Positions 1 through 64,000 of a DNA stretch of 64,000 nucleotides are shown here, piece after piece (the stretch's first letter is position 1; each line of letters starts with the position of its first letter). Below the pieces are notes generated by a model. That model saw only the letters and a program-made list of their open reading frames with translations, was not told the DNA's origin and searched no databases. The translations under genes were made by a program, and so were the position numbers. Source of the stretch: a virus. The stretch is taken from IMG/VR virus record IMGVR_UViG_3300045049_000339, positions 1 to 64,000 of that record, one strand, 5' to 3'.

Positions 1-154
1 CGGCCAGCGGTCCGTCCACAGCTTCGTCCACAGCCTGTGGGGACTCTCCCTGGCCTGGGAAAATCTTGTTGACCATCCTTCGCATAAAACAGGTCACCAC
101 CCCTGGCATATACGTACCCCCCCCCCGCCAAAGGAGGGTGACCATGGTTCAAAA

Positions 155-604
155 CTATTGGCAAGATCGGCAAACTCGCCAACCTTCCCTGCGAATACGA
201 GTGTTCTCCGGAATAAATTCATGGCCACGATCACAGTGCGTCTTGCGCCTGTTCTCTGCGGGTGGACCGCCATCCGTGCCATGCCGAACACGGTCTTTGA
301 AGTTCTCCAGCCTGGTTCCGTACTCCAGATTGCCAAGCCGATTGTTTGTGGGATCACCGTCCAGGTGACGCGTTTCCATCCCAGGCGGCAGTGGACCGAC
401 AAATGTCTCCATCACCAGTCGATGAACCTGATACGTCCGATACTTACCATTTTTGACTAGGTTCACCAGCAAGTGCCCGTCCCGCTGTGTCCTGGGCTTC
501 ATCAACTTGCCCTTGGACTTGGCCGACCAGCTCCGCACGTTGCCCTGGTCGCTCACCTCGTACCGACCGTCATATCCCTCGATCGGGCGCCAGGTCTCAG
601 TCAC
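155..604 (-). CDS. NUMOD4 motif-containing HNH endonuclease
   Basis: N-terminal ETWRPIEGYDGRYEVSDQGNVRS (NUMOD4), VHRLV...RHLDGDPTNNRLGNLEY (HNH), C-terminal Cys/His zinc motif. Confidence 0.9.
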   Translation of the reverse strand: MTETWRPIEGYDGRYEVSDQGNVRSWSAKSKGKLMKPRTQRDGHLLVNLVKNGKYRTYQVHRLVMETFVGPLPPGMETRHLDGDPTNNRLGNLEYGTRLENFKDRVRHGTDGGPPAENRRKTHCDRGHEFIPENTRIRREGWRVCRSCQ

Positions 605-1106
605 CCTGTACGCCCTCCTGAGCCACGATCTGCGCCTTGCCGTGGATCAGGGCCACCTCCGCCTTCGCAAGCTCCCTGTGGGCCTTCAGGACGTCTTCTC
701 GCGCCCGCATGACGTGGGCCTGGAGTTGCTCGATCGTGAACCCTTCCCCGTTGACCGGCTGCACCACCTCTTCATGGGCGCTGCCCCACCGGATGTTGTC
801 GGCCCGGTTGTCCCACTGGTGGCCGTTGAGCCAAATCACCTTCTGGCCGGGCTTGGGCCTGCCGTGGAACATCACCGCCACCAGCTTCTCGACGCTGTGC
901 GGCCTGCTCTGCGGGTGCAGGACGTCCTTGAGCCAGACCTTCCGGCGCTTCGGACTCTGGCTGTCCGGCCCCTCCCCGCCACTGAGGATCTTGCCTGCAC
1001 GTCCAGTGTGCTGGGTGCGTACCCGCCCCAGTGAACTGACCTGGTACATGCTCTGCTGGCCGTACCGGTCGATGATCCAGCGCCACTCTTCCTGGGTCTT
1101 CTCCAT
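597..1106 (-). CDS. NUMOD4/HNH-like protein, degenerate HNH with C-terminal coiled coil
   Basis: EEWRWI...YQVSSLGRVR; the HNH-equivalent segment reads WLNGHQWDNRADNIRW, with the first His replaced; start moved to the ATG at 1106. Confidence 0.7.
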   Translation of the reverse strand: MEKTQEEWRWIIDRYGQQSMYQVSSLGRVRTQHTGRAGKILSGGEGPDSQSPKRRKVWLKDVLHPQSRPHSVEKLVAVMFHGRPKPGQKVIWLNGHQWDNRADNIRWGSAHEEVVQPVNGEGFTIEQLQAHVMRAREDVLKAHRELAKAEVALIHGKAQIVAQEGVQGD

Positions 1107-1521
1107 GGGTCGAACCGTAGCACACTTCAAAACTTGGTGTGTAAACAGTTGACTTCTTGTCAGTAGCTTCCAATAGACCTTTGACAGATTCATGATTTTG
1201 TACCACCACACAGAATATATCTCAGAACCTCATCCCCTCAGCTTCATGGCGTCAAACCTCCCACCAACTCTCGTCAACTACTCAACGTCCCAGGTCAGAG
1301 TGTCTTTATTGATCGTCTGCCACACGTCAACCTCACGTCAACAACACATCAATTCTTTTAGGTGGGTTGGTACAATACATCTTGATACACTGTACTAGCT
1401 CTCTGTATCAGTGATTCCTGTACCACTCCATACGACTATTCATGGTTCCCATACCAGCCACAGGCCGTGTGTCTCATTTACGTATGTACGACAAGCCGTC
1501 TTCCTTCTGCGACAGTACGAC

Positions 1522-1550
1522 TTGCATCCGCTGTACCGACTGACTACGAT
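1522..1550 (+). promoter_or_regulatory. sigma70/HrdB-like promoter, probably giving a leaderless mRNA
   Basis: TTGCAT-N17-TACGAT, ATG 7 nt downstream at 1558. Confidence 0.5.
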
Positions 1551-1557
1551 CAAGCAC

Positions 1558-2376
1558 ATGACCGAAACCCCTACGTACGACCTGGCCGCAGCACGTACCG
1601 TCCTGATCGACGGGCAGCGATGGGTATGTATTTCTGATATACTGTCCCTCCTCGGCGCGGACCCCTCCTCGCTCGACGTCCTCGACGTCCTGTCGTCACT
1701 CCCTGCTACGCACCGCCTCGTCCAGCCCGTGTACGCGCCGGACGGCTCCACCGAGCGGCTTCCGGTGGTCACGGAGAAGGCGCTGATCTCCTTCCTCCTC
1801 GCGTGCCCGCAGACGCCCGTGCAGACCTATGTCCGGGACACCCTCGCCGCTGGCTTCCGCGCGCACAGCGGAGCCGCCGCGTCCACTTCCGGCGCGACGC
1901 GCTGGGGTGAGCAGCCGTTCCGGGAGCTGGTGCGCGTGCACTCCCTGTCCATGTCGGAGTTCACCTCCCTGCTGAACAAGCACGTTCCCGCAGGTGACCG
2001 CCGTATTACGCAGGCGAGTGTCAGTGCTGTGGCGATGGGTCGGCAGCTTCCGAATCAGCGTCTGCTGAGCGCCATGGTGGCGGTGCTTCAGGCTCCCCCC
2101 TCGGAGCTGCTCACGCCCGACGCCCTGGCCGCGTATGAGCGCAAGGGCCTGCCGCGTGAGGTCCGGCTGAATCCGAAGAATCCGCCGCGTACGGCGCCCG
2201 AGCCTGTCATCCCTGTCGTCGACGAGTCCTTCGACATGGACGCGGAGGCGGCGAAGATGGACGCGGCGTTCGCGGAGCTGGGTTTCTCGGCGGGTTTCAC
2301 GGCGGTGACCGGCGCTGATGCGTCTCCGTCGGCTCCGTCCTCCTCGGAGCCCCCCGGCCAGGACAACGTCGAGTAA
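1558..2376 (+). CDS. BRO-N-like domain plus HTH DNA-binding protein (antirepressor-like)
   Basis: RTVLIDGQRWVCISDILSLLG...VVTEKAL resembles Bro-N; LSMSEFTSLL...ITQASVSAVAMG resembles an XRE HTH. Confidence 0.6.
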   Translation: MTETPTYDLAAARTVLIDGQRWVCISDILSLLGADPSSLDVLDVLSSLPATHRLVQPVYAPDGSTERLPVVTEKALISFLLACPQTPVQTYVRDTLAAGFRAHSGAAASTSGATRWGEQPFRELVRVHSLSMSEFTSLLNKHVPAGDRRITQASVSAVAMGRQLPNQRLLSAMVAVLQAPPSELLTPDALAAYERKGLPREVRLNPKNPPRTAPEPVIPVVDESFDMDAEAAKMDAAFAELGFSAGFTAVTGADASPSAPSSSEPPGQDNVE

Positions 2377-2419
2377 AACAAAGAGGGCGTGCACATCGTG
2401 CACGCCCTCTTTGTTTTTT
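2375..2419. terminator. bidirectional intrinsic terminator
   Basis: aaaacaaagagggcgtgcac-atc-gtgcacgccctctttgtttt inverted repeat between convergent genes. Confidence 0.85.
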
Positions 2420-2422
2420 GGT

Positions 2423-3322
2423 TTACTTTCCGAGTTCCGGCATGTTTCCGCGTTTGATGACGCCTCGGTCTTGTGCGAGTTTCAACTCCCTTGTCACAAG
2501 CTCCGGCCAGTGCCGCATGTTGAGTGAATATCCGTCCTCGGCGATGTCCTGGGCTCGAATGCAAAGATCGCGTGCGAGTCGATTGAGAATGCGAAGTTCC
2601 TTCTCGTCAAGGTAGTTTGCAGCAACTTTCAGTTCGTCTTTCCTGGGCCCACTTTTGCCTTTCCAGGTTTTGATTTGTCGCACTTGAATGATTTCTGTAG
2701 CGGTGAGTCCGGTAATGGCACGGTAGATGGTGTTGCGAATTCCGCCGAAGTAGAAGCTGTTTTTCTTGCTGTCTTTGTCGTAATCGACGGAGCCGTTGAC
2801 GATGGCGTCGGTAAAGGTGCGGTAGTCGACTTTCCCCATGGCGCGTACGCGCTGAAGTGGTGTGAGGTCCGTGTCGGCGGCCGTGACGCGTTGCTCGGTT
2901 GTGGCGGATGCTTCGACGTTCAGCAGATACGCGCGTACTTTCTCCGCGATGGGACTCTCGGTGAGGAGTTGTCCGACGTTCAAGATCGCGCGGCGTGGGA
3001 ACAGGGCCACGCTGCGGGCGCGTGGGCTGAAGAGATTTGCGACCTCTGGCGACGAGGTCGCAAACGCGCGGAAGTCGTCGCCCTTGAGGACGTGGTATCC
3101 GTTCTCCAGCAACTCGGTGCGGTTGCTGCCGACGACGGATTGGATGGTCTTCTCGCTGACCTCGTAGTACGCGGCGACCATCTTCGTGTCGGCGTGTACG
3201 CCGTCCGGCAGCAGCGCCAGCGCCTTGACCTTGTCCAGCACGTCGGTCTTCTCGACAGTGGAGGCGCGCATGTCCAGCGGGAGGGGGAGCTGTACGGCGG
3301 TGTTAGGCTTGCTCGTGTCCAT
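2423..3322 (-). CDS. DNA-binding protein with ORF6N-like N-terminus and RhuM-like C-terminus
   Basis: VLDKVKALALLPDG...VAAYYEV N-terminus; TGLTATEII...KTWKG...KDELKVAANYLDEKELRILNRL resembles the RhuM family; RBS GGAG before ATG 3322. Confidence 0.6.
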   Translation of the reverse strand: MDTSKPNTAVQLPLPLDMRASTVEKTDVLDKVKALALLPDGVHADTKMVAAYYEVSEKTIQSVVGSNRTELLENGYHVLKGDDFRAFATSSPEVANLFSPRARSVALFPRRAILNVGQLLTESPIAEKVRAYLLNVEASATTEQRVTAADTDLTPLQRVRAMGKVDYRTFTDAIVNGSVDYDKDSKKNSFYFGGIRNTIYRAITGLTATEIIQVRQIKTWKGKSGPRKDELKVAANYLDEKELRILNRLARDLCIRAQDIAEDGYSLNMRHWPELVTRELKLAQDRGVIKRGNMPELGK

Positions 3323-3457
3323 GATTGCTCCGTGATGAGTGGACCGTGCCCCCGGCAGCCTGACCGCTGTGCGGGGGTTTTGTGTGCAGTCTATACCTCT
3401 GTGACCAGCCCTCCCCCGAGTCCGACGACTAGTCTCATCCTTCCTACGCCCGGCGAC

Positions 3458-3486
3458 TTGACATAACGTCATGCCGGGCGTAGTGT
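3458..3486 (+). promoter_or_regulatory. HrdB-like promoter
   Basis: TTGACA-N17-TAGTGT. Confidence 0.75.
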
Positions 3487-3525
3487 GTTCCTCGAAGCAA
3501 GCGGCACACCAGGAAGAGGAATCCC

Positions 3526-3840
3526 ATGGCAACGTCGATCGTGATCGACAACCTGCCCGGCAAGGTCCGGGTCTGTGTCACCGACGCGACCGGCCGGTTC
3601 GACGTGGCGGAGTTCGAGCGGGGGCCGGGCGGAGCCGTCGTGGACCAGGGCTTCTGCGACTGGATCAACCGGCTCGACAAGCTGGTCTACGACAACAAGG
3701 TCCCGGCCGTCTCGGTCTACCCGGACCCGGCCGACTACGCCGCCCCAGTTCACACCGCTACGGAGGGTGACCGTCTCCTCCCCTCGACGCAGTCCCGTCC
3801 GTCCGGTTCCGGCGGCAACACGGATCGTATCCCGGACTGA
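3526..3840 (+). CDS. hypothetical protein
   Basis: RBS GAGGA, GC3-rich codons, lies downstream of a promoter. Confidence 0.7.
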   Translation: MATSIVIDNLPGKVRVCVTDATGRFDVAEFERGPGGAVVDQGFCDWINRLDKLVYDNKVPAVSVYPDPADYAAPVHTATEGDRLLPSTQSRPSGSGGNTDRIPD

Positions 3841-3981
3841 TACACAAATCCGGAACACGGTCCAGCACGGAAGCAACTTCAAGGATCTATCCAAAGGATA
3901 TGTACCGGCCGGTGCACGCTACGAACACAAAGGAGAGGCACCGGCCGTACACCAGCACCGATACAAGAAAGCGGTACACGC

Positions 3982-4356
3982 ATGGACGCCACGACAACCA
4001 ACGAAACCCCGGCCACTCCGGCCACCCCGACGGCCACCCCGACGGCCACCCCGACCGGTGCACAGTTCCGCCCGAACCCCGGCCGCAACCTCGGGAGCAG
4101 GGCCGCCGCGACGGCCGCCTCCTTCCAGGTCGCCCTCCTCAAGGCGTTCGAGAACACGCCGTGGTCCCAGCTCACGATGGTCCACGTCGCGCGGCTGGCG
4201 GGGATGTCCCCGGCGTCGGCGTACCAGTATTACGCCACCCTCGACGCGCTCCTGCTGGCGACGGCCCAGTCCCTGGCGGCCGATGACACGCCGCTGCCGA
4301 AGCACATGAAGCTGGTCGTCGACCTGCTGCGGTACGAGGCCGAGCAGGGCATGTAG
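3982..4356 (+). CDS. TetR-family HTH protein with TPA-repeat N-terminus
   Basis: PWSQLTMVHVARLAGMSPASAYQYYATLDALL matches the TetR HTH pattern. Confidence 0.75.
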   Translation: MDATTTNETPATPATPTATPTATPTGAQFRPNPGRNLGSRAAATAASFQVALLKAFENTPWSQLTMVHVARLAGMSPASAYQYYATLDALLLATAQSLAADDTPLPKHMKLVVDLLRYEAEQGM

Positions 4357-4425
4357 CCCTCCTCCGCCCACTCCCCCACCCCCTCGGTGCCGCATCTGGT
4401 TCACCCGTTTGCCCCGCGAACTGAG

Positions 4426-4454
4426 TTGACATCAGATGCGGCACCGAGTACAGT
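4426..4454 (+). promoter_or_regulatory. HrdB-like promoter
   Basis: TTGACA-N17-TACAGT. Confidence 0.75.
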
Positions 4455-4501
4455 AGTTATCACAAGGGCAGGCCGCCCGAAGGAACAGGAAGGAAAATAC
4501 C

Positions 4502-4939
4502 ATGGCGTACGAGCAGCCGGAGCGTTACTCCGAGGTGGAGATCACCCTTCGGGGCACGCTGGAGCACGTGGAGTACGACCTGATCCAGTTCACGAACGGC
4601 ACCCGGATCGAGGGGCTGGACGGGCCGAACGCCTCCCCGGCGATCGTGGACGTCAAGGTCATCACGCCCGGCCCGGCGCGTGGCGACCTGGGCATCTACA
4701 CCAATCGGCGCACCGGCAAGCGAGAGCTGGTGATGTTCCGCCAGCACGGCCACTACGACGCGGACTGGTACACCAAGGACGGCGTCTCGGTGGACCGCAA
4801 GGACATCGCGCCGGTCGACGCCGAGATGCTGACCGCCGTCCTCGCCCAGCTCCCGCCCGGCCCGCCCTCCAAGCTCATCGACACCGGCAAGGCTCGCTCT
4901 CCCCGCAACCGTGCCGCCGACACCCAGAAGGAGTTCTGA
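4502..4939 (+). CDS. hypothetical protein (P-x-x-GD module family)
   Basis: RBS, codon bias, module shared with neighbouring genes. Confidence 0.75.
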   Translation: MAYEQPERYSEVEITLRGTLEHVEYDLIQFTNGTRIEGLDGPNASPAIVDVKVITPGPARGDLGIYTNRRTGKRELVMFRQHGHYDADWYTKDGVSVDRKDIAPVDAEMLTAVLAQLPPGPPSKLIDTGKARSPRNRAADTQKEF

Positions 4940-4941
4940 TC

Positions 4942-5034
4942 ATGGCCGACACCAAGAACCCGAAGGTTCCCCCGCAGCGTCCCCCGTCCGACCCGCTGCC
5001 GCCGAACTCCCTGCCGAAGCAGCCGGGCAAGTAG
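4942..5034 (+). CDS. 30-aa proline-rich peptide
   Basis: AAGGAG RBS, MADTKNPKVPPQRPPSDPLPPNSLPKQPGK. Confidence 0.5.
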   Translation: MADTKNPKVPPQRPPSDPLPPNSLPKQPGK

Positions 5035-5159
5035 GCGCACGAACTACCTGGGGCTGTTCCTCGGAGCGGCCCCACCCGCACCCCTTCGCACCTCACCCGT
5101 ACCCCACCCGTACCCCGCCTCGAACATCAGTTTGACCACCAACCAGGAAAGAGGAAACC

Positions 5160-5654
5160 ATGTCCAAGGACTTGACCACGGCCGAGACCGAGCTGGAGTA
5201 CGACTACCTCGACACCTCGAAGATCGGTTCGTCCGACGTCTATCCCGGCGTTCCCGGCGACCTTCCCGAGGGCGCGGAGGTGACGGCCTCCTTCCGGGGC
5301 AAGGTGCTGTGGCGGGAATACGACCGGGACTCCTCGATGGAGCTGGAGCTGGAGTGCGGGACGCGTGTCGTCCTGTCCTGGCAGGTCACGAGCCCCGACT
5401 CCCTGGAGGACCCGGCGCCGGTCATCGTCGTCCACTCCTTCGGCTTCCGTCCGGGCGACGTCGCCGTCCGGTACGTGCAGGACCCCGAAAAGCCGAAGGG
5501 TTTCCGGGTTCTGGAGACGTTCTTCGCGACCACCGCCTCGACGTCCGCCCGTGAGGTGGACTGGCTCGGTAAGGACGGTGTCCTGACCGACGTGGACCCG
5601 GTCACGCTCACGCTGGTGGTCCGGGACGGCCTGCCGGTTCCGGCTCCCGAGTAG
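5160..5654 (+). CDS. hypothetical protein (P-x-x-GD module family)
   Basis: RBS GAGGA; FRPGDVA...LVVRDG. Confidence 0.75.
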   Translation: MSKDLTTAETELEYDYLDTSKIGSSDVYPGVPGDLPEGAEVTASFRGKVLWREYDRDSSMELELECGTRVVLSWQVTSPDSLEDPAPVIVVHSFGFRPGDVAVRYVQDPEKPKGFRVLETFFATTASTSAREVDWLGKDGVLTDVDPVTLTLVVRDGLPVPAPE

Positions 5655-5911
5655 TGAACCGGGGCGTGAACAACCCGCACGCCAGGTTCCGCTCTTCGCC
5701 GCTGGTGAAGTGGCTGGACCTGGCGTGCGGGCACACGATCAAGGTCGCGACGGAGCCCTTCAATCCGGGCGCGGTGTATGCGTGTACGTACAAGGCCGGT
5801 TGTGGTTATACCGTCGCATGGTTGCGTTACTACGAGGACAATCACGCGTACATGCATACCAATCCGTTGTATATCGACGAAGACGGCAACCGGAAGGATG
5901 TACCGCAATGA
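5654..5911 (+). CDS. hypothetical zinc-ribbon-like protein
   Basis: overlapping start; LACGH...CTYKAGC. Confidence 0.55.
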   Translation: MNRGVNNPHARFRSSPLVKWLDLACGHTIKVATEPFNPGAVYACTYKAGCGYTVAWLRYYEDNHAYMHTNPLYIDEDGNRKDVPQ

Positions 5912-6138
5912 CACATGTCACGTCTTTCGACGACTTCCAGCGCGGTGACCGCATCCGCTTCGTCACCTGGCGCCAATACGTCGGGGGCTTCCGGCACGGC
6001 ATGGTCTGGCGCACCGGCACCGTCCAGCTCGCCACCTCCCGCGCCCTCACCATCGCCTGCGACATCCCGAACCCGATCGGGCGCCGGGCGGTCATCAAGC
6101 GCGAGGAGTGGGAGCAGCGCTGCCCGGAGAAGTTGTAG
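5908..6138 (+). CDS. hypothetical protein
   Basis: ATGA overlap, codon bias. Confidence 0.6.
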   Translation: MTHVTSFDDFQRGDRIRFVTWRQYVGGFRHGMVWRTGTVQLATSRALTIACDIPNPIGRRAVIKREEWEQRCPEKL

Positions 6139-6212
6139 AACCCACCCATCCCCTCAACCCGTCCCCTCAACCCGTCCCCTCAAAAATTTTTCTGCCAACT
6201 TCCCACTCCCGC

Positions 6213-6242
6213 TTGATACATGCCGACGGTACATGCTACTGT
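6213..6242 (+). promoter_or_regulatory. HrdB-like promoter
   Basis: TTGATA-N18-TACTGT followed by an AGCAGGAACAAGGAAAG leader. Confidence 0.6.
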
Positions 6243-6296
6243 TCTTGTATCAGCAGGAACAAGGAAAGCAACAACAGCGAGAAGGCGGTACATACC

Positions 6297-6998
6297 ATGT
6301 ACAACCCGAGGGACCTCAACCTCAACGACAAGGTCCGGTTCACGGTCGAGGGCTACGTCTACAGCTCCGCGAACAACGGCCTGTCCCTCACGGCCGAGCC
6401 CACCGACGGCACCGCCAACGACCCGCGCTCCGTCGACCGGATGAACGTTGTCTGGCCCGCCTTCGACACCGCCCTCGCCCCGGACGTCACCGTGCTGGAG
6501 GCGACCTACGTCCCGAAGCCCGGTGACGTCGCCAGCTGGCGCACCGACGGCTGCATGGTCCCGACGACGGTGGTCTGGCTCTCGGTGAACGGCCAGGAAC
6601 CGGCGTGGTACATGACCGGCCACGGCACCATGATCCGGATGGACGCCGTGGACATCACCTCGGACCGCTTCCAGCTCCTGGTCACAGGCGGCAAGCCGGT
6701 CGAGCCCAAGCCCAAGCCCAAGCCCAAGCCCAAGCCCAAGCCCAAGCCCAAGCCCAAGCCCAAGCCCAAGCCCAAGCCGGAGAGCCCCTACACCCCGAAG
6801 CTGGGTGATACGGGCGTCTTCGTCACCGCGTCCGGCACGCGCGTCACGGTCATGTACCGCCTCAACGACGCCCACCCCCTCGACAAGCCGGACTGGTACC
6901 GGGCCAACGGTGTCGAGTCCGGCAGCACCACCCACCACGAGCCCAGTTTCCAGCTCGTCCTTCGTGACGGCGTCCTCCAGGAAGGGATCAACGTCTGA
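6297..6998 (+). CDS. hypothetical protein with two P-x-x-GD modules joined by a (PK)12 linker
   Basis: YVPKPGDVA and YTPKLGDTG modules flank the PK repeat. Confidence 0.75.
   Translation: MYNPRDLNLNDKVRFTVEGYVYSSANNGLSLTAEPTDGTANDPRSVDRMNVVWPAFDTALAPDVTVLEATYVPKPGDVASWRTDGCMVPTTVVWLSVNGQEPAWYMTGHGTMIRMDAVDITSDRFQLLVTGGKPVEPKPKPKPKPKPKPKPKPKPKPKPKPESPYTPKLGDTGVFVTASGTRVTVMYRLNDAHPLDKPDWYRANGVESGSTTHHEPSFQLVLRDGVLQEGINV
6705..6776 (+). repeat. (CCCAAG)12 perfect tandem repeat
   Basis: 72 bp read directly; encodes (PK)12. Confidence 0.95.
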
Positions 6999-7198
6999 TG
7001 TCCACGAACTACACCCCGCACAAGGGTGACAAGGGCCGGTTCACCGATTCCCAGGGCAACTGGGTGACGGTCACCTACACGGAGCACAACGGCCTCGGGA
7101 TGTGGATCTCGGAGAAGCAGAACGTGATCTCGTCGCTGGCCCATCTCATTCCCGGCTTCGAGCTGCTGAAGCTCGCCAAGCGGAAGGGTGCGAACTGA
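6998..7198 (+). CDS. hypothetical protein (P-x-x-GD module family)
   Basis: YTPHKGDKGRF; TGATG coupling. Confidence 0.7.
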   Translation: MSTNYTPHKGDKGRFTDSQGNWVTVTYTEHNGLGMWISEKQNVISSLAHLIPGFELLKLAKRKGAN

Positions 7199-7584
7199 TG
7201 ACGTACGCGCACGAACGGCTTCGCAGCGGTGACCGGGTCAAGGTCTCGTTCGAGGGCGAACTGATGGGCGTCGAGGACGGCGTCGGCGCTTCCGAGGGGC
7301 GGGTGTTCCTTCGGGTCAACGACGGGGACTCGGACATTCTGTTCGGGTACTACCCGCAGAACTCCGAGCCGAAGATCGAGATCACGGCCATGACCTATCA
7401 CCCCGGCGACGTGGCCATTGTTCACATCGGGGGCGGTGTGGAGCTGCTGATGTTCCGCGTCGATTCCAAGGCGGAGGGTGCGTACTGGATGCAGCCGACC
7501 GGCCGCAAGTGGTTCGACCACTTCGCGCCTGGTAACGTCCAGATCCTGCACCGGGCTGAGGCGCTGGTCAAGGAGGCTCCCTGA
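7198..7584 (+). CDS. hypothetical protein (P-x-x-GD module family)
   Basis: TYHPGDVA; TGATG coupling. Confidence 0.7.
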   Translation: MTYAHERLRSGDRVKVSFEGELMGVEDGVGASEGRVFLRVNDGDSDILFGYYPQNSEPKIEITAMTYHPGDVAIVHIGGGVELLMFRVDSKAEGAYWMQPTGRKWFDHFAPGNVQILHRAEALVKEAP

Positions 7585-7829
7585 TGGTGCACGCTCCATC
7601 GGTTTCCCGTGCGCTGAACAAGGCCGGGTGCCAGAACCAGTTCGTGTGCTACGCGTTCGAGGACCACTCCTTCGTGGCCGTCTGGGCGCCGAAGAGCGCG
7701 CCGGGGCTGGTGGAGGACTACAAGGCGGCGCTGACCCCCAAGTACCACGTGCAGCCCGATCCGAGGCACCCGAACTGCCTGCTGGTCTCCGATCACGACT
7801 CGCCCGACTGGGAACCGCGCGAGGACTAG
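7584..7829 (+). CDS. hypothetical protein
   Basis: TGATG coupling, RBS AAGGAGG. Confidence 0.7.
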   Translation: MVHAPSVSRALNKAGCQNQFVCYAFEDHSFVAVWAPKSAPGLVEDYKAALTPKYHVQPDPRHPNCLLVSDHDSPDWEPRED

Positions 7830-7840
7830 ACTCCCCGTCC

Positions 7841-7874
7841 AACAGCCCCCTGCCCTACCTGGCAGGGGGCTGTT
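7841..7874 (+). terminator. hairpin terminator
   Basis: aacagccccctgcc-ctacct-ggcagggggctgtt. Confidence 0.7.
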
Positions 7875-7879
7875 GCGTG

Positions 7880-7908
7880 TTGACCCAACTCCTCGACTCT
7901 GCTAGAGT
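7880..7908 (+). promoter_or_regulatory. HrdB-like promoter
   Basis: TTGACC-N17-TAGAGT followed by AGCAGGAACAGGAAAGGAA. Confidence 0.75.
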
Positions 7909-7946
7909 CTTCTCTGTCAGCAGGAACAGGAAAGGAACCGCATCCC

Positions 7947-8357
7947 ATGAGCGAGAGCAAGACGTTCATCAGCTTCCAGCCCGACCTGGTCGTGGACCAG
8001 GTCACCGAGGACGGACGGCCGCTGTACAAGCTCCCCTTCCCGGAGTCCTTCTTCCTCGACGGCCAGGTCACGACGGAGTTCTGGAAGCCGCACACGGCCA
8101 GCATCGTCGGCTTCACGGACGAGGTCGACGGCCCCCTGACGCTGCGCTTCGCCGAGCTGAGCCTGAAGTTCTCCACCGACCCGGAGGTCTTCCAGCAGGC
8201 CGTCGGCAAGTACATGGTCACCGCGAATGCCAGCGGACGTCTGTCCATCACCGTCTCGGTGATCCGTGACGTCACGGTCTACGCGCCGCCGAAGCCGGAC
8301 ATGGACGTGGTGGTCATCAACTCCACCCCGGCCCCTGACCCGGCCAAGGCCGCCTGA
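7947..8357 (+). CDS. hypothetical protein
   Basis: RBS, codon bias. Confidence 0.75.
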   Translation: MSESKTFISFQPDLVVDQVTEDGRPLYKLPFPESFFLDGQVTTEFWKPHTASIVGFTDEVDGPLTLRFAELSLKFSTDPEVFQQAVGKYMVTANASGRLSITVSVIRDVTVYAPPKPDMDVVVINSTPAPDPAKAA

Positions 8358-8629
8358 TGTCCTGGCTCCGGGACCGGCTGGCGAGCCGGTCCCGGCGCCG
8401 GGAGGCGATGGTCAAAGAGGTCATCTCCGAGGCGTACAGGGCCGTTGTTCTTCGGCGTGCGGTGCAGGAAGTCCGACGGGAGTACCTGCCGAAGCCGCCG
8501 TCCGGAAATCCGGATTACGACCATGGATACGGGGATGCGATTCTCGATATCACCCGGTTACTTGACCCGGACTTTCCGCCCAAGTACCTGCACATTCACC
8601 AAGACATTCAGAAAGAGAGCGATTCGTGA
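8357..8629 (+). CDS. hypothetical protein
   Basis: TGATG coupling. Confidence 0.6.
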   Translation: MSWLRDRLASRSRRREAMVKEVISEAYRAVVLRRAVQEVRREYLPKPPSGNPDYDHGYGDAILDITRLLDPDFPPKYLHIHQDIQKESDS

Positions 8630-9270
8630 GCGAAGAGAACGCCGGGACCGAGCTGTTCGATGGCCCCTTCGATTCCGACAAGGACGACCACCTCAAGGCC
8701 ATCCACCTCACCACGCTCAAGGTGCTGGAGATGGCGCTGGACCCCGACAACGAGAACGAGGACACGGCCGAGGCCAACGGCGAGGCGGCGTCCGACCTCA
8801 TGTCCTCGGTCGTGGTGAAGGGGCCGTGGGCGCTGTACACCTCCTGCCTGTCCCTGGCGCGTACCGCGCAGCGGTACGTGAGCGGGCAGATCGGTGAGGG
8901 TGACGGCACCCGCATGTGGGGCTTCATGGACATCGACGAGGACGGTGAGATCACCGACGGCTCCGACGCCGCCGAGAAGTTCGCCGCGCAGTTCCTCGTG
9001 GCGTACATGAACAACGACCCGCACCAGTGCCTGGCGCTGTACACGGTGCTGGCGGAGGGCGGTCCCGAGGTCGCCATGGACGGGCACATCGCGCTGATGG
9101 GCCAGGTGGTCACGCTGATGAGCCGGACCCTGTTCACGAAGGTGTCCGAGGGCGATCCTTTGTACGAGGAGCTGGTGGGCAAGCTGGGGCTGAACGACAA
9201 GGCTCCCGACGACGCCTCGGAGCTGGACGGCGACGCCGCCACGGAGAGCAAGGGCGAGGGCGAGGACTGA
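8626..9270 (+). CDS. hypothetical acidic protein, paralog A
   Basis: FAAQFLVAYMNND..CLAL motif shared with the next gene. Confidence 0.75.
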   Translation: MSEENAGTELFDGPFDSDKDDHLKAIHLTTLKVLEMALDPDNENEDTAEANGEAASDLMSSVVVKGPWALYTSCLSLARTAQRYVSGQIGEGDGTRMWGFMDIDEDGEITDGSDAAEKFAAQFLVAYMNNDPHQCLALYTVLAEGGPEVAMDGHIALMGQVVTLMSRTLFTKVSEGDPLYEELVGKLGLNDKAPDDASELDGDAATESKGEGED

Positions 9271-9779
9271 TGTTCAACGAGCTGTTCGACGACAATCCGT
9301 TCACGTTCAACATCGACGACCCCGAGCACCGCCGCGAGGTGGTCCGGATCACCCTCGACGCGCTGAGCGACACCAGCGAGCACAACATGGACGCCGCCGA
9401 GGAAAAGTGCCAGGAGGTGTTCGACCGGGGTCCGGATGCCGTGTACGTCTCGTGCATGGCCATCGCCGGAGCCAGCAAGAAATTCATCCTGCTGGCCCAG
9501 GGAATGGACGAGATGCCGCCGGGCGCTTTCACGGTCGTGCTGCCGCCGGTCAGGGAGTCCGAGGACGAGGACGACGTGCTGGCTCGCCGGTTCGCGGCGC
9601 AGTTCACGGCCGCGTACATGAACGACGACACCGCCACGTGCACGGCGCTGTTCGGGGCGGTCATGGCCACGGTCGACGCGCAGAAGGTCTGTGAGGCACA
9701 CGTCGCGCTGATGGAGCAGGCGCACCTCCTGATGCACAAGGCGCACGAGGCCAACCCGTTCAAGTTCTCCGCGAACTGA
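9270..9779 (+). CDS. hypothetical acidic protein, paralog B
   Basis: FAAQFTAAYMNDD..CTAL; TGATG coupling. Confidence 0.75.
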   Translation: MFNELFDDNPFTFNIDDPEHRREVVRITLDALSDTSEHNMDAAEEKCQEVFDRGPDAVYVSCMAIAGASKKFILLAQGMDEMPPGAFTVVLPPVRESEDEDDVLARRFAAQFTAAYMNDDTATCTALFGAVMATVDAQKVCEAHVALMEQAHLLMHKAHEANPFKFSAN

Positions 9780-9866
9780 GCCAACAACCGTCCGGCAACC
9801 ACTTGCCACCCCAACGATGGGGTGGTAAGCTGGTTTTCACCCAAGGAAGTTCTGAGAGGAAGCAAC

Positions 9867-10283
9867 ATGAGTGGCAAGGTCAACAAGCGGGGTTTCGCCG
9901 AGGAGATCGCCTTCGAGCACGGTCTGTCTGTGAACGAAGCGCTGTCCTTGATCGACACCTACAACAACACCCTCGTCCGGCTGCTGGTGACCGGCAAGAA
10001 CCGCGTCGGCGCCGACATCGACGGCGTCTCCATGACTGGTCTCGGCATCTTCGAGCGGGTCAAGCGCGCCGAGCGCTGGGCGCGCAACCCGCAGACCGGC
10101 GACCGGGTCAAGGTCGCCGCGATCACCGCCGTCCGGTTCCGTCCGGGGCAGGCGCTGGCCAAGATGGTCGCGGGCAAGATGGGTCTGCCGGTGGGCCGTG
10201 GCGCCGCCGCTAAGGCTCCGAAGTCCGTCCCCTCGAAGAAGGTCGCCGCCGCTTTGGCCGCTGCCTCCGAGAAGGACCAGTGA
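9867..10283 (+). CDS. hup: HU/IHF-family DNA-binding protein
   Basis: GLGIFERVKRAERWARNPQTGDRVKVAA..AVRFRPGQAL is the HU signature; Ala/Lys-rich tail. Confidence 0.9.
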   Translation: MSGKVNKRGFAEEIAFEHGLSVNEALSLIDTYNNTLVRLLVTGKNRVGADIDGVSMTGLGIFERVKRAERWARNPQTGDRVKVAAITAVRFRPGQALAKMVAGKMGLPVGRGAAAKAPKSVPSKKVAAALAAASEKDQ

Positions 10284-10591
10284 CCAAGGAACCGCTGGAG
10301 ATCGTCCTGGCCTCGGTCGCGTACCTGTGCTTCGGCGCGGCGTACGTGACCGAGAAGATGGTGTTCCCCTCGCGGGCCATCGTCTCGGAGCCGAACTGCG
10401 GCAAGGACCACGAGCACATTCCCGGTCCGCCGCGCTGGCTGCTGCACGTCGTGTACTGGTTCACCATGCTGTTCTGGTGGGGCTACGTACTCGGGGACAT
10501 CTTCAGTTGGGCCACGAACAAGCTGGTCTCGGCTATTTCCGGGAAAGACGAGAAGAGCGAAAAGGAAAAGGAGAACACGCCGGATGAGTAG
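10280..10591 (+). CDS. hypothetical membrane protein
   Basis: two hydrophobic segments, GTGA overlap. Confidence 0.6.
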   Translation: MTKEPLEIVLASVAYLCFGAAYVTEKMVFPSRAIVSEPNCGKDHEHIPGPPRWLLHVVYWFTMLFWWGYVLGDIFSWATNKLVSAISGKDEKSEKEKENTPDE

Positions 10592-10961
10592 CGCAGTGCA
10601 GGCCGAAGGGCAGCGGGCGCCGGAGATCGTCCCGATCGACCCGATGCGCGAGGGCGGTATCCGCCTGTGGCACGAGGTGGCGCGCAAGTCCGGCTCGGAC
10701 GAGTCCCGGATGGTCGGCGACCTCCTCGACGCGCTCGACCGGCAGCGGCAGATCATGCAGTCCCTGCGCACGGAGCTGTCCGTGCACGAACGGCGTGTCC
10801 GCGTCGGCCGGATCTCCACGCTCACCGGGCCGGAGGAGGAGATGCTGAAGTTCTGCATCGACGCCGGTTCCCAGGTCGTGAGCAACGCCCCGGAGTCCTT
10901 CTCCGAGGCCGACCACAAGGCGCTCACGTACCTGCGCGAGACGTTCGGCATCAGCGCGTGA
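10584..10961 (+). CDS. hypothetical protein
   Basis: RBS, codon bias. Confidence 0.65.
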   Translation: MSSAVQAEGQRAPEIVPIDPMREGGIRLWHEVARKSGSDESRMVGDLLDALDRQRQIMQSLRTELSVHERRVRVGRISTLTGPEEEMLKFCIDAGSQVVSNAPESFSEADHKALTYLRETFGISA

Positions 10962-11224
10962 ACAAGATGACCGAAGCCGAGGAACAGGTGATCCTCACGG
11001 CCGTCCAGTTCATCATGCGGGCGATGGCCTTCAGGGGCCGTTTCATGACCAAGGACGACTTCGTCGAGGTCTTCACCCGTGAGGAGCTGGTCGAGTTCAA
11101 GGACGCCCTTGACGCCGCCGACCGGATGGTCTCCGGTTCCGACGAGCTGGACGCCTACCTGCGGGGCGTCCTGGCGCAGTCCCGCCGGATGCTCAAAGAG
11201 ATCCTCGAAGACGGTAGTGGATGA
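10958..11224 (+). CDS. hypothetical protein
   Basis: GTGA overlap, codon bias. Confidence 0.6.
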   Translation: MNKMTEAEEQVILTAVQFIMRAMAFRGRFMTKDDFVEVFTREELVEFKDALDAADRMVSGSDELDAYLRGVLAQSRRMLKEILEDGSG

Positions 11225-11346
11225 ATGACCCCGGCCGGATCGTTCCCGCGCCGCTGCCGAGGAAGCCGGTGCCGGGTCCGTCGACATCGGACCTGTAGGA
11301 CCGTAAGCTGTAGTACACAAGAAACACCCGGAAAGAGGTAGGAAAA

Positions 11347-11820
11347 ATGTCGGTCGAACCCGGTCAGACGTTCATTGAGTGCGGCGTTCCGCTGGAGCAC
11401 CGCAGCCGCCGACGGATCAAGGTCAAGGCGGTCTTCCCGTATGGCTCTGACTGGGTTCCGGCCGGGATGGCGTTCATCACCACCCTGGAACAGACCAGCA
11501 ACGGGGAGCGGGAGATCCGGCTTCGCGCCGCCCAGATTTCCGACCTGCATGACAATCCCCTCAACCAGTACGGCGCTCCGCGCCGCTCCGGCTATCTGCT
11601 GGAGACGGCGTACCCGGAGTGGAAGCCGGTGTGGAACTACGGCGCGTACGAGCACGCGGTGCGAGCCGTCCCCTCGGATTCCTTCAAGGACATGGTCGAG
11701 GCCGCCTGTGGGGGCCGCTGGCGCGCTGCCACATACAAGCCGGACCAGAAGGATTACCCGCAGTGCCCGAGCTGTGTGGCGGCGCTGGAGAGCTTTCTCA
11801 GCAACGTGGAAACGCGGTGA
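11347..11820 (+). CDS. hypothetical protein with C-terminal zinc-binding motif
   Basis: EHAV...AACG...CPSC. Confidence 0.7.
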   Translation: MSVEPGQTFIECGVPLEHRSRRRIKVKAVFPYGSDWVPAGMAFITTLEQTSNGEREIRLRAAQISDLHDNPLNQYGAPRRSGYLLETAYPEWKPVWNYGAYEHAVRAVPSDSFKDMVEAACGGRWRAATYKPDQKDYPQCPSCVAALESFLSNVETR

Positions 11821-12092
11821 ACGACTTCCTGCCGGTGGAGATTCCCGGCGATGGAACGTGCACGTACAACGATTACACGGCGGGGGTGAACAAGATCCTC
11901 CTGCTCCAGCTCCAGCGCCCTGAGAAGACGCGCTGGCGCCGTGGTCAGACGTACATGAACTTGCTGTGGATGGCACGCCGGGACCTGTACGACCAGGTCA
12001 CCAATACCGGCCTCGACCCGTTTTATGTCGAGGAGCACGTTCCGGCATTCCTCGACTGGCTCGCCGCGAATTGGGGCGACCAGGATGAATGA
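11817..12092 (+). CDS. hypothetical protein
   Basis: RRGQTYMNLL...LDPFY pattern; GTGA overlap. Confidence 0.65.
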   Translation: MNDFLPVEIPGDGTCTYNDYTAGVNKILLLQLQRPEKTRWRRGQTYMNLLWMARRDLYDQVTNTGLDPFYVEEHVPAFLDWLAANWGDQDE

Positions 12093-12345
12093 CGCCGAAT
12101 ACTGGCGTGGAAAGGCCGAGCGCTATCGTCTCGCGTGGCTTTCCGCGAAGCGCGGACGGGCTGCCTGGTTCAAGCTCTACATCGAGCTGATCAACCACTA
12201 CAGCGACCGGCGTGGACTGCGGTACCTGAACCTGGCCCGTGAGCACTCCAAGACGATTCGGCGGCTGACCGAGGAATTGCGGGACTACCGCCTCGCCGCC
12301 TCGGAAGCGGAAGGCGAGAAGGCCCGTGATGCGCCATCTGGGTGA
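12085..12345 (+). CDS. hypothetical protein
   Basis: AERYRLAWLSAKRGR pattern, overlapping start. Confidence 0.6.
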   Translation: MNDAEYWRGKAERYRLAWLSAKRGRAAWFKLYIELINHYSDRRGLRYLNLAREHSKTIRRLTEELRDYRLAASEAEGEKARDAPSG

Positions 12346-12513
12346 ATTCCTCAAGCGGATCTTCGGACTCCAGATGTGCGGCCGGTGCGCACACCCGAAG
12401 ATCGTTCATGAGCGGAACAGGCTGCTTGACGAGATGGCCTGTTTGAGTTGTAAAATGGGTTCCAGCATCCACCCCTTCGAGGAGATGCTGAACAGATCGG
12501 AGAGGAACAGGAA

Positions 12514-13035
12514 ATGAACGAGAGCAGCGAGATCCACTACGTCACGGGTGACGCGACGCAACCGATCGGTGACGGCCCCAAGGTGATCGCGCACGTCTGC
12601 AACGACGTCGGCGCCTGGGGAGCCGGGTTCGTCCTCGCCCTGTCGGCGCGGGACCGGCGCCCGGAGGCGCAGTACCGGCGCCACGTCACCGGCGCCGACG
12701 ACTCGTCCCTGCTGGGCTACACCTACTTCGGCCCGTTTGACCCGTCGGGCCAGGAGGGGGAGAACACGGGTGTGGACGTGGCCAACATGGTCGCCCAGCG
12801 CGGCTTCAAGACGGTCCTGAACGACGTTCCGCTGGACTACAAGGCCCTGCGCGTCTGTCTGGACGGCGTCGGCTTCTACGCCGCCGAGAAGGGCGCCACG
12901 GTCCACATGCCCCGCATTGGCTGCGGCCTGGGTGGTGGCAAGTGGGAGACCGTCGAGGAGGCGATTCTCGCCATCCTGGTCGACGTCTACGGCCTCGACG
13001 TGTACGTGTACGACCTTCCGCAGGCGGCTTCCTGA
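12514..13035 (+). CDS. macrodomain protein (ADP-ribose hydrolase, TARG1/DarG/Poa1-like)
   Basis: IHYVTGDAT...IAHVCNDVGAWGAGF...HMPRIGCGLGGGKW. Confidence 0.9.
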   Translation: MNESSEIHYVTGDATQPIGDGPKVIAHVCNDVGAWGAGFVLALSARDRRPEAQYRRHVTGADDSSLLGYTYFGPFDPSGQEGENTGVDVANMVAQRGFKTVLNDVPLDYKALRVCLDGVGFYAAEKGATVHMPRIGCGLGGGKWETVEEAILAILVDVYGLDVYVYDLPQAAS

Positions 13036-13241
13036 TGCCCGCCGACAAGTGCGAGGTGTGCGGCGAGCCGATCCGTGCCTGGCAGCGCTGGGAGGAGTTC
13101 GACGTCGGCACGCTGATCGGCTCCACGCTCAAGGTCTGGGCGCACTCCAAGTGCGCCACGCTGAAGAACAGCACCGCCATTCACATGCGTTCCGGACACA
13201 AGCGCACCATGCTGTGCTCCGTTCTGGGGTGTGCGAACTAG
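13035..13241 (+). CDS. small zinc-finger-like protein
   Basis: CEVC...HSKC; TGATG coupling. Confidence 0.55.
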   Translation: MPADKCEVCGEPIRAWQRWEEFDVGTLIGSTLKVWAHSKCATLKNSTAIHMRSGHKRTMLCSVLGCAN

Positions 13242-13435
13242 TGAAGATCGTGCTGCTCACGTGTCGATTCTGCGACAAGGCTATTCTCCCCCTCGCGAAG
13301 ACGATCACGATGCGCAAGGAAGACGTCCGGATCGTCGTCCACCTCAAGTGCATGGACGACGCGGCAAGCAAGCGGTACGCCACTCCGCACAGGTGCAGCG
13401 TGGCGTGTGAGTTTCTTCCGTGCCCGTACCAGTGA
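13241..13435 (+). CDS. small zinc-finger-like protein
   Basis: CRFC...HLKC. Confidence 0.5.
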   Translation: MKIVLLTCRFCDKAILPLAKTITMRKEDVRIVVHLKCMDDAASKRYATPHRCSVACEFLPCPYQ

Positions 13436-13446
13436 AAGGAACAGGA

Positions 13447-13719
13447 ATGTCCAAGCTCAGCCCGCCCGACAAGCCGTGCCACGACTCGATCCACTGCGTC
13501 AACTGGAACTTCTGCCGCAAGTGCGCGCCGGACTACTCCCTCGCCGTGCTGGACGCGTACACCCGTAAGGGCCGCCGGACCTCCGGCGCCTACGAGGAGG
13601 CCATCGCCGAGGTCAACGGCCAGATCGCCGAGGCGCACCACGAGGCCGACGAGGCGGACGAGAAGTTCCAGACGGCCGTGCACGAACTGGCCGCGCACAG
13701 CAATCCTCCCGAGGGGTAG
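13447..13719 (+). CDS. hypothetical protein
   Basis: RBS; CHDSIHC...CRKC. Confidence 0.6.
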   Translation: MSKLSPPDKPCHDSIHCVNWNFCRKCAPDYSLAVLDAYTRKGRRTSGAYEEAIAEVNGQIAEAHHEADEADEKFQTAVHELAAHSNPPEG

Positions 13720-13721
13720 CC

Positions 13722-14300
13722 ATGGAGCCGGAGCGGAAATTCGCGTGGGGGACACATGAATCGGGCCTGAAGGTCCGTGGGATTCCGGAGGCGGAATTCC
13801 ATGTCCTGATCGGCTTGTGCAGTGGAATGTCCATCGAGGAGATCGCCAGCAGGATGATGGTGACCGTCCACACGGTTCGTTCGCACAAGTCCCGCCTTTT
13901 CGCCCGGCTGAATGCGCACACGGGTCACCAGGCGATCGTGTCGGCCTGGCGTCGGGACGTCCTGCACACCTGCCCGGTGTGCAGGCGTACCAAGGACGAC
14001 GATGCGCCCGTGGTGGAACTCGAAGAGATCAAGGTGCCTCCGAAGGCGCGCGAGGTCGATGGGCTCAAACTAACCAAGCGTCTGGGCCAGGTTCTCCGGA
14101 TGCTCGCCAGAGGCATGAGCAATCTGGAAATCGGGAAGGCTCTGGGAGTTTCCGAAATCACGATCAAGACGCACGTCCGGCTTCTCTTCGCCGCGCTGAG
14201 CCCTTTCGTCGAGGGCGGCGTGCACGACCGGGCGCACGCCGTGGCTGTTGCCTATGAGCTGGAACTGCTCAGGGTCGGGGACACGCCGGTTTCGTCGTAG
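13722..14300 (+). CDS. tandem LuxR-type HTH transcriptional regulator
   Basis: two LuxR HTHs: GMSIEEIASRM.VTVHTVRSH and LTKRLGQVLRMLARGMSNLEIGKALGVSEITIKTHV. Confidence 0.85.
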   Translation: MEPERKFAWGTHESGLKVRGIPEAEFHVLIGLCSGMSIEEIASRMMVTVHTVRSHKSRLFARLNAHTGHQAIVSAWRRDVLHTCPVCRRTKDDDAPVVELEEIKVPPKAREVDGLKLTKRLGQVLRMLARGMSNLEIGKALGVSEITIKTHVRLLFAALSPFVEGGVHDRAHAVAVAYELELLRVGDTPVSS

Positions 14301-14322
14301 GCAGGAAAGAGGTACGCAGGTT

Positions 14323-14874
14323 ATGTCCGACATGATCATCGAAGCTCCGTGGACCGAGGATCAGGTGGCCGCGCTGAACGCCTTCCAGGTGTCCGGCGTC
14401 ATGCACCCGTTCACCTGCGAGAATGATCACGAGCTGCACCAGACACTGATCGCGGAACGGGACGGCTGGCACTGCCCCGATCCGGAGTGTTCGTTCACGC
14501 AGAACTGGGCGCTGTCGGTGATGGCCGACCGGGAGCTGGTGCGTCGCACCAGGCACACCCAGGCCGTCATGTGGGGGCCTGCGGCGTACGCCAAGGACCC
14601 CATGGCGGACGAGAACAGGCGGCTCCGTGAGGAGCTGCGGGCCACCCAGGACGACCTCGCGGATACCCGTGCGCGGGTCGGCACCCTGGAGCAGCAGAAC
14701 CGGGCTCTGCGTATCGTTCTGTCGCGTGTCACCCAGATCCAGAAGGCTGGTCACTCCCCCTCGGTGCCGGACACCGCCGGGGAGTGCGACGCCTCGTGGG
14801 TGCTGCTGGACAGCAGCCGCCACGTCGAGGACAACTTCCTTCCCGAGGAAGATGAGTTGGACAACTGCGACTAA
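14323..14874 (+). CDS. hypothetical protein with zinc ribbon and coiled coil
   Basis: PWTEDQVAALNAFQ...HPFTC...GWHCP..C. Confidence 0.7.
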   Translation: MSDMIIEAPWTEDQVAALNAFQVSGVMHPFTCENDHELHQTLIAERDGWHCPDPECSFTQNWALSVMADRELVRRTRHTQAVMWGPAAYAKDPMADENRRLREELRATQDDLADTRARVGTLEQQNRALRIVLSRVTQIQKAGHSPSVPDTAGECDASWVLLDSSRHVEDNFLPEEDELDNCD

Positions 14875-14915
14875 CCGTGCTACCTTTAAGTCAGGAAGCA
14901 CGGGAGAGGAAGAAA

Positions 14916-15431
14916 TTGAGCAAGCGAGGTCCGCAGACCCCACGTGTTTGGTCCGACCGGTGGATTCGCGTCCAGGAGGACTACTGGCGCCCCAGGCGCT
15001 GGCAGCCGGTCCTGGACGACGATGGCAGCCCGGTCGTGGACGAGGAGGGCAACCAGGTCAGGGAGTACGACCTGGATCGGAGTGTCCCGGCCACGTACGA
15101 GCCGCCGCAGTCCATGTGGAAGCGGATCGCCCGGCACAACAAGGAACGTGCCCAGAAGGGCTATTCCGTCTACGACTGGTGGTCCTTCGATACCTTCGTG
15201 TGCGGCCTGATCGCCAACGCCTGCCGCGATTTCCGCCTGATCGGTCATGGCCATCCCGGCGACATGACCGAGGAGGAATGGAACGCCTATCTCCTCGAAA
15301 TCGAGGAGCCGCTGCGGGTGTGGGCCGAGGAGAAATTCGACCTGCACGGCGACGAGGAAATGGCGGCGTACAGGGCGGCGCAGGAAGCGATGGCCAAGTT
15401 CACCGCCCGCCTCGGTTACATGTGGGACTAG
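14916..15431 (+). CDS. hypothetical protein
   Basis: TTG start after GAGAGGA; codon bias; C-terminal MWD. Confidence 0.65.
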   Translation: MSKRGPQTPRVWSDRWIRVQEDYWRPRRWQPVLDDDGSPVVDEEGNQVREYDLDRSVPATYEPPQSMWKRIARHNKERAQKGYSVYDWWSFDTFVCGLIANACRDFRLIGHGHPGDMTEEEWNAYLLEIEEPLRVWAEEKFDLHGDEEMAAYRAAQEAMAKFTARLGYMWD

Positions 15432-15440
15432 GAGCAGCGC

Positions 15441-15626
15441 ATGGCGAGCAAGCAGGAGCAAGACTTCATCAAGGTCTCGAACAAGTCCGGTGGCCCCTGC
15501 CTGATGGGGCAGGATCACAACTTCAAGGTGATCTCCGCCTCGGACCCGTTCAGCAACGAGCTGTTCATCGAGATCGTCTGTCTCGGCTGCGGCGCGCGTA
15601 ACCGGGCGAAGAGGAAAGGCGAGTAA
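15441..15626 (+). CDS. small hypothetical protein
   Basis: RBS AGGAG; CLGC. Confidence 0.55.
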   Translation: MASKQEQDFIKVSNKSGGPCLMGQDHNFKVISASDPFSNELFIEIVCLGCGARNRAKRKGE

Positions 15627-15971
15627 CACGTACAGCCAACGCAACCACCTGACGTGCAATGGCTACGAGGCGATCGGAAACGTTTGTCAGTGCTGCTGCA
15701 ATGGCTGCCTGTACAACTGCGACGTGCACGATCCTGATCACGGCAATTGCGCGAAGCCCCGTCGGATCTGGTTTTCCGGCGGTATGGACATTCCGTGGTG
15801 GAAGCCGTTCATCCTCGGAAGCGACGAGTTCTGCAATCGGACCGTCGGTCTCAAGGTTCCAGGGGGAGCGATTCTTCTGAACCTGAATCCCAGAATGCGC
15901 ACCGAGACGTGCGACAACTGTCTGGACGAGACGCGTCCGGCTATTCCGCGTCTCCCATAGGAACTAGGAAA

Positions 15972-16346
15972 GTGGTACTCATAAACAAGAACCTCGTCCC
16001 GGCCGCCGCGCTGGCGGCGTCCATCCTGGGCCTCGCCGCGTGCGGCGCCGACGTCCGGCACGGCACCATCGTCGACATGAGCTTCTCGCCCGGCTACTTC
16101 ACGCACTACCAGAGCGCCAGATACGGGAGCAAGTGCGTCACGCGCGGCGGCTACGTCGGCACGGGAACCCAGCGCCGGTACGTGACGAGCCGGTCCTGCG
16201 CCCGTGTGGTAATCGGCTACAGCACGGTCACCTCGTACGTGCCGCCGGTCTACGCGCTGGAGCTGAAGGACGCCAAGGGCAACAAGGGCTGGGTCGACGT
16301 GACCCGTGACCAGTACAGCTCCGTCCACGATGGGATGCAGTGGTGA
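15972..16346 (+). CDS. putative lipoprotein
   Basis: hydrophobic signal ending in the lipobox LAAC-G. Confidence 0.65.
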   Translation: MVLINKNLVPAAALAASILGLAACGADVRHGTIVDMSFSPGYFTHYQSARYGSKCVTRGGYVGTGTQRRYVTSRSCARVVIGYSTVTSYVPPVYALELKDAKGNKGWVDVTRDQYSSVHDGMQW

Positions 16347-16708
16347 GTGCAACGGTCGAGCGTGAGTACGTCCGCGTCGAGGTCACGGCGCACCGCACGC
16401 CGGACCATCGTTCGCGCACGGAGGTGTTCGAGATCCACGTCAAGGACATCGGCTGCACCATGGGTGTGACGGTGATCTGGGAGCGGTTCTACCACCACTT
16501 CCGGCCCGGCACCGGCCACTACGACGTGGCTGTGGCCACTGCCAAGCGCATGATCTGCGAGGCGCTGGACAAGGCCGTCACCGACGGCGGGGGCATGACG
16601 ATCGCCGCGTTCAACTCCTGCTTCCGCGAGGTGATGGAGGCGGAGGAGCACTGCCGCCCCTGGGACGGCAAGCCGATCGAGACCAGCACGGACGTTGGCT
16701 TCGCGTGA
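16343..16708 (+). CDS. hypothetical protein
   Basis: GTGA overlap, codon bias. Confidence 0.65.
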   Translation: MSATVEREYVRVEVTAHRTPDHRSRTEVFEIHVKDIGCTMGVTVIWERFYHHFRPGTGHYDVAVATAKRMICEALDKAVTDGGGMTIAAFNSCFREVMEAEEHCRPWDGKPIETSTDVGFA

Positions 16709-16709
16709 T

Positions 16710-16762
16710 CAGAAGCGGGAGCGTGTCGCGCAGTTGACACACGCTCCCGCTTCTGTCATGCT
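16710..16762 (+). promoter_or_regulatory. promoter embedded in a 17-bp inverted repeat
   Basis: cagaagcgggagcgtgt...acacgctcccgcttctg overlaps TTGACA(16734)-N17-CATGCT. Confidence 0.65.
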
Positions 16763-16793
16763 GGTGGAACAAGGAACGAGAGAGGAAACGGCG

Positions 16794-17120
16794 ATGGAAA
16801 GCAAAGTCCTCAGTGACGTCCTGGAACGGGACATCGAGATCCATGACGGTCCGGACGTCTGGACGGACAGCGGCAAGAGTAAGATCCAGGCGCAGACGCT
16901 GTCCGTGCGCTGGCTGGACCTGGGCGTCGGCACCGAGGATGGTCGCTGGATGATCGCCTCGATCGACGTCCACGGCCAGATCCGGTCCAAGGTGACCGGC
17001 GGTCTCACCTCGAAGTCGGGACGGGCGTGCTACAACGACCCTGAGCAGAACTGCCCGAAGGAACTGCTTGCCGAGGCACGGAAGCACGCGCCCGGCCGCA
17101 TCTGGAACCTCCGAGACTAG
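16794..17120 (+). CDS. hypothetical protein
   Basis: RBS GAGGA. Confidence 0.7.
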   Translation: MESKVLSDVLERDIEIHDGPDVWTDSGKSKIQAQTLSVRWLDLGVGTEDGRWMIASIDVHGQIRSKVTGGLTSKSGRACYNDPEQNCPKELLAEARKHAPGRIWNLRD

Positions 17121-17129
17121 GAGCAGTAC

Positions 17130-17351
17130 GTGTGCGGAATGTGCCCCGACGTAATCGCGAGCTGCGATCAGATTGAATGCGGCGCGCGGTCGCCGATCGA
17201 CGAGAACGGGAAGCGGCGATCCCGGTGGATGCATCACTTCACCTACGGCACGATTCCGTGTAGGCATGTGCTGGAACGACACGGCGCCAAGTGCGCCATT
17301 CGAAACGGCGACGACTGCGACTGCTTCAATGACGGAAAGGAAGACGAGTGA
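17130..17351 (+). CDS. Cys-rich small protein
   Basis: RBS AGGAG; several Cys. Confidence 0.5.
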   Translation: MCGMCPDVIASCDQIECGARSPIDENGKRRSRWMHHFTYGTIPCRHVLERHGAKCAIRNGDDCDCFNDGKEDE

Positions 17352-17671
17352 ACGACGAGACCCCGAAGCACTTCACTGGCCAGCCGATGGCCGAGTCCTG
17401 CGAGACGACTGATTTCTTCGAGGGCGAAACGATCTACCGGGAGCAGGCCAGGAACCGGCCCCAGCTCGCCGACGCCCTCAAGGGCCAGTTCTGGTGCGCG
17501 GCATCGTTCGTGCACCCCTCGACCGGCATTCTGACGGCGACCGGCGTGTACCGCAGCGCCGACAACCGTCCGTGGAACCCCTACCCCGTCCACTTCGTGC
17601 TGACGAATTGGAAGGACGGCTGGGACGAGATCGGAAAGGGGAAGCCCGGCTATGGCTCGGAAGCAGTCTGA
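17348..17671 (+). CDS. hypothetical protein
   Basis: GTGA overlap, codon bias. Confidence 0.65.
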   Translation: MNDETPKHFTGQPMAESCETTDFFEGETIYREQARNRPQLADALKGQFWCAASFVHPSTGILTATGVYRSADNRPWNPYPVHFVLTNWKDGWDEIGKGKPGYGSEAV

Positions 17672-18044
17672 GCTGACTCAGCAGAAGAATGTCGCCGCCC
17701 GTGTTCTCCCGAACATGGAAGCCAACCTGGACTTCCTCGACATGGGCGAGTGGGCCAGCGGCGAGGTCGGTCCCGACGACGATCCGGCCGCCTGCGGCAC
17801 CGCGCTGTGCGCGGCCGGATGGACGGCCCACGAGCTGGGCTGGACCGTTTACGCGGACGGCTCTGCCCACCACCCCACTCAGGGCTGGGACGAGGTCTTT
17901 GGCGTCGCCATGGACGCCCTGTGCCTGAGCAACCGTGAGGCTGGCCTGTTGTTCTACAGCTCGCCAAAGACGGCCATCCGGGTGTTCCGTGAGATGGCCG
18001 CCGGGAACGAAATCTCCGAGGAGATGATCCGCCGTGCTGACTGA
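17652..18044 (+). CDS. hypothetical protein (CGTxxCxAGW family)
   Basis: ACGTALCAAGWTA motif. Confidence 0.7.
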   Translation: MARKQSELTQQKNVAARVLPNMEANLDFLDMGEWASGEVGPDDDPAACGTALCAAGWTAHELGWTVYADGSAHHPTQGWDEVFGVAMDALCLSNREAGLLFYSSPKTAIRVFREMAAGNEISEEMIRRAD

Positions 18045-18501
18045 TTCCATCGGCGCGGAACTGTCCGTGGGCGATGTGATCGGCACGGTGACCGGCGGCC
18101 AGAACGCCATGGTCATCACGGGCAAGATCACCACCATTCACGATGTCAAGATCACCGTCGAGGTGATGTCGGCGAAGTTCGTGGGCAATCCGATCAGCGC
18201 GTGGGTGAGCAAACTCCCGCAGGTCGGCCAGAGCAAGCAGCTCAACGCCTACCGCGTGTTCCGCCTCGGTCCGTGCGTGCACGATCAGGCCGTGGACGTG
18301 GTGGAACTCAGGTGGACGGACCTGTACTTCGAGACGTGGCGCGACGGCTCGGTGCGCGTCAAGATGACGCACAAGCCGACCGGCCTGACCGGCGAGGGCG
18401 ACGACCCGGAGAGCACGCTGGAGGCCAAGGCCGTGGCGCTCAAAGACCTGACCCAGAAGGTGGCGGAGCATGAGCGCAAAGAGCGCGAAAAGGGACACTA
18501 A
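18034..18501 (+). CDS. protein with C-terminal RF-1-like domain lacking GGQ
   Basis: DLYFETWR...VRVKMTHKPTGL...S..EAKAVALKDL aligns by eye to release factor domain 3. Confidence 0.55.
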   Translation: MLTDSIGAELSVGDVIGTVTGGQNAMVITGKITTIHDVKITVEVMSAKFVGNPISAWVSKLPQVGQSKQLNAYRVFRLGPCVHDQAVDVVELRWTDLYFETWRDGSVRVKMTHKPTGLTGEGDDPESTLEAKAVALKDLTQKVAEHERKEREKGH

Positions 18502-18898
18502 GCCCGGCGGCGTCGGCTGCATCGTCACCGACGAGCACGGCTGCTACCTCATGGGCATCCGCACGGGCAAGGACAAGGACGCCGGGAAGTGGGCGCTTCC
18601 CGGCGGCAAGATCGACAAGGGCGAGACGCCCGAGGAGGCCGCTGTTCGGGAGCTGTACGAGGAGACCGGCGTACGGGCTCGTGTGACCCGTGTCGGCCCG
18701 ATCGTGGCCATTCCAGAGCGTGCCTGGCGGCATGTGGCGGTTTTCCTGGAAATGGACCCTCCCGGCCAGGTTCCGCACGACACCGCTGAACTGATCGGCG
18801 TCGGTTTCACGCCGATGTACTCGGTGGTGCGGGAAAACCTGTTCACGCCGTCCCAGGTCATCCTGGAAGCCATCGAGAAAGAGGGAAAGGCAGTTTGA
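18470..18898 (+). CDS. Nudix hydrolase
   Basis: Nudix box GGKIDKGETPEEAAVRELYEETG. Confidence 0.92.
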   Translation: MSAKSAKRDTKPGGVGCIVTDEHGCYLMGIRTGKDKDAGKWALPGGKIDKGETPEEAAVRELYEETGVRARVTRVGPIVAIPERAWRHVAVFLEMDPPGQVPHDTAELIGVGFTPMYSVVRENLFTPSQVILEAIEKEGKAV

Positions 18899-19179
18899 TT
18901 GCGAACTTCTGCTTCAAGTGCGACAAGGAGCTGGAGGTTGTTTTCGGCGGCAAAATGAGCGAGAACGACCCGCAGTGCTCCGGCGCGCTGATGTTCGAGG
19001 CGCGGGGGAATTACGGGTCGACCATTTTCGACCCGATCGGCCGTGAGATCAGCTTGCTGATCAATATCTGCGACGCGTGTGTGACGGCCGGGAAGGACCG
19101 GGTGCTGTTCACGACCGTTGACCGGCCGCTGCCCGTCGTCTCGTACGAACCCTGGGACCCAGAAAAAGACTACCAGTAG
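18895..19179 (+). CDS. zinc-binding hypothetical protein
   Basis: CFKC...GNYGSTIFDP...ICDAC. Confidence 0.65.
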   Translation: MIANFCFKCDKELEVVFGGKMSENDPQCSGALMFEARGNYGSTIFDPIGREISLLINICDACVTAGKDRVLFTTVDRPLPVVSYEPWDPEKDYQ

Positions 19180-19240
19180 CGTGTCCATGACAACGTAGGA
19201 ATGCCAGGAAAACCTGGCGCGAAAAAATTGGGAGCCCAAG

Positions 19241-19579
19241 GTGAAAACGGTCCTCGACCGGCAAATCGAAGATTCCGTGCTCAAGATGTGCCTCTGCCTT
19301 GGGGCCATCATCGGGGATCTGGGCGTCACCTACATCACGTGCTACGGCGCCGTCTTCGACTCGATGGCGATCCTGATCTCCGTGTCATGGACGGCCATGC
19401 TGCTCACCGCGCTGCTGTATCAGGCGTTCCGGTACACGGACCTGCGCCTGCTGCGCTTCGAGAGGCAGCCCATGCCAGCGCGTGAGATGATCAGCCAGCA
19501 GCCCGATCCGGAAACGGACTGGGAAGTCGATGACATCGTGATCACCTCTGTCTTCGACGAGGACGAAGATCAGCAGTGA
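19241..19579 (+). CDS. hypothetical membrane protein
   Basis: two TM-like segments. Confidence 0.6.
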   Translation: MKTVLDRQIEDSVLKMCLCLGAIIGDLGVTYITCYGAVFDSMAILISVSWTAMLLTALLYQAFRYTDLRLLRFERQPMPAREMISQQPDPETDWEVDDIVITSVFDEDEDQQ

Positions 19580-19593
19580 AGGAACTCGCAGGT

Positions 19594-19657
19594 CAGCAGG
19601 CCCGTACAACACGTACGGGCCTGTTGCTTGACCTGAGTGTTTGAGAAGTGATACAGT
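19594..19657 (+). promoter_or_regulatory. terminator hairpin followed by an HrdB-like promoter
   Basis: cagcaggcccgtac-aacac-gtacgggcctgttg, then TTGACC-N18-TACAGT. Confidence 0.65.
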
Positions 19658-19699
19658 TTCTCTTGTCAGCAGGAACGAAGGAAACGTAAGGAGGTCGTC

Positions 19700-19936
19700 A
19701 TGGCCAAGCACAACCACCGTGAGATGGACCGCATCGAACGACTTGCGCTCTCAAAGGGGTTCATCGTCCGACGAACCGCGAACCAGCACCTTCGGATCAT
19801 CAACCCGAAGATCAAGCCGGGACCAGGTGTACGGAATTCGGCCATGTGGTCGTCCGCACACTCCGACGGCCGGTCCGGGCAGAACAGCCGGGCCGAACTG
19901 AAGGCCATCGGGCTCGTCCTCCCCGTCAACCTGTGA
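19700..19936 (+). CDS. HicA-like small basic protein
   Basis: LALSKGFIVRRTANQHLRIINP...SDGRSGQNSRAELKAIG fits the phage HicA-like pattern. Confidence 0.55.
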   Translation: MAKHNHREMDRIERLALSKGFIVRRTANQHLRIINPKIKPGPGVRNSAMWSSAHSDGRSGQNSRAELKAIGLVLPVNL

Positions 19937-19957
19937 CGCAAGGAAAGAGGAATAGGA

Positions 19958-20266
19958 ATGCGCAACACGCGGGACATGACCGCAGAAGAGATTGCGACCG
20001 AACTGGTTCGCCTCGCCCACCACCGTCCCAGCAGCGGCAACCTGAACAAGCTCAACTTCGCCCTCGATCAGTTCAAGGGCAAGGGCTCCCAGAGGCTGGA
20101 CAGCCACCTCGCAGAGTTCGACGAGAACACCGGGGAGTACATCCGCCGGGTCCAGCGCGGCTACGCGGGCACCGTCCAGTGGTGCAACCTGCGGGAGCTG
20201 GCCGAGAAGATCGCCCCTGCGCTGGAGATCCTCGGTGCTGTCCTTGAGAAGGAGAACGCGCAGTGA
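19958..20266 (+). CDS. hypothetical protein
   Basis: RBS, codon bias. Confidence 0.65.
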   Translation: MRNTRDMTAEEIATELVRLAHHRPSSGNLNKLNFALDQFKGKGSQRLDSHLAEFDENTGEYIRRVQRGYAGTVQWCNLRELAEKIAPALEILGAVLEKENAQ

Positions 20267-20796
20267 GCACCGTCGCCCGCAAGGAACGCTGGCGCGAGGC
20301 CCGGCGCAGCGCCCGGCACTGGTCCCTGATCGCCTTGATCATCCTCAGCCCGATCAACGCCGTGGCCGAGTGGTTCCGCCACCTCCCGTGGTTCGTGGAC
20401 TATCCGATGCTGGTGCTTCAGGGGGCATTCCTCCTCGGCATGATCATGCACCCTCGTGAGCTGTGCGAGAAGTGCATCTCGATGATGCCGCTGGACCCGG
20501 AGAAGGACGTCAAGCGCGAGAAGCCGATGCTGCGGCTGCATCACTCGTGGAAGGTGCGTCTGACGATCTTGCTCGGCTCGATTCTCCTCGATGTGTTCAC
20601 CAAGGCTCACTCCCTCGTGGACAACCTGAACAACTCGTTGTTCGACGTGTGGATGGCCTTCGTGCTCTTCTCCCTGCTGCGCCACTCGCGTCTGGAGCCC
20701 TGGTGCCCCTGGTGCAAGAGCGACGGCGACGGCGGGGGCGAGGTCGAGGAGGTCCCTGACCCCACCGACGACCACAGCAAGCCCATCCCGGTCTGA
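20263..20796 (+). CDS. hypothetical membrane protein
   Basis: 4 hydrophobic segments, LCEKC and HSRLEPWCPWC motifs. Confidence 0.7.
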   Translation: MSTVARKERWREARRSARHWSLIALIILSPINAVAEWFRHLPWFVDYPMLVLQGAFLLGMIMHPRELCEKCISMMPLDPEKDVKREKPMLRLHHSWKVRLTILLGSILLDVFTKAHSLVDNLNNSLFDVWMAFVLFSLLRHSRLEPWCPWCKSDGDGGGEVEEVPDPTDDHSKPIPV

Positions 20797-20846
20797 TCCC
20801 ACCCGAGGGGCGTCCGCGTGGCGCCCCTCGCCCAGGGAGGTGTCGC

Positions 20847-21095
20847 ATGGAGTTCTTCGATGCACCCGTCCTGTGCCAGCGCTGCGGGGGTGCTGGCACC
20901 ATCGACCACGGCACCACCTTATGTCCCGCTTGCCGGGGCGAGGGCACAACCACCGAGAAACGACCGATCCCCGTGGAAAATTGCCCAGCCTGTAATGGCT
21001 CCGGGTACGAAGTAGTGACCGTCGAATTGGAAAGCGGCCACTATGAACACCGAACCGATCCGTGCACCAACTGTGAGAAAGGAACAGGAAAATGA
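20847..21095 (+). CDS. DnaJ-type CxxCxGxG zinc-finger protein
   Basis: CQRCGGAG, CPACRGEG, CPACNGSG, CTNCEKGTG. Confidence 0.75.
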   Translation: MEFFDAPVLCQRCGGAGTIDHGTTLCPACRGEGTTTEKRPIPVENCPACNGSGYEVVTVELESGHYEHRTDPCTNCEKGTGK

Positions 21096-21442
21096 GTGCC
21101 GTCGAGGATCTTCTCCTCTGGGCCGACAGCGGTTTCTGCCTCGGAGCGATTTTCACGCTTCGCAAGATGAACCGGGAGATCGCCAGGCTGAAGAAGCTCG
21201 GAATCAAGCCGAAGGAGGAGCCGCAGGTCTGTTCGTGCACCCACTACGCGTCGTTCCACGACGAGAAGGGCTGCCACGACGTGGTCAAGCGGTACATCGG
21301 CCGCGACAAGAAGACCGGCGACAAGATCATGCGGCACGACCCCTGCGCCTGCGTGCGCTACGTCGGCCCCGGCTCCGTGTACGACCCCGGTCTGGAGCAG
21401 GACATCGCCCGTGCCGCGCGGAACGTGGGGGACCACACGTGA
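21092..21442 (+). CDS. hypothetical protein
   Basis: CSCTH...H...C...CAC..YVGP. Confidence 0.7.
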   Translation: MSAVEDLLLWADSGFCLGAIFTLRKMNREIARLKKLGIKPKEEPQVCSCTHYASFHDEKGCHDVVKRYIGRDKKTGDKIMRHDPCACVRYVGPGSVYDPGLEQDIARAARNVGDHT

Positions 21443-21759
21443 ACGCCACCGAACTCGACATCGACTACGGCATCCTGGGCCTTCTGATGGTCGTAGAGCT
21501 TATCTACATCGTTCGCGATCCGTTCAATCGCGAGAAGATCCTGCGGGCCAATCTGTGGAACGCGGTGCTGAATGTGATCTGCGGCATTCTCGCCCTCGCC
21601 ACGCACACACTGCCCGCTGCTTATCTTCACGGCGGCCTCGCCGCGCTGTGCCTGTTCATCTGGTGGCACGGCGGTGGTGGCAAGAACACCAAGCGCCGCC
21701 TGAAGAAGCTCAAGGAGAAGTTCGTGGGCAATCGGCGCACTGCGCCGCAGACCGCGTAA
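21439..21759 (+). CDS. hypothetical membrane protein
   Basis: 3 TM segments, WWHGGGG..TKRRLKKL tail. Confidence 0.65.
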   Translation: MNATELDIDYGILGLLMVVELIYIVRDPFNREKILRANLWNAVLNVICGILALATHTLPAAYLHGGLAALCLFIWWHGGGGKNTKRRLKKLKEKFVGNRRTAPQTA

Positions 21760-21765
21760 GGGGAA

Positions 21766-22086
21766 ATGGAATTGGCTGCTTCCGACAACAAGGCCGCCGC
21801 TGCGTCGAGGATGCTCAAGAACGACAACCATCCGCGCTCGAATTGTCCGCTGTGGCGACGGCTCACCAATCCGCAGGACTTCAGCACTGGCTACATCGTC
21901 CGTACGGACTGGACGGGCACCGTCACGGTCATCCACAACGTCAACAAGGACGATGCCGCGAAGATGGGGCCGGGCGGGACCGAGGCGCACATCAACGCCG
22001 CGCTGGTCCGGTACGCCAACACCATCTCGCGCATGTACCACTTGACCCGGCAGGGAAACTTCCTGATCGTCGGGGACCGTCGATAA
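21766..22086 (+). CDS. hypothetical protein
   Basis: RBS AAGGGG. Confidence 0.6.
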   Translation: MELAASDNKAAAASRMLKNDNHPRSNCPLWRRLTNPQDFSTGYIVRTDWTGTVTVIHNVNKDDAAKMGPGGTEAHINAALVRYANTISRMYHLTRQGNFLIVGDRR

Positions 22087-22126
22087 CGAGGGCGGAAAGA
22101 CCCTCACAATCCGAGAGGAAAGGAAA

Positions 22127-23323
22127 ATGGCCACCCATCACACACTGGAAATGCCCACCATCCAGTTGCCCAAGGTGAAGGTGAAGGATTCCGGGTCGTG
22201 GTGGGTGGCCTTCCGTGCCGCCCTCGTCACCGCGACCGCTTCGATCTTCCTGCACTTGTGGGTGCTGCTGGTCCTCGCGCCGCCCGGCTCGCCGGGCCTG
22301 TGGGCGCGCGTCATGTCCTGGGACGCCGACCTGTACCGGCAGGTGGCCCAGAACGGCTACCCCAGCGGCCTCACGCACGACCCGGTCACCGGGAAGCTTC
22401 AAGGCAGCAACCTGGCCTTCTCGCCGCTCTACCCGCTGCTGGAGCGCTTCGTCCACCTCTTCGGAGCCTCGTGGACGGGCGCCGCCATGGCGGTGTCCTG
22501 GGTCTCCATGGTGGCCTGCCTCGCCCTGGTGCACCGCCTCGCCACCGACCTGTATGGACCGGCCGCAGCCGTCCCGGCCATGGTCCTGGTGGGCTGCGTC
22601 CAGCCCATGGCGCTGGTCTTCGCCCTCGGGTATCCCGACGGCGGCCTGTTCCTCACGATCGGCCTGGGAGCGATCCTTTGTGCACGATCGAAGAAGTGGC
22701 TCTGGGCCGGAGCGCTGGCCGCGCTGGCAGGGATCACCCGGCCGACCGGTGTGGCCGTCACGGTCACCGTCGCCGCGCTGGCCTGGGTTGCGTGGCGTGA
22801 TTCGAGCAAGAACGACCGGCACTACTCGATCGCCGGATCGCTGCTGGGCTGCGTCGGCACCCCTGGTTACCTGCTGTGGGTGGCGCTGCGCACCGGCCAC
22901 CTGACCGCCTGGTTCGCCGTCCAGCAGGCCGGTTGGGGCACGCACTGGGACTGGGGCGTCAGCTTCTGGCAGTTCCTGACCGGCAGCGCTCTGCATGCGA
23001 ATGGCATCGACCCGATGGTGGACATCGTCACGGCGCTGGGAGTGTTCGTGTACACGGCGTTCACCGTCTGGTCGGCGCGCAAGAGCGAGATCGGGGTGCT
23101 GGCCGCGTGGCCTGCCGTAGTGCTGATCATGACGGTTGGCCAGAGCAACTACACCTGCGTCAAGCTCCGCTTGCTGCTGGCCGCCGCGCTGTGCTTCCTT
23201 CCGTTGGCGAAGCGTCTCACCGCCTGGTCACCGCTGGCCCGTTGGACGCTGCTGGTGTCGTTGACGCTGCTCAGCGCGTGGTGGGGCTGGGCCATGCTGA
23301 ACGTCTGGCACTGGGCTCTGTGA
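22127..23323 (+). CDS. GT-C fold membrane glycosyltransferase (PIG-V/mannosyltransferase-like)
   Basis: SWDADLYRQVAQNGYP...NLAFSPLYPLL...AGITRPTG...Q.AGW; about 10 TM segments. Confidence 0.8.
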   Translation: MATHHTLEMPTIQLPKVKVKDSGSWWVAFRAALVTATASIFLHLWVLLVLAPPGSPGLWARVMSWDADLYRQVAQNGYPSGLTHDPVTGKLQGSNLAFSPLYPLLERFVHLFGASWTGAAMAVSWVSMVACLALVHRLATDLYGPAAAVPAMVLVGCVQPMALVFALGYPDGGLFLTIGLGAILCARSKKWLWAGALAALAGITRPTGVAVTVTVAALAWVAWRDSSKNDRHYSIAGSLLGCVGTPGYLLWVALRTGHLTAWFAVQQAGWGTHWDWGVSFWQFLTGSALHANGIDPMVDIVTALGVFVYTAFTVWSARKSEIGVLAAWPAVVLIMTVGQSNYTCVKLRLLLAAALCFLPLAKRLTAWSPLARWTLLVSLTLLSAWWGWAMLNVWHWAL

Positions 23324-23341
23324 GTCATCGGGCGTAGGGAA

Positions 23342-23370
23342 TTGACACACCCTTCGGGGTGTGTCAGTCT
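23342..23370 (+). promoter_or_regulatory. promoter containing a palindrome
   Basis: TTGACA-N17-CAGTCT; tgacacaccc-ttcg-gggtgtgtca spans the -35 box and spacer. Confidence 0.6.
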
Positions 23371-23412
23371 TAGAACACAAGGAACGAGGAACCGGAATCG
23401 AAGGAGAAAGTC

Positions 23413-24171
23413 ATGGCCGCGAACCTGAAAGCCGCCGCGAAGAAGCTGGCCGCCGCGAAGGCGACCACCAAGGCGCCGGTCAAGGAAGCGAAGATCACGC
23501 GGACGAAGGCCGCCGCGAAGAAGGCCCCGGCGAAGAAGTCGCCCGCCAAGACGGCTCCGGCCAGTCCCGCCAAGACGTCCCGTCGGACGTACACGATGAG
23601 CACCCGCCTGGCCACCGGCCACGTCCGCCGGAACCTGGCCCGGTACCGTCGTGACCCGCTGACCCCGGAGTGGGTCGGCTGGAACCTCGACGACGAGGCG
23701 CTGTTCGCCCGTGAGGTCAAGAACTACCTGGTCGACAAGACCACCCTGTCCACCTCCACGCTGGACGCGGCCGACTACTCCGTGCTGCTGGAGGAGTACC
23801 GCAACCTGGCACAGTGGAAGCCCAAGCGTCCCAAGGCGACGGTCCGCAAGCCGGGCGCCGCAGTGAAGGCGGCCTCGTCCGCCATGGAGAAGATGAACGT
23901 GCGCATCGAGATCACCGACGAGCCCGCCGTCCCCGCCCCGCGTCGCAAGGACGTCCCCGTCCGCGTGGAGGTCTCCGTGCCGCCGCTGACCCGCGTCAGC
24001 CTGCGGGTGGACGACGAGGCGCCGAGCCGGGAGAACCGGCGCGTCCCGGAGAACTGGCGGCACCTCGCCGAGCACGCCAACTTCCACGGCGACGAGAACC
24101 ACCCCAACGCCAAGGCTGCGCAGAAGTGGTGGGCGGAGCACTGCGCCAAGCGCATGCGCGGCGAGGTCTGA
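23413..24171 (+). CDS. protein with histone H1-like Ala/Lys-rich N-terminus
   Basis: KAAAKKAPAKKSPAK repeats. Confidence 0.7.
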   Translation: MAANLKAAAKKLAAAKATTKAPVKEAKITRTKAAAKKAPAKKSPAKTAPASPAKTSRRTYTMSTRLATGHVRRNLARYRRDPLTPEWVGWNLDDEALFAREVKNYLVDKTTLSTSTLDAADYSVLLEEYRNLAQWKPKRPKATVRKPGAAVKAASSAMEKMNVRIEITDEPAVPAPRRKDVPVRVEVSVPPLTRVSLRVDDEAPSRENRRVPENWRHLAEHANFHGDENHPNAKAAQKWWAEHCAKRMRGEV

Positions 24172-24425
24172 TGTCCGGCGGCATGATCCGCAGGCGCCAG
24201 GCTGACCACCACAAGGTGGCGGACTGGTGCCGGGAGTGGCCGGGGGAGTGGGTGCTGGTCAACACCTACGCCGCTTTGTACGTCGCCAGGTCCACGTGCG
24301 CGCTCATCCGGGGCGACCGGACTCAGCCCAGTATCACCGCGTACCAACCGGCCGGTGACTTCGAATCCAAGTACGAGATGCGCGAAGAGGGCTGGGCCGT
24401 CTTCGCCATGTACAACCCACAGTAG
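24171..24425 (+). CDS. hypothetical protein
   Basis: REWPGEWVLV...AYQPAGDFE; TGATG coupling. Confidence 0.65.
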   Translation: MSGGMIRRRQADHHKVADWCREWPGEWVLVNTYAALYVARSTCALIRGDRTQPSITAYQPAGDFESKYEMREEGWAVFAMYNPQ

Positions 24426-24434
24426 GAGAAGAAC

Positions 24435-24668
24435 ATGGGCAAGAGCGCCGACCTTAACGATCTCAACGAGCGCGCCACGTACAACCACACGCCGTCCGTC
24501 GTGGCTGCCACGGCCAGGCTGATGAAGGCCACCAGTATGAACCGGACCGACGTGGTCAACCAGGCCATCCTTCGGGACGACTTCCTGCGGCAGGAGCAGG
24601 CCAAGGGGCTGGAGCTGTGCCTGCGCGACCCGAAGACGGGCGTCGTGGAGCGCATCCACCTGATCTGA
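24435..24668 (+). CDS. ribbon-helix-helix-like protein
   Basis: ERATYN...L...T.MNRTDVVNQAI. Confidence 0.55.
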   Translation: MGKSADLNDLNERATYNHTPSVVAATARLMKATSMNRTDVVNQAILRDDFLRQEQAKGLELCLRDPKTGVVERIHLI

Positions 24669-24740
24669 CCTCTTCCGCTGGCCGACGTGTCGACGTATGA
24701 TTCCTGTGACAGGAACCGCAGGAAGTGAAGGACAGTTGCC

Positions 24741-24848
24741 ATGGGTGACATCGGCCGTGAGCATGAGACCGTGACGTTCGAGCCTCTTCCGGAGGAGGCT
24801 CCCGTCGAGGCCCCCGCCCCGTCCGAGCCGGTCGAGGTGCCTGCCTGA
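24741..24848 (+). CDS. 35-aa acidic Pro/Glu-rich peptide
   Basis: GAAGGA RBS; MGDIGREHETVTFEPLPEEAPVEAPAPSEPVEVPA; TGATG-coupled to the next gene. Confidence 0.65.
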   Translation: MGDIGREHETVTFEPLPEEAPVEAPAPSEPVEVPA

Positions 24849-25846
24849 TGGTCAACGGGTTTGGAACCAACTACGAGCCCAAGGACCGCAAGCTGATCCC
24901 TGGGAAGCTCATCGCCTTCCGCAAGTTCCGCTTCAAGCCGCGCCCGGCATTCGAGTTCGACTCGGTCGGTGCGGAGTGGAACGGGTTCATTGCGGGCGTT
25001 GAGCCGTGGAGTCTGATGCCACCGATCCGGTGGCAGAAGATGGGCTACATGCTGGCCAGCTACGGCAAGGCGTACGCCGAGATGTACTTCGGCGCCAATG
25101 AGTGGAAGCCGTGCCTGACGGCAGCCGGATACGGAAACGTCGTGTACGGACCGGGTGAGCACGAAGCGGTGTGTTCGTCCTCGTTCTTCCACAAGAAGGA
25201 CGAGTGGGACTACCACACGGCGCCCAAGGATGACTGCACCTGTGGCTTCTGGGCGTACTACACGCCTGACCAGATCGACACCGGCTGCGGCAACGACTGG
25301 ATGGCCACGGCCGCCGTCGAGGTCTGGGGCGACATCGTCCTCGGTGAGAAGGGCGTTCGTGCGCAGAAGATGAAGATCGTCGGCCTCCTGGTTCCACGGG
25401 AGGTGGTGGCGGCCGACAACATCGACATTGTGCAGGCGTGGCACAAGGTCGTAGGCGAACTGAAAGTTCCGCAGTATTGGAACCGGGCGGAGTTCCTCGA
25501 ATTCCACCCGAAGCAGGACGTGTCCGAACTGCTGCCGAAGCGTCCGCCAGCTCCGGAGTATCCGTACACCCACGAGTTTCAGTCCTTCTCCAGCACGTAC
25601 AACCGCTGGCTGAATATGCAGCAGTTCACGAAGCAGTTCTCGGTGAATGGCAATCCAGCGCTGTATGGGACGCCGGTCACCGCGTACACGTACACGCCGT
25701 ATGTGCCGTCCGTCGTCGAGTTCTGCTGCGTCTGCAAGTACAGGGTGGAGGGACGGACTCAGAAGGACGTGGACCGGATGATGGCCGTACACACCATCAC
25801 CGACCACTTCAAAGACGCTACGACTACTTCGACCACGAACCCTTGA
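24848..25846 (+). CDS. hypothetical protein (CxCGFWA / WG.IV.GE.G.RA family)
   Basis: HTAPKDDCTCGFWAY, VWGDIVLGEKGVRAQK. Confidence 0.75.
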   Translation: MVNGFGTNYEPKDRKLIPGKLIAFRKFRFKPRPAFEFDSVGAEWNGFIAGVEPWSLMPPIRWQKMGYMLASYGKAYAEMYFGANEWKPCLTAAGYGNVVYGPGEHEAVCSSSFFHKKDEWDYHTAPKDDCTCGFWAYYTPDQIDTGCGNDWMATAAVEVWGDIVLGEKGVRAQKMKIVGLLVPREVVAADNIDIVQAWHKVVGELKVPQYWNRAEFLEFHPKQDVSELLPKRPPAPEYPYTHEFQSFSSTYNRWLNMQQFTKQFSVNGNPALYGTPVTAYTYTPYVPSVVEFCCVCKYRVEGRTQKDVDRMMAVHTITDHFKDATTTSTTNP

Positions 25847-25902
25847 TCTCTCCCGGCACCCGTGCGTTAAGCTGAGCAAACAGCGCCGCACCGGAGGGCC
25901 GT

Positions 25903-26172
25903 ATGCCTTACTCGATCCCCCAGGTCGACCCGGACTTCGTTACCTTGCTGATGCAGCAGGACGATCCGGACATGGTGAACAAGGCCATCGTTTTGTACAC
26001 GATCGGGATCATTCAAGGAATATCGTGCATGCTGCGAGACCACTCCATGGCTCTCCTGCTGCAAGGCCGTTCCGAGGAATACGTGGACGGATGGATCGAC
26101 ATCGCCGACATGCTCGATCTCGATCCTCCGCCTCGTGAGTCACACACCGCACCGGAGAAGAAAGAGGGCTAA
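25903..26172 (+). CDS. hypothetical protein
   Basis: RBS GGAGG. Confidence 0.6.
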   Translation: MPYSIPQVDPDFVTLLMQQDDPDMVNKAIVLYTIGIIQGISCMLRDHSMALLLQGRSEEYVDGWIDIADMLDLDPPPRESHTAPEKKEG

Positions 26173-26409
26173 GTGAGGCTCACCAAGACGCTCTATGACG
26201 CGCTCCGCGAGGAGATGCGCACCGTGCTCACCGGCCGTGTACGCGGCCGTGACCCGCTCAAGGTGCACAAGCAGCAGATGCGGATCTGCCGCCTCGACAT
26301 GGCCTACATGAGGCAGAAGGACTGGACCGAGGAATGGGATGACTACACGGCGGACGAGATGCTCCGCGTGATGGAAATCCTGGACTCCGTCCAGAAGCAG
26401 AACAAGTAA
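26173..26409 (+). CDS. hypothetical protein
   Basis: RBS, codon bias. Confidence 0.65.
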   Translation: MRLTKTLYDALREEMRTVLTGRVRGRDPLKVHKQQMRICRLDMAYMRQKDWTEEWDDYTADEMLRVMEILDSVQKQNK

Positions 26410-26428
26410 AGGGAGAGGAGGAACGGTA

Positions 26429-26740
26429 ATGGGGAAATTCATCGTCGATTACAGCGCGCTGTATTCGTGTTTGGAGCATTTGCGCACGAAGCGTTCGCTG
26501 TCCTGGCGCCAGCTCGCCACCGAACTCGACGTGCCGCCGGGGACGTTCACGCGTCTGAGCAAGAACAAGGGCGTCTCTGTCGAGACGTTCGCGACGCTGG
26601 TGAACTGGCTGGGCATGGACGAGTCCATCAGGCCGTTCCTCCTGCACACCGGGCAGGATCTGCACACCGGGCAGGATCTGCGCACCAGCCAGGAGATCGC
26701 CTCGGAGGCGTTGGAGAAGTTCGCCGAGCCCGTGGAGTAG
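26429..26740 (+). CDS. XRE-like HTH protein
   Basis: LSWRQLATELDVPPGTFTRL; internal LHTGQD 18-bp repeat. Confidence 0.75.
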   Translation: MGKFIVDYSALYSCLEHLRTKRSLSWRQLATELDVPPGTFTRLSKNKGVSVETFATLVNWLGMDESIRPFLLHTGQDLHTGQDLRTSQEIASEALEKFAEPVE

Positions 26741-26746
26741 TCGCGT

Positions 26747-27091
26747 ATGGGGACCAAGCTCTGGGAAACCAACCGTGAGGCGCTTCTCGCGGAGCTGAAG
26801 TACGCATACGAAGAGGGCGGCCTGACCATCAAGGAACTGGCCGTCCTCTACGGCGTGTCGTACTCCACCATGCACTTCCGGCTCACCGCCGCAGGCGTGA
26901 ACATGCGCCCCCGCAACGACCAACCGGCCATCGGTGCGCCGCAGGTGGCCGTCATCTCCATCCCGTGCTCCCGGTGCGGCGCGGCTGCTGGCACGCCGTG
27001 CGTGAACGTCTACCGTAACCGCATCAACGACTTCCACGTTGCTCGAAGACGCGCTGCTGCGGGCGGGGTTGACAACGCGTGTGAGACGTGA
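26747..27091 (+). CDS. HTH plus zinc-finger protein
   Basis: YEEGGLTIKELAVLYGVSYSTMHFRL..AGV; CSRCGAAAGTPC...H..R. Confidence 0.75.
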   Translation: MGTKLWETNREALLAELKYAYEEGGLTIKELAVLYGVSYSTMHFRLTAAGVNMRPRNDQPAIGAPQVAVISIPCSRCGAAAGTPCVNVYRNRINDFHVARRRAAAGGVDNACET

Positions 27092-27148
27092 AACAGTATG
27101 TCTCAGGAACGAGGGACCGGAAAGGTCCAAGAGAATCAGGGAGTACAT

Positions 27149-27598
27149 GTGCCTCGACACGTAGGCGCGACGCTGAAGGCGTCTGGCATCAGCCACACTC
27201 TCCGCTCCATGGGGAACGCCCGTAGCGAGAGGATTGCGCCGAAGAACCGCAAGGACACCCGCAGGACGGCCGGGTTCAAGGTCTTCACCTTCGCGGAGGA
27301 TGTCGTCCAGATCAAGTACGACCTGGGCAACCGGCACGGCCTCACCGACGAGGCGGAACGGGTGCAGGAGGTCAGGAAGCACCTCGACAGGTACAAGACC
27401 GAGCTGACGGACCGGTTCGACGTCTCCTGGGGCGGCACGGGTGTCGACGCTTACCTCCTGGTGCGGGAATACCCGGACCAGAAGGTTGGCGAGATCCTGC
27501 GCCGGGCCGCTGACGGCCTCACTGCCCTCGGCGACCACCATGGCTCCAAGCAGCTCAAGCAGTGGGCTGACCTGGCCGACAAGGGCGAGGACTGGTAG
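27149..27598 (+). CDS. hypothetical protein
   Basis: downstream of TTGACA(27069)-N17-AACAGT; RBS GGGAG. Confidence 0.65.
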   Translation: MPRHVGATLKASGISHTLRSMGNARSERIAPKNRKDTRRTAGFKVFTFAEDVVQIKYDLGNRHGLTDEAERVQEVRKHLDRYKTELTDRFDVSWGGTGVDAYLLVREYPDQKVGEILRRAADGLTALGDHHGSKQLKQWADLADKGEDW

Positions 27599-27650
27599 AA
27601 CTCACGGCCCCGGCCAGGGGCCGTGTACTACGAGGAACAGGAAGAGTGAA

Positions 27651-27962
27651 ATGCTTCGAGTCACCGGCTTCGACAGCCGATTCTCCGGCAGGTTCCCGAC
27701 CGGCTACATCATGTTCTCCGACCGTACGCGAATCACCTACAGTTCGCTTCTCGGTCCGGACACCGCCCGGCCGGGCACCACGCGTGACGAGTGGGGCCTG
27801 AACCCGGACTGGGAGGACCAGGGCGTGAGCGAGGTGCACCTGCGCCTGGCCCGTGCCTACGTCGACCAGCACCTGGTCCGGCCCGCCGTCGCCGTCCCGC
27901 AGTACCGGGCGGAGCAGGCGGCGCGTGAGGCCCAGCGCACCGCCATCAAGAGCAACGCGTAA
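27651..27962 (+). CDS. hypothetical protein
   Basis: GAGGAACAGGAAGA leader, codon bias. Confidence 0.65.
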   Translation: MLRVTGFDSRFSGRFPTGYIMFSDRTRITYSSLLGPDTARPGTTRDEWGLNPDWEDQGVSEVHLRLARAYVDQHLVRPAVAVPQYRAEQAAREAQRTAIKSNA

Positions 27963-28094
27963 CACTGCAAGGATGCGGCATCAACCGACACGCCTGCCCG
28001 GACGACGGCACTTTTCGTGCGCACGAGCAAGCAGGGTGACTCTGGTATTGGCCATCGGCGAGCCGCCGTCCTGGTGGGAGACGCAAAACCCCAC

Positions 28095-28176
28095 CCCCCT
28101 GCCGCTTGGTGGCGAGAGCGCCAGACCCCGAAGCCATCGGGGTGGGAAAGCGTCGGTTCGAGTCCGTCCAGGGGTA
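28095..28176 (+). ncRNA. degenerate tRNA-like element
   Basis: cccctg/cagggg acceptor-like stem, T arm gtcgg-TTCGAGT-ccgtc, stem ccccg-aagccat-cgggg, no normal D arm. Confidence 0.45.
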
Positions 28177-28245
28177 CTTGACACAACGCCGGAGAGGTGG
28201 TTGACTCTCTCCCAGGAACAACGACGAGGAAAGAGAGAACCAGTC

Positions 28246-28704
28246 ATGACAAAGACTCAGACTTCCCGCAAGGCCAAGGGCCGCACGGTCGAGGTCGACG
28301 AGCACGGTCTCATCGGCTTCGGCATGGCGACGGGCAAGTCCCTGCTGGCCATCCCGTTCTCCGACATGGCTCCGGCTCCGGTCATCGAGGCACCAGCTCC
28401 GGCTCCGGTCGAGGCTCCGGCCCCCGAGGTCATCGTCGTCGACCAGGCCGCCGTCGAGGCGGCGCTGGGCGCCTGGTACGAGGCCAACGAGGCGAAGAAG
28501 TCCGCCGACAAGATCGTCCGCAGGGAGCGGAAGGTTTTCGACGGTCTCCCGGCCCGCGTCTACGGCAAGTGGCGTCTCCTGTGGAAGCCGACCGCCCGTG
28601 AGGTGCCCGACATGGACGCCATCAAGGCGATCTTCGAGGCGCACGGTCTGGGCGAGGTCCCGATGAAGCCGTGTGCCGACTCCCCCCAGGTCACCTTGGC
28701 CTGA
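28246..28704 (+). CDS. hypothetical protein
   Basis: RBS, codon bias, PAP linker. Confidence 0.7.
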   Translation: MTKTQTSRKAKGRTVEVDEHGLIGFGMATGKSLLAIPFSDMAPAPVIEAPAPAPVEAPAPEVIVVDQAAVEAALGAWYEANEAKKSADKIVRRERKVFDGLPARVYGKWRLLWKPTAREVPDMDAIKAIFEAHGLGEVPMKPCADSPQVTLA

Positions 28705-28784
28705 CACAGATTTCCCCTGGGGCGCAGTGCTTGGCGCCCCAGGGGAACCGTAGGATAGAGCAGAGGAAAGGAACACGAACGCAC

Positions 28785-29777
28785 ATGAGTAACGAACAGC
28801 TCGAATTCTCCACGGAAGTGCCTGACGCCTTCCGGGCGAAGGTCGAGAAGGTCACGCCCGCGCAGGCGGCGTGGATGCTGCGGTTCAACACCAAGAACCG
28901 CAAGGTCAATGACCGCCGCGTGGAGGAGCTGGCCCGGCTGATGCTGGCCGGGGACTTCAAAATGAACGGCGAGGCCGTCAAGCTGTCCTGGGGCGTCCGC
29001 CCTCTGCACGACAGCCACGGCGAGCCGATGAAGGACCCGACGACGGGCGAGCCGCTGCTGGCGCCGATCCTGCTGGACGGCCAGCACCGCCTGGAAGCTC
29101 TCGTGCTGGCCGCGAAGACCAACCCGGACATCACGGTCGACATGCTGGTCATCCGTGGCGTGGACCCGGAAACCCAGTCCACCATGGACACCGGCCAGAA
29201 GCGCACCGTCGGCAACGTCTTCCAGATGAGCGGCGAGAAGGAGGCCAACGTCCTCGCCTCGATGCTCGGCAACATCTGGAAGTGGGACGCGGGTGACAGG
29301 AAGTTCGCCACGCACCCCAAGGCCACGACGGTCGAGCTGGAGAGGATGCTCGCCGACCCGGTCGAGGGGAAGAAGCTCCGGCGTTCGCTGGAGGTCGGCC
29401 TTCAGACCGGCCGTGGCTTCAACAGCCTCAGCAAGTCGGCGCTGGCCATCGCGCACTACATCCTGTCGCGCGTCGATGCGAAGATGGAGTACGTCCCGTA
29501 CTTCTTCCACCTCATCGCGACCGGCGAGAACCTGTCCAAGGGCAACCCTGTCCTGGCGCTGCGTGAGCGTGCTCGCCGCAACCGCGAGGGCAACCAGCGG
29601 CAGTACATGACGATGAGCCGCCAGGTCGGTCTCATCATCCGCGCCTGGAACAACTGCGTGAAGGGCGAGGCCGTGTCCACCCTGCTCCAGTCGGCCACCG
29701 AGCCGGTCCCGGAGCCGGTGCGTCCCAACGGTGACGTTCCGTTCCTGACGGACGCGAACTTCATCGCCGAGGACTAG
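28785..29777 (+). CDS. ParB/Srx-like (DGQHR) domain protein
   Basis: NTKNRKV...NGEAV...LLDGQHRLEAL...TMDTGQKRT. Confidence 0.8.
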   Translation: MSNEQLEFSTEVPDAFRAKVEKVTPAQAAWMLRFNTKNRKVNDRRVEELARLMLAGDFKMNGEAVKLSWGVRPLHDSHGEPMKDPTTGEPLLAPILLDGQHRLEALVLAAKTNPDITVDMLVIRGVDPETQSTMDTGQKRTVGNVFQMSGEKEANVLASMLGNIWKWDAGDRKFATHPKATTVELERMLADPVEGKKLRRSLEVGLQTGRGFNSLSKSALAIAHYILSRVDAKMEYVPYFFHLIATGENLSKGNPVLALRERARRNREGNQRQYMTMSRQVGLIIRAWNNCVKGEAVSTLLQSATEPVPEPVRPNGDVPFLTDANFIAED

Positions 29778-29835
29778 CTTGACCAACTCCTCTTCCTGCC
29801 TGTATGCTTGAAGCAGGAAGAGGGACGGAGGGACC

Positions 29836-30345
29836 ATGGAACAACCGCTGTTCACGGCGCTTGCGACATGGGCCTCGACTTCCCGTCGCAGTCTTGCCCG
29901 GCAGGGCTGGACGGTGTTGCTGGAGGAGTCCGAGGAGGACGATCGTCTGGTGGTGGAGCTTGAGAACGACTTCCACCTTGGGCGGTTCGTCCTCCAGGAC
30001 ATCGGCCTCGTCGAGATAGGCGTTCTCGACAAGGCCACCGGAGATATCCGGCGTGGGGAGTGCGAGGTCTACACCGAAGGCCAGCTCGAAGACGCCGTCA
30101 CTCAGTTCCTTGGGTGGCTGGGTCAGGAAAACGGCCGGGTGGAACGGGTCGAGCAAGTCGCGTGTCCGCACAACAAGATCATCTACGACAGCAGGCCGGA
30201 GGCCATCGCCGTCGTCAAGGCGATCACTAGCAGGACCCGGATGCCCGGCTCCATCACTGAATACCAGTGCCATTTGTGTCACAAGTGGCACATTGGCGGT
30301 AGACAGGGTAGAGTGAGCATCAGGCGAAGGAGCTTTCCTCGCTAA
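29836..30345 (+). CDS. hypothetical protein with C-terminal zinc finger
   Basis: CPHNK..Y....A...YQCHLCHKWHI; promoter TTGACC(29779)-N18-TATGCT. Confidence 0.7.
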   Translation: MEQPLFTALATWASTSRRSLARQGWTVLLEESEEDDRLVVELENDFHLGRFVLQDIGLVEIGVLDKATGDIRRGECEVYTEGQLEDAVTQFLGWLGQENGRVERVEQVACPHNKIIYDSRPEAIAVVKAITSRTRMPGSITEYQCHLCHKWHIGGRQGRVSIRRRSFPR

Positions 30346-30351
30346 GAACTT

Positions 30352-30532
30352 GGGCCTGGCTGGTCGAGTCCCCTCGCGGAGGGTTCGGAAGACCTCTTGC
30401 GATTCGCTTCCGTGTTGGCGCACGGATTAGCCAAGCGAACATTCCGAGGCAAGCGGAGTGGGGGCAGACGCCTCCGGCCACGGAAGCTGTCCTGCTGCTA
30501 CAGGACAACGGGTTCGAATCCCGTCAGGTCCA
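30352..30532 (+). ncRNA. 181-nt tRNA-ended structured RNA with Ala identity (G3-U70, A73)
   Basis: GGGCCTG/CAGGTCC-A acceptor, perfect T arm acggg-TTCGAAT-cccgt, interior of at least 5 hairpins. Confidence 0.7.
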
Positions 30533-30578
30533 CTGGCTGCACCATCCGGTGCGGCTGAGGAAAAAGATAAGGAAAAGC

Positions 30579-32156
30579 ATGTCGAAGGACGAGATCAACA
30601 AGCTCGAAGCGCTCATGGACGACGGTAGCGACAAGGCGGTCGCCCGAGCGCTGGAGGCGGCCACCGCCAACGGCCTCTCCGCCCAGCAGAACGCTATCTC
30701 CGGTGAGGTGGCCAGCGACGTCGCCACCCTGGTCCTGCTGTCCGCCCTGGGCGGCAACAAGGTCCGCAAGGAGGACAGCCTCAAGTTCGAGGGCAACTCC
30801 TTCATCGTCCCGGCGGTCTACCAGAACGACATCCCCCGCGCCATCAAGTTCCTGGAGGAGTACCAGGAGACGCAGCAGGCGCCGGTCGAGATCACCCGCG
30901 TCTTCGACTACCGCTACCACGACGTGGCCCACGCGGTGCACCTGGCGCTGAAGGAGGTCTGGGGCTACACCGGCAAGGGCGTCGCCATCAAGACCATGTT
31001 CGGCGACATCGAGCCCGCCTTCCTTGACGTCAAGACCGGCGTCACCACGACCGTGCAGGTGCCCTTCAACCGGCTGTCCTTCCTGCCGCTGCACGGGCAC
31101 ATCGACATCGGCTACACCCGGCACGCCACCAAGGGCTACCTGGGCAAGATCGACATCAAGGCGCCGCGCTACTTGCGGGACGCGGTCGAGGGCTTCTACA
31201 AGGTCGTGGAGAAGAACCTCCGCGAGGCGTCGATCTACCGGGGCAAGGCGTTCCTGCTGACCCCGAACAACGAGATCGAGTTCCTCGACCTGTCCAAGTT
31301 CAAGCGCGAGGACGTGGTCTACAGCGGGGAGGCGCTGGCGCACATCGAGGCCAACCTGTGGGTCGTGCTGCGCAACATGCAGCTCATGCGGGACACCGGC
31401 CAGTCGATCAAGCGGGCCATCCTGCTGGAGGGCCCGTTCGGCACCGGCAAGTCGATGACCGGCTACCTCACGGCGCTGGAGGCCGTCGCCAACGACGTCA
31501 CCTTCATCTTCGTCAAGCCCGGCGCCGACCTCAACGAGGCCATGCAGACGGCCCAGCTCTACGCCCCGGCCGTCGTCTTCTTCGAGGACATCGACGTCCT
31601 CCAGAGCGACGACCCGGAGGAGGTCTCCACGCTGCTGGACACCTTCGACGGCCTCGGTGGCAAGGGCAAGGAGATCATCGCCGTCCTCACCACCAACAAC
31701 AAGGACAAGATCCACAAGGGCATGCTCCGTCCGGGGCGGCTGGACTCGGTGATCCACATCGGGGCGCCGGACCTGGCGGGCGTGCAGAAGCTGGTCGAGG
31801 TCAAGCTTCGCCAGACCGGCGTCAAGCTGGTGGACATCGACTGGGAGGCCGTGTACGAGGTCTGCAAGGACTTCATGCCCGCCTTCGTCGGTGAGGCCGC
31901 CGGTCGCGCCTTCCGGTACGCCATGGTGCGCCAGGGCGGCAAGCCGACCGAGCTGACCACGGACGACCTCGTCAACGCCTGCAAGGGCCTGCGTGACCAG
32001 CACGACCTCATGCTGGGCGCCCACGAGGTCCAGCCGCCGGAGACCCTGACCACGGCCATGGAGAAGATGGTCCAGAGCGTTCTGGAGCGCTCCTACGCGG
32101 TCGACGGCGACGGCGACAAGAACTGGAGCTTCTCCGGCTTCCGGGTCGAGAGCTAA
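30579..32156 (+). CDS. AAA+ ATPase (classical clade)
   Basis: Walker A GPFGTGKS, Walker B VVFFEDID, SRH LTTN...MLRPGRLD. Confidence 0.92.
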   Translation: MSKDEINKLEALMDDGSDKAVARALEAATANGLSAQQNAISGEVASDVATLVLLSALGGNKVRKEDSLKFEGNSFIVPAVYQNDIPRAIKFLEEYQETQQAPVEITRVFDYRYHDVAHAVHLALKEVWGYTGKGVAIKTMFGDIEPAFLDVKTGVTTTVQVPFNRLSFLPLHGHIDIGYTRHATKGYLGKIDIKAPRYLRDAVEGFYKVVEKNLREASIYRGKAFLLTPNNEIEFLDLSKFKREDVVYSGEALAHIEANLWVVLRNMQLMRDTGQSIKRAILLEGPFGTGKSMTGYLTALEAVANDVTFIFVKPGADLNEAMQTAQLYAPAVVFFEDIDVLQSDDPEEVSTLLDTFDGLGGKGKEIIAVLTTNNKDKIHKGMLRPGRLDSVIHIGAPDLAGVQKLVEVKLRQTGVKLVDIDWEAVYEVCKDFMPAFVGEAAGRAFRYAMVRQGGKPTELTTDDLVNACKGLRDQHDLMLGAHEVQPPETLTTAMEKMVQSVLERSYAVDGDGDKNWSFSGFRVES

Positions 32157-32239
32157 CCAGACCAGCAGGGCGGGCGGGCACACGGGGACTCGCCCGCCCT
32201 GCTACATTTACCAGGAAAAGGAAAGAAAGGGCACGAATC

Positions 32240-32422
32240 ATGGGCGAGAAATTGCAGCCACGTGGCGGAGCGGAAAAGCGGACGGCCGAAGAGGTGGCCC
32301 GCCTGACCGAGGTGAAGTGCGGGGCCGAAGTATCCGACACGGGATATGGCCTGCGGGCACGAGGGATCGACCGCTCCAACCGCGAGACCGAGCTGAAGCG
32401 CATCGAGAACAGGTGGCGTTGA
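32240..32422 (+). CDS. small hypothetical protein
   Basis: purine-rich leader, overlap with the next gene. Confidence 0.5.
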   Translation: MGEKLQPRGGAEKRTAEEVARLTEVKCGAEVSDTGYGLRARGIDRSNRETELKRIENRWR

Positions 32423-32928
32423 AAGTGACCACAGGCCGTGGATTCATCCTCGGGACCGGCAGCCGGTACGCGCCGCAGTGGCTCCAGGAGGAGGTCTGCA
32501 AGCGCCTCTTCGAGCTGTCGGAGACGGCCCGTACCAAGTACGGCGTCCGGCACCTCACGATCGTCCACGGCGGCGCTCAGGGCGTCGACAGGGTCATGAT
32601 GGAATGGACCCAGCGGGACCGTCTGTGGACGATCGTGGACAAGCCCTTCAAGGCCGACTGGGACGCAGCCTGCATCACGGATCGGTGCAACCACGGTCCT
32701 CGCCGGGTGCGGGACAACGGCACGGATTACTGCCAGGCACAGGGTTCGTACCGCAACGGAACGATGGTCGAATACCTGGCCAAGATGCGCGCGGAAGGCC
32801 ACTGGACGGACGCGGCGGCCTTCTTTGAAAACCCCCGCTCTGCTGGGACCATGGACTGCGTCAAGCAGGCCGAGGCCGCAGGGTTCGAGGTGAAGAAGTA
32901 TGGACGCTTCCCAGGGCGGAAAGAGTAA
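32413..32928 (+). CDS. SLOG-superfamily (DUF2493/YspA-like) protein
   Basis: ILGTGSR...IVHGGAQGVD...ADWD...RNGTMV...SAGTMDC. Confidence 0.8.
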   Translation: MALKVTTGRGFILGTGSRYAPQWLQEEVCKRLFELSETARTKYGVRHLTIVHGGAQGVDRVMMEWTQRDRLWTIVDKPFKADWDAACITDRCNHGPRRVRDNGTDYCQAQGSYRNGTMVEYLAKMRAEGHWTDAAAFFENPRSAGTMDCVKQAEAAGFEVKKYGRFPGRKE

Positions 32929-33106
32929 GAAGCAAGCCAAGCGGGTCAACGGACGCTGCTCCGTCTGCGGACGTCGAGTGCGGATGAATTTCGATAAAAC
33001 CGTCCGGGACCATTTCAGGGACAACCTGAATACCGAGAATCTCTGTCTCGGTTCCAATAAGCCTCCGACGCAGGAGCTGCGCCGGGAACGGGTAACCAGA
33101 AGGTAG
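32900..33106 (+). CDS. small zinc-binding protein
   Basis: GRCSVCGR...H...CLGS. Confidence 0.55.
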   Translation: MDASQGGKSKKQAKRVNGRCSVCGRRVRMNFDKTVRDHFRDNLNTENLCLGSNKPPTQELRRERVTRR

Positions 33107-33115
33107 GAACTAGGA

Positions 33116-33424
33116 ATGTTTGGTGACTTTTTCGGTGACGGCGACGACATTGTCGAGGAGATCATCGAGGAGGCCGTCGTGATGGACGTCCTCATGAGCT
33201 GCGGGAGCTGCTACAACACCTGCACCTGCGGCTACGGCCGCGCGCCGATGCGCCAGCCGCTCCGCGCCCAGTCGATGCAGCCCCGCCTCGCGGCGTGTGG
33301 CCGGGGCTGCTACCACGGCCAGTGCTCCTGCGCCGGGTACGACCCCTTCGGCAATCTGCTAGAGGCGATGATCGTCGAGGAGATCGTCGAGGACATGTTC
33401 GACGGCGGTAGCGACTTCTTCTGA
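33116..33424 (+). CDS. Cys-rich acidic hypothetical protein
   Basis: duplicated IVEEI and C-x2/3-CY-x-C-x-C segments. Confidence 0.6.
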   Translation: MFGDFFGDGDDIVEEIIEEAVVMDVLMSCGSCYNTCTCGYGRAPMRQPLRAQSMQPRLAACGRGCYHGQCSCAGYDPFGNLLEAMIVEEIVEDMFDGGSDFF

Positions 33425-33496
33425 CGGATCGTCGGATTGTCAGTGCCGGGTGACAGGATGGAATTCCTGCACCCGGCTCCACCAGGAAAGGCACAC

Positions 33497-34615
33497 ATGG
33501 CCACCATCGCGTTTCTGAGCCGCGACGAGATTGCCGCGCAGTTCAGCAACTACCTCGTCAACCACGTGATCCTCGTGCTGGACGCGTCGGTTTCGATGCG
33601 CCCGCACACGCAGGCCCTGATCAAGGCCGTCAGTGCACAGATCAAGCACATGTCGATCGAGACCGGCGAGACCAAGCTCAACCAGGAAACCCGCGTTGCG
33701 GTCTACACCTTCGGCGACACGGCCCACTGCATCGTCCCTGAGCGTGACGTGCACCGCCTCCCGTCGATCGACGAGGTCTACCGCATCGACGGCAACACCG
33801 CGCTGGTGGACGCCGTCACGCTCGCGCTGGACGACGCCGCGCTGGTCAGTCAGAAGTACGGCAACCACGCCTTCCTCGTCCTGGTCCTCACCGACGGCGA
33901 GGAGAACGTCTCCTCCGGCGCGAACGTGCTCGCCTTCCCGGACCGCATGAAGAACCTCCCGGACAACGTCACCGTGGCCTGTCTGGTGCCGGGCCGGGAC
34001 ACCCGCTTCTACCGTGCTCGCAGCTCGGTCGACGAGGCCGTGCGGTGGGGCTTTCCGCGCGACAATGTCGCCGAGTGGGACGTGCGCGACGTGGAGACGG
34101 CCGCACGCACCATGACGACGGCCACCACCAGCTACTTCCAGGCCCGCGCCACCGGCCTGCGTTCGACCACGAACCTGTTCTCCATGGGCGCGGACACGAT
34201 CAACGCCACCACCGTCAAGCAGAACCTGGTGCCGCTCTCCCCCGACGACTACACGCTGGTCCCGGTGACGCCGCCGAAGAAGGACTATGAGAACGGCGAC
34301 TACTGGTGGATCAAGGACTTCGCTGAGTTCTGCGGTCACAAGTACATCGCCGGACACACGGGCTACTACCAGTTCGTGTACGTGAAGGGGAAGAAGGCGT
34401 CCGAGGTCGTTTCCCCGACGAAGAAGATCATCGTCGTGGAGAAGTCCACCGGCCTCGCCTACGGCGGTCCGGCTGCCCGCCAGATCCTGGGGCTGCCCGA
34501 CAACGCGTCGATGCGTATCAAGTTCGACCACAACCCGGACTACGACATCTACATTCTTTCGTCCGCGAACAACCGCCACCTGATCCCCGGCACCAAGCTG
34601 CTCCTGCTGAAGTAA
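33497..34615 (+). CDS. von Willebrand factor A domain protein
   Basis: ILVLDASVSM, GNTALVDA, LVLTDGEEN; C-terminal YILSSANNRHLIPGT. Confidence 0.85.
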   Translation: MATIAFLSRDEIAAQFSNYLVNHVILVLDASVSMRPHTQALIKAVSAQIKHMSIETGETKLNQETRVAVYTFGDTAHCIVPERDVHRLPSIDEVYRIDGNTALVDAVTLALDDAALVSQKYGNHAFLVLVLTDGEENVSSGANVLAFPDRMKNLPDNVTVACLVPGRDTRFYRARSSVDEAVRWGFPRDNVAEWDVRDVETAARTMTTATTSYFQARATGLRSTTNLFSMGADTINATTVKQNLVPLSPDDYTLVPVTPPKKDYENGDYWWIKDFAEFCGHKYIAGHTGYYQFVYVKGKKASEVVSPTKKIIVVEKSTGLAYGGPAARQILGLPDNASMRIKFDHNPDYDIYILSSANNRHLIPGTKLLLLK

Positions 34616-34626
34616 GGAATAGGTAG

Positions 34627-34935
34627 TTGGAGGACGAAGCGCATTACTGGCTGTACGACAAGGACTTCTACTGGTTCGCACGCGGATGTGGCGTCAACGA
34701 CGACTACGCCCGTTGGTTCGCGAACTGGTACCGGGGAATGAAAATGCCCGCCCATACCGGTGCCTTGGAGTGTGCGCGCACTCTGCGGCTGATCCGGATG
34801 GAGAAGAAGTACCCGAAGCGACGGCACAGGAAGACGCCGTACCAGATGAAGCGCTTCGTCCTCCGCAACCGCAGGGCATTTACTCGCGCCCTTGCCAAAC
34901 AGGTGCAGGATAATAGGAAGAAGGAAAATGGATGA
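34627..34935 (+). CDS. hypothetical basic protein
   Basis: ORF with RBS-like leader. Confidence 0.5.
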   Translation: MEDEAHYWLYDKDFYWFARGCGVNDDYARWFANWYRGMKMPAHTGALECARTLRLIRMEKKYPKRRHRKTPYQMKRFVLRNRRAFTRALAKQVQDNRKKENG

Positions 34936-35159
34936 ACAATCGGCGTGCACGCCAGGCGAAAATCCTGGCCCGCAGGGCAGAGCGGCGCAGCCGCAATGCC
35001 GTCAAGTGGCACATCCGGCTGGTGATGCGTCCTCCCTATTACGGCCAGCGCTGTCACACGTGCCGGGACGTGCCGCCGCAGCCCGGCGAGGTCATGGAAG
35101 AGGACTGGCGCAAGTGGGCCGGTTTCCGTGACGCAATCGAGAGGACTGGCAATGAGTAA
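34932..35159 (+). CDS. hypothetical protein
   Basis: ATGA overlap; CHTC. Confidence 0.55.
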   Translation: MNNRRARQAKILARRAERRSRNAVKWHIRLVMRPPYYGQRCHTCRDVPPQPGEVMEEDWRKWAGFRDAIERTGNE

Positions 35160-35376
35160 CGAGACGTACGTCATTCACGTCGTCGACATTCTCGACCAGA
35201 TGGATGACGAGCATTTCGCTATCGCGGACCTGAGCCTTAGCAATTCCATCGGAAGAGTCAACGACGAGGAGGACAGTCCGCTGACGGCGGTCGTTCTCCT
35301 GCTGGATCTCGTTCGTAAGCTTGACGGGGACCACGTTCTCGTTCTGCGGAGAAAGGAAGAGGAAAGCAATGACTAG
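35152..35376 (+). CDS. hypothetical acidic protein
   Basis: RBS GAGGA. Confidence 0.55.
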   Translation: MSNETYVIHVVDILDQMDDEHFAIADLSLSNSIGRVNDEEDSPLTAVVLLLDLVRKLDGDHVLVLRRKEEESND

Positions 35377-36064
35377 GCACATTCTGCTGGAGGGAATCGT
35401 CGGTTCGACCGCGTACGGTTTCGCGACGGCGACCTCCGATATCGACCGGCTCGGAATGTTCGCCGTTCCGACCGTGGAATTCCTGGGACTGGGACGCGTG
35501 CAGGAGTCGGTGGTCCGCACCAATCCGGATCGCACCCTGCACGAGGCGCTCAAGTGGTGCCGTCTCGCAATGCGGTGCAATCCGACCGCTTCAGAGCTGG
35601 TGTGGCTGCCGGACGATCTCTATGAGATTCGCACCGAGCTGGGCGAGCAGCTCATCATGATCCGCGACGCCTTCCTGTCGGCCAAGTACGTCCGCGACGC
35701 TTATCTCGGTTACGCCTCTCAGCAGCTCCGCAAGCTGGAGCTGACCCAGATCAAGATGGACAACCACGAGTCGCCGGAGGTGGTGACCGACCGGCGTCAC
35801 AAGCACGCCCGTCACCTGGTCCGGCTGGTTCAGCAGGGCATCGGTCTGCATACGACCGGTTTTCTGGAGGTGCGCCTGGCCGACCCGCAGCGCGTCATCG
35901 ACGTGGGTGCCGCCGTGGTGGCCGACCCGGAGGCGGGAAAGCGCCTGATCTACCGCGCGGAGAAGGTGTTCGACGCGCCCGGCGTGCTGCCCCAGGAGCC
36001 GGACACGGACGCCATCGAGGGCTGGCTGCTGGACGTCCGACGGACTTTCATGGGCTCCCTGTAG
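35369..36064 (+). CDS. RlaP/YcgL-like pol-beta nucleotidyltransferase (RNA repair-associated family)
   Basis: GSTAYGFATATSDIDRLG...HEALKW..LA..CNPT..E...YLGYA..Q...KHARHLVRL. Confidence 0.85.
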   Translation: MTRHILLEGIVGSTAYGFATATSDIDRLGMFAVPTVEFLGLGRVQESVVRTNPDRTLHEALKWCRLAMRCNPTASELVWLPDDLYEIRTELGEQLIMIRDAFLSAKYVRDAYLGYASQQLRKLELTQIKMDNHESPEVVTDRRHKHARHLVRLVQQGIGLHTTGFLEVRLADPQRVIDVGAAVVADPEAGKRLIYRAEKVFDAPGVLPQEPDTDAIEGWLLDVRRTFMGSL

Positions 36065-36118
36065 ACAGCGCCTTGGAGGTGTGTTAGAGTTCAAACACAC
36101 CGAGGAACGGAGAAGGAA

Positions 36119-36343
36119 ATGAGTGACACCCCCACGCCGCCTCCAGCGCGTGTGGACCACTTCCCGGCGCTGGACGAGGACTTGATGTCCGCGCTCCACA
36201 CCGTACTGGACGACGCGATGGACGAGATCCACCACAACACGCACGGCTGGGCCGACGACCAGGTGGCCGCCATCATCGAGCTGAACGGAATGATGTGGGA
36301 GTCCGCTAAGGCCAAGAAGCTCTGGTGGGCGAGGAACATCTGA
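36119..36343 (+). CDS. hypothetical protein
   Basis: promoter TAGACA(36062)-N17-TAGAGT; RBS. Confidence 0.65.
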   Translation: MSDTPTPPPARVDHFPALDEDLMSALHTVLDDAMDEIHHNTHGWADDQVAAIIELNGMMWESAKAKKLWWARNI

Positions 36344-36537
36344 TGGCCGCCAACATCGCCGGACAGGGCAAGTGCCCGCAGTGCAAGGGCTGGTGGGCCA
36401 TCATCGACGCCCAGAACAAGGGCGTGATGAAGATGCGCAGGCACTGGGCGCACCGCCTCGAAGACATGGGTGACCGGGGCGCCTGCAAGGGCAGCGCGCA
36501 GGAGCCCACCGAGTACGTCCTGAAGGAACAGCAGTAG
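36343..36537 (+). CDS. small zinc-binding protein
   Basis: GKCPQC...H...CKGS. Confidence 0.6.
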   Translation: MAANIAGQGKCPQCKGWWAIIDAQNKGVMKMRRHWAHRLEDMGDRGACKGSAQEPTEYVLKEQQ

Positions 36538-36635
36538 AATCCCATCGCGACCACCGAGGGATCGCACCGGGCGCCGCGTGACGAGCGCGGCGCCCAACAA
36601 TTCGAGCACCGACAACGTAAGGAACAGGAAAGCAA

Positions 36636-37391
36636 ATGTCGTACGGAAAGCGCGTCGCCACCTTCGATCAGTTCCAGCTCATCTTGCGGGAGAGCGCCGA
36701 GAAGGGCTTCGAGAACGCCCCGAAGCCCGAGCAGATCAGCGGTCTCATGGAGGGCGTCACCGTCATCCTCTCCATCGAGGAGATGAGCGCGGACTACCTC
36801 AAGCACATCGCCTCCGGCGCCCCGTACACCCCGCACCACCGGGTGCGCGCGACCATCTTGTTCGACTACGGCACCTACCTGGTCGACGTGCTGGACGAGA
36901 CGCTGTTCGCCCTGCCCACCCTCGACGAGTGGCAGGCCAGCCTCCCGGTGATCACGCTGCCCGCCGAGGTGATCGACGAGATCATGGCCGAGGAGGACGC
37001 GGAGAAGGCCGCCTCCGAGCGCAAGGCGACGCTGGAGCGCATCCGCTCCGGCTTCCCCGAGGGCGCGCTGGAGGGTGCGGACGCCGTCGCCGAGATCCGT
37101 GCCATGCGCGACGAGGATAACAAGATCACCTTCGGCGAGGAGGACGCGCCGGAATACCTCGACGGCAAGGACGACAAGCCGGAGGACGGCGGCTCCGGCG
37201 TCACCGCGCCCGTCCCGGACCCGGAGCCCGCGCCGACCACCAGCGCGGCCAAGGAACCCGCCAAGCGCCCCGCGCGGCGCCGTCAGCCCAAGTCCCTTGG
37301 GGCTGGCAAGGGTGCCCCGGCCGACCTGAGCACCCGTGAGGGATTCGAGGGTCTGGGGGAGCCTGTTCCGTCGGAGACCCCCGTCGGGTAG
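36636..37391 (+). CDS. hypothetical acidic protein
   Basis: AAGGAACAGGAAAG leader, codon bias. Confidence 0.75.
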   Translation: MSYGKRVATFDQFQLILRESAEKGFENAPKPEQISGLMEGVTVILSIEEMSADYLKHIASGAPYTPHHRVRATILFDYGTYLVDVLDETLFALPTLDEWQASLPVITLPAEVIDEIMAEEDAEKAASERKATLERIRSGFPEGALEGADAVAEIRAMRDEDNKITFGEEDAPEYLDGKDDKPEDGGSGVTAPVPDPEPAPTTSAAKEPAKRPARRRQPKSLGAGKGAPADLSTREGFEGLGEPVPSETPVG

Positions 37392-37599
37392 AGTGATCGA
37401 GGAGAAGCGAACGGACCCTGCCGCGATAGCTCCCGGCAGGGTCTGTTTCTGTCTCCGAGGGCCGCACCTGAGAAGTTGATCTTGGCTGGATAACGGCCTA
37501 GGGTGGGGCTGCACCAAGGAACTTGCGCCATAGAGCGCTCTGCCGGAGGGAGTCCCCACATGTGCCCCTTGACCCTTCGGTGCCACTGCCGGGGCGCGC

Positions 37600-40221
37600 A
37601 TGAGCACGGGTGACGTCTTCTCGCAGTCTCCGACTGTCGTCAATGGCCTCACCCCGTACAGCGCCGCTCTGTGGTACTACAAGCGCGGTCTTCATCCGGT
37701 CCCCTGGTACTCGCGCGGTGGTAAGAAAATCCTTGCTTTCAGTAAGGACGACCACTTCGATTACGCGTCGTACACCTCCGATCCCTCCCTCATGGAACGC
37801 GTCCTCGACGAGTGGGCGTTCCGGGGTGACTGGCAGGTCGGTCTCGCACTGAACGAGAACGGCGGCGTCTTCGCCGTCGATGTGGACAGCCGCGACCAGA
37901 TGGCCGCCTGGGAGGCCGAGCACGGCCCGATCCAGGGCGACACGTGGACGCAGACGACCGGCCGTGACGGAGGCGGGGAGCACCGGCTCTTCCGGCTCGA
38001 AGGACGCGGTGCCGTCTGGCCTAAGCAGGGGTCATTTGACCGTTCGCACCCGAACCTTGAGTTCCGGTCAAATGGTTTCATTGGCGTGTCCCCGTCCATT
38101 CACCCGAGCGGGCGCCGATACCAGTGGACGTCGGACTCGCCGGTCGAGATCGCCGGGACCGACTGGGACCTCGCCGCGATGATTTCGGCGCGTTCGGTGC
38201 GCAAGGACCGGTCGATTTCGTCCGGCTCAACGCGCGCGGCCATTCAGGCGGACGGAACAAGTGCGTACACGTCCGACGTGGACGAGATGCTGCTGACCGG
38301 CGTGCCGGTCGGCATGTCCCAGCACGCGGCACTCCGTGATCTTGTCTGGGACATGGTCAGTCGTGGCATGTCCGATGTCATGATCAAGGTCATGTGGGAC
38401 ACGGTCGTCTCGCGCACCCGTCTCACCCGGCCAGATCAGCCGTGGACCGAGGCGCACTTCGCCAGCCACCTGTCCAGCGCCCGTGAGAAGCTCGGTGGAG
38501 GCATCGACCCGGAGCTGATGAAGTGGGCCGTGCAGGTCCACAACGAGCCCGTACCGGAGCCGGTGCAGCCACGTGTCAGCACGACCCCGGAGGCGCCGTC
38601 ACCCGAGGTCGTGGACAAGCCTGGCAAGACGGGCGAAGCAGATCCGCTCCGGCCGATCACGTACGCCGAATTGAAGGGCTACGGAGCACATCAGGCCGGT
38701 ATGGGCGAGCTTTTCGCCGACCGTTTCCACAAGGTCTTCAAGTGGTCGAATGACGAGAACGCTTACTACACATGGTTCTCGTACGACGGAAAGCCTATCA
38801 CGCATTGGCGCCGTGAGACATACAACGCAATGGCGCCGCAGTTCATGCACCTCGTGCAGAAGCTCGGAAAGATCATCTGGGAGTGCGTCAAGGACTACCT
38901 GATGGATCTTGACGAGGGCACGGCCGACGGAAAGGAGCGGGCCAAGGCCGCCCGCGCCTATCTCCTTCCTTTCCAGAAGTCCGATTCAATTCGTGGCATT
39001 ACCAAAATCATTGCCGCCGATCCACGTCTTGCTGCTTCGCCCACGGACTTCACTCCGAAGCCGAATATCCTCAATTTCGCCAATGGCACATTCGATGTGA
39101 AGACCGGCAAGCTGTACCCACACCGACGTGAAGACATGAACACGGCACTGATCAACCGTGAACTCGACCTTTCGCTCGCCGAAAAGGATCTGAGCATCGG
39201 TGCCCCGCTTTTCGATGGAATGCTCTGGCGCATGTGCGCGGACGAGGGTGAGGTTGACCCCGGCACGCACGCACTTCGTGTACAGGCGGTGCAGCGCTGG
39301 CTCGGGTACCAGCTCCACGGCTCCAATCCGGAGAAGCGCCTGGCAGTTTTCGAGGGTGCCACCTGCATCGGCAAGAACCAGGTTGTCGAGGCCGTCGGCG
39401 AGCTGCTGGCCGATTACGCCTACACCTCGTGTCCGCCGTCGCTGCTGGTGCGCTCCCGCCAGGACCGGCACAGCTCGGTCGAGGCGTCCCTGTCCGGCAA
39501 GCGCCTCGTCATCGTCAACGAGCTGACCAAGGGGCAGGTGCTGGACGAGGGGCAGGTGCTGCGCCTGGTCAACCCCGAGGGCGCACGCGTCGACCTGCGC
39601 AAGATGCGCGAGAACGCCGTCTCCACGGAGATCACCTGGAAGCTCACGGTGACCACCAATGCGATGCCGCGCACCGACACCACGGACCAGGTGCTTGAGC
39701 GTCTGGCGTTCTTCCCGCTGTCCAAGATCCCGGTCCCGAAGGAGGACCGTGACCCCGGTCTGAAGGCGGCCATCCTCGCGGCGGAATCCGACGTCATCCT
39801 GGCCCACGTCGTCACCTGGTGGCGTGAGTGGTGGACGGCGCACGAGTCCGGCAACCACAACGCGCTCGCCCTGCCGGACGAGTCCGCCGCGACGCTGGCC
39901 GAATTCGTCGAGGACAACCTGACGCCGCTTCACGAATTCGTCGAGGAGATGTGCGTCATCGAGCAGGGTGCATTCACCGACGCCCGTGAAATCTGGCGCC
40001 GTGCCGTCGGATACTGGGAGGACCAGCACAAGGACAAGCGGCTGGAATACTCCGGCGGCCGGAAAGAGCTGTACAAGATCCTGGACGGAACCAAGGGTGT
40101 GACCCGTCGCACCCGAGGGAATCGTAAGGACCTGATCGGATTCGAGAACATCCGGGTACGACCGCTGTACGGTGAAGCGGACAAGGCCCTCCAGTCCTGG
40201 GCGGAAGGCGTCGGACGTTGA
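37600..40221 (+). CDS. bifunctional primase/polymerase fused to a D5-like SF3 helicase
   Basis: Prim-Pol VFAVDVD...TQTTG..GGEHRLF...PSIHPSGRRYQW; D5_N LNFANGTFDVKTGKL; Walker A GATCIGKN, Walker B LVIVNE, TTN. Confidence 0.9.
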   Translation: MSTGDVFSQSPTVVNGLTPYSAALWYYKRGLHPVPWYSRGGKKILAFSKDDHFDYASYTSDPSLMERVLDEWAFRGDWQVGLALNENGGVFAVDVDSRDQMAAWEAEHGPIQGDTWTQTTGRDGGGEHRLFRLEGRGAVWPKQGSFDRSHPNLEFRSNGFIGVSPSIHPSGRRYQWTSDSPVEIAGTDWDLAAMISARSVRKDRSISSGSTRAAIQADGTSAYTSDVDEMLLTGVPVGMSQHAALRDLVWDMVSRGMSDVMIKVMWDTVVSRTRLTRPDQPWTEAHFASHLSSAREKLGGGIDPELMKWAVQVHNEPVPEPVQPRVSTTPEAPSPEVVDKPGKTGEADPLRPITYAELKGYGAHQAGMGELFADRFHKVFKWSNDENAYYTWFSYDGKPITHWRRETYNAMAPQFMHLVQKLGKIIWECVKDYLMDLDEGTADGKERAKAARAYLLPFQKSDSIRGITKIIAADPRLAASPTDFTPKPNILNFANGTFDVKTGKLYPHRREDMNTALINRELDLSLAEKDLSIGAPLFDGMLWRMCADEGEVDPGTHALRVQAVQRWLGYQLHGSNPEKRLAVFEGATCIGKNQVVEAVGELLADYAYTSCPPSLLVRSRQDRHSSVEASLSGKRLVIVNELTKGQVLDEGQVLRLVNPEGARVDLRKMRENAVSTEITWKLTVTTNAMPRTDTTDQVLERLAFFPLSKIPVPKEDRDPGLKAAILAAESDVILAHVVTWWREWWTAHESGNHNALALPDESAATLAEFVEDNLTPLHEFVEEMCVIEQGAFTDAREIWRRAVGYWEDQHKDKRLEYSGGRKELYKILDGTKGVTRRTRGNRKDLIGFENIRVRPLYGEADKALQSWAEGVGR

Positions 40222-40297
40222 CGCCCCTGTTGATCAGGGTCCTGAGCTGGTAGAATCCGTTACTGCACCAGGAACGGCATATTCCAAAGGAGAATTC

Positions 40298-40876
40298 GTG
40301 GAAGCGAACCCCACTGCCTCGCCGCCGAGCATTCCCATGACTGTCCACCAACTGCGGGACGCGGCCGGGCAGCCGCAGAAGCGGTTCACCGGAGCCAAGT
40401 TGGCCCACACCTCGACCGGCGAGCACCGCAATCTCCCCCGGTGGCTGACGCTCGACCTGTTCCTCAAGCAGGACGGGACGTACATCCTGCACCGGATCGG
40501 GTACAGCGTCGTCTACCACTCCGTGGAGGGGCCGTGCGAGGGGGGCGAGAAGATGACGTATGCCACGCTGGCTGATATCACCGACGAGGGCGAGCCGTGC
40601 ACCAAGTGCCACCCCATACCGTTCAAGGCACTCATGGCGGCCGTGGAGTCGGGACACTCGGACGCGAATTCCAAGTCGGTTGCGCTGGAGCACAACTACT
40701 ACAAGGTGCTTGAAATTCCCGACGTTCCCACGCTCATCAGTGAGCTGGAGTTCGTGCCGAAGAACTCCCGCACGGGCGAGCGTGTGATCAGCCGCCCCGG
40801 CCAGGAGTTGCTGCTGCGCGCCGCCGACCTCGACCCCCGCATCTCGGCTGTCTTCGAAGCGGTCAAGGACATCTGA
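40298..40876 (+). CDS. hypothetical protein
   Basis: RBS AAGGAG; RWLTLDLF...Y.LHRIGYSVVYH...C...CTKCHP. Confidence 0.7.
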   Translation: MEANPTASPPSIPMTVHQLRDAAGQPQKRFTGAKLAHTSTGEHRNLPRWLTLDLFLKQDGTYILHRIGYSVVYHSVEGPCEGGEKMTYATLADITDEGEPCTKCHPIPFKALMAAVESGHSDANSKSVALEHNYYKVLEIPDVPTLISELEFVPKNSRTGERVISRPGQELLLRAADLDPRISAVFEAVKDI

Positions 40877-40883
40877 GTCAAGT

Positions 40884-40912
40884 TTGACACGCCGTGTGAG
40901 GAGTCGTACAGT
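40884..40912 (+). promoter_or_regulatory. HrdB-like promoter
   Basis: TTGACA-N17-TACAGT followed by AGCAGGAACCAGGAAAGGA. Confidence 0.75.
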
Positions 40913-40950
40913 GGACTCGTAAGCAGGAACCAGGAAAGGACTACATCACC

Positions 40951-42195
40951 ATGCCTTCCGTGCGTGACACCGCACGCATCCGGGACATCAGCGGCCGGTC
41001 CATTGAGTTGGACGTGCCCAACGTTGATGACCCCGAGATGCTGATGGAAGCTGCCAAGCTGGTCTGGGAGCGTCTCATCAACGTCAACATCACCCCCAAC
41101 TGCCTGGAGCGCGTGCGCAACGGGCAGCCTGGGAGGATCTGGCGTGGGCGTATCCAGGCGGACAACTTCTTCAAGCTGTGGCCCCGCCTCGCCGACCGTG
41201 TCCTGGTCTCGAAGGCCGAGGGCGACCGCCTGACCGGCGCCATCATCGAGTACCTCACCGAGTGCCGCATGCTGCGCTGCGAGGAGCGGACGGGCAAGTA
41301 CCACACCGCCGTCTGGTGGGTCGCCGATCACTGGCAGCCGATGACCGTCACCAACGTGGCGGATGTCTCCGCCGTGGAGGAGCCGGAGCCGGAGACCGTG
41401 GAGGAGCCGGAGACCGTGGAGGAGCCGGAGCCGTCACAGGACGGCGAGTACAAGTGCCGCGCTTGCGACGACCGGTTCGACCTCGCCTCCGGGCGGGGCG
41501 GCCACGAGTACCGCAGCCACCGTATGGTGGTCGGCCACGACGGCAAGGTCTACCAGTACGACGCCGCCGACTACACGGCCAAGTACATGGGCGACGGCGT
41601 CATGCGCGTGCTGGAGAAGGCGGAGAAGCCGCTGAGCTTCAACGCCCTCGCCGGAGGCTGCTACGAGTACGATCCGCGTCTGGGCAAGCCCCACGTGCGC
41701 CGCATCCTGTCGGAACTGGTCGCGGCGGGCGCCGTGAAGGAGATCAGGAAGGGTGTGCACACGTTGTACGAGCTGGACAAGGGCGTCGTCCAGGTCGAGC
41801 TGGCACCCAAGGACGGCTTCTTCGTGAACGCCGTCACCACGCTGGCCAGCCCCGAGGAGGCGCCGGTCAAGGCGTCGGGCGACCTGCCCGCCACCGTGGC
41901 CTACGCCGAGCACGTGATCGCTTCGGCGCTGGGCGGCCTGCTGGCCGTGCAGGAGAGCCTTCGGACCATGCCCCAGCAGATCGACGAGCTGCGGGACCTG
42001 CTCGCCGAGAAGGACAAGCTCATCGAGACGCTGCGGGCCAAGCTGATCCACAAGGCCGCCAGCAACCCCGAGGCCGAGGCCAAGTTGGCGAAAGCGCTGG
42101 AGAAGCTGGAGAAGGTCGAGGCCGAGCGCGACAAGTACAAGGCCGACGTGCTGGCGTTCCGCAGGGCTTTGTCGGGGATCATTCAGAACGACTGA
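40951..42195 (+). CDS. C2H2 zinc finger / winged-helix / coiled-coil protein
   Basis: YKCRACDDRF......GHEYRSH; wHTH-like VRRILSELVAAGAV; C-terminal heptads. Confidence 0.7.
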   Translation: MPSVRDTARIRDISGRSIELDVPNVDDPEMLMEAAKLVWERLINVNITPNCLERVRNGQPGRIWRGRIQADNFFKLWPRLADRVLVSKAEGDRLTGAIIEYLTECRMLRCEERTGKYHTAVWWVADHWQPMTVTNVADVSAVEEPEPETVEEPETVEEPEPSQDGEYKCRACDDRFDLASGRGGHEYRSHRMVVGHDGKVYQYDAADYTAKYMGDGVMRVLEKAEKPLSFNALAGGCYEYDPRLGKPHVRRILSELVAAGAVKEIRKGVHTLYELDKGVVQVELAPKDGFFVNAVTTLASPEEAPVKASGDLPATVAYAEHVIASALGGLLAVQESLRTMPQQIDELRDLLAEKDKLIETLRAKLIHKAASNPEAEAKLAKALEKLEKVEAERDKYKADVLAFRRALSGIIQND

Positions 42196-42208
42196 CAGGT
42201 CAGCACAC

Positions 42209-42244
42209 AAAGGACCGGGGTAGCGCTAGCTGCCCCGGTCCTTT
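42209..42244 (+). terminator. intrinsic terminator
   Basis: aaaggaccggggtagc-gcta-gctgccccggtccttt. Confidence 0.65.
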
Positions 42245-42280
42245 AGCATGGAGGGACGCACCAGGAAGTAAGGGGAACAC

Positions 42281-44065
42281 GTGCCGTCCCTCGACCATGT
42301 CGACCTGCGCCTTGTTGACTCCGTACACGAAGCGATGGAATTCAAGCGTTTCCTGGGGAAGCGTCGTCCAAAGAATTTCCTAGGGCTCGATACTGAATCA
42401 AGTGGCTTGAAAGCGTATCTCCCTGGGGAAAAGCTCCGACTCATTCAGATCGGTGACGAACAGTCCGGCTGGGTCATCCCCTGGGAGCAGTGGGGCGGCG
42501 TCGCGCTGGAGGCGCTGGAGGAGTGGGACGGCGAGTGGGGGCTGCACAACTGCCCGCACGACGCCCAGTGGCTGGCCGTCCACGCCGGTTTCGAGCTGCC
42601 CTGGGACCGGGTACACGACACGATGGTTCAGGTGGCCCTCAAGGACCCTCTGCGGCCGAAGGGCCTGAAGCCCGTCTCCGAGTCCATCCTGGGCAAGCGT
42701 GCGTTGGCCGGTGAGAGGCTGCTGAAGCAGGGCATGCAGGAACAGGGCTGGACCTGGGCCACGGTGCCGTTCTCCTTCATGCCGTACGTGGTCTACTCCG
42801 CCATCGACCCCATCCTCGTCAACTTCATCGACGAGGAGTACCGGCCGTGGGTGGACCGGTACGCTGGCGCTGCATACGACCTGGAACGCGGCGCCCAAAG
42901 AGTTTGTACGCGAATGATGCAGCGCGGAATGATGCTGGACGTTCCGTACGTGAACGAAGCACGGGGAAAGCTGGAGGACTACAGCCAGAAAGCACGCGTC
43001 TGGCTCAAATCCACCCACGGCATCACGTCCCCGAATTCGGGAGGACAGCTCCGCCGCGCCCTGGAAAAGGAAGGGCAGGAGATCCTGTTCTTCACCAAGG
43101 GCGGCACGCCGCAGTTCGACAAGAACGCGCTGACCTTCTACAAGATCGAGGGGCAGACCGAGGCGGTCAAGCAGATCGCCGACTGCGTCCTGAAAATCCG
43201 GCACGCCGAGAAAATCATCAGTTCGTACCTCGACAACTTCCTCAAGTTCCGTGACGCGAACGACATCATCCACAGCAATATCAACACTCTTGCTGCTCGA
43301 ACTGGTCGGATGAGCGTGACGGACCCGGCGCTGCAAACACTGCACCGAAACGACGTGATCGTGCGTGGGTCACTCATTCCCCGTCCCGGCCACGCGTTCA
43401 TCACCTGCGACCTGAATCAGGTCGAGGCGCGCATGGCGGCGCATTTCACCGAGGACAAGGGACTCATTGAGTCTTTTCTGCGTGCCGAGACGGACGGCTC
43501 TGATTTCTTCTGCGAGCTGGGCGGCCTGATCTTCGGAGAGCCCATCTCGAAGAAAGACCCTCGCCGCAACATGGTGAAGACCATCGTCTACCGCACCAAT
43601 TACGGGGGCGGCGAGAATATCGAGGCGATGGCTTTGACGGCCGAGGTGCCCTACGCGCAGATGGCGCTCGCCAAGGCCGGGTTCGACAGCTCCTTCCCCG
43701 GCGTGGAGGCCGAGCTGAAGCGCACCGAGGAACTGGCCAAGTCCCGCACTCCTCCGCACCTGTTCAGCCCGTACGGACGCCGGTTCCTGCTGGACCCCGG
43801 CCACGAGTACACACAGGGCTTCAACGCCCGTATCCAGGGCCACGCCGCCGAATACTTCAAGCGGTGCCTGCTGGACATCGACGCGGCGGGACTGGGCGAC
43901 GCGATGGTGATGGTCGTCCACGACGAGGTCATTGCCGAGGTGCCGCTGGAACAGGCGGAAGAGGCCAAGAAAATCATCGAGGACTGCATGACCGACAGGC
44001 ATTCATATAAAGTTCCTATTACTGCTGATGCATCAATTCTCACTGAGCGATGGAAGAAAACGTGA
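42281..44065 (+). CDS. polA: family A DNA polymerase with 3'-5' exonuclease
   Basis: ExoI LDTESSGL, ExoII HNCPHD, RTGRMS..DPALQ, motif A CDLNQVEAR, motif B R..VKTIVY..NYG, motif C VHDEV. Confidence 0.95.
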   Translation: MPSLDHVDLRLVDSVHEAMEFKRFLGKRRPKNFLGLDTESSGLKAYLPGEKLRLIQIGDEQSGWVIPWEQWGGVALEALEEWDGEWGLHNCPHDAQWLAVHAGFELPWDRVHDTMVQVALKDPLRPKGLKPVSESILGKRALAGERLLKQGMQEQGWTWATVPFSFMPYVVYSAIDPILVNFIDEEYRPWVDRYAGAAYDLERGAQRVCTRMMQRGMMLDVPYVNEARGKLEDYSQKARVWLKSTHGITSPNSGGQLRRALEKEGQEILFFTKGGTPQFDKNALTFYKIEGQTEAVKQIADCVLKIRHAEKIISSYLDNFLKFRDANDIIHSNINTLAARTGRMSVTDPALQTLHRNDVIVRGSLIPRPGHAFITCDLNQVEARMAAHFTEDKGLIESFLRAETDGSDFFCELGGLIFGEPISKKDPRRNMVKTIVYRTNYGGGENIEAMALTAEVPYAQMALAKAGFDSSFPGVEAELKRTEELAKSRTPPHLFSPYGRRFLLDPGHEYTQGFNARIQGHAAEYFKRCLLDIDAAGLGDAMVMVVHDEVIAEVPLEQAEEAKKIIEDCMTDRHSYKVPITADASILTERWKKT

Positions 44066-44496
44066 GGGACATTAAGGCATACCACCGGAATCACGTAAAG
44101 CTGCACAAACAACGTGGCCGAGCTGCCGACCATGTCTGCGTAGAATGTGGCAACCCAGCGCGAGAATGGGCGCAGACTCACGGAACGGATGGGACCGATC
44201 CGTGGGGGCACTACAACCCCATGTGCAAGCCGTGCCACCTGACATACGACAGGCCAGTTAAAGCTGCAAAGATCGCAGAAGTGCATACGGGACGTAGAAA
44301 CTCTCCAGAGATTCGATCCCGTATGTCCGAGGCACAAAAGAAGCGCTTTGCAAAAAGTCCTGTTACTGAGGAGACAAAAAAGAAAACCTCCGCAGCTCTC
44401 AAGGGCAGAAAGGTGTCAGCTGAGACTCGCGCCAAGTTGTCGGAGATCCAGAAGGCACGGTGGGAGCGCTGGCGTAAGGAAAGAGAGAAGACGTGA
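44050..44496 (+). CDS. free-standing HNH-like endonuclease with NUMOD3-like repeats
   Basis: CVEC...EWA...Y.PMCKPCH..YD; repeats SPEIRSRMSEAQK and SAETRAKLSE; lower GC. Confidence 0.75.
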   Translation: MEENVRDIKAYHRNHVKLHKQRGRAADHVCVECGNPAREWAQTHGTDGTDPWGHYNPMCKPCHLTYDRPVKAAKIAEVHTGRRNSPEIRSRMSEAQKKRFAKSPVTEETKKKTSAALKGRKVSAETRAKLSEIQKARWERWRKEREKT

Positions 44497-44945
44497 ACGA
44501 ACTTCCGCACGCTGTCATGTGGCTGGACCCAGGACTCACCACCGGGTGGGCGCTCCTGGCCGCTGGAATGTTCTCCAGTGGCCAGGAGGACTTCGCACAC
44601 ATGGGAATGCTCCTGGAAGCCCTTGCTGAGCAGCACGGAGAGAAGCTGGCGATCGGCTGGGAGCAGTACATCGTCACGCCGGGTGGTGGCGTCACCGGCA
44701 CGGCCAACCCACCGATCGAAACGATCGGCATGGCCAAGTGGATCGCGCAGTGGCACGAGTGTCAGGTGCTCAAAGAGGTGCCGTCCTCGTTCCGGATCGT
44801 CGCCCAGCCGCACATGCTGAAAAAGCTCGGTTGGTACAAGCCCGGCCAGGATCACGCGAATCAGGCAACCCGTCATCTGATGGCGTGGATGCTTCGCGAG
44901 AAGCTGATGCCGATGGAGTTGTACACCGCACTGTTCGTGGGCTGA
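44493..44945 (+). CDS. RuvC-like Holliday junction resolvase
   Basis: WLDPGLTTGWA...IGWEQY...IG...HANQATRH. Confidence 0.75.
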   Translation: MNELPHAVMWLDPGLTTGWALLAAGMFSSGQEDFAHMGMLLEALAEQHGEKLAIGWEQYIVTPGGGVTGTANPPIETIGMAKWIAQWHECQVLKEVPSSFRIVAQPHMLKKLGWYKPGQDHANQATRHLMAWMLREKLMPMELYTALFVG

Positions 44946-44975
44946 CTTGTCAGACCCTTGTGGAAGAGTGAACGC

Positions 44976-46727
44976 ATGGCACTCGCGGAACTGAACCAGG
45001 ACAAGGAACGCATCGACGTCCACGCCTCGTACGTGGAGAACGATCTCATCTCGCAGCTCCCCGGCGCACGGTTCGACCGTGTCGCCAAGAGCTGGCACGC
45101 GCCCATCTCCTGGGCCACATGCATCGTTCTGCGATCACTGTTCGGGGACAACCTTGAGGTCGGCCCGAAGCTCCACGCATGGACGTGGGAGGAGTACCGG
45201 AACCGGATCAACCCAGCCACTTCGATCCGCGACGCGCTGGAGGATTCCGCCGACTTCCCGGAGCTGGACAAGGTGGAGGACGGCGCCCTGCTGCGCCTGT
45301 ACCCGTACCAGCGCGTGGACGTCCGCTTCATGTCCATCAACAAGCGCGCCCTGCTGGCGCAGCCGCCGGGACTGGGAAAGTCCGCCGTGACAGTTCGTAC
45401 ACTTCAGGTCATGCACGCGATGGGCGAGGCCGTCTTTCCCGCGCTCATCGTGTGCCCCAATTCCCTGAAGTACACGACGTGGGCGAAGGAGTTCGGCCGC
45501 TGGGCTCCGGAACTGGCCGTCACCGTCGTGGACGGTTCCGCCACGAAGAGGCGCAAGCAGCTCGCCGAAGACTCCGATGTCTTCGTGATGAACTGGGAAG
45601 CGCTGAAGCTCCATTCCTTCCTTGAGCAGTACGGCACGACGCCGCTCACGGCCAAGGAGAAGGAAGTCAAGGAGCTGAACGAGATGGGGCTGTGGACGGT
45701 CGTGTTCGACGAGGTCCATCGGATGCGTGACCCGCGTTCCCAGCAGACCCGTGCCGCCTGGGCACTGGCCCATGAAGCCGCCAATGCCTTCGGGTTGACC
45801 GGTACGCCGATCGGCAACAACATCGGCGACCTGTGGTCGATCATGCACGCCATTGAGCCGAAGTGGTTCCCGCGCCGGACCAAGTTCCTCGACCGGTACG
45901 CTGTCACCAAGCTCAACTACTTCGGCGGCCACGAGATCCTGGGGATCAATCCGCACACGAAGAAAGAACTCTTCCAGATCACGGACCCGCTGATGCGACG
46001 GGTTCCGAAATCAGCAGCATTGCCTCAACTCCCTCCGAAACTCCCGGTGCAGTACCGGGAGACGCCGATGGCAGCGAAGCAGGCCAAGGCATACAAGGAG
46101 ATGGAGGAGACGATGGTGGCCAGGCTGAATGAGATCCTGATCGCCCCCTCGCCGCTGTCCGCGCTCACCCGTCTCTTGCAGTTCGCGTCCGCCTCTGCGG
46201 AGATCGACGAGAAGGGGCAGGTCAAATTGTCAGTCCCTTCTCCTAAGATCGACGACATGGTGGAACTGCTGGAGGAGATGGGGGACGAACCATTGGTTGT
46301 CGCCGCCGTTTCACGGCAGTTGATCGAACTGGCAGCGGAACGACTCGACAAGCTGAAGATTCCGTACGGGCTCATCACCGGAGCACAGGGATCAGCGCTT
46401 CGTGCACAAGCTGTCGACGACTTCCAGGACGGGAAGACGCGGGTCATGCTGATGACAATCGGCGCTGGCGCCGAGGGCATTACTCTAACTCGCGCTGACA
46501 CCATGCTTTTTATGCAAAGGGACTGGTCAGAAATCAAAAATGCCCAGAGCGAAGACAGGGTCCACAGGATCGGGTCTGAGATTCATGGGTGTGTACGTAT
46601 CATTGATCAGATCGCTCCCGGTACGGTCGAGAGCCGGAAGATCGAACTTCTCAAGGTGAAGCAGGGGCGCATGGAAGAGCTGGTGCGGGACGGCGAGTCA
46701 CTGGCGAAGCTGCTGGGGATGCGATGA
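44976..46727 (+). CDS. SNF2-family helicase
   Basis: PYQ, PPGLGKS, VCPNS, FDEVH, LTGTP, GAEGITLT, QSEDRVHRIG. Confidence 0.93.
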   Translation: MALAELNQDKERIDVHASYVENDLISQLPGARFDRVAKSWHAPISWATCIVLRSLFGDNLEVGPKLHAWTWEEYRNRINPATSIRDALEDSADFPELDKVEDGALLRLYPYQRVDVRFMSINKRALLAQPPGLGKSAVTVRTLQVMHAMGEAVFPALIVCPNSLKYTTWAKEFGRWAPELAVTVVDGSATKRRKQLAEDSDVFVMNWEALKLHSFLEQYGTTPLTAKEKEVKELNEMGLWTVVFDEVHRMRDPRSQQTRAAWALAHEAANAFGLTGTPIGNNIGDLWSIMHAIEPKWFPRRTKFLDRYAVTKLNYFGGHEILGINPHTKKELFQITDPLMRRVPKSAALPQLPPKLPVQYRETPMAAKQAKAYKEMEETMVARLNEILIAPSPLSALTRLLQFASASAEIDEKGQVKLSVPSPKIDDMVELLEEMGDEPLVVAAVSRQLIELAAERLDKLKIPYGLITGAQGSALRAQAVDDFQDGKTRVMLMTIGAGAEGITLTRADTMLFMQRDWSEIKNAQSEDRVHRIGSEIHGCVRIIDQIAPGTVESRKIELLKVKQGRMEELVRDGESLAKLLGMR

Positions 46728-47686
46728 GTGATCTCGTGCTGTCGAACTCAACTATCCGCACCTGGAAGTCATGTAAGCGGCAATACTGGTTGAGACACTA
46801 CCGTGAGCTTGCCGTTCCGCACCGTCGGCACAACCCGACCTCGGTGGCGGAGCTGGGCACCCGTGTGCACACGATTCTTGAGGCTCTGTACGGGTATGAG
46901 ATCCCGTTCGAGGTCTCCATCCCGGTGATCTACGACGCCGCGAAGGAGGAGTACCCGGACTACGCGCTCCAGCTCGAAGCGGAGCAGGAGCTTGTCGAGA
47001 TCATGGTGAACGGCTGGCTGGACTGGGCTGCGGAGCAGGGCATCGACAACGCCTTTGACGTGGTCGCGACCGAGAAAACCGTGCAGTATCAGATGGAGAT
47101 CGGGGGTGGACGAACGGTCACCCTGATGGGTAAGCTAGACCAGCAGGTGCGGCGGAAGTTCGACGACGCACTGATGTTCCGGGACTGGAAGACGTGCGGC
47201 ACTTTTTCCAAGGCGGACGACCTCATCCGCGACGAACAGTTCCGCTTCTACTCGATGCTCTGGTCGCTCATCGCGCCTGAGGGTGAACGCGTCGGCGGCG
47301 GTTTGTATACACAGATCCGTCGTTCAAATCAGTCGGCCCGCTCCAAGGGGCCGTACTACCAGCAGATCGCCGTGTCTTACAACAAGGACGACCTCCGGTC
47401 CATGTGGTACCGGACCTGGGAAGTGGCGAATGAGATCGACCGCTTTCACCGCCGCATGGACGCTGGGGAGAGTCACCTCCAGGTGGCCTACCCCAATCCG
47501 TCGATGTCCTGTTCCTGGTCGTGCCCTTTCGTGAATGTCTGCCACATGGCCGATGACGGGTCACGGTTCGAGGACGCACTGTCCAACTTGTTTGAAACTA
47601 AAGATCCTTACGCGTACTACGGCTCAGAGCAGATCAATTTGGTCAAGGAAGCTGTGGGAACTAAGGACGAGGGTCAAAGTGCCTAA
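46724..47686 (+). CDS. PD-(D/E)XK (RecB/Cas4-like) exonuclease
   Basis: LSNSTIRTWKSCKRQY, GTRVHTILE, GKLD...DWKT, Q..FY, C.WSCPF..VC. Confidence 0.88.
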   Translation: MSDLVLSNSTIRTWKSCKRQYWLRHYRELAVPHRRHNPTSVAELGTRVHTILEALYGYEIPFEVSIPVIYDAAKEEYPDYALQLEAEQELVEIMVNGWLDWAAEQGIDNAFDVVATEKTVQYQMEIGGGRTVTLMGKLDQQVRRKFDDALMFRDWKTCGTFSKADDLIRDEQFRFYSMLWSLIAPEGERVGGGLYTQIRRSNQSARSKGPYYQQIAVSYNKDDLRSMWYRTWEVANEIDRFHRRMDAGESHLQVAYPNPSMSCSWSCPFVNVCHMADDGSRFEDALSNLFETKDPYAYYGSEQINLVKEAVGTKDEGQSA

Positions 47687-48149
47687 GTGTGTAGAAGGAT
47701 GTGTCTGCAAGAAACACGTCCAGCGTATTCGTACGAAGCATGCTCTGGACTGCGATTGTTCACGCTGCTACGACACGCGGCACAAGCGCGTTTTCCATCG
47801 ACGAGGAAGCGCGAAAGCTCAGATGTGCATTGAGTGTGGTGTCACCGCTCAGGAATGGGCGCACACCCACGGCTCAGATCCGAACCTGCCGGACAACTAT
47901 CGCCCGATGTGCCGTAAGTGTCATCGGAAATACGACGGCTGGGGCGAGATGATCAGCAAGGCCAAAACGGCTTACTGGGCAACCATCCCGCCAGAAGAAC
48001 GAAATAGAGATCCCGAGACGCGCAGGAAGAACTCGGAAGCGCAGAAGGCCCGCTGGGCTGCAATGTCGCCGGAGCGCCGGAAGTCCGTGATTGAGAATGC
48101 GGCGGAAGGACAGAGGCGACGAAACAGAAGTATGAGGGGAGCGGAATGA
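47679..48149 (+). CDS. HNH-like endonuclease, paralog of 44050..44496
   Basis: RGSAK...CIEC...EWAHTHG...Y.PMCRKCHRKYD; PETRRKNSEAQKARW. Confidence 0.75.
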   Translation: MPKCVEGCVCKKHVQRIRTKHALDCDCSRCYDTRHKRVFHRRGSAKAQMCIECGVTAQEWAHTHGSDPNLPDNYRPMCRKCHRKYDGWGEMISKAKTAYWATIPPEERNRDPETRRKNSEAQKARWAAMSPERRKSVIENAAEGQRRRNRSMRGAE

Positions 48150-48901
48150 GCACAGAGCACCTTGGCCTATCGGTGATCGTGCACGGACCGGCGAAGAGCG
48201 GGAAGTCGTTCCTCGCCGACACGATGCCCGGCCCGCGTCTGGTTCTGGATGCGGAGATGGGGAGCCGCTTTACCCCCAGTAAGAAAAAAGTCTGGGAACC
48301 GGCAAAGGAGGCTCCCCCGGTCGCGGATGGAACGTGGGACACGTGCATCGTGTACGTCCGTGATTACCGTGCTGTCCTCAAGGCGTACGAGTGGCTTGAC
48401 AGTGGAAAGCATCCGTTCAAGTCCGTTGCCTTGGACTCGATTTCGGAAATTCAGCAGAGGGCTGTAGATGCCCTTGCCGGTATTCAGCAGCCCACACAGC
48501 AGGACTGGGGAACCCTGCTGCGCCAGGTTTCGGACCTGGTGCGCCGGTTCCGTGATCTGACTACAAACCCCACTCGTCCGCTGGACGCCGTGGTGTTCAT
48601 CGCCATGACGCGCCAGGGCCGTGAGGGCGACGCCACCTGGCGCCCGCATGTGCAGGGATCGCTGGCCACGGTTCTGCCTTATTTCACTGATCTGGTCGGC
48701 TACCTGTGTGTGGCGCCGCAGCCGGACGGCACCTCCGTGCGCCGCCTGTTCACCGGCCCCGTGCCCGGCTTCGAGACGGGTGAGCGCGTCGGCGGACGCC
48801 TGGGCGATTTCACGGACAACCCGAACATCACCGAAATGCTGGCCCGCGTACGGGGTTGCAGCGTTGAGGAAGTCACCGGAACGAAGGAGAGCGCGAAGTG
48901 A
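48146..48901 (+). CDS. AAA_24 / Sak4-like recombination ATPase
   Basis: IVHGPAKSGKS, LVLDAE.G, SVALDSISE, DLVGYL. Confidence 0.85.
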   Translation: MSTEHLGLSVIVHGPAKSGKSFLADTMPGPRLVLDAEMGSRFTPSKKKVWEPAKEAPPVADGTWDTCIVYVRDYRAVLKAYEWLDSGKHPFKSVALDSISEIQQRAVDALAGIQQPTQQDWGTLLRQVSDLVRRFRDLTTNPTRPLDAVVFIAMTRQGREGDATWRPHVQGSLATVLPYFTDLVGYLCVAPQPDGTSVRRLFTGPVPGFETGERVGGRLGDFTDNPNITEMLARVRGCSVEEVTGTKESAK

Positions 48902-49488
48902 CGACCCTGCCCTGGGACGAGATGATCAACAACTCCAAGGACGACGGGAAGCAGCGCGTCCCGGACGGCACCTACGAGTGCATCGTGAAGTCCACGGAGG
49001 TCGGCCAGACGGCCAACGGCTACAAGCGGATCAACACCCGCTTCATCGTGGACGAGGGTCCGTACAAGGGCTCCAGCGTCTTCAACAACTTCATCATCAC
49101 CCCGGACAAGCCCGGCGGCATGGACCTGTTCTTCCGCAACATGGGCGCGCTGGGCCTGACCAAGGACGTCCTGGCGGCCAGCAAGCCGTCGCTGGAGGCC
49201 CTGGCCGAGATGATGAAGGACCGACGCGCGGAGCTGACCGTGGGCACGCGCGTGTTCAACGGTAAGGAGTACGACGACGTCAAGCAGATGAAGCCGCTGG
49301 GCAACCCCGGAGGCGGCTTCTCCTTCGGTGGCGACACGATCCTGCCGCCGGTCGCCGTGAACCGACCGTCCACGCCGGTCCCCTCTGCCCTGCCGCCGGT
49401 CCCGACCGTCACGGACGCCATGCCGACCGTCATGCCGGTGCCCCCGGCGTCGGACGAGAACGGCCTGCCGCCGGAGCCTCCGTTCTGA
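48898..49488 (+). CDS. DUF669-like single-stranded DNA-binding protein
   Basis: VPDGTYEC...I..GPYKG..VFNNF; Pro-rich tail ending PPF; follows the Sak4-like gene. Confidence 0.8.
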   Translation: MTTLPWDEMINNSKDDGKQRVPDGTYECIVKSTEVGQTANGYKRINTRFIVDEGPYKGSSVFNNFIITPDKPGGMDLFFRNMGALGLTKDVLAASKPSLEALAEMMKDRRAELTVGTRVFNGKEYDDVKQMKPLGNPGGGFSFGGDTILPPVAVNRPSTPVPSALPPVPTVTDAMPTVMPVPPASDENGLPPEPPF

Positions 49489-49548
49489 TAGCTTGATGGA
49501 GCTGGCCCGGTTTCGGCATCGCCGACGGAGTGGCCGGGCCAGCACCCA

Positions 49549-49622
49549 CGGGACGTAGCTCAGCTTGGTAGAGCTTCCGCTTTGGGAGCGGAAGGCCGCA
49601 CGTTCGAATCGTGTCGTCCCGA
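49549..49622 (+). tRNA. tRNA-Pro(TGG)
   Basis: cgggacg/cgtcccg acceptor, anticodon arm tccgc-TTTGGGA-gcgga, T loop TTCGAAT. Confidence 0.93.
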
Positions 49623-49624
49623 CG

Positions 49625-49738
49625 GCCGGTACCTGCGGAAACCCTTACTCCGCCTGGGTGCGGGAGGCCAACTCCGATGATCCGCGTGGCGGCTCTCTCG
49701 GTGCAAGATCCCGCACGCTCGTAGTAGGCGAGCCCGGC
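49625..49738 (+). ncRNA. unidentified multibranch structured RNA
   Basis: gccgg/ccggc closes gcgga/tccgc, gtgcggga/tcccgcac and gctcg/cgagc helices between tRNA genes. Confidence 0.4.
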
Positions 49739-49744
49739 ATTCTC

Positions 49745-49862
49745 GGACGGAGTGGATGCGTCGGCCGGTTCGAGTCCGGTCATCCCCAGGGATGGGGGTC
49801 TGGCTGCGGCCAGCAAATAGGGCGACGGCCCGCGCAGAGGGGTTCGACTCCCCTCCCGTCCA
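49745..49862 (+). ncRNA. tRNA-ended RNA with two T-loop arms
   Basis: GGACGG/CCGTCC-A ends; ggccgg-TTCGAGT-ccggtc and agggg-TTCGACT-cccct. Confidence 0.55.
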
Positions 49863-49919
49863 CGGTCCCCACGAGTGATACCGGCCGCTGCGTAGGCCGG
49901 AGCCTCGTGGGGGCTTCCC

Positions 49920-50002
49920 GCGTCTGTGGTGCAATGGCTGACACGCGCCGCTCAAAACGGCGTCCACGCAGGTGGGTGTGGGTTCGAGTCCCACCAGGCG
50001 CA
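49920..50002 (+). tRNA. tRNA-Leu(CAA)
   Basis: gcgtctg/caggcgc, cgccg-CTCAAAA-cggcg, long variable arm. Confidence 0.92.
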
Positions 50003-50007
50003 CGGAG

Positions 50008-50036
50008 TTGACACAAGTCCCCGGCAGGGGTAGTGT
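50008..50036 (+). promoter_or_regulatory. HrdB-like promoter
   Basis: TTGACA-N17-TAGTGT. Confidence 0.75.
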
Positions 50037-50099
50037 TCTTCTCGTCAGCCCGCAAGGGCAGCAGGAACAGGAACGCAGTCCCCTAGGAAAGTAGGACCC

Positions 50100-50816
50100 A
50101 TGAGCGAGGGTACGAACAGCGCCACCGAGACCGTGGCGGACAAGCCGGTCGAGATCGACTACGAGGCGTTCGCCGAGGAGTACAAGAAGCGCTCCAAGGT
50201 GCTGGCCGAGGAGCGCGACGAGGCCAACCGTGCCGCCATGAGCGAGTACAGCAAGGTCCAGAGCGCTGCGGACGAGGAGCGCCGGAAGGCCCGCCAGGAG
50301 GCCGACCGGGTCTACAACGCCGCCGTCAACGGGGAGGCCGAGAAGCTCAAGGCGGCGGAGGAGGCGATCGACGCCGCCCACAAGGAGAAGCACAAGGCGC
50401 TCCTGGCGGAGCTGCTGGGCGGTGCCGCCTCCCCGGCGTCGATGGTGATGGCCTGGACCGTGTCCAAGGGCCACTACCGCAACTACCGGTACGACTACAT
50501 CGAGCCGATCGTCGAGTACCTGCGGGCGACCCCCGAGGCGACCCTGGCCGACCTGGTCAAGTTCGGCCGTGTGACGCGCCGCTGGTGCACGGACTACACC
50601 AACTACATCGAGAAGGCCCTGCGCGACGGCGTCAACATCACGGGCGCCTCCGAGCAGGAGATCGCGGCCTTCCGGGCGATCCGTGCCGCTGAGCTGTCCG
50701 AGTCCTACGGGACGCGGCGCTCCAACATCGTCAAGGGCCTCAAGAACCTGCTGGAGGTGACCGGCGTGGGCACCGCGATGCTGGACGCCTTCCCCAAGGA
50801 CTTGATCGAGTCCTGA
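50100..50816 (+). CDS. hypothetical coiled-coil protein
   Basis: RBS, strong codon bias. Confidence 0.75.
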   Translation: MSEGTNSATETVADKPVEIDYEAFAEEYKKRSKVLAEERDEANRAAMSEYSKVQSAADEERRKARQEADRVYNAAVNGEAEKLKAAEEAIDAAHKEKHKALLAELLGGAASPASMVMAWTVSKGHYRNYRYDYIEPIVEYLRATPEATLADLVKFGRVTRRWCTDYTNYIEKALRDGVNITGASEQEIAAFRAIRAAELSESYGTRRSNIVKGLKNLLEVTGVGTAMLDAFPKDLIES

Positions 50817-50886
50817 CGCAAGACACCGGACCGGCGTCTGGGGGCGCCGGTCCGGCACGCAGTATGATACTGTGGGATCAACACGT

Positions 50887-50960
50887 AGCAGCGTGGAGCA
50901 GCTCGGTAGCTCGCTAGGCTCATAACCTAGAAGTCGCAGGTTCAAATCCTGTCGCTGCCA
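50887..50960 (+). tRNA. tRNA-Met(CAT), initiator-like
   Basis: 1:72 mismatch (A-C), GAGCAGCTCGGTAGCTC D arm, ctagg-CTCATAA-cctag. Confidence 0.9.
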
Positions 50961-50962
50961 CT

Positions 50963-51006
50963 AAGGTCCCGTACTTGCCGCCAAAGCGAGACGGGACCTT
51001 TGTTTT
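50963..51006 (+). terminator. intrinsic terminator
   Basis: aaggtcccgt...acgggacctt followed by tgtttt. Confidence 0.65.
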
Positions 51007-51010
51007 ACCC

Positions 51011-51039
51011 TTGACACACCATGCACTATCCACTAGGCT
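51011..51039 (+). promoter_or_regulatory. HrdB-like promoter
   Basis: TTGACA-N17-TAGGCT. Confidence 0.75.
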
Positions 51040-51070
51040 GGCACATAGGAATAAGGAAAGGATTGCTGCC

Positions 51071-51649
51071 ATGAGCGGGGCAGAGATCGTCTCCCTGGGG
51101 GAGACCCGTCGTAGAAAGAACCCCTTCGCGGGACTGGGCCGTCATCGTCGCACGCCCGAAGCGTGGGCGCAGATGGTGCTCGACAACCAGATCCTGGAGG
51201 CCCGTGCCAGGCGGGCCGAGGAGGCGCTGGAGCGCTCCAACAACCGCATCGAGGAGCTGGACACGGTCATCAGCCTCATGCGTGAGGACATGACCTCCCT
51301 GCGTGCCGAGGTGAAGCAGGTGCGCGCCCTCATGGCCGCCGCGCCGGACCAGGAGAAGGTCACCATCCTGCCGCCTCCCTCGGACCCCGAGGAGACGCAG
51401 CCGATCTCCCAGGCGGAGCTGTTCGCCGACAAGGACCCGATGGCCGCGATGCGGCCGAAGATCCGCGTGGGCACCATCAACGGCCCGGCCACCCCCAGTG
51501 CCCCGTCCGCCGCGACGCAGCTCATCTCCCGGATCACGGCGCCCCCGCCGGACTCGGAGATGGTCAAGCACGTCGCCGTGACGCAGCCGATCCCCCTGTT
51601 CGACTCACCGATGGCGCGCGGCGCGCGGGTGCAGCGCAACACCGCCTGA
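51071..51649 (+). CDS. hypothetical coiled-coil protein
   Basis: RBS, heptad region, Pro-rich tail. Confidence 0.7.
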   Translation: MSGAEIVSLGETRRRKNPFAGLGRHRRTPEAWAQMVLDNQILEARARRAEEALERSNNRIEELDTVISLMREDMTSLRAEVKQVRALMAAAPDQEKVTILPPPSDPEETQPISQAELFADKDPMAAMRPKIRVGTINGPATPSAPSAATQLISRITAPPPDSEMVKHVAVTQPIPLFDSPMARGARVQRNTA

Positions 51650-51682
51650 CCTGCGCAGATGTGATACCATAGAGGAAGGCAG

Positions 51683-52144
51683 GTGCGGAAAATGAACGAT
51701 CTGATCAACGCCTACTACTTCGACTTCCAGGGCACTCTCGTTGACGTGCGCGGAATCCGTCACCTCTTGGAGACCACCCCCAAGCGGTACGACTCGTTCC
51801 ACTACGCCACGGCAAGCTGCCCGCCGATCTCGTGGGTGGCGTCCGAGGCCCGCAGGGCGCATGAAGAGGGCTTCGCGGTGCTCCTGGGCACCGGTATGAC
51901 CGAGCGCTTCCGGCCCCTGGTGAACTTCTGGCTGGCCAGCCACGAGGTGCATGTGGACGACCTCCAGATGCGCCCCGACGATGACTTCTGCAAGGACTTC
52001 ATCCTGAAGAACCGCATGCTGAGGCGGTGGCAGAACACTCACCGCTTCGTTCACGCGTACGACGACAACCCGGCCGTGATCGAGCACGTCTGGGCAGCAG
52101 CGAATATCCCGCACACGACCGTGCCGGGATGGGGAGAAGGATAG
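51683..52144 (+). CDS. HAD-family phosphatase (PNKP 3'-phosphatase-like), variant motif I
   Basis: YFDFQGTLVDV...GTG..E...LQMRPDDD...D...K...AYDDNPAVI..W. Confidence 0.75.
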   Translation: MRKMNDLINAYYFDFQGTLVDVRGIRHLLETTPKRYDSFHYATASCPPISWVASEARRAHEEGFAVLLGTGMTERFRPLVNFWLASHEVHVDDLQMRPDDDFCKDFILKNRMLRRWQNTHRFVHAYDDNPAVIEHVWAAANIPHTTVPGWGEG

Positions 52145-52146
52145 AT

Positions 52147-52371
52147 ATGACTGACCTGGGCACCGCCGACCGTGACTATGTCTGCGGACCCGACTGCAAG
52201 GCCCTCCGTGCGGTGAAAACCGCCCCGGTGACGGAGGAGAACGAGGAGAGCAAGGCGCCCTGGTGGGAGATGGCTCTGGTCATCATCCTGGGTACCGTCG
52301 TCGTGGCCTTCGCCACGGTCGGTGCTCTGGACGTCGGCATTCGTGCGGCGCTCGACTACTGGCACTTCTGA
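52147..52371 (+). CDS. small membrane protein
   Basis: one TM segment. Confidence 0.55.
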   Translation: MTDLGTADRDYVCGPDCKALRAVKTAPVTEENEESKAPWWEMALVIILGTVVVAFATVGALDVGIRAALDYWHF

Positions 52372-52423
52372 CGAGGTTGTGCTAGTCTAGGAACACGAGG
52401 AAAGAGGAAAGGAAGTCGACGCA

Positions 52424-52726
52424 ATGTCGAAGATCACCAACGGCGACGTTGGCAAAGAGGCTGCCGTGCGGGGTATCAGCCTCGAAGGGCACCGGTTCGA
52501 GGGTTACGGCGAAGTCCAGGGCGTGCGCAGCGACATGTTCGGTGACATCGTCGAGGTCAAGGTCAACGGTCAGGTCCAGCACTTCCGGCAGAACAACGTC
52601 GCCAGAGTCCGTGAGGACTCCGCCCCGAGCGGCGTGACCGGCGGCCAGCCCGGCGGGTGTGCGGTCATCCCGATGCTGCTGGTTGCTGCCGGTGCGGTCG
52701 GCGCCAAGTACGGCGTCGGTACGTAG
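52424..52726 (+). CDS. hypothetical protein with C-terminal hydrophobic segment
   Basis: AGGAA-repeat leader; GGCAVIPMLLVAAG. Confidence 0.65.
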   Translation: MSKITNGDVGKEAAVRGISLEGHRFEGYGEVQGVRSDMFGDIVEVKVNGQVQHFRQNNVARVREDSAPSGVTGGQPGGCAVIPMLLVAAGAVGAKYGVGT

Positions 52727-52776
52727 CTCAACTTGCTGGGCTACTCCGCTTCGGTGGAGTAGCCTGGCATCTCCGA

Positions 52777-52854
52777 GGCACGGGCGCTGAGACGCAAGGC
52801 GGTCTGTAAAATCGCCGTCGAAAGACTAGCTGGGTTTGATTCCCTGACGTGCCA
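52777..52854 (+). tRNA. tRNA-Tyr(GTA), atypical
   Basis: ggcacg/cgtgcc-A, ggcggt-CTGTAAA-atcgcc, variable arm gtc-gaaa-gac; aberrant D arm, T loop TTTGATT. Confidence 0.65.
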
Positions 52855-53140
52855 CGAGTGGTCAGGTACACAGGCACTACTAAGAGGCGTGTCGCTGTCT
52901 GTTTCGGAACGGCATTGATCGCCTGACCACCATTGACAACTCCATACCCCTCGACCCCCGTTCTCCCACCGTCGTGCAGGAATCGCTCCCCCCACGACGG
53001 GACGCAACGGCCGCCGCACCGGCCGAAGGTAGAGAACGGGCACGGTTCCACCCTTGCTCCTGCGCGGTCCTCGCAGCGCGCAGTGACTTGAGGGAGTCTC
53101 CAGGTGACCTAGCACCGGGATGTAGCAAGGGTGGAACCAC

Positions 53141-53213
53141 GGATCTGTAGCTCAGTTGGTAGAGCAGCCGACTTTTAATCGGCGGGTCGCCGGTTCAAGC
53201 CCGGCCGGGTCCA
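53141..53213 (+). tRNA. tRNA-Lys(TTT)
   Basis: canonical cloverleaf, gccga-CTTTTAA-tcggc. Confidence 0.94.
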
Positions 53214-53306
53214 CGCGCCGGTGCCTCTGGCACCAGGAAGAGCGGTTGCCCACCGTGCGCAAAGGGTAGCTCCTTCACCGTCCCCCATGCCGGTGGAGGA
53301 GCACAA

Positions 53307-53379
53307 GGGGCCTTAGCTCAGACGGAAGAGCGTGCGCCTGAAAAGCGCGAGGTCGTTGGTTCGACTCCAACAGGTCCCA
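53307..53379 (+). tRNA. tRNA-Phe(GAA)
   Basis: ggggcct/aggtccc, tgcgc-CTGAAAA-gcgcg. Confidence 0.92.
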
Positions 53380-53453
53380 CGGTGTTCCCGGTCGTTCCCA
53401 AGGCCGCCGGGAACCCCTGCCTTCGACGGAACTCCAGGACCGGAGAAGGTGGA

Positions 53454-53527
53454 CGGCGCGTAGCTCAGCCTGGTAGAGCACTGGTCTGATAAACCAGCGG
53501 TCGATGGTTCAAATCCATCCGCGTCGA
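53454..53527 (+). tRNA. tRNA-Ile(GAT)
   Basis: cggcgcg/cgcgtcg, ctggt-CTGATAA-accag. Confidence 0.92.
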
Positions 53528-53583
53528 CTAGACAGACACTCCCAAGTCTGCTACAGTAAGTAGCAGTTGAGGAAAGAGGAAGC

Positions 53584-54336
53584 ATGAAGCTCCACCAGCT
53601 CATTGCGAAGCAGGGCAAGGTCGCCGCACGCGTGACCAACGCCGCCAGCGTCATCCACAAGGCGTCGCAGAAGCCCGCTCTGTTCACGGGCGTCAGCATC
53701 ACCTACGAGCCGCTGGCCACCAACGAGAACGACGTCTCCGCGCAGAAGCCGCCGGAGGGCAACTCCGTCCAGCTCTACGCGACCAAGGAGCTGGGCAAGC
53801 TCCGCGAGCTGCTCACCGAGTTGTACGACGTCAACGCGACGCGCGACTGGTCGAACATGGTCGCCCGTGGCACCGTCAAGGTCGGTGACAAGGTCATCCT
53901 CTCGGACGTGCCGGTCCCGTTCCTGCTGTTCCTCAAGCTGGAGCTGAACCGCCTCCGCACCGAGTTCTCCGCCATCCCGGTCCTGGACCCCTCCAAGGAC
54001 TGGAAGGTGGACACGGAGAACGGCGGCTACAAGACCGAGACCACCTGGCAGCACAGCACCCGGCGCGTCAAGAAGGTGCTGGAGCGCTCCCCGGCCACGG
54101 ACAAGCACCAGGCCGTGACGGAGGTCTACGAGGAGGAAGTGCCGGTCGCGAGGAAGGAGACCACCAACTTCTCCGGCGCCCTGAGCCGCGTGGACCGCGA
54201 TGCCCTGATCCGCCAGGTCGACCTGCTCTTCGACGCCGTCACCGAGGCGGTCGAGGAGGCCAACACGGTCGAGGTCGTGGACATGTCCGTCGGCAAGCCC
54301 ATCTTCGACTTCCTTCTGGCCCCGCTGACCCGCTAG
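53584..54336 (+). CDS. conserved hypothetical helical protein (recalled as DUF7873-like, unverified)
   Basis: MKLHQLIA...QKPALFTGVSITYEP...D.NATRDW.N..A...VPVPFLLFL...ATDKHQA...FSGAL...A.EEAN; promoter TAGACA(53529)-N17-TACAGT. Confidence 0.8.
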   Translation: MKLHQLIAKQGKVAARVTNAASVIHKASQKPALFTGVSITYEPLATNENDVSAQKPPEGNSVQLYATKELGKLRELLTELYDVNATRDWSNMVARGTVKVGDKVILSDVPVPFLLFLKLELNRLRTEFSAIPVLDPSKDWKVDTENGGYKTETTWQHSTRRVKKVLERSPATDKHQAVTEVYEEEVPVARKETTNFSGALSRVDRDALIRQVDLLFDAVTEAVEEANTVEVVDMSVGKPIFDFLLAPLTR

Positions 54337-54461
54337 GGTCTCAAGAACTGGTGCTCCGGGTGCACGGGTCCTAGTAAGACGGATCGGCCCTTGTTTGTCC
54401 AGCGGTGGGGTTCACTGACCGCCTGGAGCACCTCCACAGACTCCCGGTTGAGCGACCGGGT

Positions 54462-54713
54462 CTGCACCCGCAGGGTGCGGAAAGCTAACAACTGAATATC
54501 AACATCAGCCGCCGTCGCAACGGTGGCATCAAGCTGAAGCTCTCGCTCAAGCTGAAGCGTCTCGGCAAGGCGTTGATCGAAGTGCGCTGTCCCATCAGGA
54601 GACGTCGGTTCGAATCCGACTCAGGGGACTACGATCCCTGGTGGTGTAGTGGAAGCATTGCCTGGTTTCTCAAATCAAGGCAGCGCCCACCGTGCAACGT
54701 CAGACCGCAGAAT
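54462..54713 (+). ncRNA. YrlA-like permuted tRNA-mimic RNA with hexamer-repeat 5' extension
   Basis: T arm (54604-54620), closed acceptor hairpin (54621-54641), D arm, all enclosed by atcagg/cctggt, gcgctgtc/ggcagcgc and ggcgttg/caacgtc. Confidence 0.75.
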
Positions 54714-54716
54714 GAC

Positions 54717-54790
54717 ATTGGAATAGCGCAGCTTGGCAGCGCGTCAGTCTCTGGTACTGAAGATCGTCGGTTCAAATCCGACTTCCAAAA
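54717..54790 (+). tRNA. tRNA-Gln(CTG)
   Basis: ttggaa/ttccaa, tcagt-CTCTGGT-actga, T arm gtcgg-TTCAAAT-ccgac; 1:72 A-A mismatch. Confidence 0.8.
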
Positions 54791-54834
54791 ACATTCTATG
54801 GGTGGTCCCCGGAGGTTACCGGGGGCCACCTCCC

Positions 54835-54908
54835 GGTTGCGTAGCTCAGATGGATAGAGCGCCCGCCTTCTAAGCGGGAGGTCGCAGGTTCAAGTCCTGC
54901 CGCTTCCA
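54835..54908 (+). tRNA. tRNA-Arg(TCT)
   Basis: cccgc-CTTCTAA-gcggg; acceptor ggttgcg/cgcttcc has two U-U mismatches. Confidence 0.85.
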
Positions 54909-54935
54909 CGCAAGACATCCTACTAGGAGAAGATC

Positions 54936-55037
54936 ATGTTGAAGAAGTTCATCGTCGCCCTGCGTACCGTTTGTGGGTACTGTGGCTACAACACCAGCTC
55001 CTCGACCTGCCCGAACTGCGGCAACCCGGTCGGCTGA
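54936..55037 (+). CDS. 33-aa zinc-ribbon peptide
   Basis: AGGAG RBS; MLKKFIVALRTVCGYCGYNTSSSTCPNCGNPVG. Confidence 0.65.
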   Translation: MLKKFIVALRTVCGYCGYNTSSSTCPNCGNPVG

Positions 55038-55208
55038 TCACAGATGAACACCGCTGGTATAGCCTACGCGAAGATCGTTCTGTACAGGGCGGATGGAGGC
55101 GGAAACGGAGACGTCGTCGTCTGGTGTATCAAACACAGCGGGCCGAAAACTCAGTGCGGCTGCCCGTGATAGGCTGAAGCCGGTTCTTACACCGTGCAGG
55201 GCATCACG

Positions 55209-55240
55209 AAGACCCCGTCAGCATTGCTGACGGGGTTTTT
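55209..55240 (+). terminator. intrinsic terminator
   Basis: aagaccccgtcagc-att-gctgacggggtttttc. Confidence 0.8.
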
Positions 55241-55256
55241 CGTGCTAGTATTCAGT

Positions 55257-55592
55257 ATGAGTACGAACGAGGAACTTGAGCGGGACGTGGCATGGCTGGA
55301 GACCTGGGTCGAGCAGCACCCGGAGACCCGCGCGGCCAAGCGCATCGAGGCCGTCCTGACCGCCATCAAGGCCGCCACGGACGACGCTCTGCCGGTCGAG
55401 GAGGGCGTCCCGGTCAAGGACACCGCCGCGAAGTACAAGCACCTCGCAGACCTCGTCCAGAGCTGGATTCCGGCCGGGTCCATCTGGGAGAAGCAGCACA
55501 ACACCGAAGAGCTGGTTGCCAATTACATCTGGCACCTGTACCACAGTCACACCCTCGGATGCCCGGAGTGTTTTGGTGGACGAACCAACTGA
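55257..55592 (+). CDS. hypothetical protein
   Basis: codon bias; probably leaderless. Confidence 0.65.
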   Translation: MSTNEELERDVAWLETWVEQHPETRAAKRIEAVLTAIKAATDDALPVEEGVPVKDTAAKYKHLADLVQSWIPAGSIWEKQHNTEELVANYIWHLYHSHTLGCPECFGGRTN

Positions 55593-55974
55593 CGCCTACG
55601 CCTTCGATGAGCTGGACGCCTACAAGCTCCGCGTCAAACAGCTCAAGGGTTCTCTGTCGCGCTGGCTGCTGCGTTCCATCACCTTCCGCCTGCGGCCGGT
55701 CTTCCCGACGGCCACGCGCGTTCACGTGGTGCTCTACCCGGACAACGTCTACCGCATCTGGGCCGTGAGCGAGGGCAAGCGATGGCTGGCCGTCTGCGAG
55801 AAGGACGTCGCGCCGACGTGGACGTCCATCAATCTGGACAATGACGTGAACCTGTTGATCCATCTGGGATGGAGCCCCAGGATCAATACCTACACACGCG
55901 AAGACGGAATCGAGGTGCATTCCGTGCAGCTCGAAGCCGCAGCCACCAGGAGAAAGAGGCAGAACAATGGATGA
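55576..55974 (+). CDS. hypothetical protein
   Basis: overlapping start, RBS GGAG. Confidence 0.6.
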   Translation: MDEPTDAYAFDELDAYKLRVKQLKGSLSRWLLRSITFRLRPVFPTATRVHVVLYPDNVYRIWAVSEGKRWLAVCEKDVAPTWTSINLDNDVNLLIHLGWSPRINTYTREDGIEVHSVQLEAAATRRKRQNNG

Positions 55975-56194
55975 CCTCAAGCCGGTCACCTGGATGAAGT
56001 TGAAGCACCGTCAGCTCAAGACGGTCGGCCGCAACAAGACGAATGGCGGTTCGTCCACCAAGCGCGTGAAGCGTTCCGCCAGCATCAAGCACGAGCAGCC
56101 GGTCACCGGCATGGAGCGTGTGATGGTGCTCGACTTCAAGGACGGCCGCAAGGGCAAGATTTCCTGGCAGGTTCGGGAGAAAAGCGGTAAGTAA
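55967..56194 (+). CDS. hypothetical basic protein
   Basis: RBS GAGG. Confidence 0.6.
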   Translation: MDDLKPVTWMKLKHRQLKTVGRNKTNGGSSTKRVKRSASIKHEQPVTGMERVMVLDFKDGRKGKISWQVREKSGK

Positions 56195-56246
56195 ACGAAG
56201 TGCTTGACGCTTCACTTTTCCGACCCATTACATCTATATTGGGTTC

Positions 56247-56912
56247 GTGAACGATCGACCAGACCCAGGCGGGGTCCGGGCCAACCTGTTCCAGGCAACC
56301 CGGACCTCGTGGCGTTTGTCCGAGCATCTCGAATCCCTTATTACTGAGCGTGTTTCACCTCCCCCCGGCCCCAGCGGTGGTCACCGCAAGCCGGGCTCCA
56401 AGGCACCCTGGAATTCAGCCGCCGCAGAACTCGTCTTCGATCTCCGCTTCCTGGCACGGCAACTCGAAGAAGACCTGCGTGTACGTGTGACTGGCGGCCA
56501 CATTCAGCGCGGCATTAGTGACCGCAATACCCAGCTCTCGTTGTGGGCGCTGGCCGACCTCGCCGTCATGGCGGCCGATTCCGACGTGGCCGTCACCCTC
56601 GTGCGCCTCGGTGGCTGGCTGGAGCGTGCACGCCCCGTCGTCGGCGAGACCGAGCCCCTGCGCCGCGTGCCACGCGTGCAGGGCTACGTGGAGCCTCGCT
56701 GCCCGTGGTGCGGCTACTGCACTCTGCGCTGCAAGCTCAACGCTGGAATCCTCTTCTGTATCAACCCTTCGTGCACCGACCACGAAGGCAGGCGCCCCCT
56801 CGGTGTCATCGAGGTGGACATGGCTCTCCGTGACGTCGTACTCCGCTGGCAGGACGACACCTACGGAATCCCTCAGCACACGATTGAAGCCGTCTATGCG
56901 GGGGCAGCATGA
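56247..56912 (+). CDS. zinc-ribbon-containing putative regulator
   Basis: KPGSKAPWN...RCPWCG...LFCINPSC.D. Confidence 0.7.
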   Translation: MNDRPDPGGVRANLFQATRTSWRLSEHLESLITERVSPPPGPSGGHRKPGSKAPWNSAAAELVFDLRFLARQLEEDLRVRVTGGHIQRGISDRNTQLSLWALADLAVMAADSDVAVTLVRLGGWLERARPVVGETEPLRRVPRVQGYVEPRCPWCGYCTLRCKLNAGILFCINPSCTDHEGRRPLGVIEVDMALRDVVLRWQDDTYGIPQHTIEAVYAGAA

Positions 56913-57181
56913 GCCGTGGATGGACCTCGAAGGAACTGAAAGCCGTCGGTGACGACGACACGCTCTGGACAGCGGCGGAAGCCGCCGTGCTGCTGGGGCC
57001 ACCGGACCTGAATGTCGCAGAGGTCCGGCGCCTTGTCAGCCTGTTCGGCATCGACCCGGTCGGCAAGCGCCGCACCGCCGGTCAGGGACAGCCCGGACGG
57101 GCCGCCCGCGTGTACCGCGCCTCTGATTTGATTGAGGCGTACGACAAACTCAGCAAGGGCGTAGGGAAGGGCAACCAGTGA
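56909..57181 (+). CDS. HTH-like protein
   Basis: WTAAEAA.LL...VRRLV...P.GKR...RVYRASDL. Confidence 0.65.
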   Translation: MSRGWTSKELKAVGDDDTLWTAAEAAVLLGPPDLNVAEVRRLVSLFGIDPVGKRRTAGQGQPGRAARVYRASDLIEAYDKLSKGVGKGNQ

Positions 57182-57531
57182 AACCGACCATTGGCCGGGT
57201 CGTGCACTACCGCAGTCACGGCAGTGCGGACGGCACGTACAAGCCGGAGTGCCGCGCGGCCATCATCACGGCCGTCAAGGGCCACCACGAAGAGCACGAC
57301 CGCCGCATCTGGGTCGTCGACCTCACCGTGTTCAACCCCGAGGGGTTCTTCCTCAAGGACAACGCGCGCCAGGACGAGGGGCACGAGACGCCGGGAGATC
57401 CGGACTGCGAGTACGACGGGCGCCACGACGAGCAGCCGTTCCGGTACTGCGCCTGCGGCTGGCGTGAGGCCGCCATGCACGGAGGGACTTGGCACTGGGT
57501 TGAACGCGAACCCGAAACCGGAGACGAGTAG
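57178..57531 (+). CDS. hypothetical phage protein
   Basis: MKPTIGRVVHY...RAAIITAV...LTVFNP.G...GTWHW pattern. Confidence 0.7.
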   Translation: MKPTIGRVVHYRSHGSADGTYKPECRAAIITAVKGHHEEHDRRIWVVDLTVFNPEGFFLKDNARQDEGHETPGDPDCEYDGRHDEQPFRYCACGWREAAMHGGTWHWVEREPETGDE

Positions 57532-57983
57532 TGCTAACCCTAGTCCTTTCAGACTGGAGTAGTCGCCCTTGTAGTACGGCTCCAAGTGCCACACCAAGGC
57601 GGCCTCGCGGGCGCGTCAAGATCAAAGGCAAGGAGATGACCGCAGCACGTGCAGCCTGGGTCAGCAAGATTGGACCTGTGCCGCCAGGGCTGTGTGTATG
57701 TCATCGGTGCGACAATCCGTCGTGTTGGGAGATCACGCATCTCTTCCTTGGTACAAATGCGGAGAACCTCGCCGATATGGCGCAAAAAGGCCGTAGTACC
57801 TGGGGCGTGAAAAACAACACCACAAAACTCACGCCACGGCAGGTCAACGAGATCCGCGCTGCGCTGCGTAGTGGGGTCGCTCAGCGAGACCTTGCCACTG
57901 TTTACGGTGTTTGCAAGTCGACCATCGGCTACATCGGTCGCGGTGAGACGTGGCAGAAGCTACCCGAGGATGAGGAGCCATGA
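57531..57983 (+). CDS. HNH endonuclease
   Basis: VCHRCDNPSC....HLFLGTNAENLADM..KGR plus C-terminal HTH; start uncertain. Confidence 0.8.
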   Translation: MLTLVLSDWSSRPCSTAPSATPRRPRGRVKIKGKEMTAARAAWVSKIGPVPPGLCVCHRCDNPSCWEITHLFLGTNAENLADMAQKGRSTWGVKNNTTKLTPRQVNEIRAALRSGVAQRDLATVYGVCKSTIGYIGRGETWQKLPEDEEP

Positions 57984-58201
57984 GTTCCAAGGCCGCCCCG
58001 CACGACCTCGCCGACCGGCCGTTCCTCGGAACGCCCCGTGTACCGCCGTTCGTCATGCTGTGTCACGTCTCGGCCAGCACGTGCGGCCGGTACTGGCTGG
58101 CCAACACGGTCGAACAGTACAACGTGTACCTTGCGGAGAGGGACGCTCACCACGTCCTCTGCTCCGTTGCACGCAAGCCCGATCTGATCCTGCCTTCCTA
58201 G
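57980..58201 (+). CDS. hypothetical protein
   Basis: ATGA overlap, RBS GAGGAG. Confidence 0.6.
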   Translation: MSSKAAPHDLADRPFLGTPRVPPFVMLCHVSASTCGRYWLANTVEQYNVYLAERDAHHVLCSVARKPDLILPS

Positions 58202-58209
58202 GGGAGACC

Positions 58210-58632
58210 ATGAGCATTGCCAAGGCCATATCCGCTTTCCTGCACCGAGCCAAGGACGACGCGGCAGCCACCGAGGCTGAGCTGAAGAACGTCCTGAAGG
58301 CGATCGAGCCCGAGGTCACCGCGCTCAAGAACGCCGTGGTCGACGAGATCAAGGATGAGCTGCCCGCCGTCGTCAAGGACGTCGAGGACGCCGTCAAGGG
58401 TGTCATCGCCTCGCACAGCCCGGCCTTCACCGAGGCGTTGACCACCCTGCACGCCCGGTTCGACGCCCTCGACGCCAAGCTCGCCGACCTCAAGGCGGCC
58501 AACGCCGCCGCGACCGCTGCGGCGACTCCTCCGTACGCGGCCAAGCGTGCGGCGAAGAAGACGACGGCTGCCCCGGCGGCCACGAACGCGCAGGTCAGCA
58601 CGGATGCTCCGGCCACGGAGAAGTCCTCGTAG
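58210..58632 (+). CDS. hypothetical helical protein with Ala/Lys tail
   Basis: RBS GGAG, codon bias. Confidence 0.7.
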   Translation: MSIAKAISAFLHRAKDDAAATEAELKNVLKAIEPEVTALKNAVVDEIKDELPAVVKDVEDAVKGVIASHSPAFTEALTTLHARFDALDAKLADLKAANAAATAAATPPYAAKRAAKKTTAAPAATNAQVSTDAPATEKSS

Positions 58633-58639
58633 TAATTGC

Positions 58640-58668
58640 TTGCGCACCGCCGTCGGTGCGCGTAGTGT
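58640..58668 (+). promoter_or_regulatory. promoter of the Y-RNA/TROVE operon, with palindromic spacer
   Basis: TTGCGC-N17-TAGTGT; gcgcaccg-ccgt-cggtgcgc. Confidence 0.6.
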
Positions 58669-58670
58669 TC

Positions 58671-58832
58671 TGGGTGTCGGAGGAACCGGGGTAAGGAACA
58701 CGGTTACTTCATTTGACTGGATATCAAAAGGTTGTGGGTTCGAGTCCCACCGGCTCCACTTGTGGGGCTGTAGCTCAATCGGTAGAGAAAACGTGCCCGA
58801 GTTCACTTTGATATCGGTTCCCTCGACACCCA
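58671..58832 (+). ncRNA. Y-RNA-like unit 1 (permuted cloverleaf, loop CTGGATA)
   Basis: terminal stem, GGGGTA, CGGTTACTTC, anticodon arm, T arm, closed acceptor, D arm, TTTGATATC. Confidence 0.85.
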
Positions 58833-58839
58833 CAGACTT

Positions 58840-58995
58840 CCTGTCAGGGGTACAGGCAACGGCTACTTCGCTTCGAAATGCGGGTATCTGTGCAAACAGA
58901 GTGCGGGTTCGAATCCCGTCCGGCTCTTCGCTGAGTCGGTAGACGAATTGGCAAAGTCACCTACGTATCCGATGCCGACTTAGACATCTGACAGG
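58840..58995 (+). ncRNA. Y-RNA-like unit 2 (class II permuted cloverleaf, loop TTCGAAAT)
   Basis: cctgtcag/ctgacagg, GGGGTA, CGGCTACTTC, variable arm tctgt-gcaa-acaga, T arm, acceptor hairpin, D arm. Confidence 0.85.
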
Positions 58996-59007
58996 GCTAA
59001 CTTCATA

Positions 59008-59149
59008 TCTGTCCGGGGTACAGGCTGCGGTTACTTCACCTGTTAAGTGAGAGGTCGCAGGTTCGAATCCTGTCGTGGGGTGATAAGCCCCATGTAGCTC
59101 AGTTTGGGAGAGCGCTAACGTTCCCGCTGCCGCTTCGATATCGGACAGA
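59008..59149 (+). ncRNA. Y-RNA-like unit 3 (permuted tRNA-Asn-like, loop CTGTTAA)
   Basis: tctgtccg/cggacaga, GGGGTA, CGGTTACTTC, ttcac-CTGTTAA-gtgag, T arm, cgtgggg/ccccatg, gctc/gagc D arm. Confidence 0.88.
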
Positions 59150-59164
59150 ACACACAAACTTCAT

Positions 59165-59305
59165 AGCTGCCTGGGGTAAAGACAACGGTTACTTCCATGC
59201 GGAGGAGGTAGCGCAGGTTCGAATCCTGCCGGGGGCCTACGGGCTCCTGTCGTCTAGCGGCCCAGGACGCCTACGTTTCCGTTATCGCTTTGATATCAGG
59301 CAGCT
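59165..59305 (+). ncRNA. Y-RNA-like unit 4 (permuted cloverleaf, loop ATGCGGA)
   Basis: agctgcctg/caggcagct, same conserved boxes, Glu-type D arm tcgtctagcggcccaggac. Confidence 0.85.
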
Positions 59306-59306
59306 T

Positions 59307-59400
59307 GCAGAACCCATCACCGGGGTACTGCTCACGGTTACTTCACCCTTCAAAGATGAAAAAACACCGTGAGCGCTCTGAAATCGGTGGTGGGTTCTGC
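59307..59400 (+). ncRNA. Y-RNA-like unit 5 (minimal, single stem-loop CTTCAAA)
   Basis: gcagaacccatcaccg/cggtggtgggttctgc, GGGGTA, CGGTTACTTC, CTGAAATC; no T, D or acceptor arm. Confidence 0.8.
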
Positions 59401-59443
59401 TTAATGGCAAGCCCAGTGCCATCAGGAAAAGGAGGAACAGACG

Positions 59444-61126
59444 ATGGCCAAGTTTAACCAGAAGACCCGTACCTGGGAGAACCAGGGAGGTTCGGCCTTT
59501 CCCGCCGCAGGAACGAAGCGGCAGACCACCACGACCACGAACCACACCGGCCGTGCCGTGTGGAACCTGGACGACAAGACCAACCTGTTCTTCCGCGCCA
59601 CGTCCGCCTTCGCCGGTCAGGACACGTACTACGAGAAAGGCGCCAAGCGCGACGCCGAGGCCATCGCCTTGGTCCGAAAGCTCGCTATCGGCGACTGGGA
59701 CTGGACGGCGAAGTTCCTCGTCTGGCTGCGCGCCGAGGGCAACATGCGCACCGCGCCGGTCATGCTGGCTGTCGAGGCAGTTCGTGCACGCCTGGAGAAG
59801 AAGCTGCACCCGGCTGCCGGTGAGATGTCTCACCGTGCGCTCATCGCGGCTGTTCTCCAGCGCGCGGATGAGCCGGGCGAGATGCTCGCCTACTACGAGA
59901 ACGTCGTCGGCCGCACCATGCCGAAGGCGATCAAGCGTGGTATCGGTGACGCGGCCAAGCGCATGTACAACGAGCGCAACTTCCTGCGGTACGACAGTTC
60001 GTCCAAGGCCATCCGTTTCGGCGGCGTCGCCGAGATGGCTCAGATGCCGAAGACGCACGGCTGGCAGTCCGACCTGATCACCTACGCCATTGGTGAGCAG
60101 CACCACCGTGAGCAGGACATCCCTGACACGTTGGCGGCACTTCGTGCACGCAATGAGCTGAACAAGATGGACGCCAGCGACCGTCACGTTTTCGCGAAGA
60201 GCGCACTGGGCGGCCACATCATCAACCGCACCAAGCTGGACCTGGCCATGGCCGGGCAGTGGGAGTGGTTCATGAGTTGGCTCGGTGATGCGAAGGGTGC
60301 CAAGGCCATCACGACGAAGGAGAAGTGGACGTTCGCCGCCCAGCGCATGGGCATCATGGCGGTCGTCCGCAACCTCCGGAACTTCGACGAGGCCGGTCTC
60401 AAGACGGGCGACAGCATCGTCACCGAGATCAGTGGTCGGCTCACGAACGAGGAGCAGATCGCGAAGTCCCGCATGTTCCCGTTCCGGTTCTTCACGGCGC
60501 ACTTGCAGCTCAAGTCCGTCACGTGGGCGGCCGGTCTGGAGGTGGCGCTTCAGCACTCGCTCCAGAACCTTCCGGAGCTGCCGGGCCGGACGCTGATCCT
60601 CGTCGACACCTCGGGGTCGATGCAGCAGAAGCTCTCGGCCAAGTCCGAGATGTCCTACGCCCAGGCCGCCGCACTGTTCGGCTGTGCCCTGAAGATCAAG
60701 AACCCGGACGGGGTCAACCTGTGGGGGTTCGCCGACGGGCAGTTCGAGGCGCAGGCCACCACGGGTCACAGCGTTCTGCGCTGTGCCGAGGAGTTCTGCC
60801 GCCAGAACGGCCTGGTCGGTCACGGAACGCAGATGGAGGCGGCCGTCCGTGCCACGTACGCGGGGCACGACCGAGTCATCATCATCTCCGACATGCAGGC
60901 GTTCCCGACCGGCGGTTACAGCCGGTACGGGTACAGCTACATGACCGGTGACGTCGCTGGGGCTGTTCCGGCGCACATCCCGGTATACGGTTTCAACCTG
61001 GCCAGCGGCTCCACCACACCGCTGGGCAAGGGCAACCGGCACAGCCTTGGTGGCCTCTCGGATGTGACGTTCAAGCTGATCCCTCAGCTTGAGAAGGTCG
61101 GCCGGGGTTCGTGGCCCTGGGAGTAA
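59444..61126 (+). CDS. rsr: Ro60/TROVE domain ribonucleoprotein with C-terminal vWA domain
   Basis: QDTYYE, LRAEGNMRTAP, QRADEPGEMLAYY, PKAIKRGI.DA, MAVVRNLRNFDEAG, KSRMFPFRF, TLILVDTSGSM, IIISDMQ; RBS AGGAGG. Confidence 0.95.
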   Translation: MAKFNQKTRTWENQGGSAFPAAGTKRQTTTTTNHTGRAVWNLDDKTNLFFRATSAFAGQDTYYEKGAKRDAEAIALVRKLAIGDWDWTAKFLVWLRAEGNMRTAPVMLAVEAVRARLEKKLHPAAGEMSHRALIAAVLQRADEPGEMLAYYENVVGRTMPKAIKRGIGDAAKRMYNERNFLRYDSSSKAIRFGGVAEMAQMPKTHGWQSDLITYAIGEQHHREQDIPDTLAALRARNELNKMDASDRHVFAKSALGGHIINRTKLDLAMAGQWEWFMSWLGDAKGAKAITTKEKWTFAAQRMGIMAVVRNLRNFDEAGLKTGDSIVTEISGRLTNEEQIAKSRMFPFRFFTAHLQLKSVTWAAGLEVALQHSLQNLPELPGRTLILVDTSGSMQQKLSAKSEMSYAQAAALFGCALKIKNPDGVNLWGFADGQFEAQATTGHSVLRCAEEFCRQNGLVGHGTQMEAAVRATYAGHDRVIIISDMQAFPTGGYSRYGYSYMTGDVAGAVPAHIPVYGFNLASGSTTPLGKGNRHSLGGLSDVTFKLIPQLEKVGRGSWPWE

Positions 61127-61140
61127 TCCCAGAAACACGA

Positions 61141-61176
61141 AAAGAGCCCCCGCCTCGAAAGAGGCGGGGGCTCTTT
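61141..61176. terminator. bidirectional terminator
   Basis: aaagagcccccgcctc-gaaa-gaggcgggggctcttt between convergent operons. Confidence 0.88.
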
Positions 61177-61185
61177 GTGCACGAA

Positions 61186-62043
61186 TTACTTGGCTGCGTC
61201 CAGCGCGTGACCCATGGCCTGGAGAATGGCTGGGACCAGGACCGGAGTGAGCTGCGCGGCGATGGCGGCCACCTGCGCGTCGGTCAGCTTCGGCGCGGCG
61301 ACGGCGCCGACGGCCACCTTGATGGCGTCCACCTCCGTCTTCAGCGCCGCCAGCGCGGCAGCGCTCGCCTTGGCGTCGTTGGCGATGTTCTGGACGGTCT
61401 GGTGCACGTCCGGCGAGTCGCCCGGACCCTTGTAGGCCCAGACATCAAGTGGAGTAGGCAAGTCAGTTCCTCCAGAAGAGTTGGAATTCGGGTACTGACC
61501 GAAGTCAGCCGTCTCGGAGTAGTCGACGTCGGCGTTGCCTCCGAAGAGGGTGTTCGCCTCCTGGTGAATGGTGGCGTGGGAATCCCACACGCCGCCGCTC
61601 CATGCGACGGTCTGCCACAGGTACTTGTACCCGGCGGCAGCGGCTCCGGCAATGACGTGCAGGCCGCCATACACGCCGACGTGGCCCTGTCCGAGGACGT
61701 TGGCGGCGCCAGCGAAATACTGCTCCACGCTGGCCCAGTCGGTGTCGGTGTCGACAGCGAAATGGATGACAGCGGTGGCGGGAAGACCGACTGCGGCGCG
61801 CTGTTCGCTGGCCGTACGGGCGTCCGCCTGACCGGCCGCGTAACCGGCCAGGGCGCGTGTCGTGGTGGTCTCCCACACGCCGACGATGGCGAGCCCGGCG
61901 GCGATGTACTCCGCGACGAGAGCGTGCGTCAGGTTCTTGCTGGGGTCCTCGGAGTAGTACCCGGCCGCCCAGTGCGCACCGGCCGCCTTGGCTTCAGCGG
62001 CCGTGGGCTTGGTCCAGGCGAAGTCAATTCCCATCACCGGCAT
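61186..62043 (-). CDS. endolysin, DUF1906/GH25-like glycoside hydrolase
   Basis: GIDFAW...YYS..PSKNLT...VWET...IHFAVDTD...GVYGG...WQTVAWSGG...DVD. Confidence 0.85.
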   Translation of the reverse strand: MPVMGIDFAWTKPTAAEAKAAGAHWAAGYYSEDPSKNLTHALVAEYIAAGLAIVGVWETTTTRALAGYAAGQADARTASEQRAAVGLPATAVIHFAVDTDTDWASVEQYFAGAANVLGQGHVGVYGGLHVIAGAAAAGYKYLWQTVAWSGGVWDSHATIHQEANTLFGGNADVDYSETADFGQYPNSNSSGGTDLPTPLDVWAYKGPGDSPDVHQTVQNIANDAKASAAALAALKTEVDAIKVAVGAVAAPKLTDAQVAAIAAQLTPVLVPAILQAMGHALDAAK

Positions 62044-62209
62044 TCGGCTCCCCTTTCACGATGTCCAGTATCGCAGCGTGGTGTTTCTCGTGGAGGCGTT
62101 TGATGTGGCGGTGATACCACCAGCCGAACAGACCGGCAACCGGTGCCCACAGCAGATCGGCCAGGATGTTCGGCCAAACCTGCGACCATGTATTCGACAG
62201 CCAGCTCAT
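62024..62209 (-). CDS. small membrane protein (lysis cassette)
   Basis: one TM segment VWPNILADLLWAPVAGLFGWW, directly upstream of the lysin. Confidence 0.6.
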   Translation of the reverse strand: MSWLSNTWSQVWPNILADLLWAPVAGLFGWWYHRHIKRLHEKHHAAILDIVKGEPNAGDGN

Positions 62210-62665
62210 TCAGGTACCTGCGTCAGAGATGAGCTTTCGGACGTACTTCGACGCCTCGAAATCAGAGGCGGAGGCGACATGCACACCACCTGGACCTCGA
62301 TGATGGGCGACGCAGAGTACCATGAGATTAGCTGGGCTCTCGACCCAGGCTCCCACTTTATCCTGGCTGGAGATGCCAGGGTAGTCCACTTCGAGCCATG
62401 CAAGGTCGACGCCGTTCTGAAGGCTGAACTCGACGTGGGCGTGGTGAAGCTCCAGGGGTTTGTCAAGGGAGCACTCAGAGAAATCGCCACGGTGCTTCCC
62501 AATGGCGCACTGCCACTTCTCTGGGTCCTTCTTCCACTCGCGGTGCAAATGGGAAAAATCAGCGTAGTGCGGATCGTCTTCGCGTGCTGGGTGTGGTGGG
62601 TAGTGCACGTCGTAGTGACTCGTGTGCGCCTGAACGTGAGCTGCAACAATCTTGTCGTCTGTCAT
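62210..62665 (-). CDS. His-rich HNH-like protein
   Basis: C.I...LELHHAHVEFS...ESPANLMVLCVAHHRG..GVH. Confidence 0.65.
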   Translation of the reverse strand: MTDDKIVAAHVQAHTSHYDVHYPPHPAREDDPHYADFSHLHREWKKDPEKWQCAIGKHRGDFSECSLDKPLELHHAHVEFSLQNGVDLAWLEVDYPGISSQDKVGAWVESPANLMVLCVAHHRGPGGVHVASASDFEASKYVRKLISDAGT

Positions 62666-62672
62666 TTCTCCC

Positions 62673-62987
62673 CTATTTTCCGACGTGAACCGGGTCCAGC
62701 CATGCCAAGAGTGTGATAACGATTACGATGATGGAGAGAATGGTCGGCCAAACGAACCGCTTCCATTCCTTGTTGTCGTTCTCGGCTTCTTTTTGTGTGG
62801 TGATATGTGCTTCGATAACCGTGATTCGGTTGCTCTCTGCTTCCACGCGCCGGATCAGCTCGGTGACCTCAGTTCGGTCAGCTTTGGCGTCCAGCTTCCC
62901 TTCGAGTCGTCCAAGTGATCCACGGATGTCGCTCAGCAACTCCTTAACGCTGTAGGTGATCGAGGCCATGTCATCGCTGTCTGGCAT
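62673..62987 (-). CDS. coiled-coil protein with C-terminal TM segment (holin/XhlA-like candidate)
   Basis: heptads, then WKRFVWPTILSIIVIVITLLAW; RBS GGGAG. Confidence 0.6.
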   Translation of the reverse strand: MPDSDDMASITYSVKELLSDIRGSLGRLEGKLDAKADRTEVTELIRRVEAESNRITVIEAHITTQKEAENDNKEWKRFVWPTILSIIVIVITLLAWLDPVHVGK

Positions 62988-63091
62988 ATATGCTCCCAAG
63001 GGCTTGAAGACGGCGACCGGCACGTGCCCGTCACTTTTGATCGTACCAATTGAAGCATCATTCATGATCATCAGACCTTGCACTCATGAAA

Positions 63092-63120
63092 GCCCTGCAC
63101 CGGGCTTTCCGGTGCAGGGT
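63092..63120 (-). terminator. intrinsic terminator
   Basis: gccctgcaccgg-gcttt-ccggtgcagggt with a short T run on the - strand. Confidence 0.6.
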
Positions 63121-63137
63121 CATTCTTGCAGCCCGAG

Positions 63138-64000
63138 CTAGTTCAACTGCGTAACCCCGACCGGTGGCCAGGACGTGCCGGTCTGGTAATTGATCTGAGC
63201 GATGCTGGTCAATGCCTCCACATTCTCCGGCGCCATGATCATGTAGCAGTCGGAAATGTAGATCAGATTGGTAGGGCCAGGAGATCCACCCTCGGTGGGC
63301 ACGAGAGAGGCATAAGCGGCCGTGGCTGGCGGCGTAACCCAGTTGCTGACCTGAGTCCAGGTATTAGCCACGAGAGTGATGGTGTTGGACGTCGTGGAGA
63401 TGTACGCGCCCGAACTGTCCGCCCAGTTCACCGACAGGGAGAAGCTGGACGTACCGGTTGGAGAGTAGAACCAGCCCGTAGCCAGGTACCACGCCTCACT
63501 ACCGTATGTGGTCTGCTGCGCTGGAAACTGCTCCGAGGACACATATGCCTGTGTGAAGCCGCCTGTGGGCGTCAGCAGGCCGGAGAACGCGAAGCCGCCG
63601 TGCGTCTGGGCGCTGGACTGCGTGATCGTCCCGTTGGTGGCCGTCCATGGGCTCACACCCGAAGTGAACGTCGGATTCTTGTTCAGCGCGTTGTTCGGCT
63701 GCATCGTCACTTCGATGATGCCGGTCTGAATGCCGTTGTTGCCGTACGCCAGCGTCGACCACTTCTGGTAAACAGTGCTCTGCACACCACCCAGAAGGTC
63801 TTCAACAGTGTGAATGATCGGGTTGGTCAGCGTCGTGTCGTACACGGTCAAGGGGACCGAGACACCGCTGAAAAACGTCGACCACGTATTCTGATGGCGC
63901 AGGGAGTTCTTCGCGTCCGGATAGACGCCGAAGTTCAGACCGATTCCGACGTAATCGGAGTTGCTGGCGTTCTGCGTTTCCTGAATGACCACCCAGTACG
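63138..64000 (-). CDS. minor tail protein C-terminus with carbohydrate-binding-like module (5' end outside the window)
   Basis: NALNKNPTFTSGVSPW...HGG..SGLLT...ANTWTQV...PPATAAYA...YISD; Thr/Ser-rich; position upstream of the lysis cassette. Confidence 0.7.
   Translation of the reverse strand, partial: YWVVIQETQNASNSDYVGIGLNFGVYPDAKNSLRHQNTWSTFFSGVSVPLTVYDTTLTNPIIHTVEDLLGGVQSTVYQKWSTLAYGNNGIQTGIIEVTMQPNNALNKNPTFTSGVSPWTATNGTITQSSAQTHGGFAFSGLLTPTGGFTQAYVSSEQFPAQQTTYGSEAWYLATGWFYSPTGTSSFSLSVNWADSSGAYISTTSNTITLVANTWTQVSNWVTPPATAAYASLVPTEGGSPGPTNLIYISDCYMIMAPENVEALTSIAQINYQTGTSWPPVGVTQLN

Follow-up and report, generated by a model that had tools for sequence, protein, structure and literature searches.

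A 181-nt anticodon-less tRNA-like element upstream of an actinophage AAA+ ATPase gene and its syntenic counterparts in related phages

Genomic context of the element

The DNA analysed belongs to an IMG/VR record of a soil actinophage (107.7 kb, 99% complete, 63% G+C), and its first 64 kb (64,000 nt) are referred to here as the window. A family A DNA polymerase, a primase-helicase, nine tRNA-type genes and, after YrlA-like units, a Ro60 (TROVE) protein are encoded in the window; neither an SmpB gene nor an integrase was found in the phage genome. Streptomyces genomes hold homologues of the AAA+ protein described below at 47–48% identity, and on this ground the host is probably an actinobacterium.

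The element of interest occupies 30352–30532 of the plus strand and can be described as a 181-nt anticodon-less tRNA-like structure, in which the top half of a tRNA is built around a large folded insert (Table 1). It starts 6 nt past the stop codon of an ORF of 169 aa, the sole Pfam match of which is a weak one to TriTu, its N terminus being weakly TriTu-immunity-like. It ends 46 nt ahead of the ATG of an AAA+ ATPase gene, in agreement with the preliminary description, which had placed it directly upstream of that gene. Residues ~230–450 of the AAA+ protein gave PDB sequence matches to Afg2, Cdc48, p97 and FtsH, the module being closest to those of Afg2, Cdc48 and FtsH. A single promoter-like site was detected in the region, upstream of the 169-aa ORF (29779–29808), and no promoter-like or terminator-like site was detected between this ORF and the AAA+ gene. 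Further downstream, the AAA+ gene is followed by genes for a SLOG/YspA-like protein and a vWA-domain protein, and the AAA+ and vWA genes of the window form a MoxR-type AAA+/vWA pairing.

Table 1. Features of the element, of its surroundings in the window and of its counterparts in related phages
Feature	Position	Strand	Basis or remark
Upstream ORF, 169 aa, C-terminal zinc-ribbon-like CxxC...CxxC	29836-30345	+	ORF list; G001 homologue with 40% identity in the same position
Acceptor 5' strand GGGCCUG	30352-30358	+	Pairs 7/7 with 30525-30531; compensatory changes among syntenic elements
Single-stranded linker GCUGGUCGAG	30359-30368	+	Resembles tmRNA D-loop analogue; Streptomyces tmRNA has AUCGGUUUCGAC
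Body, three-hairpin junction closed by UCCCC/GGGG	30369-30465	+	Constrained fold; thermodynamic prediction only
H1 (loop UCGGAAG)	30374-30402	+	Constrained fold
H2	30403-30439	+	Constrained fold
H3	30440-30460	+	Constrained fold
Small hairpin UCCG-GCCA-CGGA	30473-30484	+	Constrained fold
Hairpin UGUCCUG-CUGCUA-CAGGACA	30488-30507	+	Variable-arm position, abuts T arm; in constrained and unconstrained folds
T arm ACGGG-UUCGAAU-CCCGU	30508-30524	+	Abuts 3' acceptor strand; stem pairs 1 and 3 covary among syntenic elements
Acceptor 3' strand CAGGUCC and discriminator A73 (30532)	30525-30532	+	
Hairpin GCUGCACC-AUCC-GGUGCGGC, no U tract	30533-30559	+	Starts 1-3 nt past A73; -16.5 kcal/mol, z = -3.1
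RBS AAGGA and AAA+ ATPase gene (ATG 30579, 525 aa, Cdc48/FtsH-type AAA module)	30569-32156	+	Pfam AAA
SLOG/YspA-like protein (203 aa) and vWA-domain protein (392 aa)	32317-34615	+	Weak Pfam match for the former
YrlA-like array	58.6-59.4 kb		Units score 20-35 bits on YrlA
rsr (Ro60/TROVE)	59444-61126		29 kb from element
G001 element, 100 nt, GGGUCUG...CCGGG-UUCGACU-CCCGG-CAGACCC-A			Same gap as window element
G002 element, 93 nt	L181:1036-1128		G3-U70; tRNA before it
L135 element, 68 nt			G3-U70, CUGGCGAC box, single capped helix
L145 element			D arm present
G005 element, 56 nt			

Sequence and predicted structure of the element

Re-reading of the sequence confirmed all the properties ascribed to the ends of the element in the preliminary description, namely the acceptor stem GGGCCTG/CAGGTCC with G3-U70, the discriminator A, the perfect T arm and the want of a D stem after the acceptor stem. 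All seven acceptor pairs are formed (G1-C72, G2-C71, G3-U70, C4-G69, C5-G68, U6-A67 and G7-C66), and the T stem is paired 5/5 beneath a canonical 7-nt loop. CCA is not encoded, the bases after A73 being CUGG; the phage's own tRNA genes are likewise devoid of an encoded CCA, and most of them are followed by C. The only stop codon within the element is a TAG at 30428, and the frame that it closes (...SLPCWRTD, then stop) is not tag-like, which upholds the earlier claim that no tag ORF is present.

The window contains eight T arms that are followed by a 7/7 acceptor stem, whereas 100 dinucleotide shuffles gave 0.29 on average; seven of the eight belong to the tRNA/Y-RNA region. On the plus strand of the whole 107.7-kb genome, the element holds the only T-arm motif outside that region (49.5–59.2 kb); two degenerate T-arm matches were seen on the minus strand near 93 kb. 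The heptamer GGTCGAG, read after the acceptor stem, is common here, with 42 copies on the plus strand of the genome. A scan of IMG/VR for the pattern GGTCGAG...GGGTTCGAATCCC returned 88 stretches, and a matching acceptor stem was found in the window alone.

ARAGORN called neither a tRNA nor a tmRNA at the element, and Rfam gave nothing there at its gathering cut-offs and assigned no family at E ≤ 10. The weak Rfam matches to tRNA-Sec, mascRNA and permuted tmRNA (12–18 bits) cover the T arm only and were discarded. By blastn against cultured phages only T-arm/acceptor matches of 25–35 nt were returned, tmRNAs of cluster C mycobacteriophages among them. With respect to canonical tRNA (RF00005), the element has neither a D arm nor an anticodon arm with a 7-nt Y32-U33-NNN-R37 loop. 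The loops of its constrained fold are UCGGAAG, UUGGCG, AGGCAAG, GCCA and CUGCUA; U33 is found in none of them, which rules out a decoding role. An attP site could also be ruled out, since a tyrosine or serine integrase is missing from a 99%-complete genome and both acceptor strands are present.

The interior was modelled by minimum-energy prediction with the acceptor stem and T arm forced (the constrained fold). At −86.5 kcal/mol, TCCCC/GGGG closes three hairpins and is followed by TCCG/CGGA and TGTCCTG/CAGGACA, so that the interior outlined in the preliminary description is reproduced under these constraints. The free fold, however, is a different structure, better by 2.4 kcal/mol (−88.9 kcal/mol, z = −3.6), and the interior helices have no covariation support from any relative. 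The loop of the hairpin next to the T arm counts 6 nt and is hence no anticodon loop.

Counterparts in related phages

For the comparison, 31 AAA+ homologues were aligned and 116 loci retrieved with them, the loci of the closest AAA+ homologues, P0001 (94%) and P0002 (88%), being left out of the set; a script then sought an acceptor/T-arm element with A73 upstream of the gene and on the same strand. With a single AAA+ protein or a two-sequence alignment as query, G001 alone was found. In 9 of ~85 distinct loci the orthologous AAA+ gene is immediately preceded by such an element, and a quick maximum-likelihood tree of the AAA+ proteins places the carriers (G001, G002, G004/L182, L135, L145/L152 and G005) in five separate clades. 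No tRNA-like element was seen upstream of the AAA+ gene in the more distant phages checked (Gordonia, Mycobacterium and N4-like). G001, itself an IMG/VR phage, shares the gene order of the window, and its DNA polymerase and AAA+ protein are 76% and 62% identical to those of the window; its element has G3-C70 instead of G3-U70, no GGUCGA box and a much smaller body.

As MAFFT failed to align the 5' strands, a script served to tabulate the stem pairs. Among the syntenic elements G1-C72 and A73 never vary, two-sided changes are found at acceptor pairs 4-69 (C-G, U-A, G-C, A-U), 5-68 and 6-67 and at T-stem pairs 1 and 3, and several members have a mismatch at pair 7-66. Comparison with homologues, proposed beforehand as a check, shows compensatory changes in the acceptor and T stems, and no relative lends covariation support to the helices of the body. 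The bodies vary in length between 56 and 181 nt and could not be brought into a common alignment, and that of the window element resembles only the one of G001, in having a long first hairpin with a 7-nt loop containing GGAAG. A GG..CGA-type box is missing in G001, G004 and L152. What is conserved across the relatives is the acceptor stem, the T arm and A73 only, in a constant position before the AAA+ gene, while neither the body nor the alanine mark is kept throughout.

G3-U70 is present in three of the nine syntenic elements, namely those of the window, G002 (G002b) and L135. Position 3-70 accounts for three of the four G-U pairs seen in all stems of the family. This suggests that at least some members were under selection for alanine identity, and it is plausible on the same footing that the family descends from an alanine-type tRNA-like ancestor. 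The window element is real and conserved, a tRNA-like RNA that lacks an anticodon and a tag and bears identity marks of the alanine type.

The layout downstream is constant as well. A hairpin starts 1–5 nt after N73 of every element, the hairpin sequences being unrelated, and the AAA+ start codon follows 35–58 nt past the element; the equivalents of the hairpin listed in Table 1 were seen with other sequences in G001, G002, G004, L182, L135 and L152. T arms on the strand of the AAA+ gene cluster in the ~150 nt before it (~12 of ~40 in the 3.5-kb loci). The AAA+ clades that have no element, two Streptomyces prophages included, carry a long imperfect hairpin in its place. In L183-L185 (~1000-1120) and in the Streptomyces prophages L226 and L227 (~900-1010), a conserved imperfect hairpin of ~90 nt (..CCGUAC...GUACGG..) was noted between a terminator-like hairpin and the AAA+ ribosome-binding site (RBS), and it is possible that this hairpin is an RNase III site or a stability element.

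It could be asked whether such elements are dead remnants, that is, decaying relics of a tRNA-Ala or tmRNA gene which no longer have a function. The hypervariable body, the disappearance of the alanine mark from most relatives, the mismatched pair 7-66 of several members and the frequent location of the AAA+ gene beside tRNA genes in related phages all point in this direction. Decay, however, is at odds with the intact 7/7 acceptor stem, 5/5 T stem and canonical T loop of the window element, with the constancy of position and downstream layout, and with compensatory changes that maintain the stems across AAA+ proteins only 33–62% identical, and we consider it quite improbable.

The nearness of the element to the AAA+ start also raises the thought that one of its loops masks the RBS of this gene by base-pairing and so controls translation, the more so as H1 contains a Shine-Dalgarno-like GGAGG paired with ACCUCUU. 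Yet the best duplex of the element with its own initiation region was no better than with shuffled targets in eight family members (z from −1.5 to +1.4; +0.66 for the window), a comparison on which such pairing was rejected and which leaves control of this kind with hardly any credence.

Several observations on individual loci may be recorded here. In L186 (900-1030) and L182 (985-1156), the acceptor 5' strand GGGCGGG is also the 3' half of the C(UUCG)G-capped terminator-like hairpin of the upstream gene, and this hairpin and the acceptor stem, having GGGCGGG in common, are mutually exclusive; L182 additionally has two T-arm-like hairpins. The loop of an internal hairpin in the G002 element can be read as a canonical 7-nt anticodon loop, UUCUAGA (U33, CUA, G37), which would be amber-suppressor-like on a non-canonical body and received no ARAGORN call. 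Its 75-nt neighbour (L181:949-1023) scores above the Rfam tRNA cut-off (33.5 bits) and was missed by ARAGORN. A further tRNA-like gene, of 92 nt, stands ~900 nt ahead of the AAA+ gene in 46-kb phages (L102/L182:242-333, L186:156-247); its variable arm is long, its anticodon-type loop counts 8 nt, and ARAGORN reported it as tRNA-??? with a 4-base anticodon.

Relation to tmRNA

The element had been interpreted at first as a tag-less mini-tmRNA or, failing that, as a new class of aminoacylated ncRNA, and a search with Infernal against the tmRNA models of Rfam had been put forward as the check. The claim of a new class does not stand, as a tag-less TLD-only tmRNA of mycobacteriophage DS6A has already been published (PMC4131195, PMC11915505). 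The DS6A element was located at JN698994 28478-28557 and served to calibrate the Rfam tmRNA model (RF00023), on which it scored 43.2 bits with both ends aligned. Streptomyces tmRNAs scored 165–176 bits, and other sub-threshold, mostly tRNA-sized matches in two Streptomyces genomes 16–33 bits. The window element attained only 14.3 bits, by a match at 30461–30535 that leaves its true 5' end unused, and the tmRNA family is not in its Rfam list at E ≤ 10.

In its current form, this reading supposes a mini-tmRNA of the TLD-only type with an expanded body, which, once processed and provided with CCA, would be alanylated and would either titrate host SmpB/EF-Tu, trans-translation being damped in consequence, or enter stalled ribosomes without tagging. 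Several features speak for it. The element has the 7-bp acceptor stem with G1-C72, G2-C71, G3-U70 and A73 that typifies tmRNA, departing from the acceptor stem of the latter by a flipped pair 4-69 only, and a 5-bp T arm with a UUCGAnU loop. The 3-nt linker GCU with GGUCGA resembles AUC-GGUUUCGA of Streptomyces tmRNA, as does the GGAC before the T arm, and the linker can be compared as a D-loop analogue (..GG.UUCGAC) with AUCGGUUUCGAC of Streptomyces and CAAUGGUGGUCGAC of DS6A, bearing in mind that the heptamer is common in this genome. The L135 element has the layout of the 80-nt DS6A RNA. There is, moreover, the DS6A precedent itself, and a molecule similar to the TLD-only RNA is reported to inhibit tmRNA regardless of its ability to be charged (PMC4131195, citing Mao et al. 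2009; PMC11915505).

The internal architecture argues the other way. In the register taken from the alignment to the tmRNA model (consensus GACgggag / cuuucGGA-C), helix P2a is not formed, as GAGUCCCC against ..CUACAGGA-C-A gives two G-A pairs, after which G faces G and C faces C. The body is set apart from the T arm by a surplus base and two additional hairpins, and the mRNA-like domain of a standard tmRNA, with resume codon and a tag frame of hydrophobic ending, was not found in the element. G001, the closest relative, keeps its element despite the loss of both the box and the G-U pair, and the L135 element has no tmRNA match at E ≤ 1. The phage is also without an SmpB gene, though a decoy needs none. 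Since P2a is out of register, an extra base and two hairpins intervene, and box and G-U pair are lost in G001, membership of the tmRNA family is not supported; the alanine-type marks and the absence of a tag, on which the first interpretation was founded, hold good. As only the top half is conserved, the pattern would suit any enzyme able to recognise this half of a tRNA, and it is not specific to SmpB or AlaRS. A tag-less mini-tmRNA is thus rather unlikely, albeit a candidate of some weight.

Relation to the Ro60/Y-RNA system

A free-standing tRNA mimic with some other partner was also considered. It could serve as a decoy or sponge, its targets being host enzymes or defence nucleases by which the tRNA elbow and acceptor stem are recognised, or it could have a partner in the Rsr/Y-RNA or AAA+/vWA systems. 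The phage encodes Rsr together with a YrlA-like array, the AAA+ gene of G002 and G003 is 1–3 kb from rsr with YrlA-like RNAs between or in front, a single deletion separates the box GGUCGAG from the Ro-contact motif GNCGAAN0-1G (PMC4201824), and the genome has at least one more anticodon-less tRNA-like gene (49790-49862). Against a link with Ro60, YrlA (RF02553) gave no match to the element at E ≤ 10, the boxes GGGGUA...GGUUACUUC common to the phage's own Y-like units are missing, and the element is unpermuted and lacks a canonical D arm. YrlA genes are situated no farther than 4 kb from rsr (PMC4201824), a distance far exceeded here, and GGTCGAG is common in the genome. Membership of the element itself among the Y RNAs was rejected on these counts, and another partner of any kind is considered unlikely.

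Some observations on the relatives and the tRNA cluster belong beside this subject. In G002 and G003, two related phages of ~108–135 kb, the AAA+ gene is near the Ro60 (TROVE) gene. In G002, YrlA-like RNAs of 32 and 40 bits are situated between the AAA+ gene and rsr (L181:3576-3806, rsr 12081-12281), and in G003 three tandem units of ~165 nt with a UACUUC box and a T arm are directly upstream of the AAA+ gene (L189:600-1030, rsr 108781-108960). The AAA+ ATPase may belong to a phage Ro/Y-RNA module. In the tRNA cluster of the window, the second anticodon-less gene (plus strand, 73 nt), missed by both ARAGORN and Rfam, has the acceptor GGAUGGG/CCCGUCC, A73, the T arm AGGGG-UUCGACU-CCCCU and two small body hairpins; a further uncalled T arm lies at 49764.

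Discussion

The explanation which we favour, though only tentatively, is that the element is a co-transcribed tRNA-like module which RNase P and RNase Z excise, so that the AAA+ mRNA would begin with a hairpin. A polycistronic phage transcript would run from the 169-aa ORF through the element to the AAA+ gene, and the acceptor stem and T arm would provide the minihelix recognised by the tRNA-maturation enzymes of the host. RNase P would cut at G1 and RNase Z after A73, and the two cleavages would detach the AAA+ message from the cistron before it. This message would then begin, with a new 5' end, 1–3 nt before the stable hairpin, and the hairpin could protect it against the 5'-end-dependent action of RNase E or RNase J. 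Once excised, the 181-nt RNA would gain CCA and, with G3-U70 and A73, could be charged by AlaRS.

A punctuation signal is favoured because the conserved part coincides exactly with the requirements of RNase P, RNase Z and the CCA-adding enzyme, and because the element is intercistronic with a constant layout downstream. A decoding-free acceptor/T-arm minihelix is found between cistrons on the coding strand of the window, and the same layout recurs in five AAA+ clades. The alanine mark comes and goes while the minihelix stays, and the selected property would accordingly be recognition by tRNA-processing enzymes and not charging. The presence of a different strong hairpin in the clades that have no element further suggests that a structure-specific RNA processing or stability signal is selected at this site.

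Some considerations weigh against the processing signal. A bare cutting signal needs no body of 150 nt and of such high stability (z = −3.6), and the alanine mark appears to be kept non-randomly, given the position of the G-U pairs in the family. The hairpin after the element could equally be read as the U-less terminator of a free-standing small RNA gene. G004 and L182 may form no acceptor stem, as their 5' strand is shared with the upstream terminator-like hairpin. The scattered distribution over the AAA+ tree, lastly, could come from the frequent adjacency of AAA+ genes and tRNA clusters instead of a functional link.

There is a slim chance that the RNAs of the window, G002 and L135 are alanine-accepting and anticodon-less with a function of their own, tied to the AAA+/vWA module (in relatives, the Rsr/Y-RNA module). 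Such a function might be, for example, that of an aminoacylated RNA cofactor or a ribosome-directed effector, with the body as its lineage-specific effector domain. If so, these RNAs would constitute a new class of charged ncRNA that is neither a cutting signal nor a tmRNA decoy, and a charged and active RNA would bear on the manipulation of ribosome rescue by phages. Under the processing signal that we prefer, actinophages would shape their transcripts by tRNA punctuation of the kind known from organelles.

Irrespective of the function, the analysis indicates that phage genomes hold many unannotated RNAs consisting of a tRNA top half only, which ARAGORN and Rfam miss and for which DS6A is the only case in the literature. 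What is new here is an unusually large member (181 nt), a recurrent position before a widespread phage AAA+ ATPase gene in five clades, and a family within which the alanine mark is variable and the minihelix constant.

Comparison with known systems

Embedded tRNA-like structures that are cut by RNase P and RNase Z to make mRNA ends are familiar from mascRNA/MALAT1 and from mitochondrial tRNA punctuation. Among phages, the stable RNAs species 1 and 2 of T4 (rnaC, rnaD) are ~120–140 nt long, have a tRNA-like end, are encoded inside the T4 tRNA cluster and are processed together with the tRNAs. They resemble the window element in being phage-encoded and in having a tRNA-like end; neither a decoding role nor a link to an AAA+ gene is known for them.

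A parallel to the proposed cleavage is offered by the tRNA-like t-elements which set mRNA ends in plant mitochondria (PMC1920247), being non-decoding tRNA-like structures within longer transcripts that are converted into mRNA ends by RNase P and RNase Z. The t-elements, mascRNA/MALAT1 and mitochondrial punctuation, however, belong to organelles and nuclei and not to phages, there is no kinship in sequence, and cleavage in the window is only proposed.

YrlA RNAs resemble the element in being tRNA mimics encoded by the same kind of phage. [quoted passage not shown] YrlA is, however, circularly permuted, with a T arm, a closed acceptor stem and a canonical D arm, and its ends form the Ro-binding stem, whereas the window element is unpermuted and devoid of a D arm.

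The RNA of DS6A, finally, has in common with the window element that it is phage-encoded and intergenic and that its acceptor stem of 7 bp bears G3-U70. Both also have A73 and a T arm, lack a D stem and a tag frame, and carry a sequence resembling a GGUCGA box behind the first acceptor strand. The two differ in that the DS6A RNA counts only 80 nt and its single capped P2 helix is in the tmRNA register, whereas the window element extends over 181 nt with P2a out of register and contains a three-hairpin junction and two more hairpins; the DS6A element, moreover, has no AAA+ gene adjacent to it.

What the first reader, a model, noticed from the sequence alone, without database searches (positions are those of the whole stretch)
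53529..54713. Conserved helical protein followed by a permuted tRNA-mimic RNA with a repeat leader: candidate second RNP system
Seen: a promoter, a 250-aa protein gene, then hairpins, a single-stranded A-rich repeat tract and a long stem (cgg/ccg, ggcgttg/caacgtc, gcgctgtc/ggcagcgc, atcagg/cctggt). The stem is capped by T arm, closed acceptor hairpin and D arm, in that order. Established: this order, with the anticodon stem replaced by a long helix, is the YrlA Y-RNA topology. ATCGAAGTG at about 54576 resembles the YrlA GNCGAAN(0-1)G box. However, the RNA lies about 4.7 kb from rsr, lacks the GGGGTA/TTACTTC boxes of the rsr-linked array and has an extra 5' module. Inference: the upstream protein is its own partner, an oligomer binding the repeats while the tRNA mimic recruits or decoys another factor, possibly bridging to Ro60.
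Basis: partly seen in the sequence, partly recalled or inferred. Interest (0 to 1): 0.85.

Follow-up and report, generated by a model that had tools for sequence, protein, structure and literature searches.

The report
Phage tRNA-mimic RNA paired with DUF7873
A phage gene of unknown function (DUF7873) is followed by a folded RNA capped by a back-to-front tRNA look-alike, a gene-RNA pair kept together in many phages and bacteria, mostly without Ro60, and here it sits in the same phage as a separate Ro60/Y-RNA set.

Summary
53584-54336 encodes a DUF7873 protein. The non-coding stretch after it carries hairpins, six-letter repeat tracts and a long interrupted helix capped by T arm, closed 7-bp acceptor hairpin and D arm.

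A covariance model built from 27 other loci, without this window, matches 54567-54701 end to end (60.5 bits, E 1.3e-13). The model finds the RNA just downstream of the gene, on the same strand:
- 74 of 76 viral loci
- 80 of 80 bacterial loci
- 55 of 55 gene-bearing Streptomyces species, against 1 remnant in 46 gene-less ones

Two long-range helices that played no part in choosing the sequences covary strongly.

Only 3 of 23 near-complete phage genomes with the pair also encode Ro60. In all three, and in this window, the two genes lie within about 5 kb on one strand. The window's rsr-linked units match Rfam YrlA weakly; this RNA does not.

This copy is a one-headed variant. The first head is replaced by a plain hairpin, and a tRNA-Gln follows the second.

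Protein-RNA binding is inferred, not shown; a homodimer is predicted. I found the pair in no paper searched and it is absent from Rfam 15. This scan has noted the same family many times on other DNA.

The parts
53529..53557 (+). promoter-like site TAGACA-17-TACAGT
   Evidence: consensus scan, 1 found against 0.3 expected; weak
53584..54336 (+). DUF7873 protein gene (250 aa, stop included)
   Evidence: Pfam PF25283 E 1.5e-67; single copy in the 107.7-kb phage record; AF2 model pLDDT 91.8; homodimer predicted
54350..54432 (+). long hairpin specific to this phage, absent from the closest relative L010
   Evidence: RNAfold; gap in the pairwise alignment with L010
54437..54460 (+). conserved 5' hairpin: hexamer CAGACT, then CCCGG-TTGAGCGA-CCGGG
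   Evidence: same element (stem plus GTTGAGCR loop) in L001, L004, L009, L012, L021, L027 and L010
54461..54481 (+). 9-bp hairpin
   Evidence: RNAfold
54482..54506 (+). hexamer tract A (..GAATAT CAACAT..), predicted unpaired
   Evidence: corresponds to the tract before head 1 in two-headed members
54507..54526 (+). plain hairpin GCCGCCG-TCGCAA-CGGTGGC at the place where other members carry tRNA-like head 1
   Evidence: no second covariance-model hit upstream of 54567; L010 has a hairpin at the same place
54527..54562 (+). hexamer tract B (CAAGCT GAAGCT CTCGCT CAAGCT GAAGCG)
   Evidence: matches the family's tract B around (A/C)T(C/T)GCTC
54567..54701 (+). head-2 domain. Outer helix 54569-75/54695-701; ATCGA box 54576-83; inner helix 54584-91/54679-86; anticodon-stem analogue 54594-99/54661-66; T arm 54604-20; acceptor hairpin 54621-41; D arm 54644-58
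   Evidence: model R1, built without the window: 60.5 bits, E 1.3e-13, positions 1-139 of 139; the two long-range helices covary in the family
54717..54790 (+). tRNA-Gln(CUG) lying between the head-2 domain and the closing hairpin; whether it belongs to the RNA is uncertain
   Evidence: ARAGORN and Rfam tRNA 57.9 bits; L010 has a homologous tRNA-like element with an odd anticodon loop at the same place
54801..54830 (+). 12-bp closing hairpin with no U run
   Evidence: read from the sequence; other members have a hairpin at the same position
58671..59400 (+). context only: rsr-linked array of YrlA-like units, a separate RNA class
   Evidence: four permuted modules; RF02553 at 35, 28, 20 and 17 bits, below the gathering score of 69; R1 matches only the cap in three units and one unit full length at 32.9 bits
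59444..61126 (+). context only: Ro60/TROVE gene (rsr)
   Evidence: Pfam TROVE E 6e-11 plus VWA; PHROG 850 RNA-binding protein E 8e-43

Best explanation
The stretch is one expression unit of a near-complete (CheckV estimate 99%) 107.7-kb phage record, probably of a Streptomyces-like host. It holds a DUF7873 gene and, just after it, a structured non-coding RNA of about 370-500 nt. Both belong to a widespread, undescribed gene-RNA family.

Shown:
- The RNA is a full-length member of that family.
- Its core is a long interrupted helix carrying a conserved ATCGA box, capped by an anticodon-less, circularly permuted tRNA fold.
- Gene and RNA co-occur almost perfectly in both directions.
- Most carriers lack Ro60.
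- This copy has one head instead of two.

Inferred:
- The protein, probably a tightly intertwined homodimer, binds or acts on this RNA. The conserved, apparently single-stranded hexamer tracts are the likeliest contact.
- The 7-bp acceptor stem plus T arm makes the head a substrate for RNase P and for 3' trimming with CCA addition, as shown for M. smegmatis YrlA. That would give a nicked RNA that displays a tRNA-like elbow and acceptor end.
- This particle engages some tRNA-recognising factor (processing, repair, a toxin or the ribosome) during infection. It would work in parallel with, not through, the phage's Ro60/Y-RNA set.
For: - Membership: R1 was built from 27 loci without the window and hits 54567-54701 at 60.5 bits, E 1.3e-13, model positions 1-139. 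It is the only full-length strong hit in the whole phage record.
- Structure: RNAalifold on a plain MAFFT alignment recovers the T, acceptor and D arms. It also recovers two long-range helices that were not used in choosing the sequences. Those helices are 83% paired against 35-42% when partners are slid, with a covariation score of 0.85 against 0.11-0.20, and 0 of 500 shuffles reach the observed values.
- Linkage in GenBank phages: all 8 examined have an unannotated gap of 340-1160 nt after the gene, holding 1-3 permuted modules.
- Linkage by my module finder: 80 of 88 loci have a module within 1 kb downstream on the gene's strand. That is 150 modules in 85 kb, against 47 in 410 kb elsewhere on that strand and 5 on the opposite strand.
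- Linkage by R1: 74 of 76 viral loci and 80 of 80 bacterial loci.
- Streptomyces sample: the gene is in 55 of 101 species. The RNA lies next to it in 55 of 55. Among 46 gene-less genomes there is one truncated remnant.
- Independence from Ro60: TROVE is present in 3 of 23 near-complete phage genomes carrying the pair. L010, the closest relative with the same one-headed layout, has none.
- Distinct from YrlA: there is no RF02553 match at E up to 10 in 54300-54760, whereas the rsr-linked units do match.
- Processing hint: the linker after the 3' acceptor strand begins NCCA in 29 of 47 first heads and 21 of 47 second heads, and NC in 42 of 47 of each. [quoted passage not shown]
- Dimer: ipSAE 0.72 against 0.00 for the best of 3 controls. 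The three runs share at least 96% of contacts and the partner's pLDDT is at least 87. The mark was reached by 20 of 30 proteins solved as pairs and 1 of 23 solved as single chains.
Against: - There are no transcript, processing or binding data.
- The protein has no recognisable RNA-binding or catalytic fold. Best matches are 3kdq at Z 9.1 with rmsd 7.3 A; Foldseek gives nothing at E up to 0.001 in either the PDB or viral libraries.
- Co-occurrence proves a functional link, not physical binding.
- The loci tested were the best matches to this protein (about 35-43% identity), so very distant relatives are thinly sampled. Klebsiella and Vibrio phage members score only 42 and 28 bits with R1.
- This copy lacks the first head and the CTTAAACG box. 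Its acceptor loop reads ACUA, not ACCA.
- A note from a later check of this scan prices the bold 'stable RNP' reading at only 22 in 100.
Confidence: 0.6

Rival explanations
1. It is simply one more YrlA-type Y RNA that serves the phage's own Ro60, and its position after DUF7873 is incidental.
For: It has the same T arm, acceptor hairpin and D arm cap on a long helix. The ATCGAAGTG box is close to GNCGAAN0-1G (PMC4201824). rsr lies 4.7 kb away on the same strand. In all four phages that have both genes, TROVE and DUF7873 are within 5.1 kb.
Against: There is no RF02553 match even at E 10, while the rsr-linked units reach 17-35 bits. 20 of 23 carrier phages lack TROVE. L010, with the same layout, lacks it too. 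Streptomyces sp. P1-3 has the pair and no TROVE, and in NBC_01340 TROVE lies about 145 kb away. The RNA tracks DUF7873 in 55 of 55 Streptomyces species.
Confidence: 0.1
2. The RNA acts only in cis. It would be a 3' UTR or processing module that uses RNase P and tRNA-processing enzymes to cut, stabilise or regulate the DUF7873 message inside a tRNA array, with no function of its own.
For: It is always on the same strand directly after the gene. No intrinsic terminator lies between gene and RNA. It is embedded in tRNA arrays in many phages. Tandem hexamers also occur within 70 nt upstream of the start codon in 23 of 77 loci.
Against: A 350-450 nt RNA with two covarying long-range helices, conserved boxes and one or two complete tRNA elbows is far more than a cleavage signal needs. 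The same RNA follows the gene in Streptomyces chromosomes, outside any tRNA array. One genome keeps a head-2 remnant without the gene.
Confidence: 0.12
3. It is a tmRNA-like device. The hexamer tracts would be a start-less message (alternating Lys/Arg and Leu/Phe codons) read after the tRNA-like head enters a ribosome.
For: The permuted order matches that of two-piece tmRNA genes. The hexamer pattern BARNNT reads as ARN-NTB codons with the variable letters at wobble positions. Encoded NCCA is common.
Against: ARAGORN and Rfam find no tmRNA here. The acceptor stem has C3-G70, not G3-U70. That frame is necessarily open given the pattern, so its openness is not evidence. It has no consistent stop: 30 of 47 loci against 33 and 24 of 47 in the other two frames, and the seventh codon is CAG or TAG interchangeably. 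In the window the frame runs on through the head. Gordonia phage Phendrix carries a normal tmRNA as well.
Confidence: 0.03

Closest known systems
YrlA-type Y RNAs with Ro60/Rsr (Rfam RF02553; Chen et al. 2014, PMC4201824; Wang et al. 2018, bioRxiv 10.1101/312249)
   Same: Both have an anticodon-less, permuted tRNA fold (T arm, closed acceptor hairpin, D arm) capping a long helix that carries a conserved box on its 5' strand. Both are encoded next to a protein partner on the same strand and are found in bacteria and actinophages. The M. smegmatis form has a 7-bp acceptor stem that is cut by RNase P and receives CCA.
   Different: The partner gene is DUF7873, unrelated to TROVE. The RNA usually has two heads, plus hexamer tracts and other conserved boxes. 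It does not match RF02553. Most carriers have no Ro60. In this phage the true YrlA-like units form a separate array next to rsr.
b7a-tRNA with a Band-7 protein (predicted by Burroughs and Aravind 2016, as summarised in bioRxiv 10.1101/312249)
   Same: Both embody the idea of a tRNA-like RNA that works with a non-Ro protein partner, in RNA-repair or tRNA neighbourhoods.
   Different: b7a-tRNA is described as close to an authentic tRNA, not a permuted cap on a helix. No Band-7 gene is found in this phage. The partner protein is a different family.
Two-piece (permuted) tmRNA
   Same: Gene order is T arm, 3' acceptor strand, CCA, linker, 5' acceptor strand. A long helix stands in for the anticodon stem.
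   Different: There is no G3-U70, no tag frame with a stop, and no detection by ARAGORN or Rfam. The family also keeps a full D arm.

Membership tests
DUF7873-linked tRNA-mimic RNA (unnamed; defined here by model R1) | Lies directly downstream of a DUF7873 gene on the same strand | tested here: met
   The gene ends at 54336 and the RNA core is 54567-54701
DUF7873-linked tRNA-mimic RNA (unnamed; defined here by model R1) | Full-length match to a covariance model built from other members | tested here: met
   60.5 bits, E 1.3e-13, positions 1-139 of 139; the window was not in the seed
DUF7873-linked tRNA-mimic RNA (unnamed; defined here by model R1) | Outer and inner long-range helices flanking an ATCGA box | tested here: met
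   GGCGUUG/CAACGUC, ATCGAAGU, GCGCUGUC/GGCAGCGC; the helices covary across the family
DUF7873-linked tRNA-mimic RNA (unnamed; defined here by model R1) | Tandem hexamer tracts (BARNNT) before and after the position of head 1 | tested here: met
   GAATAT CAACAT at 54494 and CAAGCT GAAGCT at 54530. 72 of 77 loci have at least 2 tandem hexamers downstream of the gene
DUF7873-linked tRNA-mimic RNA (unnamed; defined here by model R1) | Two tRNA-like heads | tested here: not met
   There is only one head. A plain hairpin at 54507-26 replaces head 1. The same is true of L010, and roughly one locus in eight shows a single R1 hit. This copy is therefore a variant
DUF7873-linked tRNA-mimic RNA (unnamed; defined here by model R1) | CTTAAACG box on the 3' side of the internal loop | tested here: not met
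   The window has CCACCGUG, as do the L012, L017 and L027 subgroup
YrlA (RF02553) | Match to the Rfam model at its gathering score (69 bits) | tested here: not met
   No hit at E up to 10 in 54300-54760
YrlA (RF02553) | Cap of T arm, closed acceptor hairpin and D arm on a long helix | tested here: met
YrlA (RF02553) | GNCGAAN0-1G motif | tested here: inconclusive
   ATCGAAGUG has A where the motif has G. The family consensus is RATCGAMNG
YrlA (RF02553) | Within about 4 kb of Ro60 on the same strand (PMC4201824) | tested here: not met
   The strand is the same but the distance is 4.7 kb, with a separate array directly upstream of rsr
YrlA (RF02553) | Bound by Ro60/Rsr | not testable with these tools
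   needs immunoprecipitation
tmRNA (one- or two-piece) | G3-U70 alanine identity, a tag frame ending in a stop, and detection by ARAGORN or Rfam | tested here: not met
   The pair is C3-G70. ARAGORN and Rfam give no tmRNA call. There is no consistent stop
Pfam DUF7873 (PF25283) | Profile match above the gathering score over the full length | tested here: met
   228.3 bits against a cut-off of 27; protein residues 2-245 on profile positions 3-242 of 244

The most novel reading that the evidence does not exclude
A DUF7873 dimer and its RNA form a Ro60-independent particle. After RNase P cutting and CCA completion, its head or heads display genuine tRNA elbows and acceptor ends. The particle acts as a decoy, sponge or adaptor for enzymes that attack or process tRNA ends during phage-host conflict. 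Phages place it beside Ro60/Y-RNA and RNA-repair genes because the two particles cover different kinds of RNA damage.
Probability: 0.2. Interest if true: 0.9.

Novelty: new variant of a known kind. Interest (0 to 1): 0.75.

Why it matters
tRNA-mimicking Y RNAs have so far been tied to Ro60. Here the same kind of head sits on a different RNA scaffold, coupled to an unrelated, uncharacterised protein.

This phage carries both systems a few kilobases apart. That makes it a natural test bed for asking whether the two are redundant, cooperative or separate.

The work also gives DUF7873 a concrete, testable hypothesis. It points as well to unannotated RNA genes sitting in gaps that phage annotators currently leave empty inside tRNA arrays.

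Tried and rejected
- Rfam at gathering and at E up to 10 gave nothing in the RNA beyond tRNAs and one chance miRNA hit. Ten related loci also gave nothing.
- PHROGs, PADLOC and NCBIfam have no family for the protein.
- Fold searches gave no convincing match. Foldseek found nothing at E up to 0.001 in the PDB or viral libraries. VIA-align's best was 3kdq, an unknown protein, at Z 9.1 with rmsd 7.3 A. The ESM Atlas returned only DUF7873 clusters and unnamed neighbours.
- A PDB profile search gave only a non-significant RelA/SpoT stretch (E 0.13). I do not use it.
- Full-text search found no paper that mentions DUF7873.
- Tract A to tract B pairing: RNAalifold on 28 two-headed loci predicts only the arms of head 1 and leaves the tracts unpaired.
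- The reading of the hexamers as a coding or tmRNA-like frame is rejected.
- Conserved neighbours: in Streptomyces a nucleotidyltransferase lies upstream in 15 of 80 loci and an unknown protein downstream in 27 of 80. Neither occurs in phages, so I read this as shared ancestry of the loci, not as a partnership.
- Band-7 is not found in this phage.
- My module finder also flagged 49764-49821 (6 of 7 acceptor pairs). R1 gives it no support, so I dropped it.
- A scan of metagenome contigs for close relatives returned only one truncated distant hit.
Hence there are no close-relative contigs and no expression data.

Full report
**Context.** The window is the first 64 kb of a 107.7-kb virus record that CheckV estimates to be 99% complete. 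It has about 63% G+C and typical phage replication genes: PolA, an SNF2 helicase, a PD-(D/E)XK nuclease, AAA_24 and DUF669. From 49.5 to 59 kb there is an island of nine ARAGORN tRNA calls, one of which is probably a mis-call. The island also holds a PNKP-type phosphatase gene at 51683-52144. A Ro60/TROVE gene lies at 59444-61126. The finding sits inside this island, between tRNA-Ile (53454-53528) and tRNA-Gln (54717-54790).

**Checking the observation.** The ORF 53584-54336 encodes a 250-aa protein that matches Pfam DUF7873 over its full length (E 1.5e-67). A promoter-like TAGACA-17-TACAGT lies at 53529-53557 (weak).

The 380 nt after the stop codon contain the following, in order:
- a long hairpin specific to this phage (54350-54432);
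- a small hairpin, CCCGG-TTGAGCGA-CCGGG (54443-60), preceded by the hexamer CAGACT (54437-42);
- a 9-bp hairpin (54461-81);
- a hexamer tract (54482-54506);
- a plain hairpin (54507-26);
- a second hexamer tract (54527-62);

These helices are capped by a canonical T arm (GTCGG-TTCGAAT-CCGAC), a 7-bp acceptor stem closed by ACUACGA, U8, and a D arm with GG. The nucleotides that build a tRNA elbow are in place: G53, T54, T55, C56, A58, C61, G18-G19 and a G15/C48 pair. The only correction is that the 'A-rich tract' is really a run of six-letter repeats.

**What it is.** tblastn of the protein found 68 phage records across Arthrobacter, Gordonia, Rhodococcus, Rhizobium, Klebsiella/Serratia jumbo phages, Vibrio and cyanophages. 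In all eight that I opened, the gene is followed by an unannotated gap of 340-1160 nt, usually inside a tRNA array. Each gap holds one to three permuted tRNA-like modules.

I then fetched 80 IMG/VR loci. A simple module finder gave at least one module within 1 kb downstream in 80 of 88 loci. That is 150 modules in 85 kb, against 47 in 410 kb elsewhere on the same strand and 5 on the opposite strand.

The usual layout is:
1. the 5' hairpin;
2. hexamer tract A;
3. head 1;
4. tract B, around (A/C)T(C/T)GCTC;
5. an ATCGA box;
6. head 2, on a long helix;
7. a CTTAAACG box;
8. a closing hairpin.

**Independent test of structure.** A plain MAFFT alignment of the head-2 region from 29 loci, window included, was folded with RNAalifold. 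It recovered the three arms and also two long-range helices that had played no part in choosing the sequences. For those two helices:

| measure | observed | partners slid by 1-3 columns |
|---|---|---|
| cells paired | 83% | 35-42% |
| covariation score | 0.85 | 0.11-0.20 |

None of 500 shuffles reached the observed values.

**Membership.** I built covariance model R1 from 27 loci with the window left out.
- It hits 54567-54701 end to end at 60.5 bits, E 1.3e-13. This is the only strong full-length hit in the whole phage record.
- It also hits downstream of the gene, always on the gene's strand, in 74 of 76 non-redundant viral loci.
- It hits in 80 of 80 bacterial loci, mostly Streptomyces, plus Kitasatospora and Acidobacteriota and Planctomycetota MAGs.

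In an even sample of 101 Streptomyces species, DUF7873 is present in 55. All 55 have the RNA next to the gene. Of the 46 gene-less genomes, one keeps a truncated head-2 remnant with no DUF7873 within 2 kb.

**Relation to Ro60 and YrlA.** The window has four clear permuted modules at 58734-59267, directly upstream of rsr.

| RNA | Rfam YrlA (RF02553, gathering score 69) | model R1 |
|---|---|---|
| rsr-linked units | 35, 28, 20 and 17 bits | cap only in three units; one full-length at 32.9 bits |
| DUF7873-linked RNA | no match at E up to 10 | full length, 60.5 bits |

The two classes share the tRNA-like cap and the general YrlA topology, but they are separable.

TROVE is found in only 3 of 23 near-complete phage genomes that carry the pair. 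Chen et al. searched only TROVE-containing genomes (PMC4201824), which may be why this family was not seen. In those three phages, and in the window, TROVE and DUF7873 lie 1-5 kb apart on one strand. I read this as a shared RNA-care neighbourhood, not as dependence. In Streptomyces sp. NBC_01340 the two genes are about 145 kb apart, and Streptomyces sp. P1-3 has no TROVE at all.

**What is special in this window.** The copy has one head. Where other members carry head 1, it has the hairpin GCCGCCG-TCGCAA-CGGTGGC.

L010, which at 42% protein identity is among the closest IMG/VR relatives, comes from a complete 153-kb phage genome without TROVE. It has the same layout. It also has a tRNA-like element, with an odd anticodon loop, homologous to the window's tRNA-Gln and lying at the same place between the head-2 domain and the closing hairpin. 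Whether that tRNA stands in for the lost head is open.

**The protein.** The AF2 model is confident (pLDDT 91.8): long helices packed against two beta-sheets. No solved or viral predicted structure gives a convincing match, and no other family library names it.

A homodimer is predicted: ipSAE 0.72 against 0.00 for the best of 3 controls. The three runs share at least 96% of contacts and the partner's pLDDT is at least 87. The mark was reached by 20 of 30 proteins solved as pairs and by 1 of 23 solved as single chains. The model supports a dimer but does not show one.

Conserved polar residues outside the predicted interface include E58, D135, W140 and the T-D-K-H-P-A-Q hairpin at residues 172-178. 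These are candidates for RNA contact or catalysis.

**Mechanism.**
- Shown: a conserved structured RNA, coupled to the gene in both directions.
- Inferred: the protein binds or acts on it.

The hexamer tracts are conserved in pattern and stay unpaired in consensus folding. They are the most likely protein track.

The linker after the 3' acceptor strand starts NCCA in about half of the heads and NC in 42 of 47. A sealed loop would have no obvious need for that sequence. Together with the 7-bp acceptor stem, it suggests RNase P cleavage and CCA completion, as shown for M. smegmatis YrlA (PMC4201824). What the exposed tRNA-like end then does is unknown.

The reading of the hexamers as a start-less message is not supported.

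**Novelty.** No paper in the searchable library mentions DUF7873, and Rfam 15 has no matching family. The nearest ideas in print are YrlA with Ro60, and the predicted Band-7-associated tRNA (bioRxiv 10.1101/312249). This scan has already noted the same family many times on other DNA (298 notes). My tests here agree with those notes. They add the two-way Streptomyces tally, the side-by-side comparison with a Ro60 array in one phage, and the one-headed variant.

Noticed in passing
window 58671-59400: An array of four to five YrlA-like units lies directly upstream of rsr. Each has GGGGTA...CGGTTACTTC boxes. Four carry a permuted tRNA cap. The last unit (about 59307-59400) has the boxes but no cap, so it may be YrlB-like.
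   Followed up: partly
window 58682-58759: ARAGORN calls a tRNA-SeC here, and Rfam gives tRNA at only 31 bits. This is probably a mis-call on the first rsr-linked Y-RNA unit.
   Followed up: partly
window 54717-54790 and L010:3555-3628: A tRNA-Gln(CUG) sits between the head-2 domain and the closing hairpin. In L010 the homologous element has an 8-nt anticodon loop, which hints that it may not be a decoding tRNA.
   Followed up: partly
window 51683-52144: A PNKP-type phosphatase (polynucleotide kinase family) gene lies in the same tRNA island, so RNA-repair functions cluster here.
   Followed up: no
window 30508-30524: An isolated T-arm-like hit of model R1 (13 bits), far from any called tRNA.
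   Followed up: no
L169 (G040:C34:3000-5600), RNA at about 1970-2105: One Streptomyces genome keeps a head-2 domain and closing hairpin (78 bits) with no DUF7873 gene. The upstream half appears to have been deleted.
   Followed up: yes
L059 and L061, about 250-560 nt after the gene: The acceptor hairpin of head 1 carries an insertion of about 270 nt between its two strands.
   Followed up: no
L003 (Rhodococcus phage NiceHouse) 5368-6240: A Band-7-like membrane protein gene lies about 640 nt downstream of the DUF7873-RNA unit. This recalls the predicted Band-7/tRNA-like pairing in the literature.
   Followed up: no
L004 (Gordonia phage Phendrix) 2063-2591: A standard tmRNA (89 bits) lies about 1.4 kb upstream of the DUF7873 gene, in the same phage tRNA island as the DUF7873-RNA unit.
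   Followed up: no
77 loci, the 70 nt before the DUF7873 start codon: Tandem hexamers of the same BARNNT pattern occur in the 5' leader of 23 of 77 loci. They are not seen in this window under the strict pattern.
   Followed up: partly

What the first reader, a model, noticed from the sequence alone, without database searches (positions are those of the whole stretch)
58640..61176. Phage Ro60/TROVE operon headed by an array of five Y-RNA-like units
Seen: a promoter, five tandem units (58671-58832, 58840-58995, 59008-59149, 59165-59305, 59307-59400), rsr and a terminator. Each unit has a different but complementary terminal stem, which is direct covariation. All share internal boxes GGGGTA-N7-CGG(T/C)TACTTC on the 5' side and (T/C)CG...T(T/A/C)GA(T/C/A)ATC on the 3' side. 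The spacers after units 1-3 carry ACTTC. Units 1-4 enclose tRNA arms in permuted order with the acceptor closed by a loop. Established: Ro60/Rsr binds Y RNAs encoded beside it, and YrlA RNAs mimic tRNA. Unusual here: five diversified copies in a phage, a box motif unlike the GNCGAAN(0-1)G I know for YrlA, and a constant scaffold with variable payload. Inference: a modular, RNA-programmed RNP in which one protein displays interchangeable tRNA mimics.
Basis: partly seen in the sequence, partly recalled or inferred. Interest (0 to 1): 0.95.

Follow-up and report, generated by a model that had tools for sequence, protein, structure and literature searches.

The report
Phage Ro60 gene with five Y RNAs
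An uncultured actinobacterial phage carries a Ro60 (Rsr) RNA-binding protein gene preceded by five small Y RNA genes, four of them tRNA look-alikes; this is real, but it is the usual layout of Ro60 loci in actinomycetes and their phages, with only the protein-binding motif being an unusual variant.

Summary
Five tandem units (58671-59400) share one scaffold, found exactly five times where 0.05 is expected. They precede a TROVE/vWA Ro60 gene (59444-61126) that ends at a strong hairpin.

Units 1-4 are YrlA-type Y RNAs: a Ro-binding stem and internal loop, YUAY, a hairpin, a T arm, a loop-closed 7-bp acceptor stem and a D arm. Unit 5 has the scaffold only.

The claimed novelty mostly falls away:
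- A covariance model built from these units finds 2-4 units beside Ro60 in 12 other actinophages.
- It also finds 186 units directly upstream of rsr in 80 chromosomal actinomycete loci, up to five per locus.
- The permuted tRNA order and the UUAC box are published YrlA features (Chen 2014).
- GGGGUA lies exactly where relatives carry CGGUGCG or the canonical CGAAGCG.

What remains of interest:
- The scaffold is lineage-specific and uniform within each phage.
- Payload types are shared across phages. Unit 1 resembles tRNA-Ala, with G3:U70 and A73. Unit 4 resembles tRNA-Glu.
- The hairpin is shaped like an anticodon arm.
- The spacer motif ACAACUUCA is conserved and fits an RNase E site.
- Rfam misses the whole branch, and GenBank phage records annotate some units as tRNAs.

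The scan has noted similar Ro60 arrays on other DNA. No expression or binding data exist.

The parts
58640..58668 (+). Predicted promoter: TTGCGC, 17 nt, TAGTGT
   Evidence: Read from the sequence. The -10 TAGTGT is conserved in L008 just before its first unit. The E. coli-consensus scan does not call it.
58671..58832 (+). Unit 1, a YrlA-type Y RNA. It has a 17-bp terminal stem, GGGGUA at 58688, helix 2 at 58696-58703/58797-58804 and UUAC. A hairpin with the 7-nt loop CUGGAUA follows. The T arm is 58734-58750, the acceptor stem 58751-58757/58764-58770 and the D arm 58773-58788. The acceptor has G1-C72, G2-C71, G3:U70 and A73.
   Evidence: R1 106.8 bits. Coordinates. Acceptor. The nearest real tRNAs in the reference set are the three tRNA-Ala. 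The Rfam tRNA model (31.2 bits) and ARAGORN (tRNA-SeC) hit its 5' part, with non-standard pairs.
58833..58839 (+). Spacer 1, with ACUUC starting at 58836
58840..58995 (+). Unit 2, a YrlA-type Y RNA. It has an 8-bp terminal stem, a longer insert with two hairpins before the T arm, a T arm at 58903-58919 and an acceptor stem at 58920-58926/58933-58939. Its D arm (58942-58958) is degenerate.
   Evidence: R1 114.5 bits.. It has no clear counterpart in L008.
58996..59007 (+). Spacer 2, GCUAACUUCAUA
   Evidence: The same motif occurs in spacers of L008, L009 and many chromosomal arrays.
59008..59149 (+). Unit 3, a YrlA-type Y RNA. Its hairpin has 5 bp and the loop CUGUUAA, followed by the 5-nt AGGUC. 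The T arm is 59057-59073, the acceptor stem 59074-59080/59088-59094 and the D arm 59097-59113.
   Evidence: R1 139.2 bits. Rfam YrlA 35.2 bits. z-score -2.55. Payload is 77% identical to L009 unit 1 and L010 unit 2. After de-permutation ARAGORN calls it tRNA-Asn(GUU).
59150..59164 (+). Spacer 3, ACACACAAACUUCAU
59165..59305 (+). Unit 4, a YrlA-type Y RNA with a tRNA-Glu-like D arm (59252-59268) and a 4-nt variable loop. The T arm is 59213-59229 and the acceptor stem 59230-59236/59243-59249.
   Evidence: R1 127.2 bits. z-score -3.08. The same D-arm type recurs in L009, L008 and at least 10 chromosomal loci. The best reference tRNA is Glu, by a narrow margin.
59307..59400 (+). Unit 5, a short Y RNA with the scaffold only. 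It has a 16-bp terminal stem, GGGGUA, an 8-bp helix 2 at 59330-59337/59367-59374 and UUACUUC, then an A-rich loop. It has no T, acceptor or D arms.
   Evidence: R1 34.6 bits, E about 4e-7. z-score -6.57. Short units of the same kind are found in L008, L010, Quantum, BRock and many Streptomyces loci.
59431..59435 (+). Ribosome-binding site GGAGG, 8 nt before the ATG
59444..61126 (+). rsr, a Ro60-like protein of 560 aa with a TROVE region and a vWA domain carrying a DxSxS metal site
   Evidence: D388, S390 and S392 are invariant among four relatives. Identity is 61-63% to L008 and 39-45% to actinomycete Rsr.
61141..61176 (.). A 16-bp G+C-rich hairpin between convergent genes, read as a two-way terminator
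   Evidence: An endolysin-like gene lies on the - strand at 61186-62043.

Best explanation
This is a phage copy of the actinobacterial rsr locus.

One promoter most likely drives a single transcript that carries five Y RNAs followed by the Ro60 (Rsr) mRNA. That step is inferred.

The precursor is probably cut in the single-stranded spacers at the conserved ACAA|CUUC motif, by a host RNase E-type enzyme. That step is also inferred.

Each released RNA folds into a terminal stem plus an asymmetric internal loop (5' GGGGUA, 3' UUGAUAUC) and a second covarying helix. This scaffold is the predicted binding site for the phage's own Ro60 ring. Conservation and covariation of the scaffold are shown here. 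Binding is inferred from D. radiodurans, Salmonella, M. smegmatis and Thermus phage phiLo.

In units 1-4 the scaffold carries a complete tRNA-shaped module in permuted order:
- an anticodon-arm-like hairpin
- a variable loop
- a T arm
- a 7-bp acceptor stem closed by a loop
- a D arm

The tertiary pair 15:48 covaries. As in other Y RNAs, this module would recruit tRNA-recognising factors or PNPase to Ro60. Infected cells would then hold several Ro60 particles that differ only in their tRNA-like head. They would most likely act in decay or quality control of structured RNA, such as tRNA or rRNA.

Unit 5 is a Ro60-binding RNA without an effector head. It is comparable to YrlB, but with no T arm.
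For: Scaffold: five exact copies against 0.05 expected.

Model R1:
- All five units are found, at 107-139 bits for units 1-4 and 34.6 bits for unit 5.
- It finds 2-4 units next to Ro60 in GiJojo, Rabbitrun, Quantum, BRock, Alone3, VanLee, Atuin, JustBecause, Frankenweenie, L008, L009 and L010. L149 has four units by eye.
- It finds 186 units in 80 chromosomal rsr loci. All are on the rsr strand and within about 750 nt upstream.

Structure:
- 95.4% of cells are paired against 65.1% in shuffles and about 40% when the partner columns are slid. Every acceptor, D-arm and terminal-stem pair varies with double changes.
- The Levitt pair 15:48 is G:C in 74, A:U in 47 and other in 13 of 134 units.
- 128 of 162 acceptor stems have 7 bp.

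The protein is a Ro60.

Published work:
- Y RNAs lie beside rsr in 254 bacteria and 22 phages. YUAY begins the V region. M. smegmatis YrlA is cut by RNase P and gains CCA (PMC4201824).
- Phage phiLo Ro60 binds two upstream Yrl RNAs and host PNPase (PMC12135203).

Processing:
- The spacer motif is conserved, with exact ACTTC in 23 of 69 spacers and close variants in others.
- It fits the mycobacterial RNase E site RN|CNU (PMC10641625).
Against: - There is no transcript, processing or binding datum for this uncultured phage.
- The canonical GNCGAAN0-1G motif is absent from the window's units.
- Rfam YrlA scores are far below its threshold.
- The promoter does not meet the consensus scan.
- Folding energies of units 1 and 2 are not exceptional (z -1.3 and -1.0).
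- The effector of any YrlA tRNA-like domain is still unknown in the literature.
- The phage encodes no CCA-adding enzyme or RtcB of its own.
Confidence: 0.8

Rival explanations
1. The units are tRNA genes. They could be ordinary or degenerate genes, as GenBank annotators of related phages have called them. Or they could be circularly permuted tRNA genes that mature into decoding tRNAs, as in Cyanidioschyzon.
For: - ARAGORN and the Rfam tRNA model hit the 5' part of unit 1 (31.2 bits against a cut-off of 29).
- ARAGORN calls similar stretches tRNAs in L008 and in chromosomal loci.
- After de-permutation in silico, all four long units are called cloverleaf tRNAs.
- The hairpin has anticodon-arm geometry in 66 units.
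Against: - The unit 1 tRNA hit needs several non-standard acceptor pairs, and these are not kept in L008.
- The order is permuted and the acceptor stem is closed.
- A helix of about 20 bp with conserved boxes is inserted between the D arm and the hairpin.
- The 'anticodon' triplets drift between the closest relatives: GGA to GAU, GUU to UUG, GCG to GCA.
- The units always sit beside rsr.
Confidence: 0.04
2. The array is mainly a cis-acting structured leader of the rsr mRNA. Repeated Ro60 binding sites would let the protein control its own translation or stability, rather than give rise to free-standing RNAs.
For: - There is no terminator between the units and rsr.
- Units abut rsr in nearly all loci.
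- A hairpin lies between unit 5 and the ribosome-binding site.
Against: - In Salmonella, M. smegmatis, D. radiodurans and phage phiLo the adjacent RNAs are discrete, Ro-bound species.
- Conserved single-stranded spacer motifs suggest cleavage.
- In Atuin the units lie downstream of Ro60.
- The hairpin before the ribosome-binding site is not conserved in sequence in L008.
Confidence: 0.08
3. The tRNA-shaped heads are decoys. They would soak up host tRNA-directed nucleases, modification enzymes or synthetases during infection as a counter-defence. Ro60 would serve only to stabilise them.
For: - In several actinophages Ro60 and its units lie inside tRNA gene clusters (GiJojo, BRock, Alone3, Atuin).
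- The hairpins are anticodon-arm-like.
- JustBecause has an RNA ligase gene next to Ro60.
Against: - The same arrays sit in chromosomal rsr loci of free-living actinomycetes, so the design is not phage-specific.
- No defence gene or target is identified here.
Confidence: 0.08

Closest known systems
YrlA and YrlB Y RNAs with Rsr of Salmonella Typhimurium and Mycobacterium smegmatis (Chen et al. 2014, PMC4201824; structure in 10.1101/312249; Rfam RF02553)
   Same: - They are encoded beside rsr on the same strand.
- A Ro-binding stem is formed by the 5' and 3' ends.
- YUAY is present.
- The order is T arm, loop-closed acceptor stem, D arm.
- The 15:48 pair covaries.
- The acceptor stem has 7 bp, as in M. 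smegmatis.
- A second, shorter Y RNA lies in the same locus.
   Different: - There are five RNAs instead of two.
- The 5' motif is GGGGUA instead of GNCGAAN0-1G.
- The hairpin that Chen et al. call the V arm has anticodon-arm geometry here: 5 bp, a 7-nt loop, then a 4-5-nt variable loop.
- Scores are below the Rfam threshold.
- The short unit has no T arm.
Thermus phage phiLo Ro60 with Yrl1 and Yrl2 (PMC12135203)
   Same: - A phage Ro60 gene is preceded by tandem Y-like RNA genes.
- phiLo Ro60 is the best solved-structure match to this protein (9KOP, 2.5e-22).
- It was shown to bind its RNAs and host PNPase.
   Different: - phiLo has two RNAs with a CGAA motif.
- No tRNA-like module was reported for them in the passages I read.
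Chromosomal rsr loci of actinomycetes (Streptosporangiales, Streptomyces, Kitasatospora) found here
   Same: - The scaffold architecture, payload types (Glu-like, CUGUUAA-loop type, GUGU D-arm type), short units and spacer motif are the same.
- Arrays hold 1-5 units directly upstream of rsr.
   Different: - Their 5' box is almost invariant, CGGUGCG(C/A)A.
- Their 3' box is GAUCUC.
- The window and L008 carry GG(G/U)GUA and GA(U/A)AUC.
Ro60 loci of Streptomyces, Gordonia and Arthrobacter phages (GiJojo, BRock, Alone3, Quantum, VanLee, Rabbitrun, Atuin, JustBecause, Frankenweenie)
   Same: - Each has 2-4 R1-positive units next to a gene annotated 'Ro-like RNA binding protein'.
- An Ala-like acceptor unit occurs in BRock, Alone3 and GiJojo.
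   Different: - They have fewer units.
- Their boxes are CGAUGCG or CGAAGCG.
- The units are unannotated, or are annotated as tRNAs or small CDSs.
Circularly permuted tRNA genes of Cyanidioschyzon merolae, and the dimeric-tRNA origin model for YrlA (as discussed in 10.1101/312249)
   Same: - The 3' half of the tRNA lies before the 5' half, with the acceptor stem initially closed by a loop.
- The 5' part of each unit still reads like a whole tRNA to ARAGORN.
   Different: - Nothing indicates maturation to a decoding tRNA.
- A conserved protein-binding helix is inserted.

Membership tests
YrlA-type bacterial Y RNA (Chen et al. 2014) | Encoded within 4 kb of a Ro60 orthologue, on the same strand | tested here: met
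   The units end 44-773 nt upstream of the rsr ATG, on the same strand.
YrlA-type bacterial Y RNA (Chen et al. 2014) | tRNA-like core with a T arm, an acceptor-like stem-loop and a D arm in that order, and tRNA tertiary pairs | tested here: met
   Met for units 1-4. The 15:48 pair covaries. Unit 5 lacks the core.
YrlA-type bacterial Y RNA (Chen et al. 2014) | Conserved YUAY at the start of the V region | tested here: met
   UUAC is present in units 1, 3, 4 and 5, and CUAC in unit 2.
YrlA-type bacterial Y RNA (Chen et al. 2014) | GNCGAAN0-1G motif near the 5' end | tested here: not met
   All five units have GGGGUA at that alignment position. L010 and Atuin have CGAAGCG, and bacteria have CGGUGCG.
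YrlA-type bacterial Y RNA (Chen et al. 2014) | Bound by Rsr in vivo | not testable with these tools
   No data exist for this uncultured phage.
Rfam RF02553 (YrlA) | Score at or above the gathering threshold of 69 bits | tested here: not met
   The units score 35.2, 28.1, 20.4 and 16.7 bits. Chromosomal actinomycete units score 39-50 bits. No phage locus reaches the threshold.
Ro60 / Rsr (TROVE plus vWA) | TROVE domain | tested here: met
   PF05731 at 42.6 bits against a cut-off of 23. PHROG 850 at 8.3e-43 across residues 17-550.
Ro60 / Rsr (TROVE plus vWA) | C-terminal vWA domain with a DxSxS metal site | tested here: met
   D388, S390 and S392 are invariant in alignment A4. The region aligns with the phiLo and Xenopus Ro60 structures. 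Pfam VWA_2 alone is below its cut-off (20.2 against 27).
tRNA (RF00005) | Continuous cloverleaf with the 5' and 3' ends paired in an open acceptor stem | tested here: not met
   The order is permuted and the acceptor stem is closed by a loop. The 31.2-bit hit on unit 1 has non-standard pairs. A cloverleaf is called only after de-permutation in silico.
YrlB-type short Y RNA | A second Rsr-associated RNA with the Ro-binding motif but no full tRNA-like domain. M. smegmatis and Salmonella YrlB keep a T arm. | tested here: inconclusive
   Unit 5 has the scaffold and no tRNA-like domain. It also has no T arm.
Permuted tmRNA (RF04321) | Score at or above 47 bits, with a tag reading frame | tested here: not met
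   Only the T arm and acceptor of unit 1 match, at 24.2 bits. ARAGORN finds no tmRNA.

The most novel reading that the evidence does not exclude
The long units are complete split-tRNA mimics, anticodon arm included, each patterned on a particular tRNA type.

[quoted passage not shown] Unit 1 has G1-C72, G2-C71, G3:U70 and A73. This set is kept in the window, L008, BRock, Alone3 and GiJojo while neighbouring pairs covary.

The phage Ro60 would then display aminoacylated tRNA look-alikes.

The phage-specific scaffold variant (GGGGUA / GAUAUC) would keep the phage particle separate from the host's own Rsr and Y RNAs, which carry GGUGCG / GAUCUC.
Probability: 0.1. Interest if true: 0.8.

Novelty: new member of a known kind. 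Interest (0 to 1): 0.4.

Why it matters
As a single locus it adds little. It is a clear phage example of the Ro60/Y RNA system, at the upper end of the usual copy number.

Its value is comparative.
- The covariance model built here shows that tandem arrays of YrlA-type RNAs are the standard form of rsr loci in actinomycetes and their phages.
- Rfam's YrlA model misses this whole branch at its threshold.
- Deposited phage genomes label some of these RNAs as tRNAs or small proteins.
- In phages the Ro-binding scaffold is uniform within a genome and differs between genomes, while the tRNA-like heads fall into types shared across genomes.

This gives a natural swap experiment for two open questions: what Ro60 recognises in bacterial Y RNAs, and what the tRNA-like domain recruits.

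Tried and rejected
- Megablast of the locus against deposited phages found no match. The phage is only distantly related to known ones; its primase is under 30% identical.
- An exact scaffold pattern scan of IMG/VR gave 25 hits. Apart from the close relative L008/L028 they look like chance, being single copies.
It gave one useful extra locus, L149. There the matching unit has C3-G70, which weakens the case that G3:U70 is essential.
- I tested whether scaffolds evolve in concert within genomes in chromosomal loci. They do not, because the scaffold there is near-invariant everywhere. The effect is seen only among phages.
- Naming tRNA types by nearest real tRNA gave a clear answer only for unit 1 (Ala) and a marginal one for unit 4 (Glu). 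The reference set of 83 mostly phage tRNAs is small.
- I considered a Ro-binding-like element between the last unit and the ribosome-binding site. L008 has the two boxes in reverse order around a small hairpin, but the window does not, so I dropped the idea.
- The supplementary tables of Chen 2014, which hold copy numbers per locus, and two Wolin-lab reviews were not available. I could not check how many multi-copy loci are already listed.
I then took coordinates from the stored alignment instead.


Full report
**What is there**

The window belongs to a 107.7-kb IMG/VR virus record judged 99% complete. It is G+C-rich, carries eight tRNA genes at 49.5-54.9 kb, and is only distantly related to deposited actinophages.

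Between a small upstream ORF ending at 58632 and an ATG at 59444 lie five tandem units. The pattern GGGGTA-N7-CGGYTACTTC occurs exactly five times, all on the + strand. About 0.05 matches are expected by chance, and there are none elsewhere in the genome.

Each unit is closed by its own complementary terminal stem of 8-17 bp. Each has a 3' box CTYNGANATC.

The ORF at 59444-61126 is a Ro60/Rsr protein:
- It has a TROVE domain.
- It matches PHROG 850 'RNA-binding protein' at 8e-43 over nearly its full length.
- Its best solved relative is the Thermus phage phiLo Ro60.
- It has a DxSxS vWA metal site that is invariant among relatives.

A 16-bp G+C-rich hairpin at 61141-61176 separates it from a convergent endolysin-like gene.

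The promoter (TTGCGC, 17 nt, TAGTGT) is plausible for an actinobacterial host. It is mirrored in the closest relative. The consensus scan does not call it.

**Structure of the units**

I aligned 12 long units from the window and three related IMG/VR phages (L008, L009 and L010, whose Ro60 is 37-63% identical). RNAalifold gave six helices:
- a terminal stem
- a second helix formed by N7-CGG and CCG-N7
- a two-pair AC/GU step
- a T arm
- a 7-bp acceptor stem closed by a loop
- a D arm

A covariance model from this alignment (R1) recovers units 1-4 at 107-139 bits and unit 5 at 34.6 bits.

Across 29 phage units:
- 95.4% of pair cells are standard pairs, against 65% in shuffles and about 40% in slid controls.
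- 25 of 32 pairs show double changes.
- That alignment is fitted to the model, so the counts lean towards it. The independent MAFFT/RNAalifold result agrees.

The tertiary 15:48 pair also covaries: G:C in 74, A:U in 47 and other in 13 of 134 units. Units 1 and 2 are A:U and units 3 and 4 are G:C.

Folding energies alone are unremarkable for units 1 and 2 and significant for units 3-5.

**Comparison with published work**

- Chen et al. 2014 (PMC4201824) describe YrlA RNAs beside rsr in 254 bacteria and 22 phages, 355 RNAs in all. They have T, AS (acceptor-like) and D stem-loops, an optional 'V' stem-loop, a conserved YUAY at the start of the V region, and a 5' GNCGAAN0-1G motif. M. smegmatis YrlA, which has a 7-bp acceptor stem, is cut by RNase P and receives CCA. 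A shorter YrlB accompanies it.
- Wang et al. (10.1101/312249) call YrlA a circularly permuted tRNA mimic and discuss an origin from dimeric tRNA transcripts.
- Thermus phage phiLo has two Yrl RNAs upstream of its Ro60. Both bind the protein, and with host PNPase they form ternary complexes (PMC12135203).

**How unusual is five?**

It is not qualitatively unusual.

Counts of units next to Ro60 in other phages:

| Locus | Units |
|---|---|
| L008 | 4 |
| L149 | 4 |
| Atuin (downstream of Ro60) | 3-4 |
| L009 | 3 |
| L010 | 3 |
| Quantum | 3 |
| BRock | 3 |
| Alone3 | 2-3 |
| GiJojo | 2 |
| VanLee | 2 |
| Rabbitrun | 2 |
| JustBecause | 2 |
| Frankenweenie | 2 |

In 80 chromosomal actinomycete rsr loci, R1 finds 186 units at E<=1e-3. 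All are on the rsr strand and within about 750 nt upstream. There are five in Planomonospora venezuelensis (L058) and four in at least six other loci.

None of these reach Rfam's YrlA threshold. That includes the chromosomal ones, although YrlA is their best family match at 39-50 bits.

**The box motif**

In the model alignment, GGGGUA occupies the position of three other motifs:
- CGGUGCG(C/A)A, present in 140 or more of 150 chromosomal units
- CGAUGCG, in the BRock-type phages
- CGAAGCG, the canonical GNCGAAG, in L010 and Atuin

The first G's of the box pair with the UC of the 3' box. G:U alternates with A-U at one of these pairs.

The 3' box changes in step with the 5' box: GAUCUC goes with GGUGCG, and GAUAUC goes with GGGGUA. 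A further phage, L149, has a third pair of boxes (AGAUCCG / UUGUUGCC) in all four of its units.

Among phages, scaffold identity is higher within a genome than between genomes for the same payload type. Window units are 56-77% identical to each other in the scaffold. Window unit 3 against L009 unit 1 is 55% in the scaffold and 77% in the payload.

This fits co-evolution of the scaffold with the cognate Ro60. The sample is small, and chromosomal loci show no such effect because their scaffold hardly varies.

**The payloads**

The hairpin after UUAC:
- It has 5 bp and a 7-nt loop in 66 of 179 units, and 4 of 5 pairs in a further 35.
- It mostly starts at the UUC of the box.
- The loop starts with CU in 43 of the 66 and ends with AA or GA in 53.
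- A tail of 4-5 nt follows, such as AGGUC.

That is the geometry of an anticodon arm followed by a class I variable loop, not of a variable arm.

De-permuted in silico, all four long units are called cloverleaf tRNAs by ARAGORN.

Payload types recur across genomes:
- Unit 4 has the tRNA-Glu-type D arm and a 4-nt variable loop, as do L009 unit 2 and at least ten chromosomal units.
- Unit 3 belongs to a common type with loop CUGUUAA.
- Unit 1 has G1-C72, G2-C71, G3:U70 and A73. Its nearest real tRNAs are the three tRNA-Ala in the reference set. The same acceptor set is kept in L008, BRock, Alone3 and GiJojo while pairs 4:69 to 7:66 change.

Two cautions apply. L149 has a clearly related unit with C3-G70. 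The 'anticodon' triplets are not conserved even between the window and L008. The modules therefore mimic tRNA shape, and partly tRNA identity, but do not look like decoders.

**Spacers**

ACUUC lies in all three spacers between the long units. The extended motif (C)ACAACUUCA(U/G)A recurs in spacers of L008, L009 and many chromosomal arrays. Exact ACTTC is present in 23 of 69 spacers and near variants in others. It fits the RN|CNU preference of mycobacterial RNase E for single-stranded RNA (PMC10641625). That this is a processing site is an inference.

**Mechanism**

Shown here:
- a conserved, covarying scaffold
- tRNA-shaped modules
- strict linkage to rsr

Inferred:
- The array is co-transcribed with rsr.
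- It is cut at the spacers.
- The scaffold binds the phage Ro60.
- The heads are recognised by tRNA-binding factors or PNPase, as in published systems.
- The 7-bp acceptor stems are cut by RNase P and extended with CCA by host enzymes. The phage has no CCA-adding enzyme or RtcB of its own.

Rivals:
- True or permuted tRNA genes are unlikely.
- A purely cis-acting leader cannot be excluded as a secondary role.
- A decoy function in counter-defence also cannot be excluded as a secondary role.

**Verdict**

The feature is real and well supported. It is a new member of a known kind (Ro60 with YrlA-type Y RNAs) carrying a lineage-specific Ro-binding box.

Earlier notes of this scan report similar Ro60-plus-array loci on other DNA. 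Those notes are unchecked by me, and I did not use them as evidence.

Noticed in passing
window 54488-54700: An orphan permuted tRNA-like element lies about 4.8 kb upstream of rsr. It has a T arm, a loop-closed acceptor stem and a D-arm-like stretch (R1 24 bits over model positions 50-105). The spacer-type motif ACAACTGAATA precedes it. It lacks the GGGGTA/TACTTC scaffold. Another first-stage note covers this stretch.
   Followed up: partly
L001 2269-2343; L047 2774-2847; L048 2596-2667; L051 2634-2724; L002 1921-2278: Deposited phage genomes annotate Y RNA units as other features. They are called tRNAs in GiJojo (Arg cct), Alone3 (Ser gct), VanLee (Arg tct) and Frankenweenie (Pro tgg). In Rabbitrun, small hypothetical CDSs 93 and 94 overlie them. 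ARAGORN makes the same calls on L008 and on chromosomal loci.
   Followed up: partly
L050 1717-4554 (Streptomyces phage JustBecause): An RNA ligase gene sits directly between two Y units and the Ro60 gene. This recalls the Salmonella rsr-yrlBA-rtcBA RNA repair operon.
   Followed up: no
L011 2626-4801: The Ro60 gene of this 101-kb IMG/VR phage (46% identical) is split over two reading frames. No Y units are seen in the 1.2 kb upstream.
   Followed up: no
L149 150-660 (- strand): Another roughly 105-kb IMG/VR phage has four units and a Ro60 gene, with a third scaffold variant (5' AGAUCCG, 3' UUGUUGCC). A terminator-like hairpin lies between the last unit and rsr.
   Followed up: partly
L049 4630-5214 (Arthrobacter phage Atuin): The Y units lie downstream of Ro60, interleaved with true tRNA genes, rather than upstream.
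   Followed up: no
window 59401-59443: A 6-bp hairpin (AUGGCA / UGCCAU) lies between unit 5 and the ribosome-binding site. L008 has a different small hairpin there, flanked by the two scaffold boxes in reverse order.
   Followed up: partly
window 30508-30539: A T-arm-like match (R1 and Rfam YrlA, weak) lies inside a stretch that another first-stage note describes as an alanine-acceptor RNA. I did not examine it.
   Followed up: no
window 57531-57983 and 62210-62665: HNH endonuclease-like ORFs flank the Ro60 cassette on both sides (PHROG hits). This could bear on its mobility.
   Followed up: no
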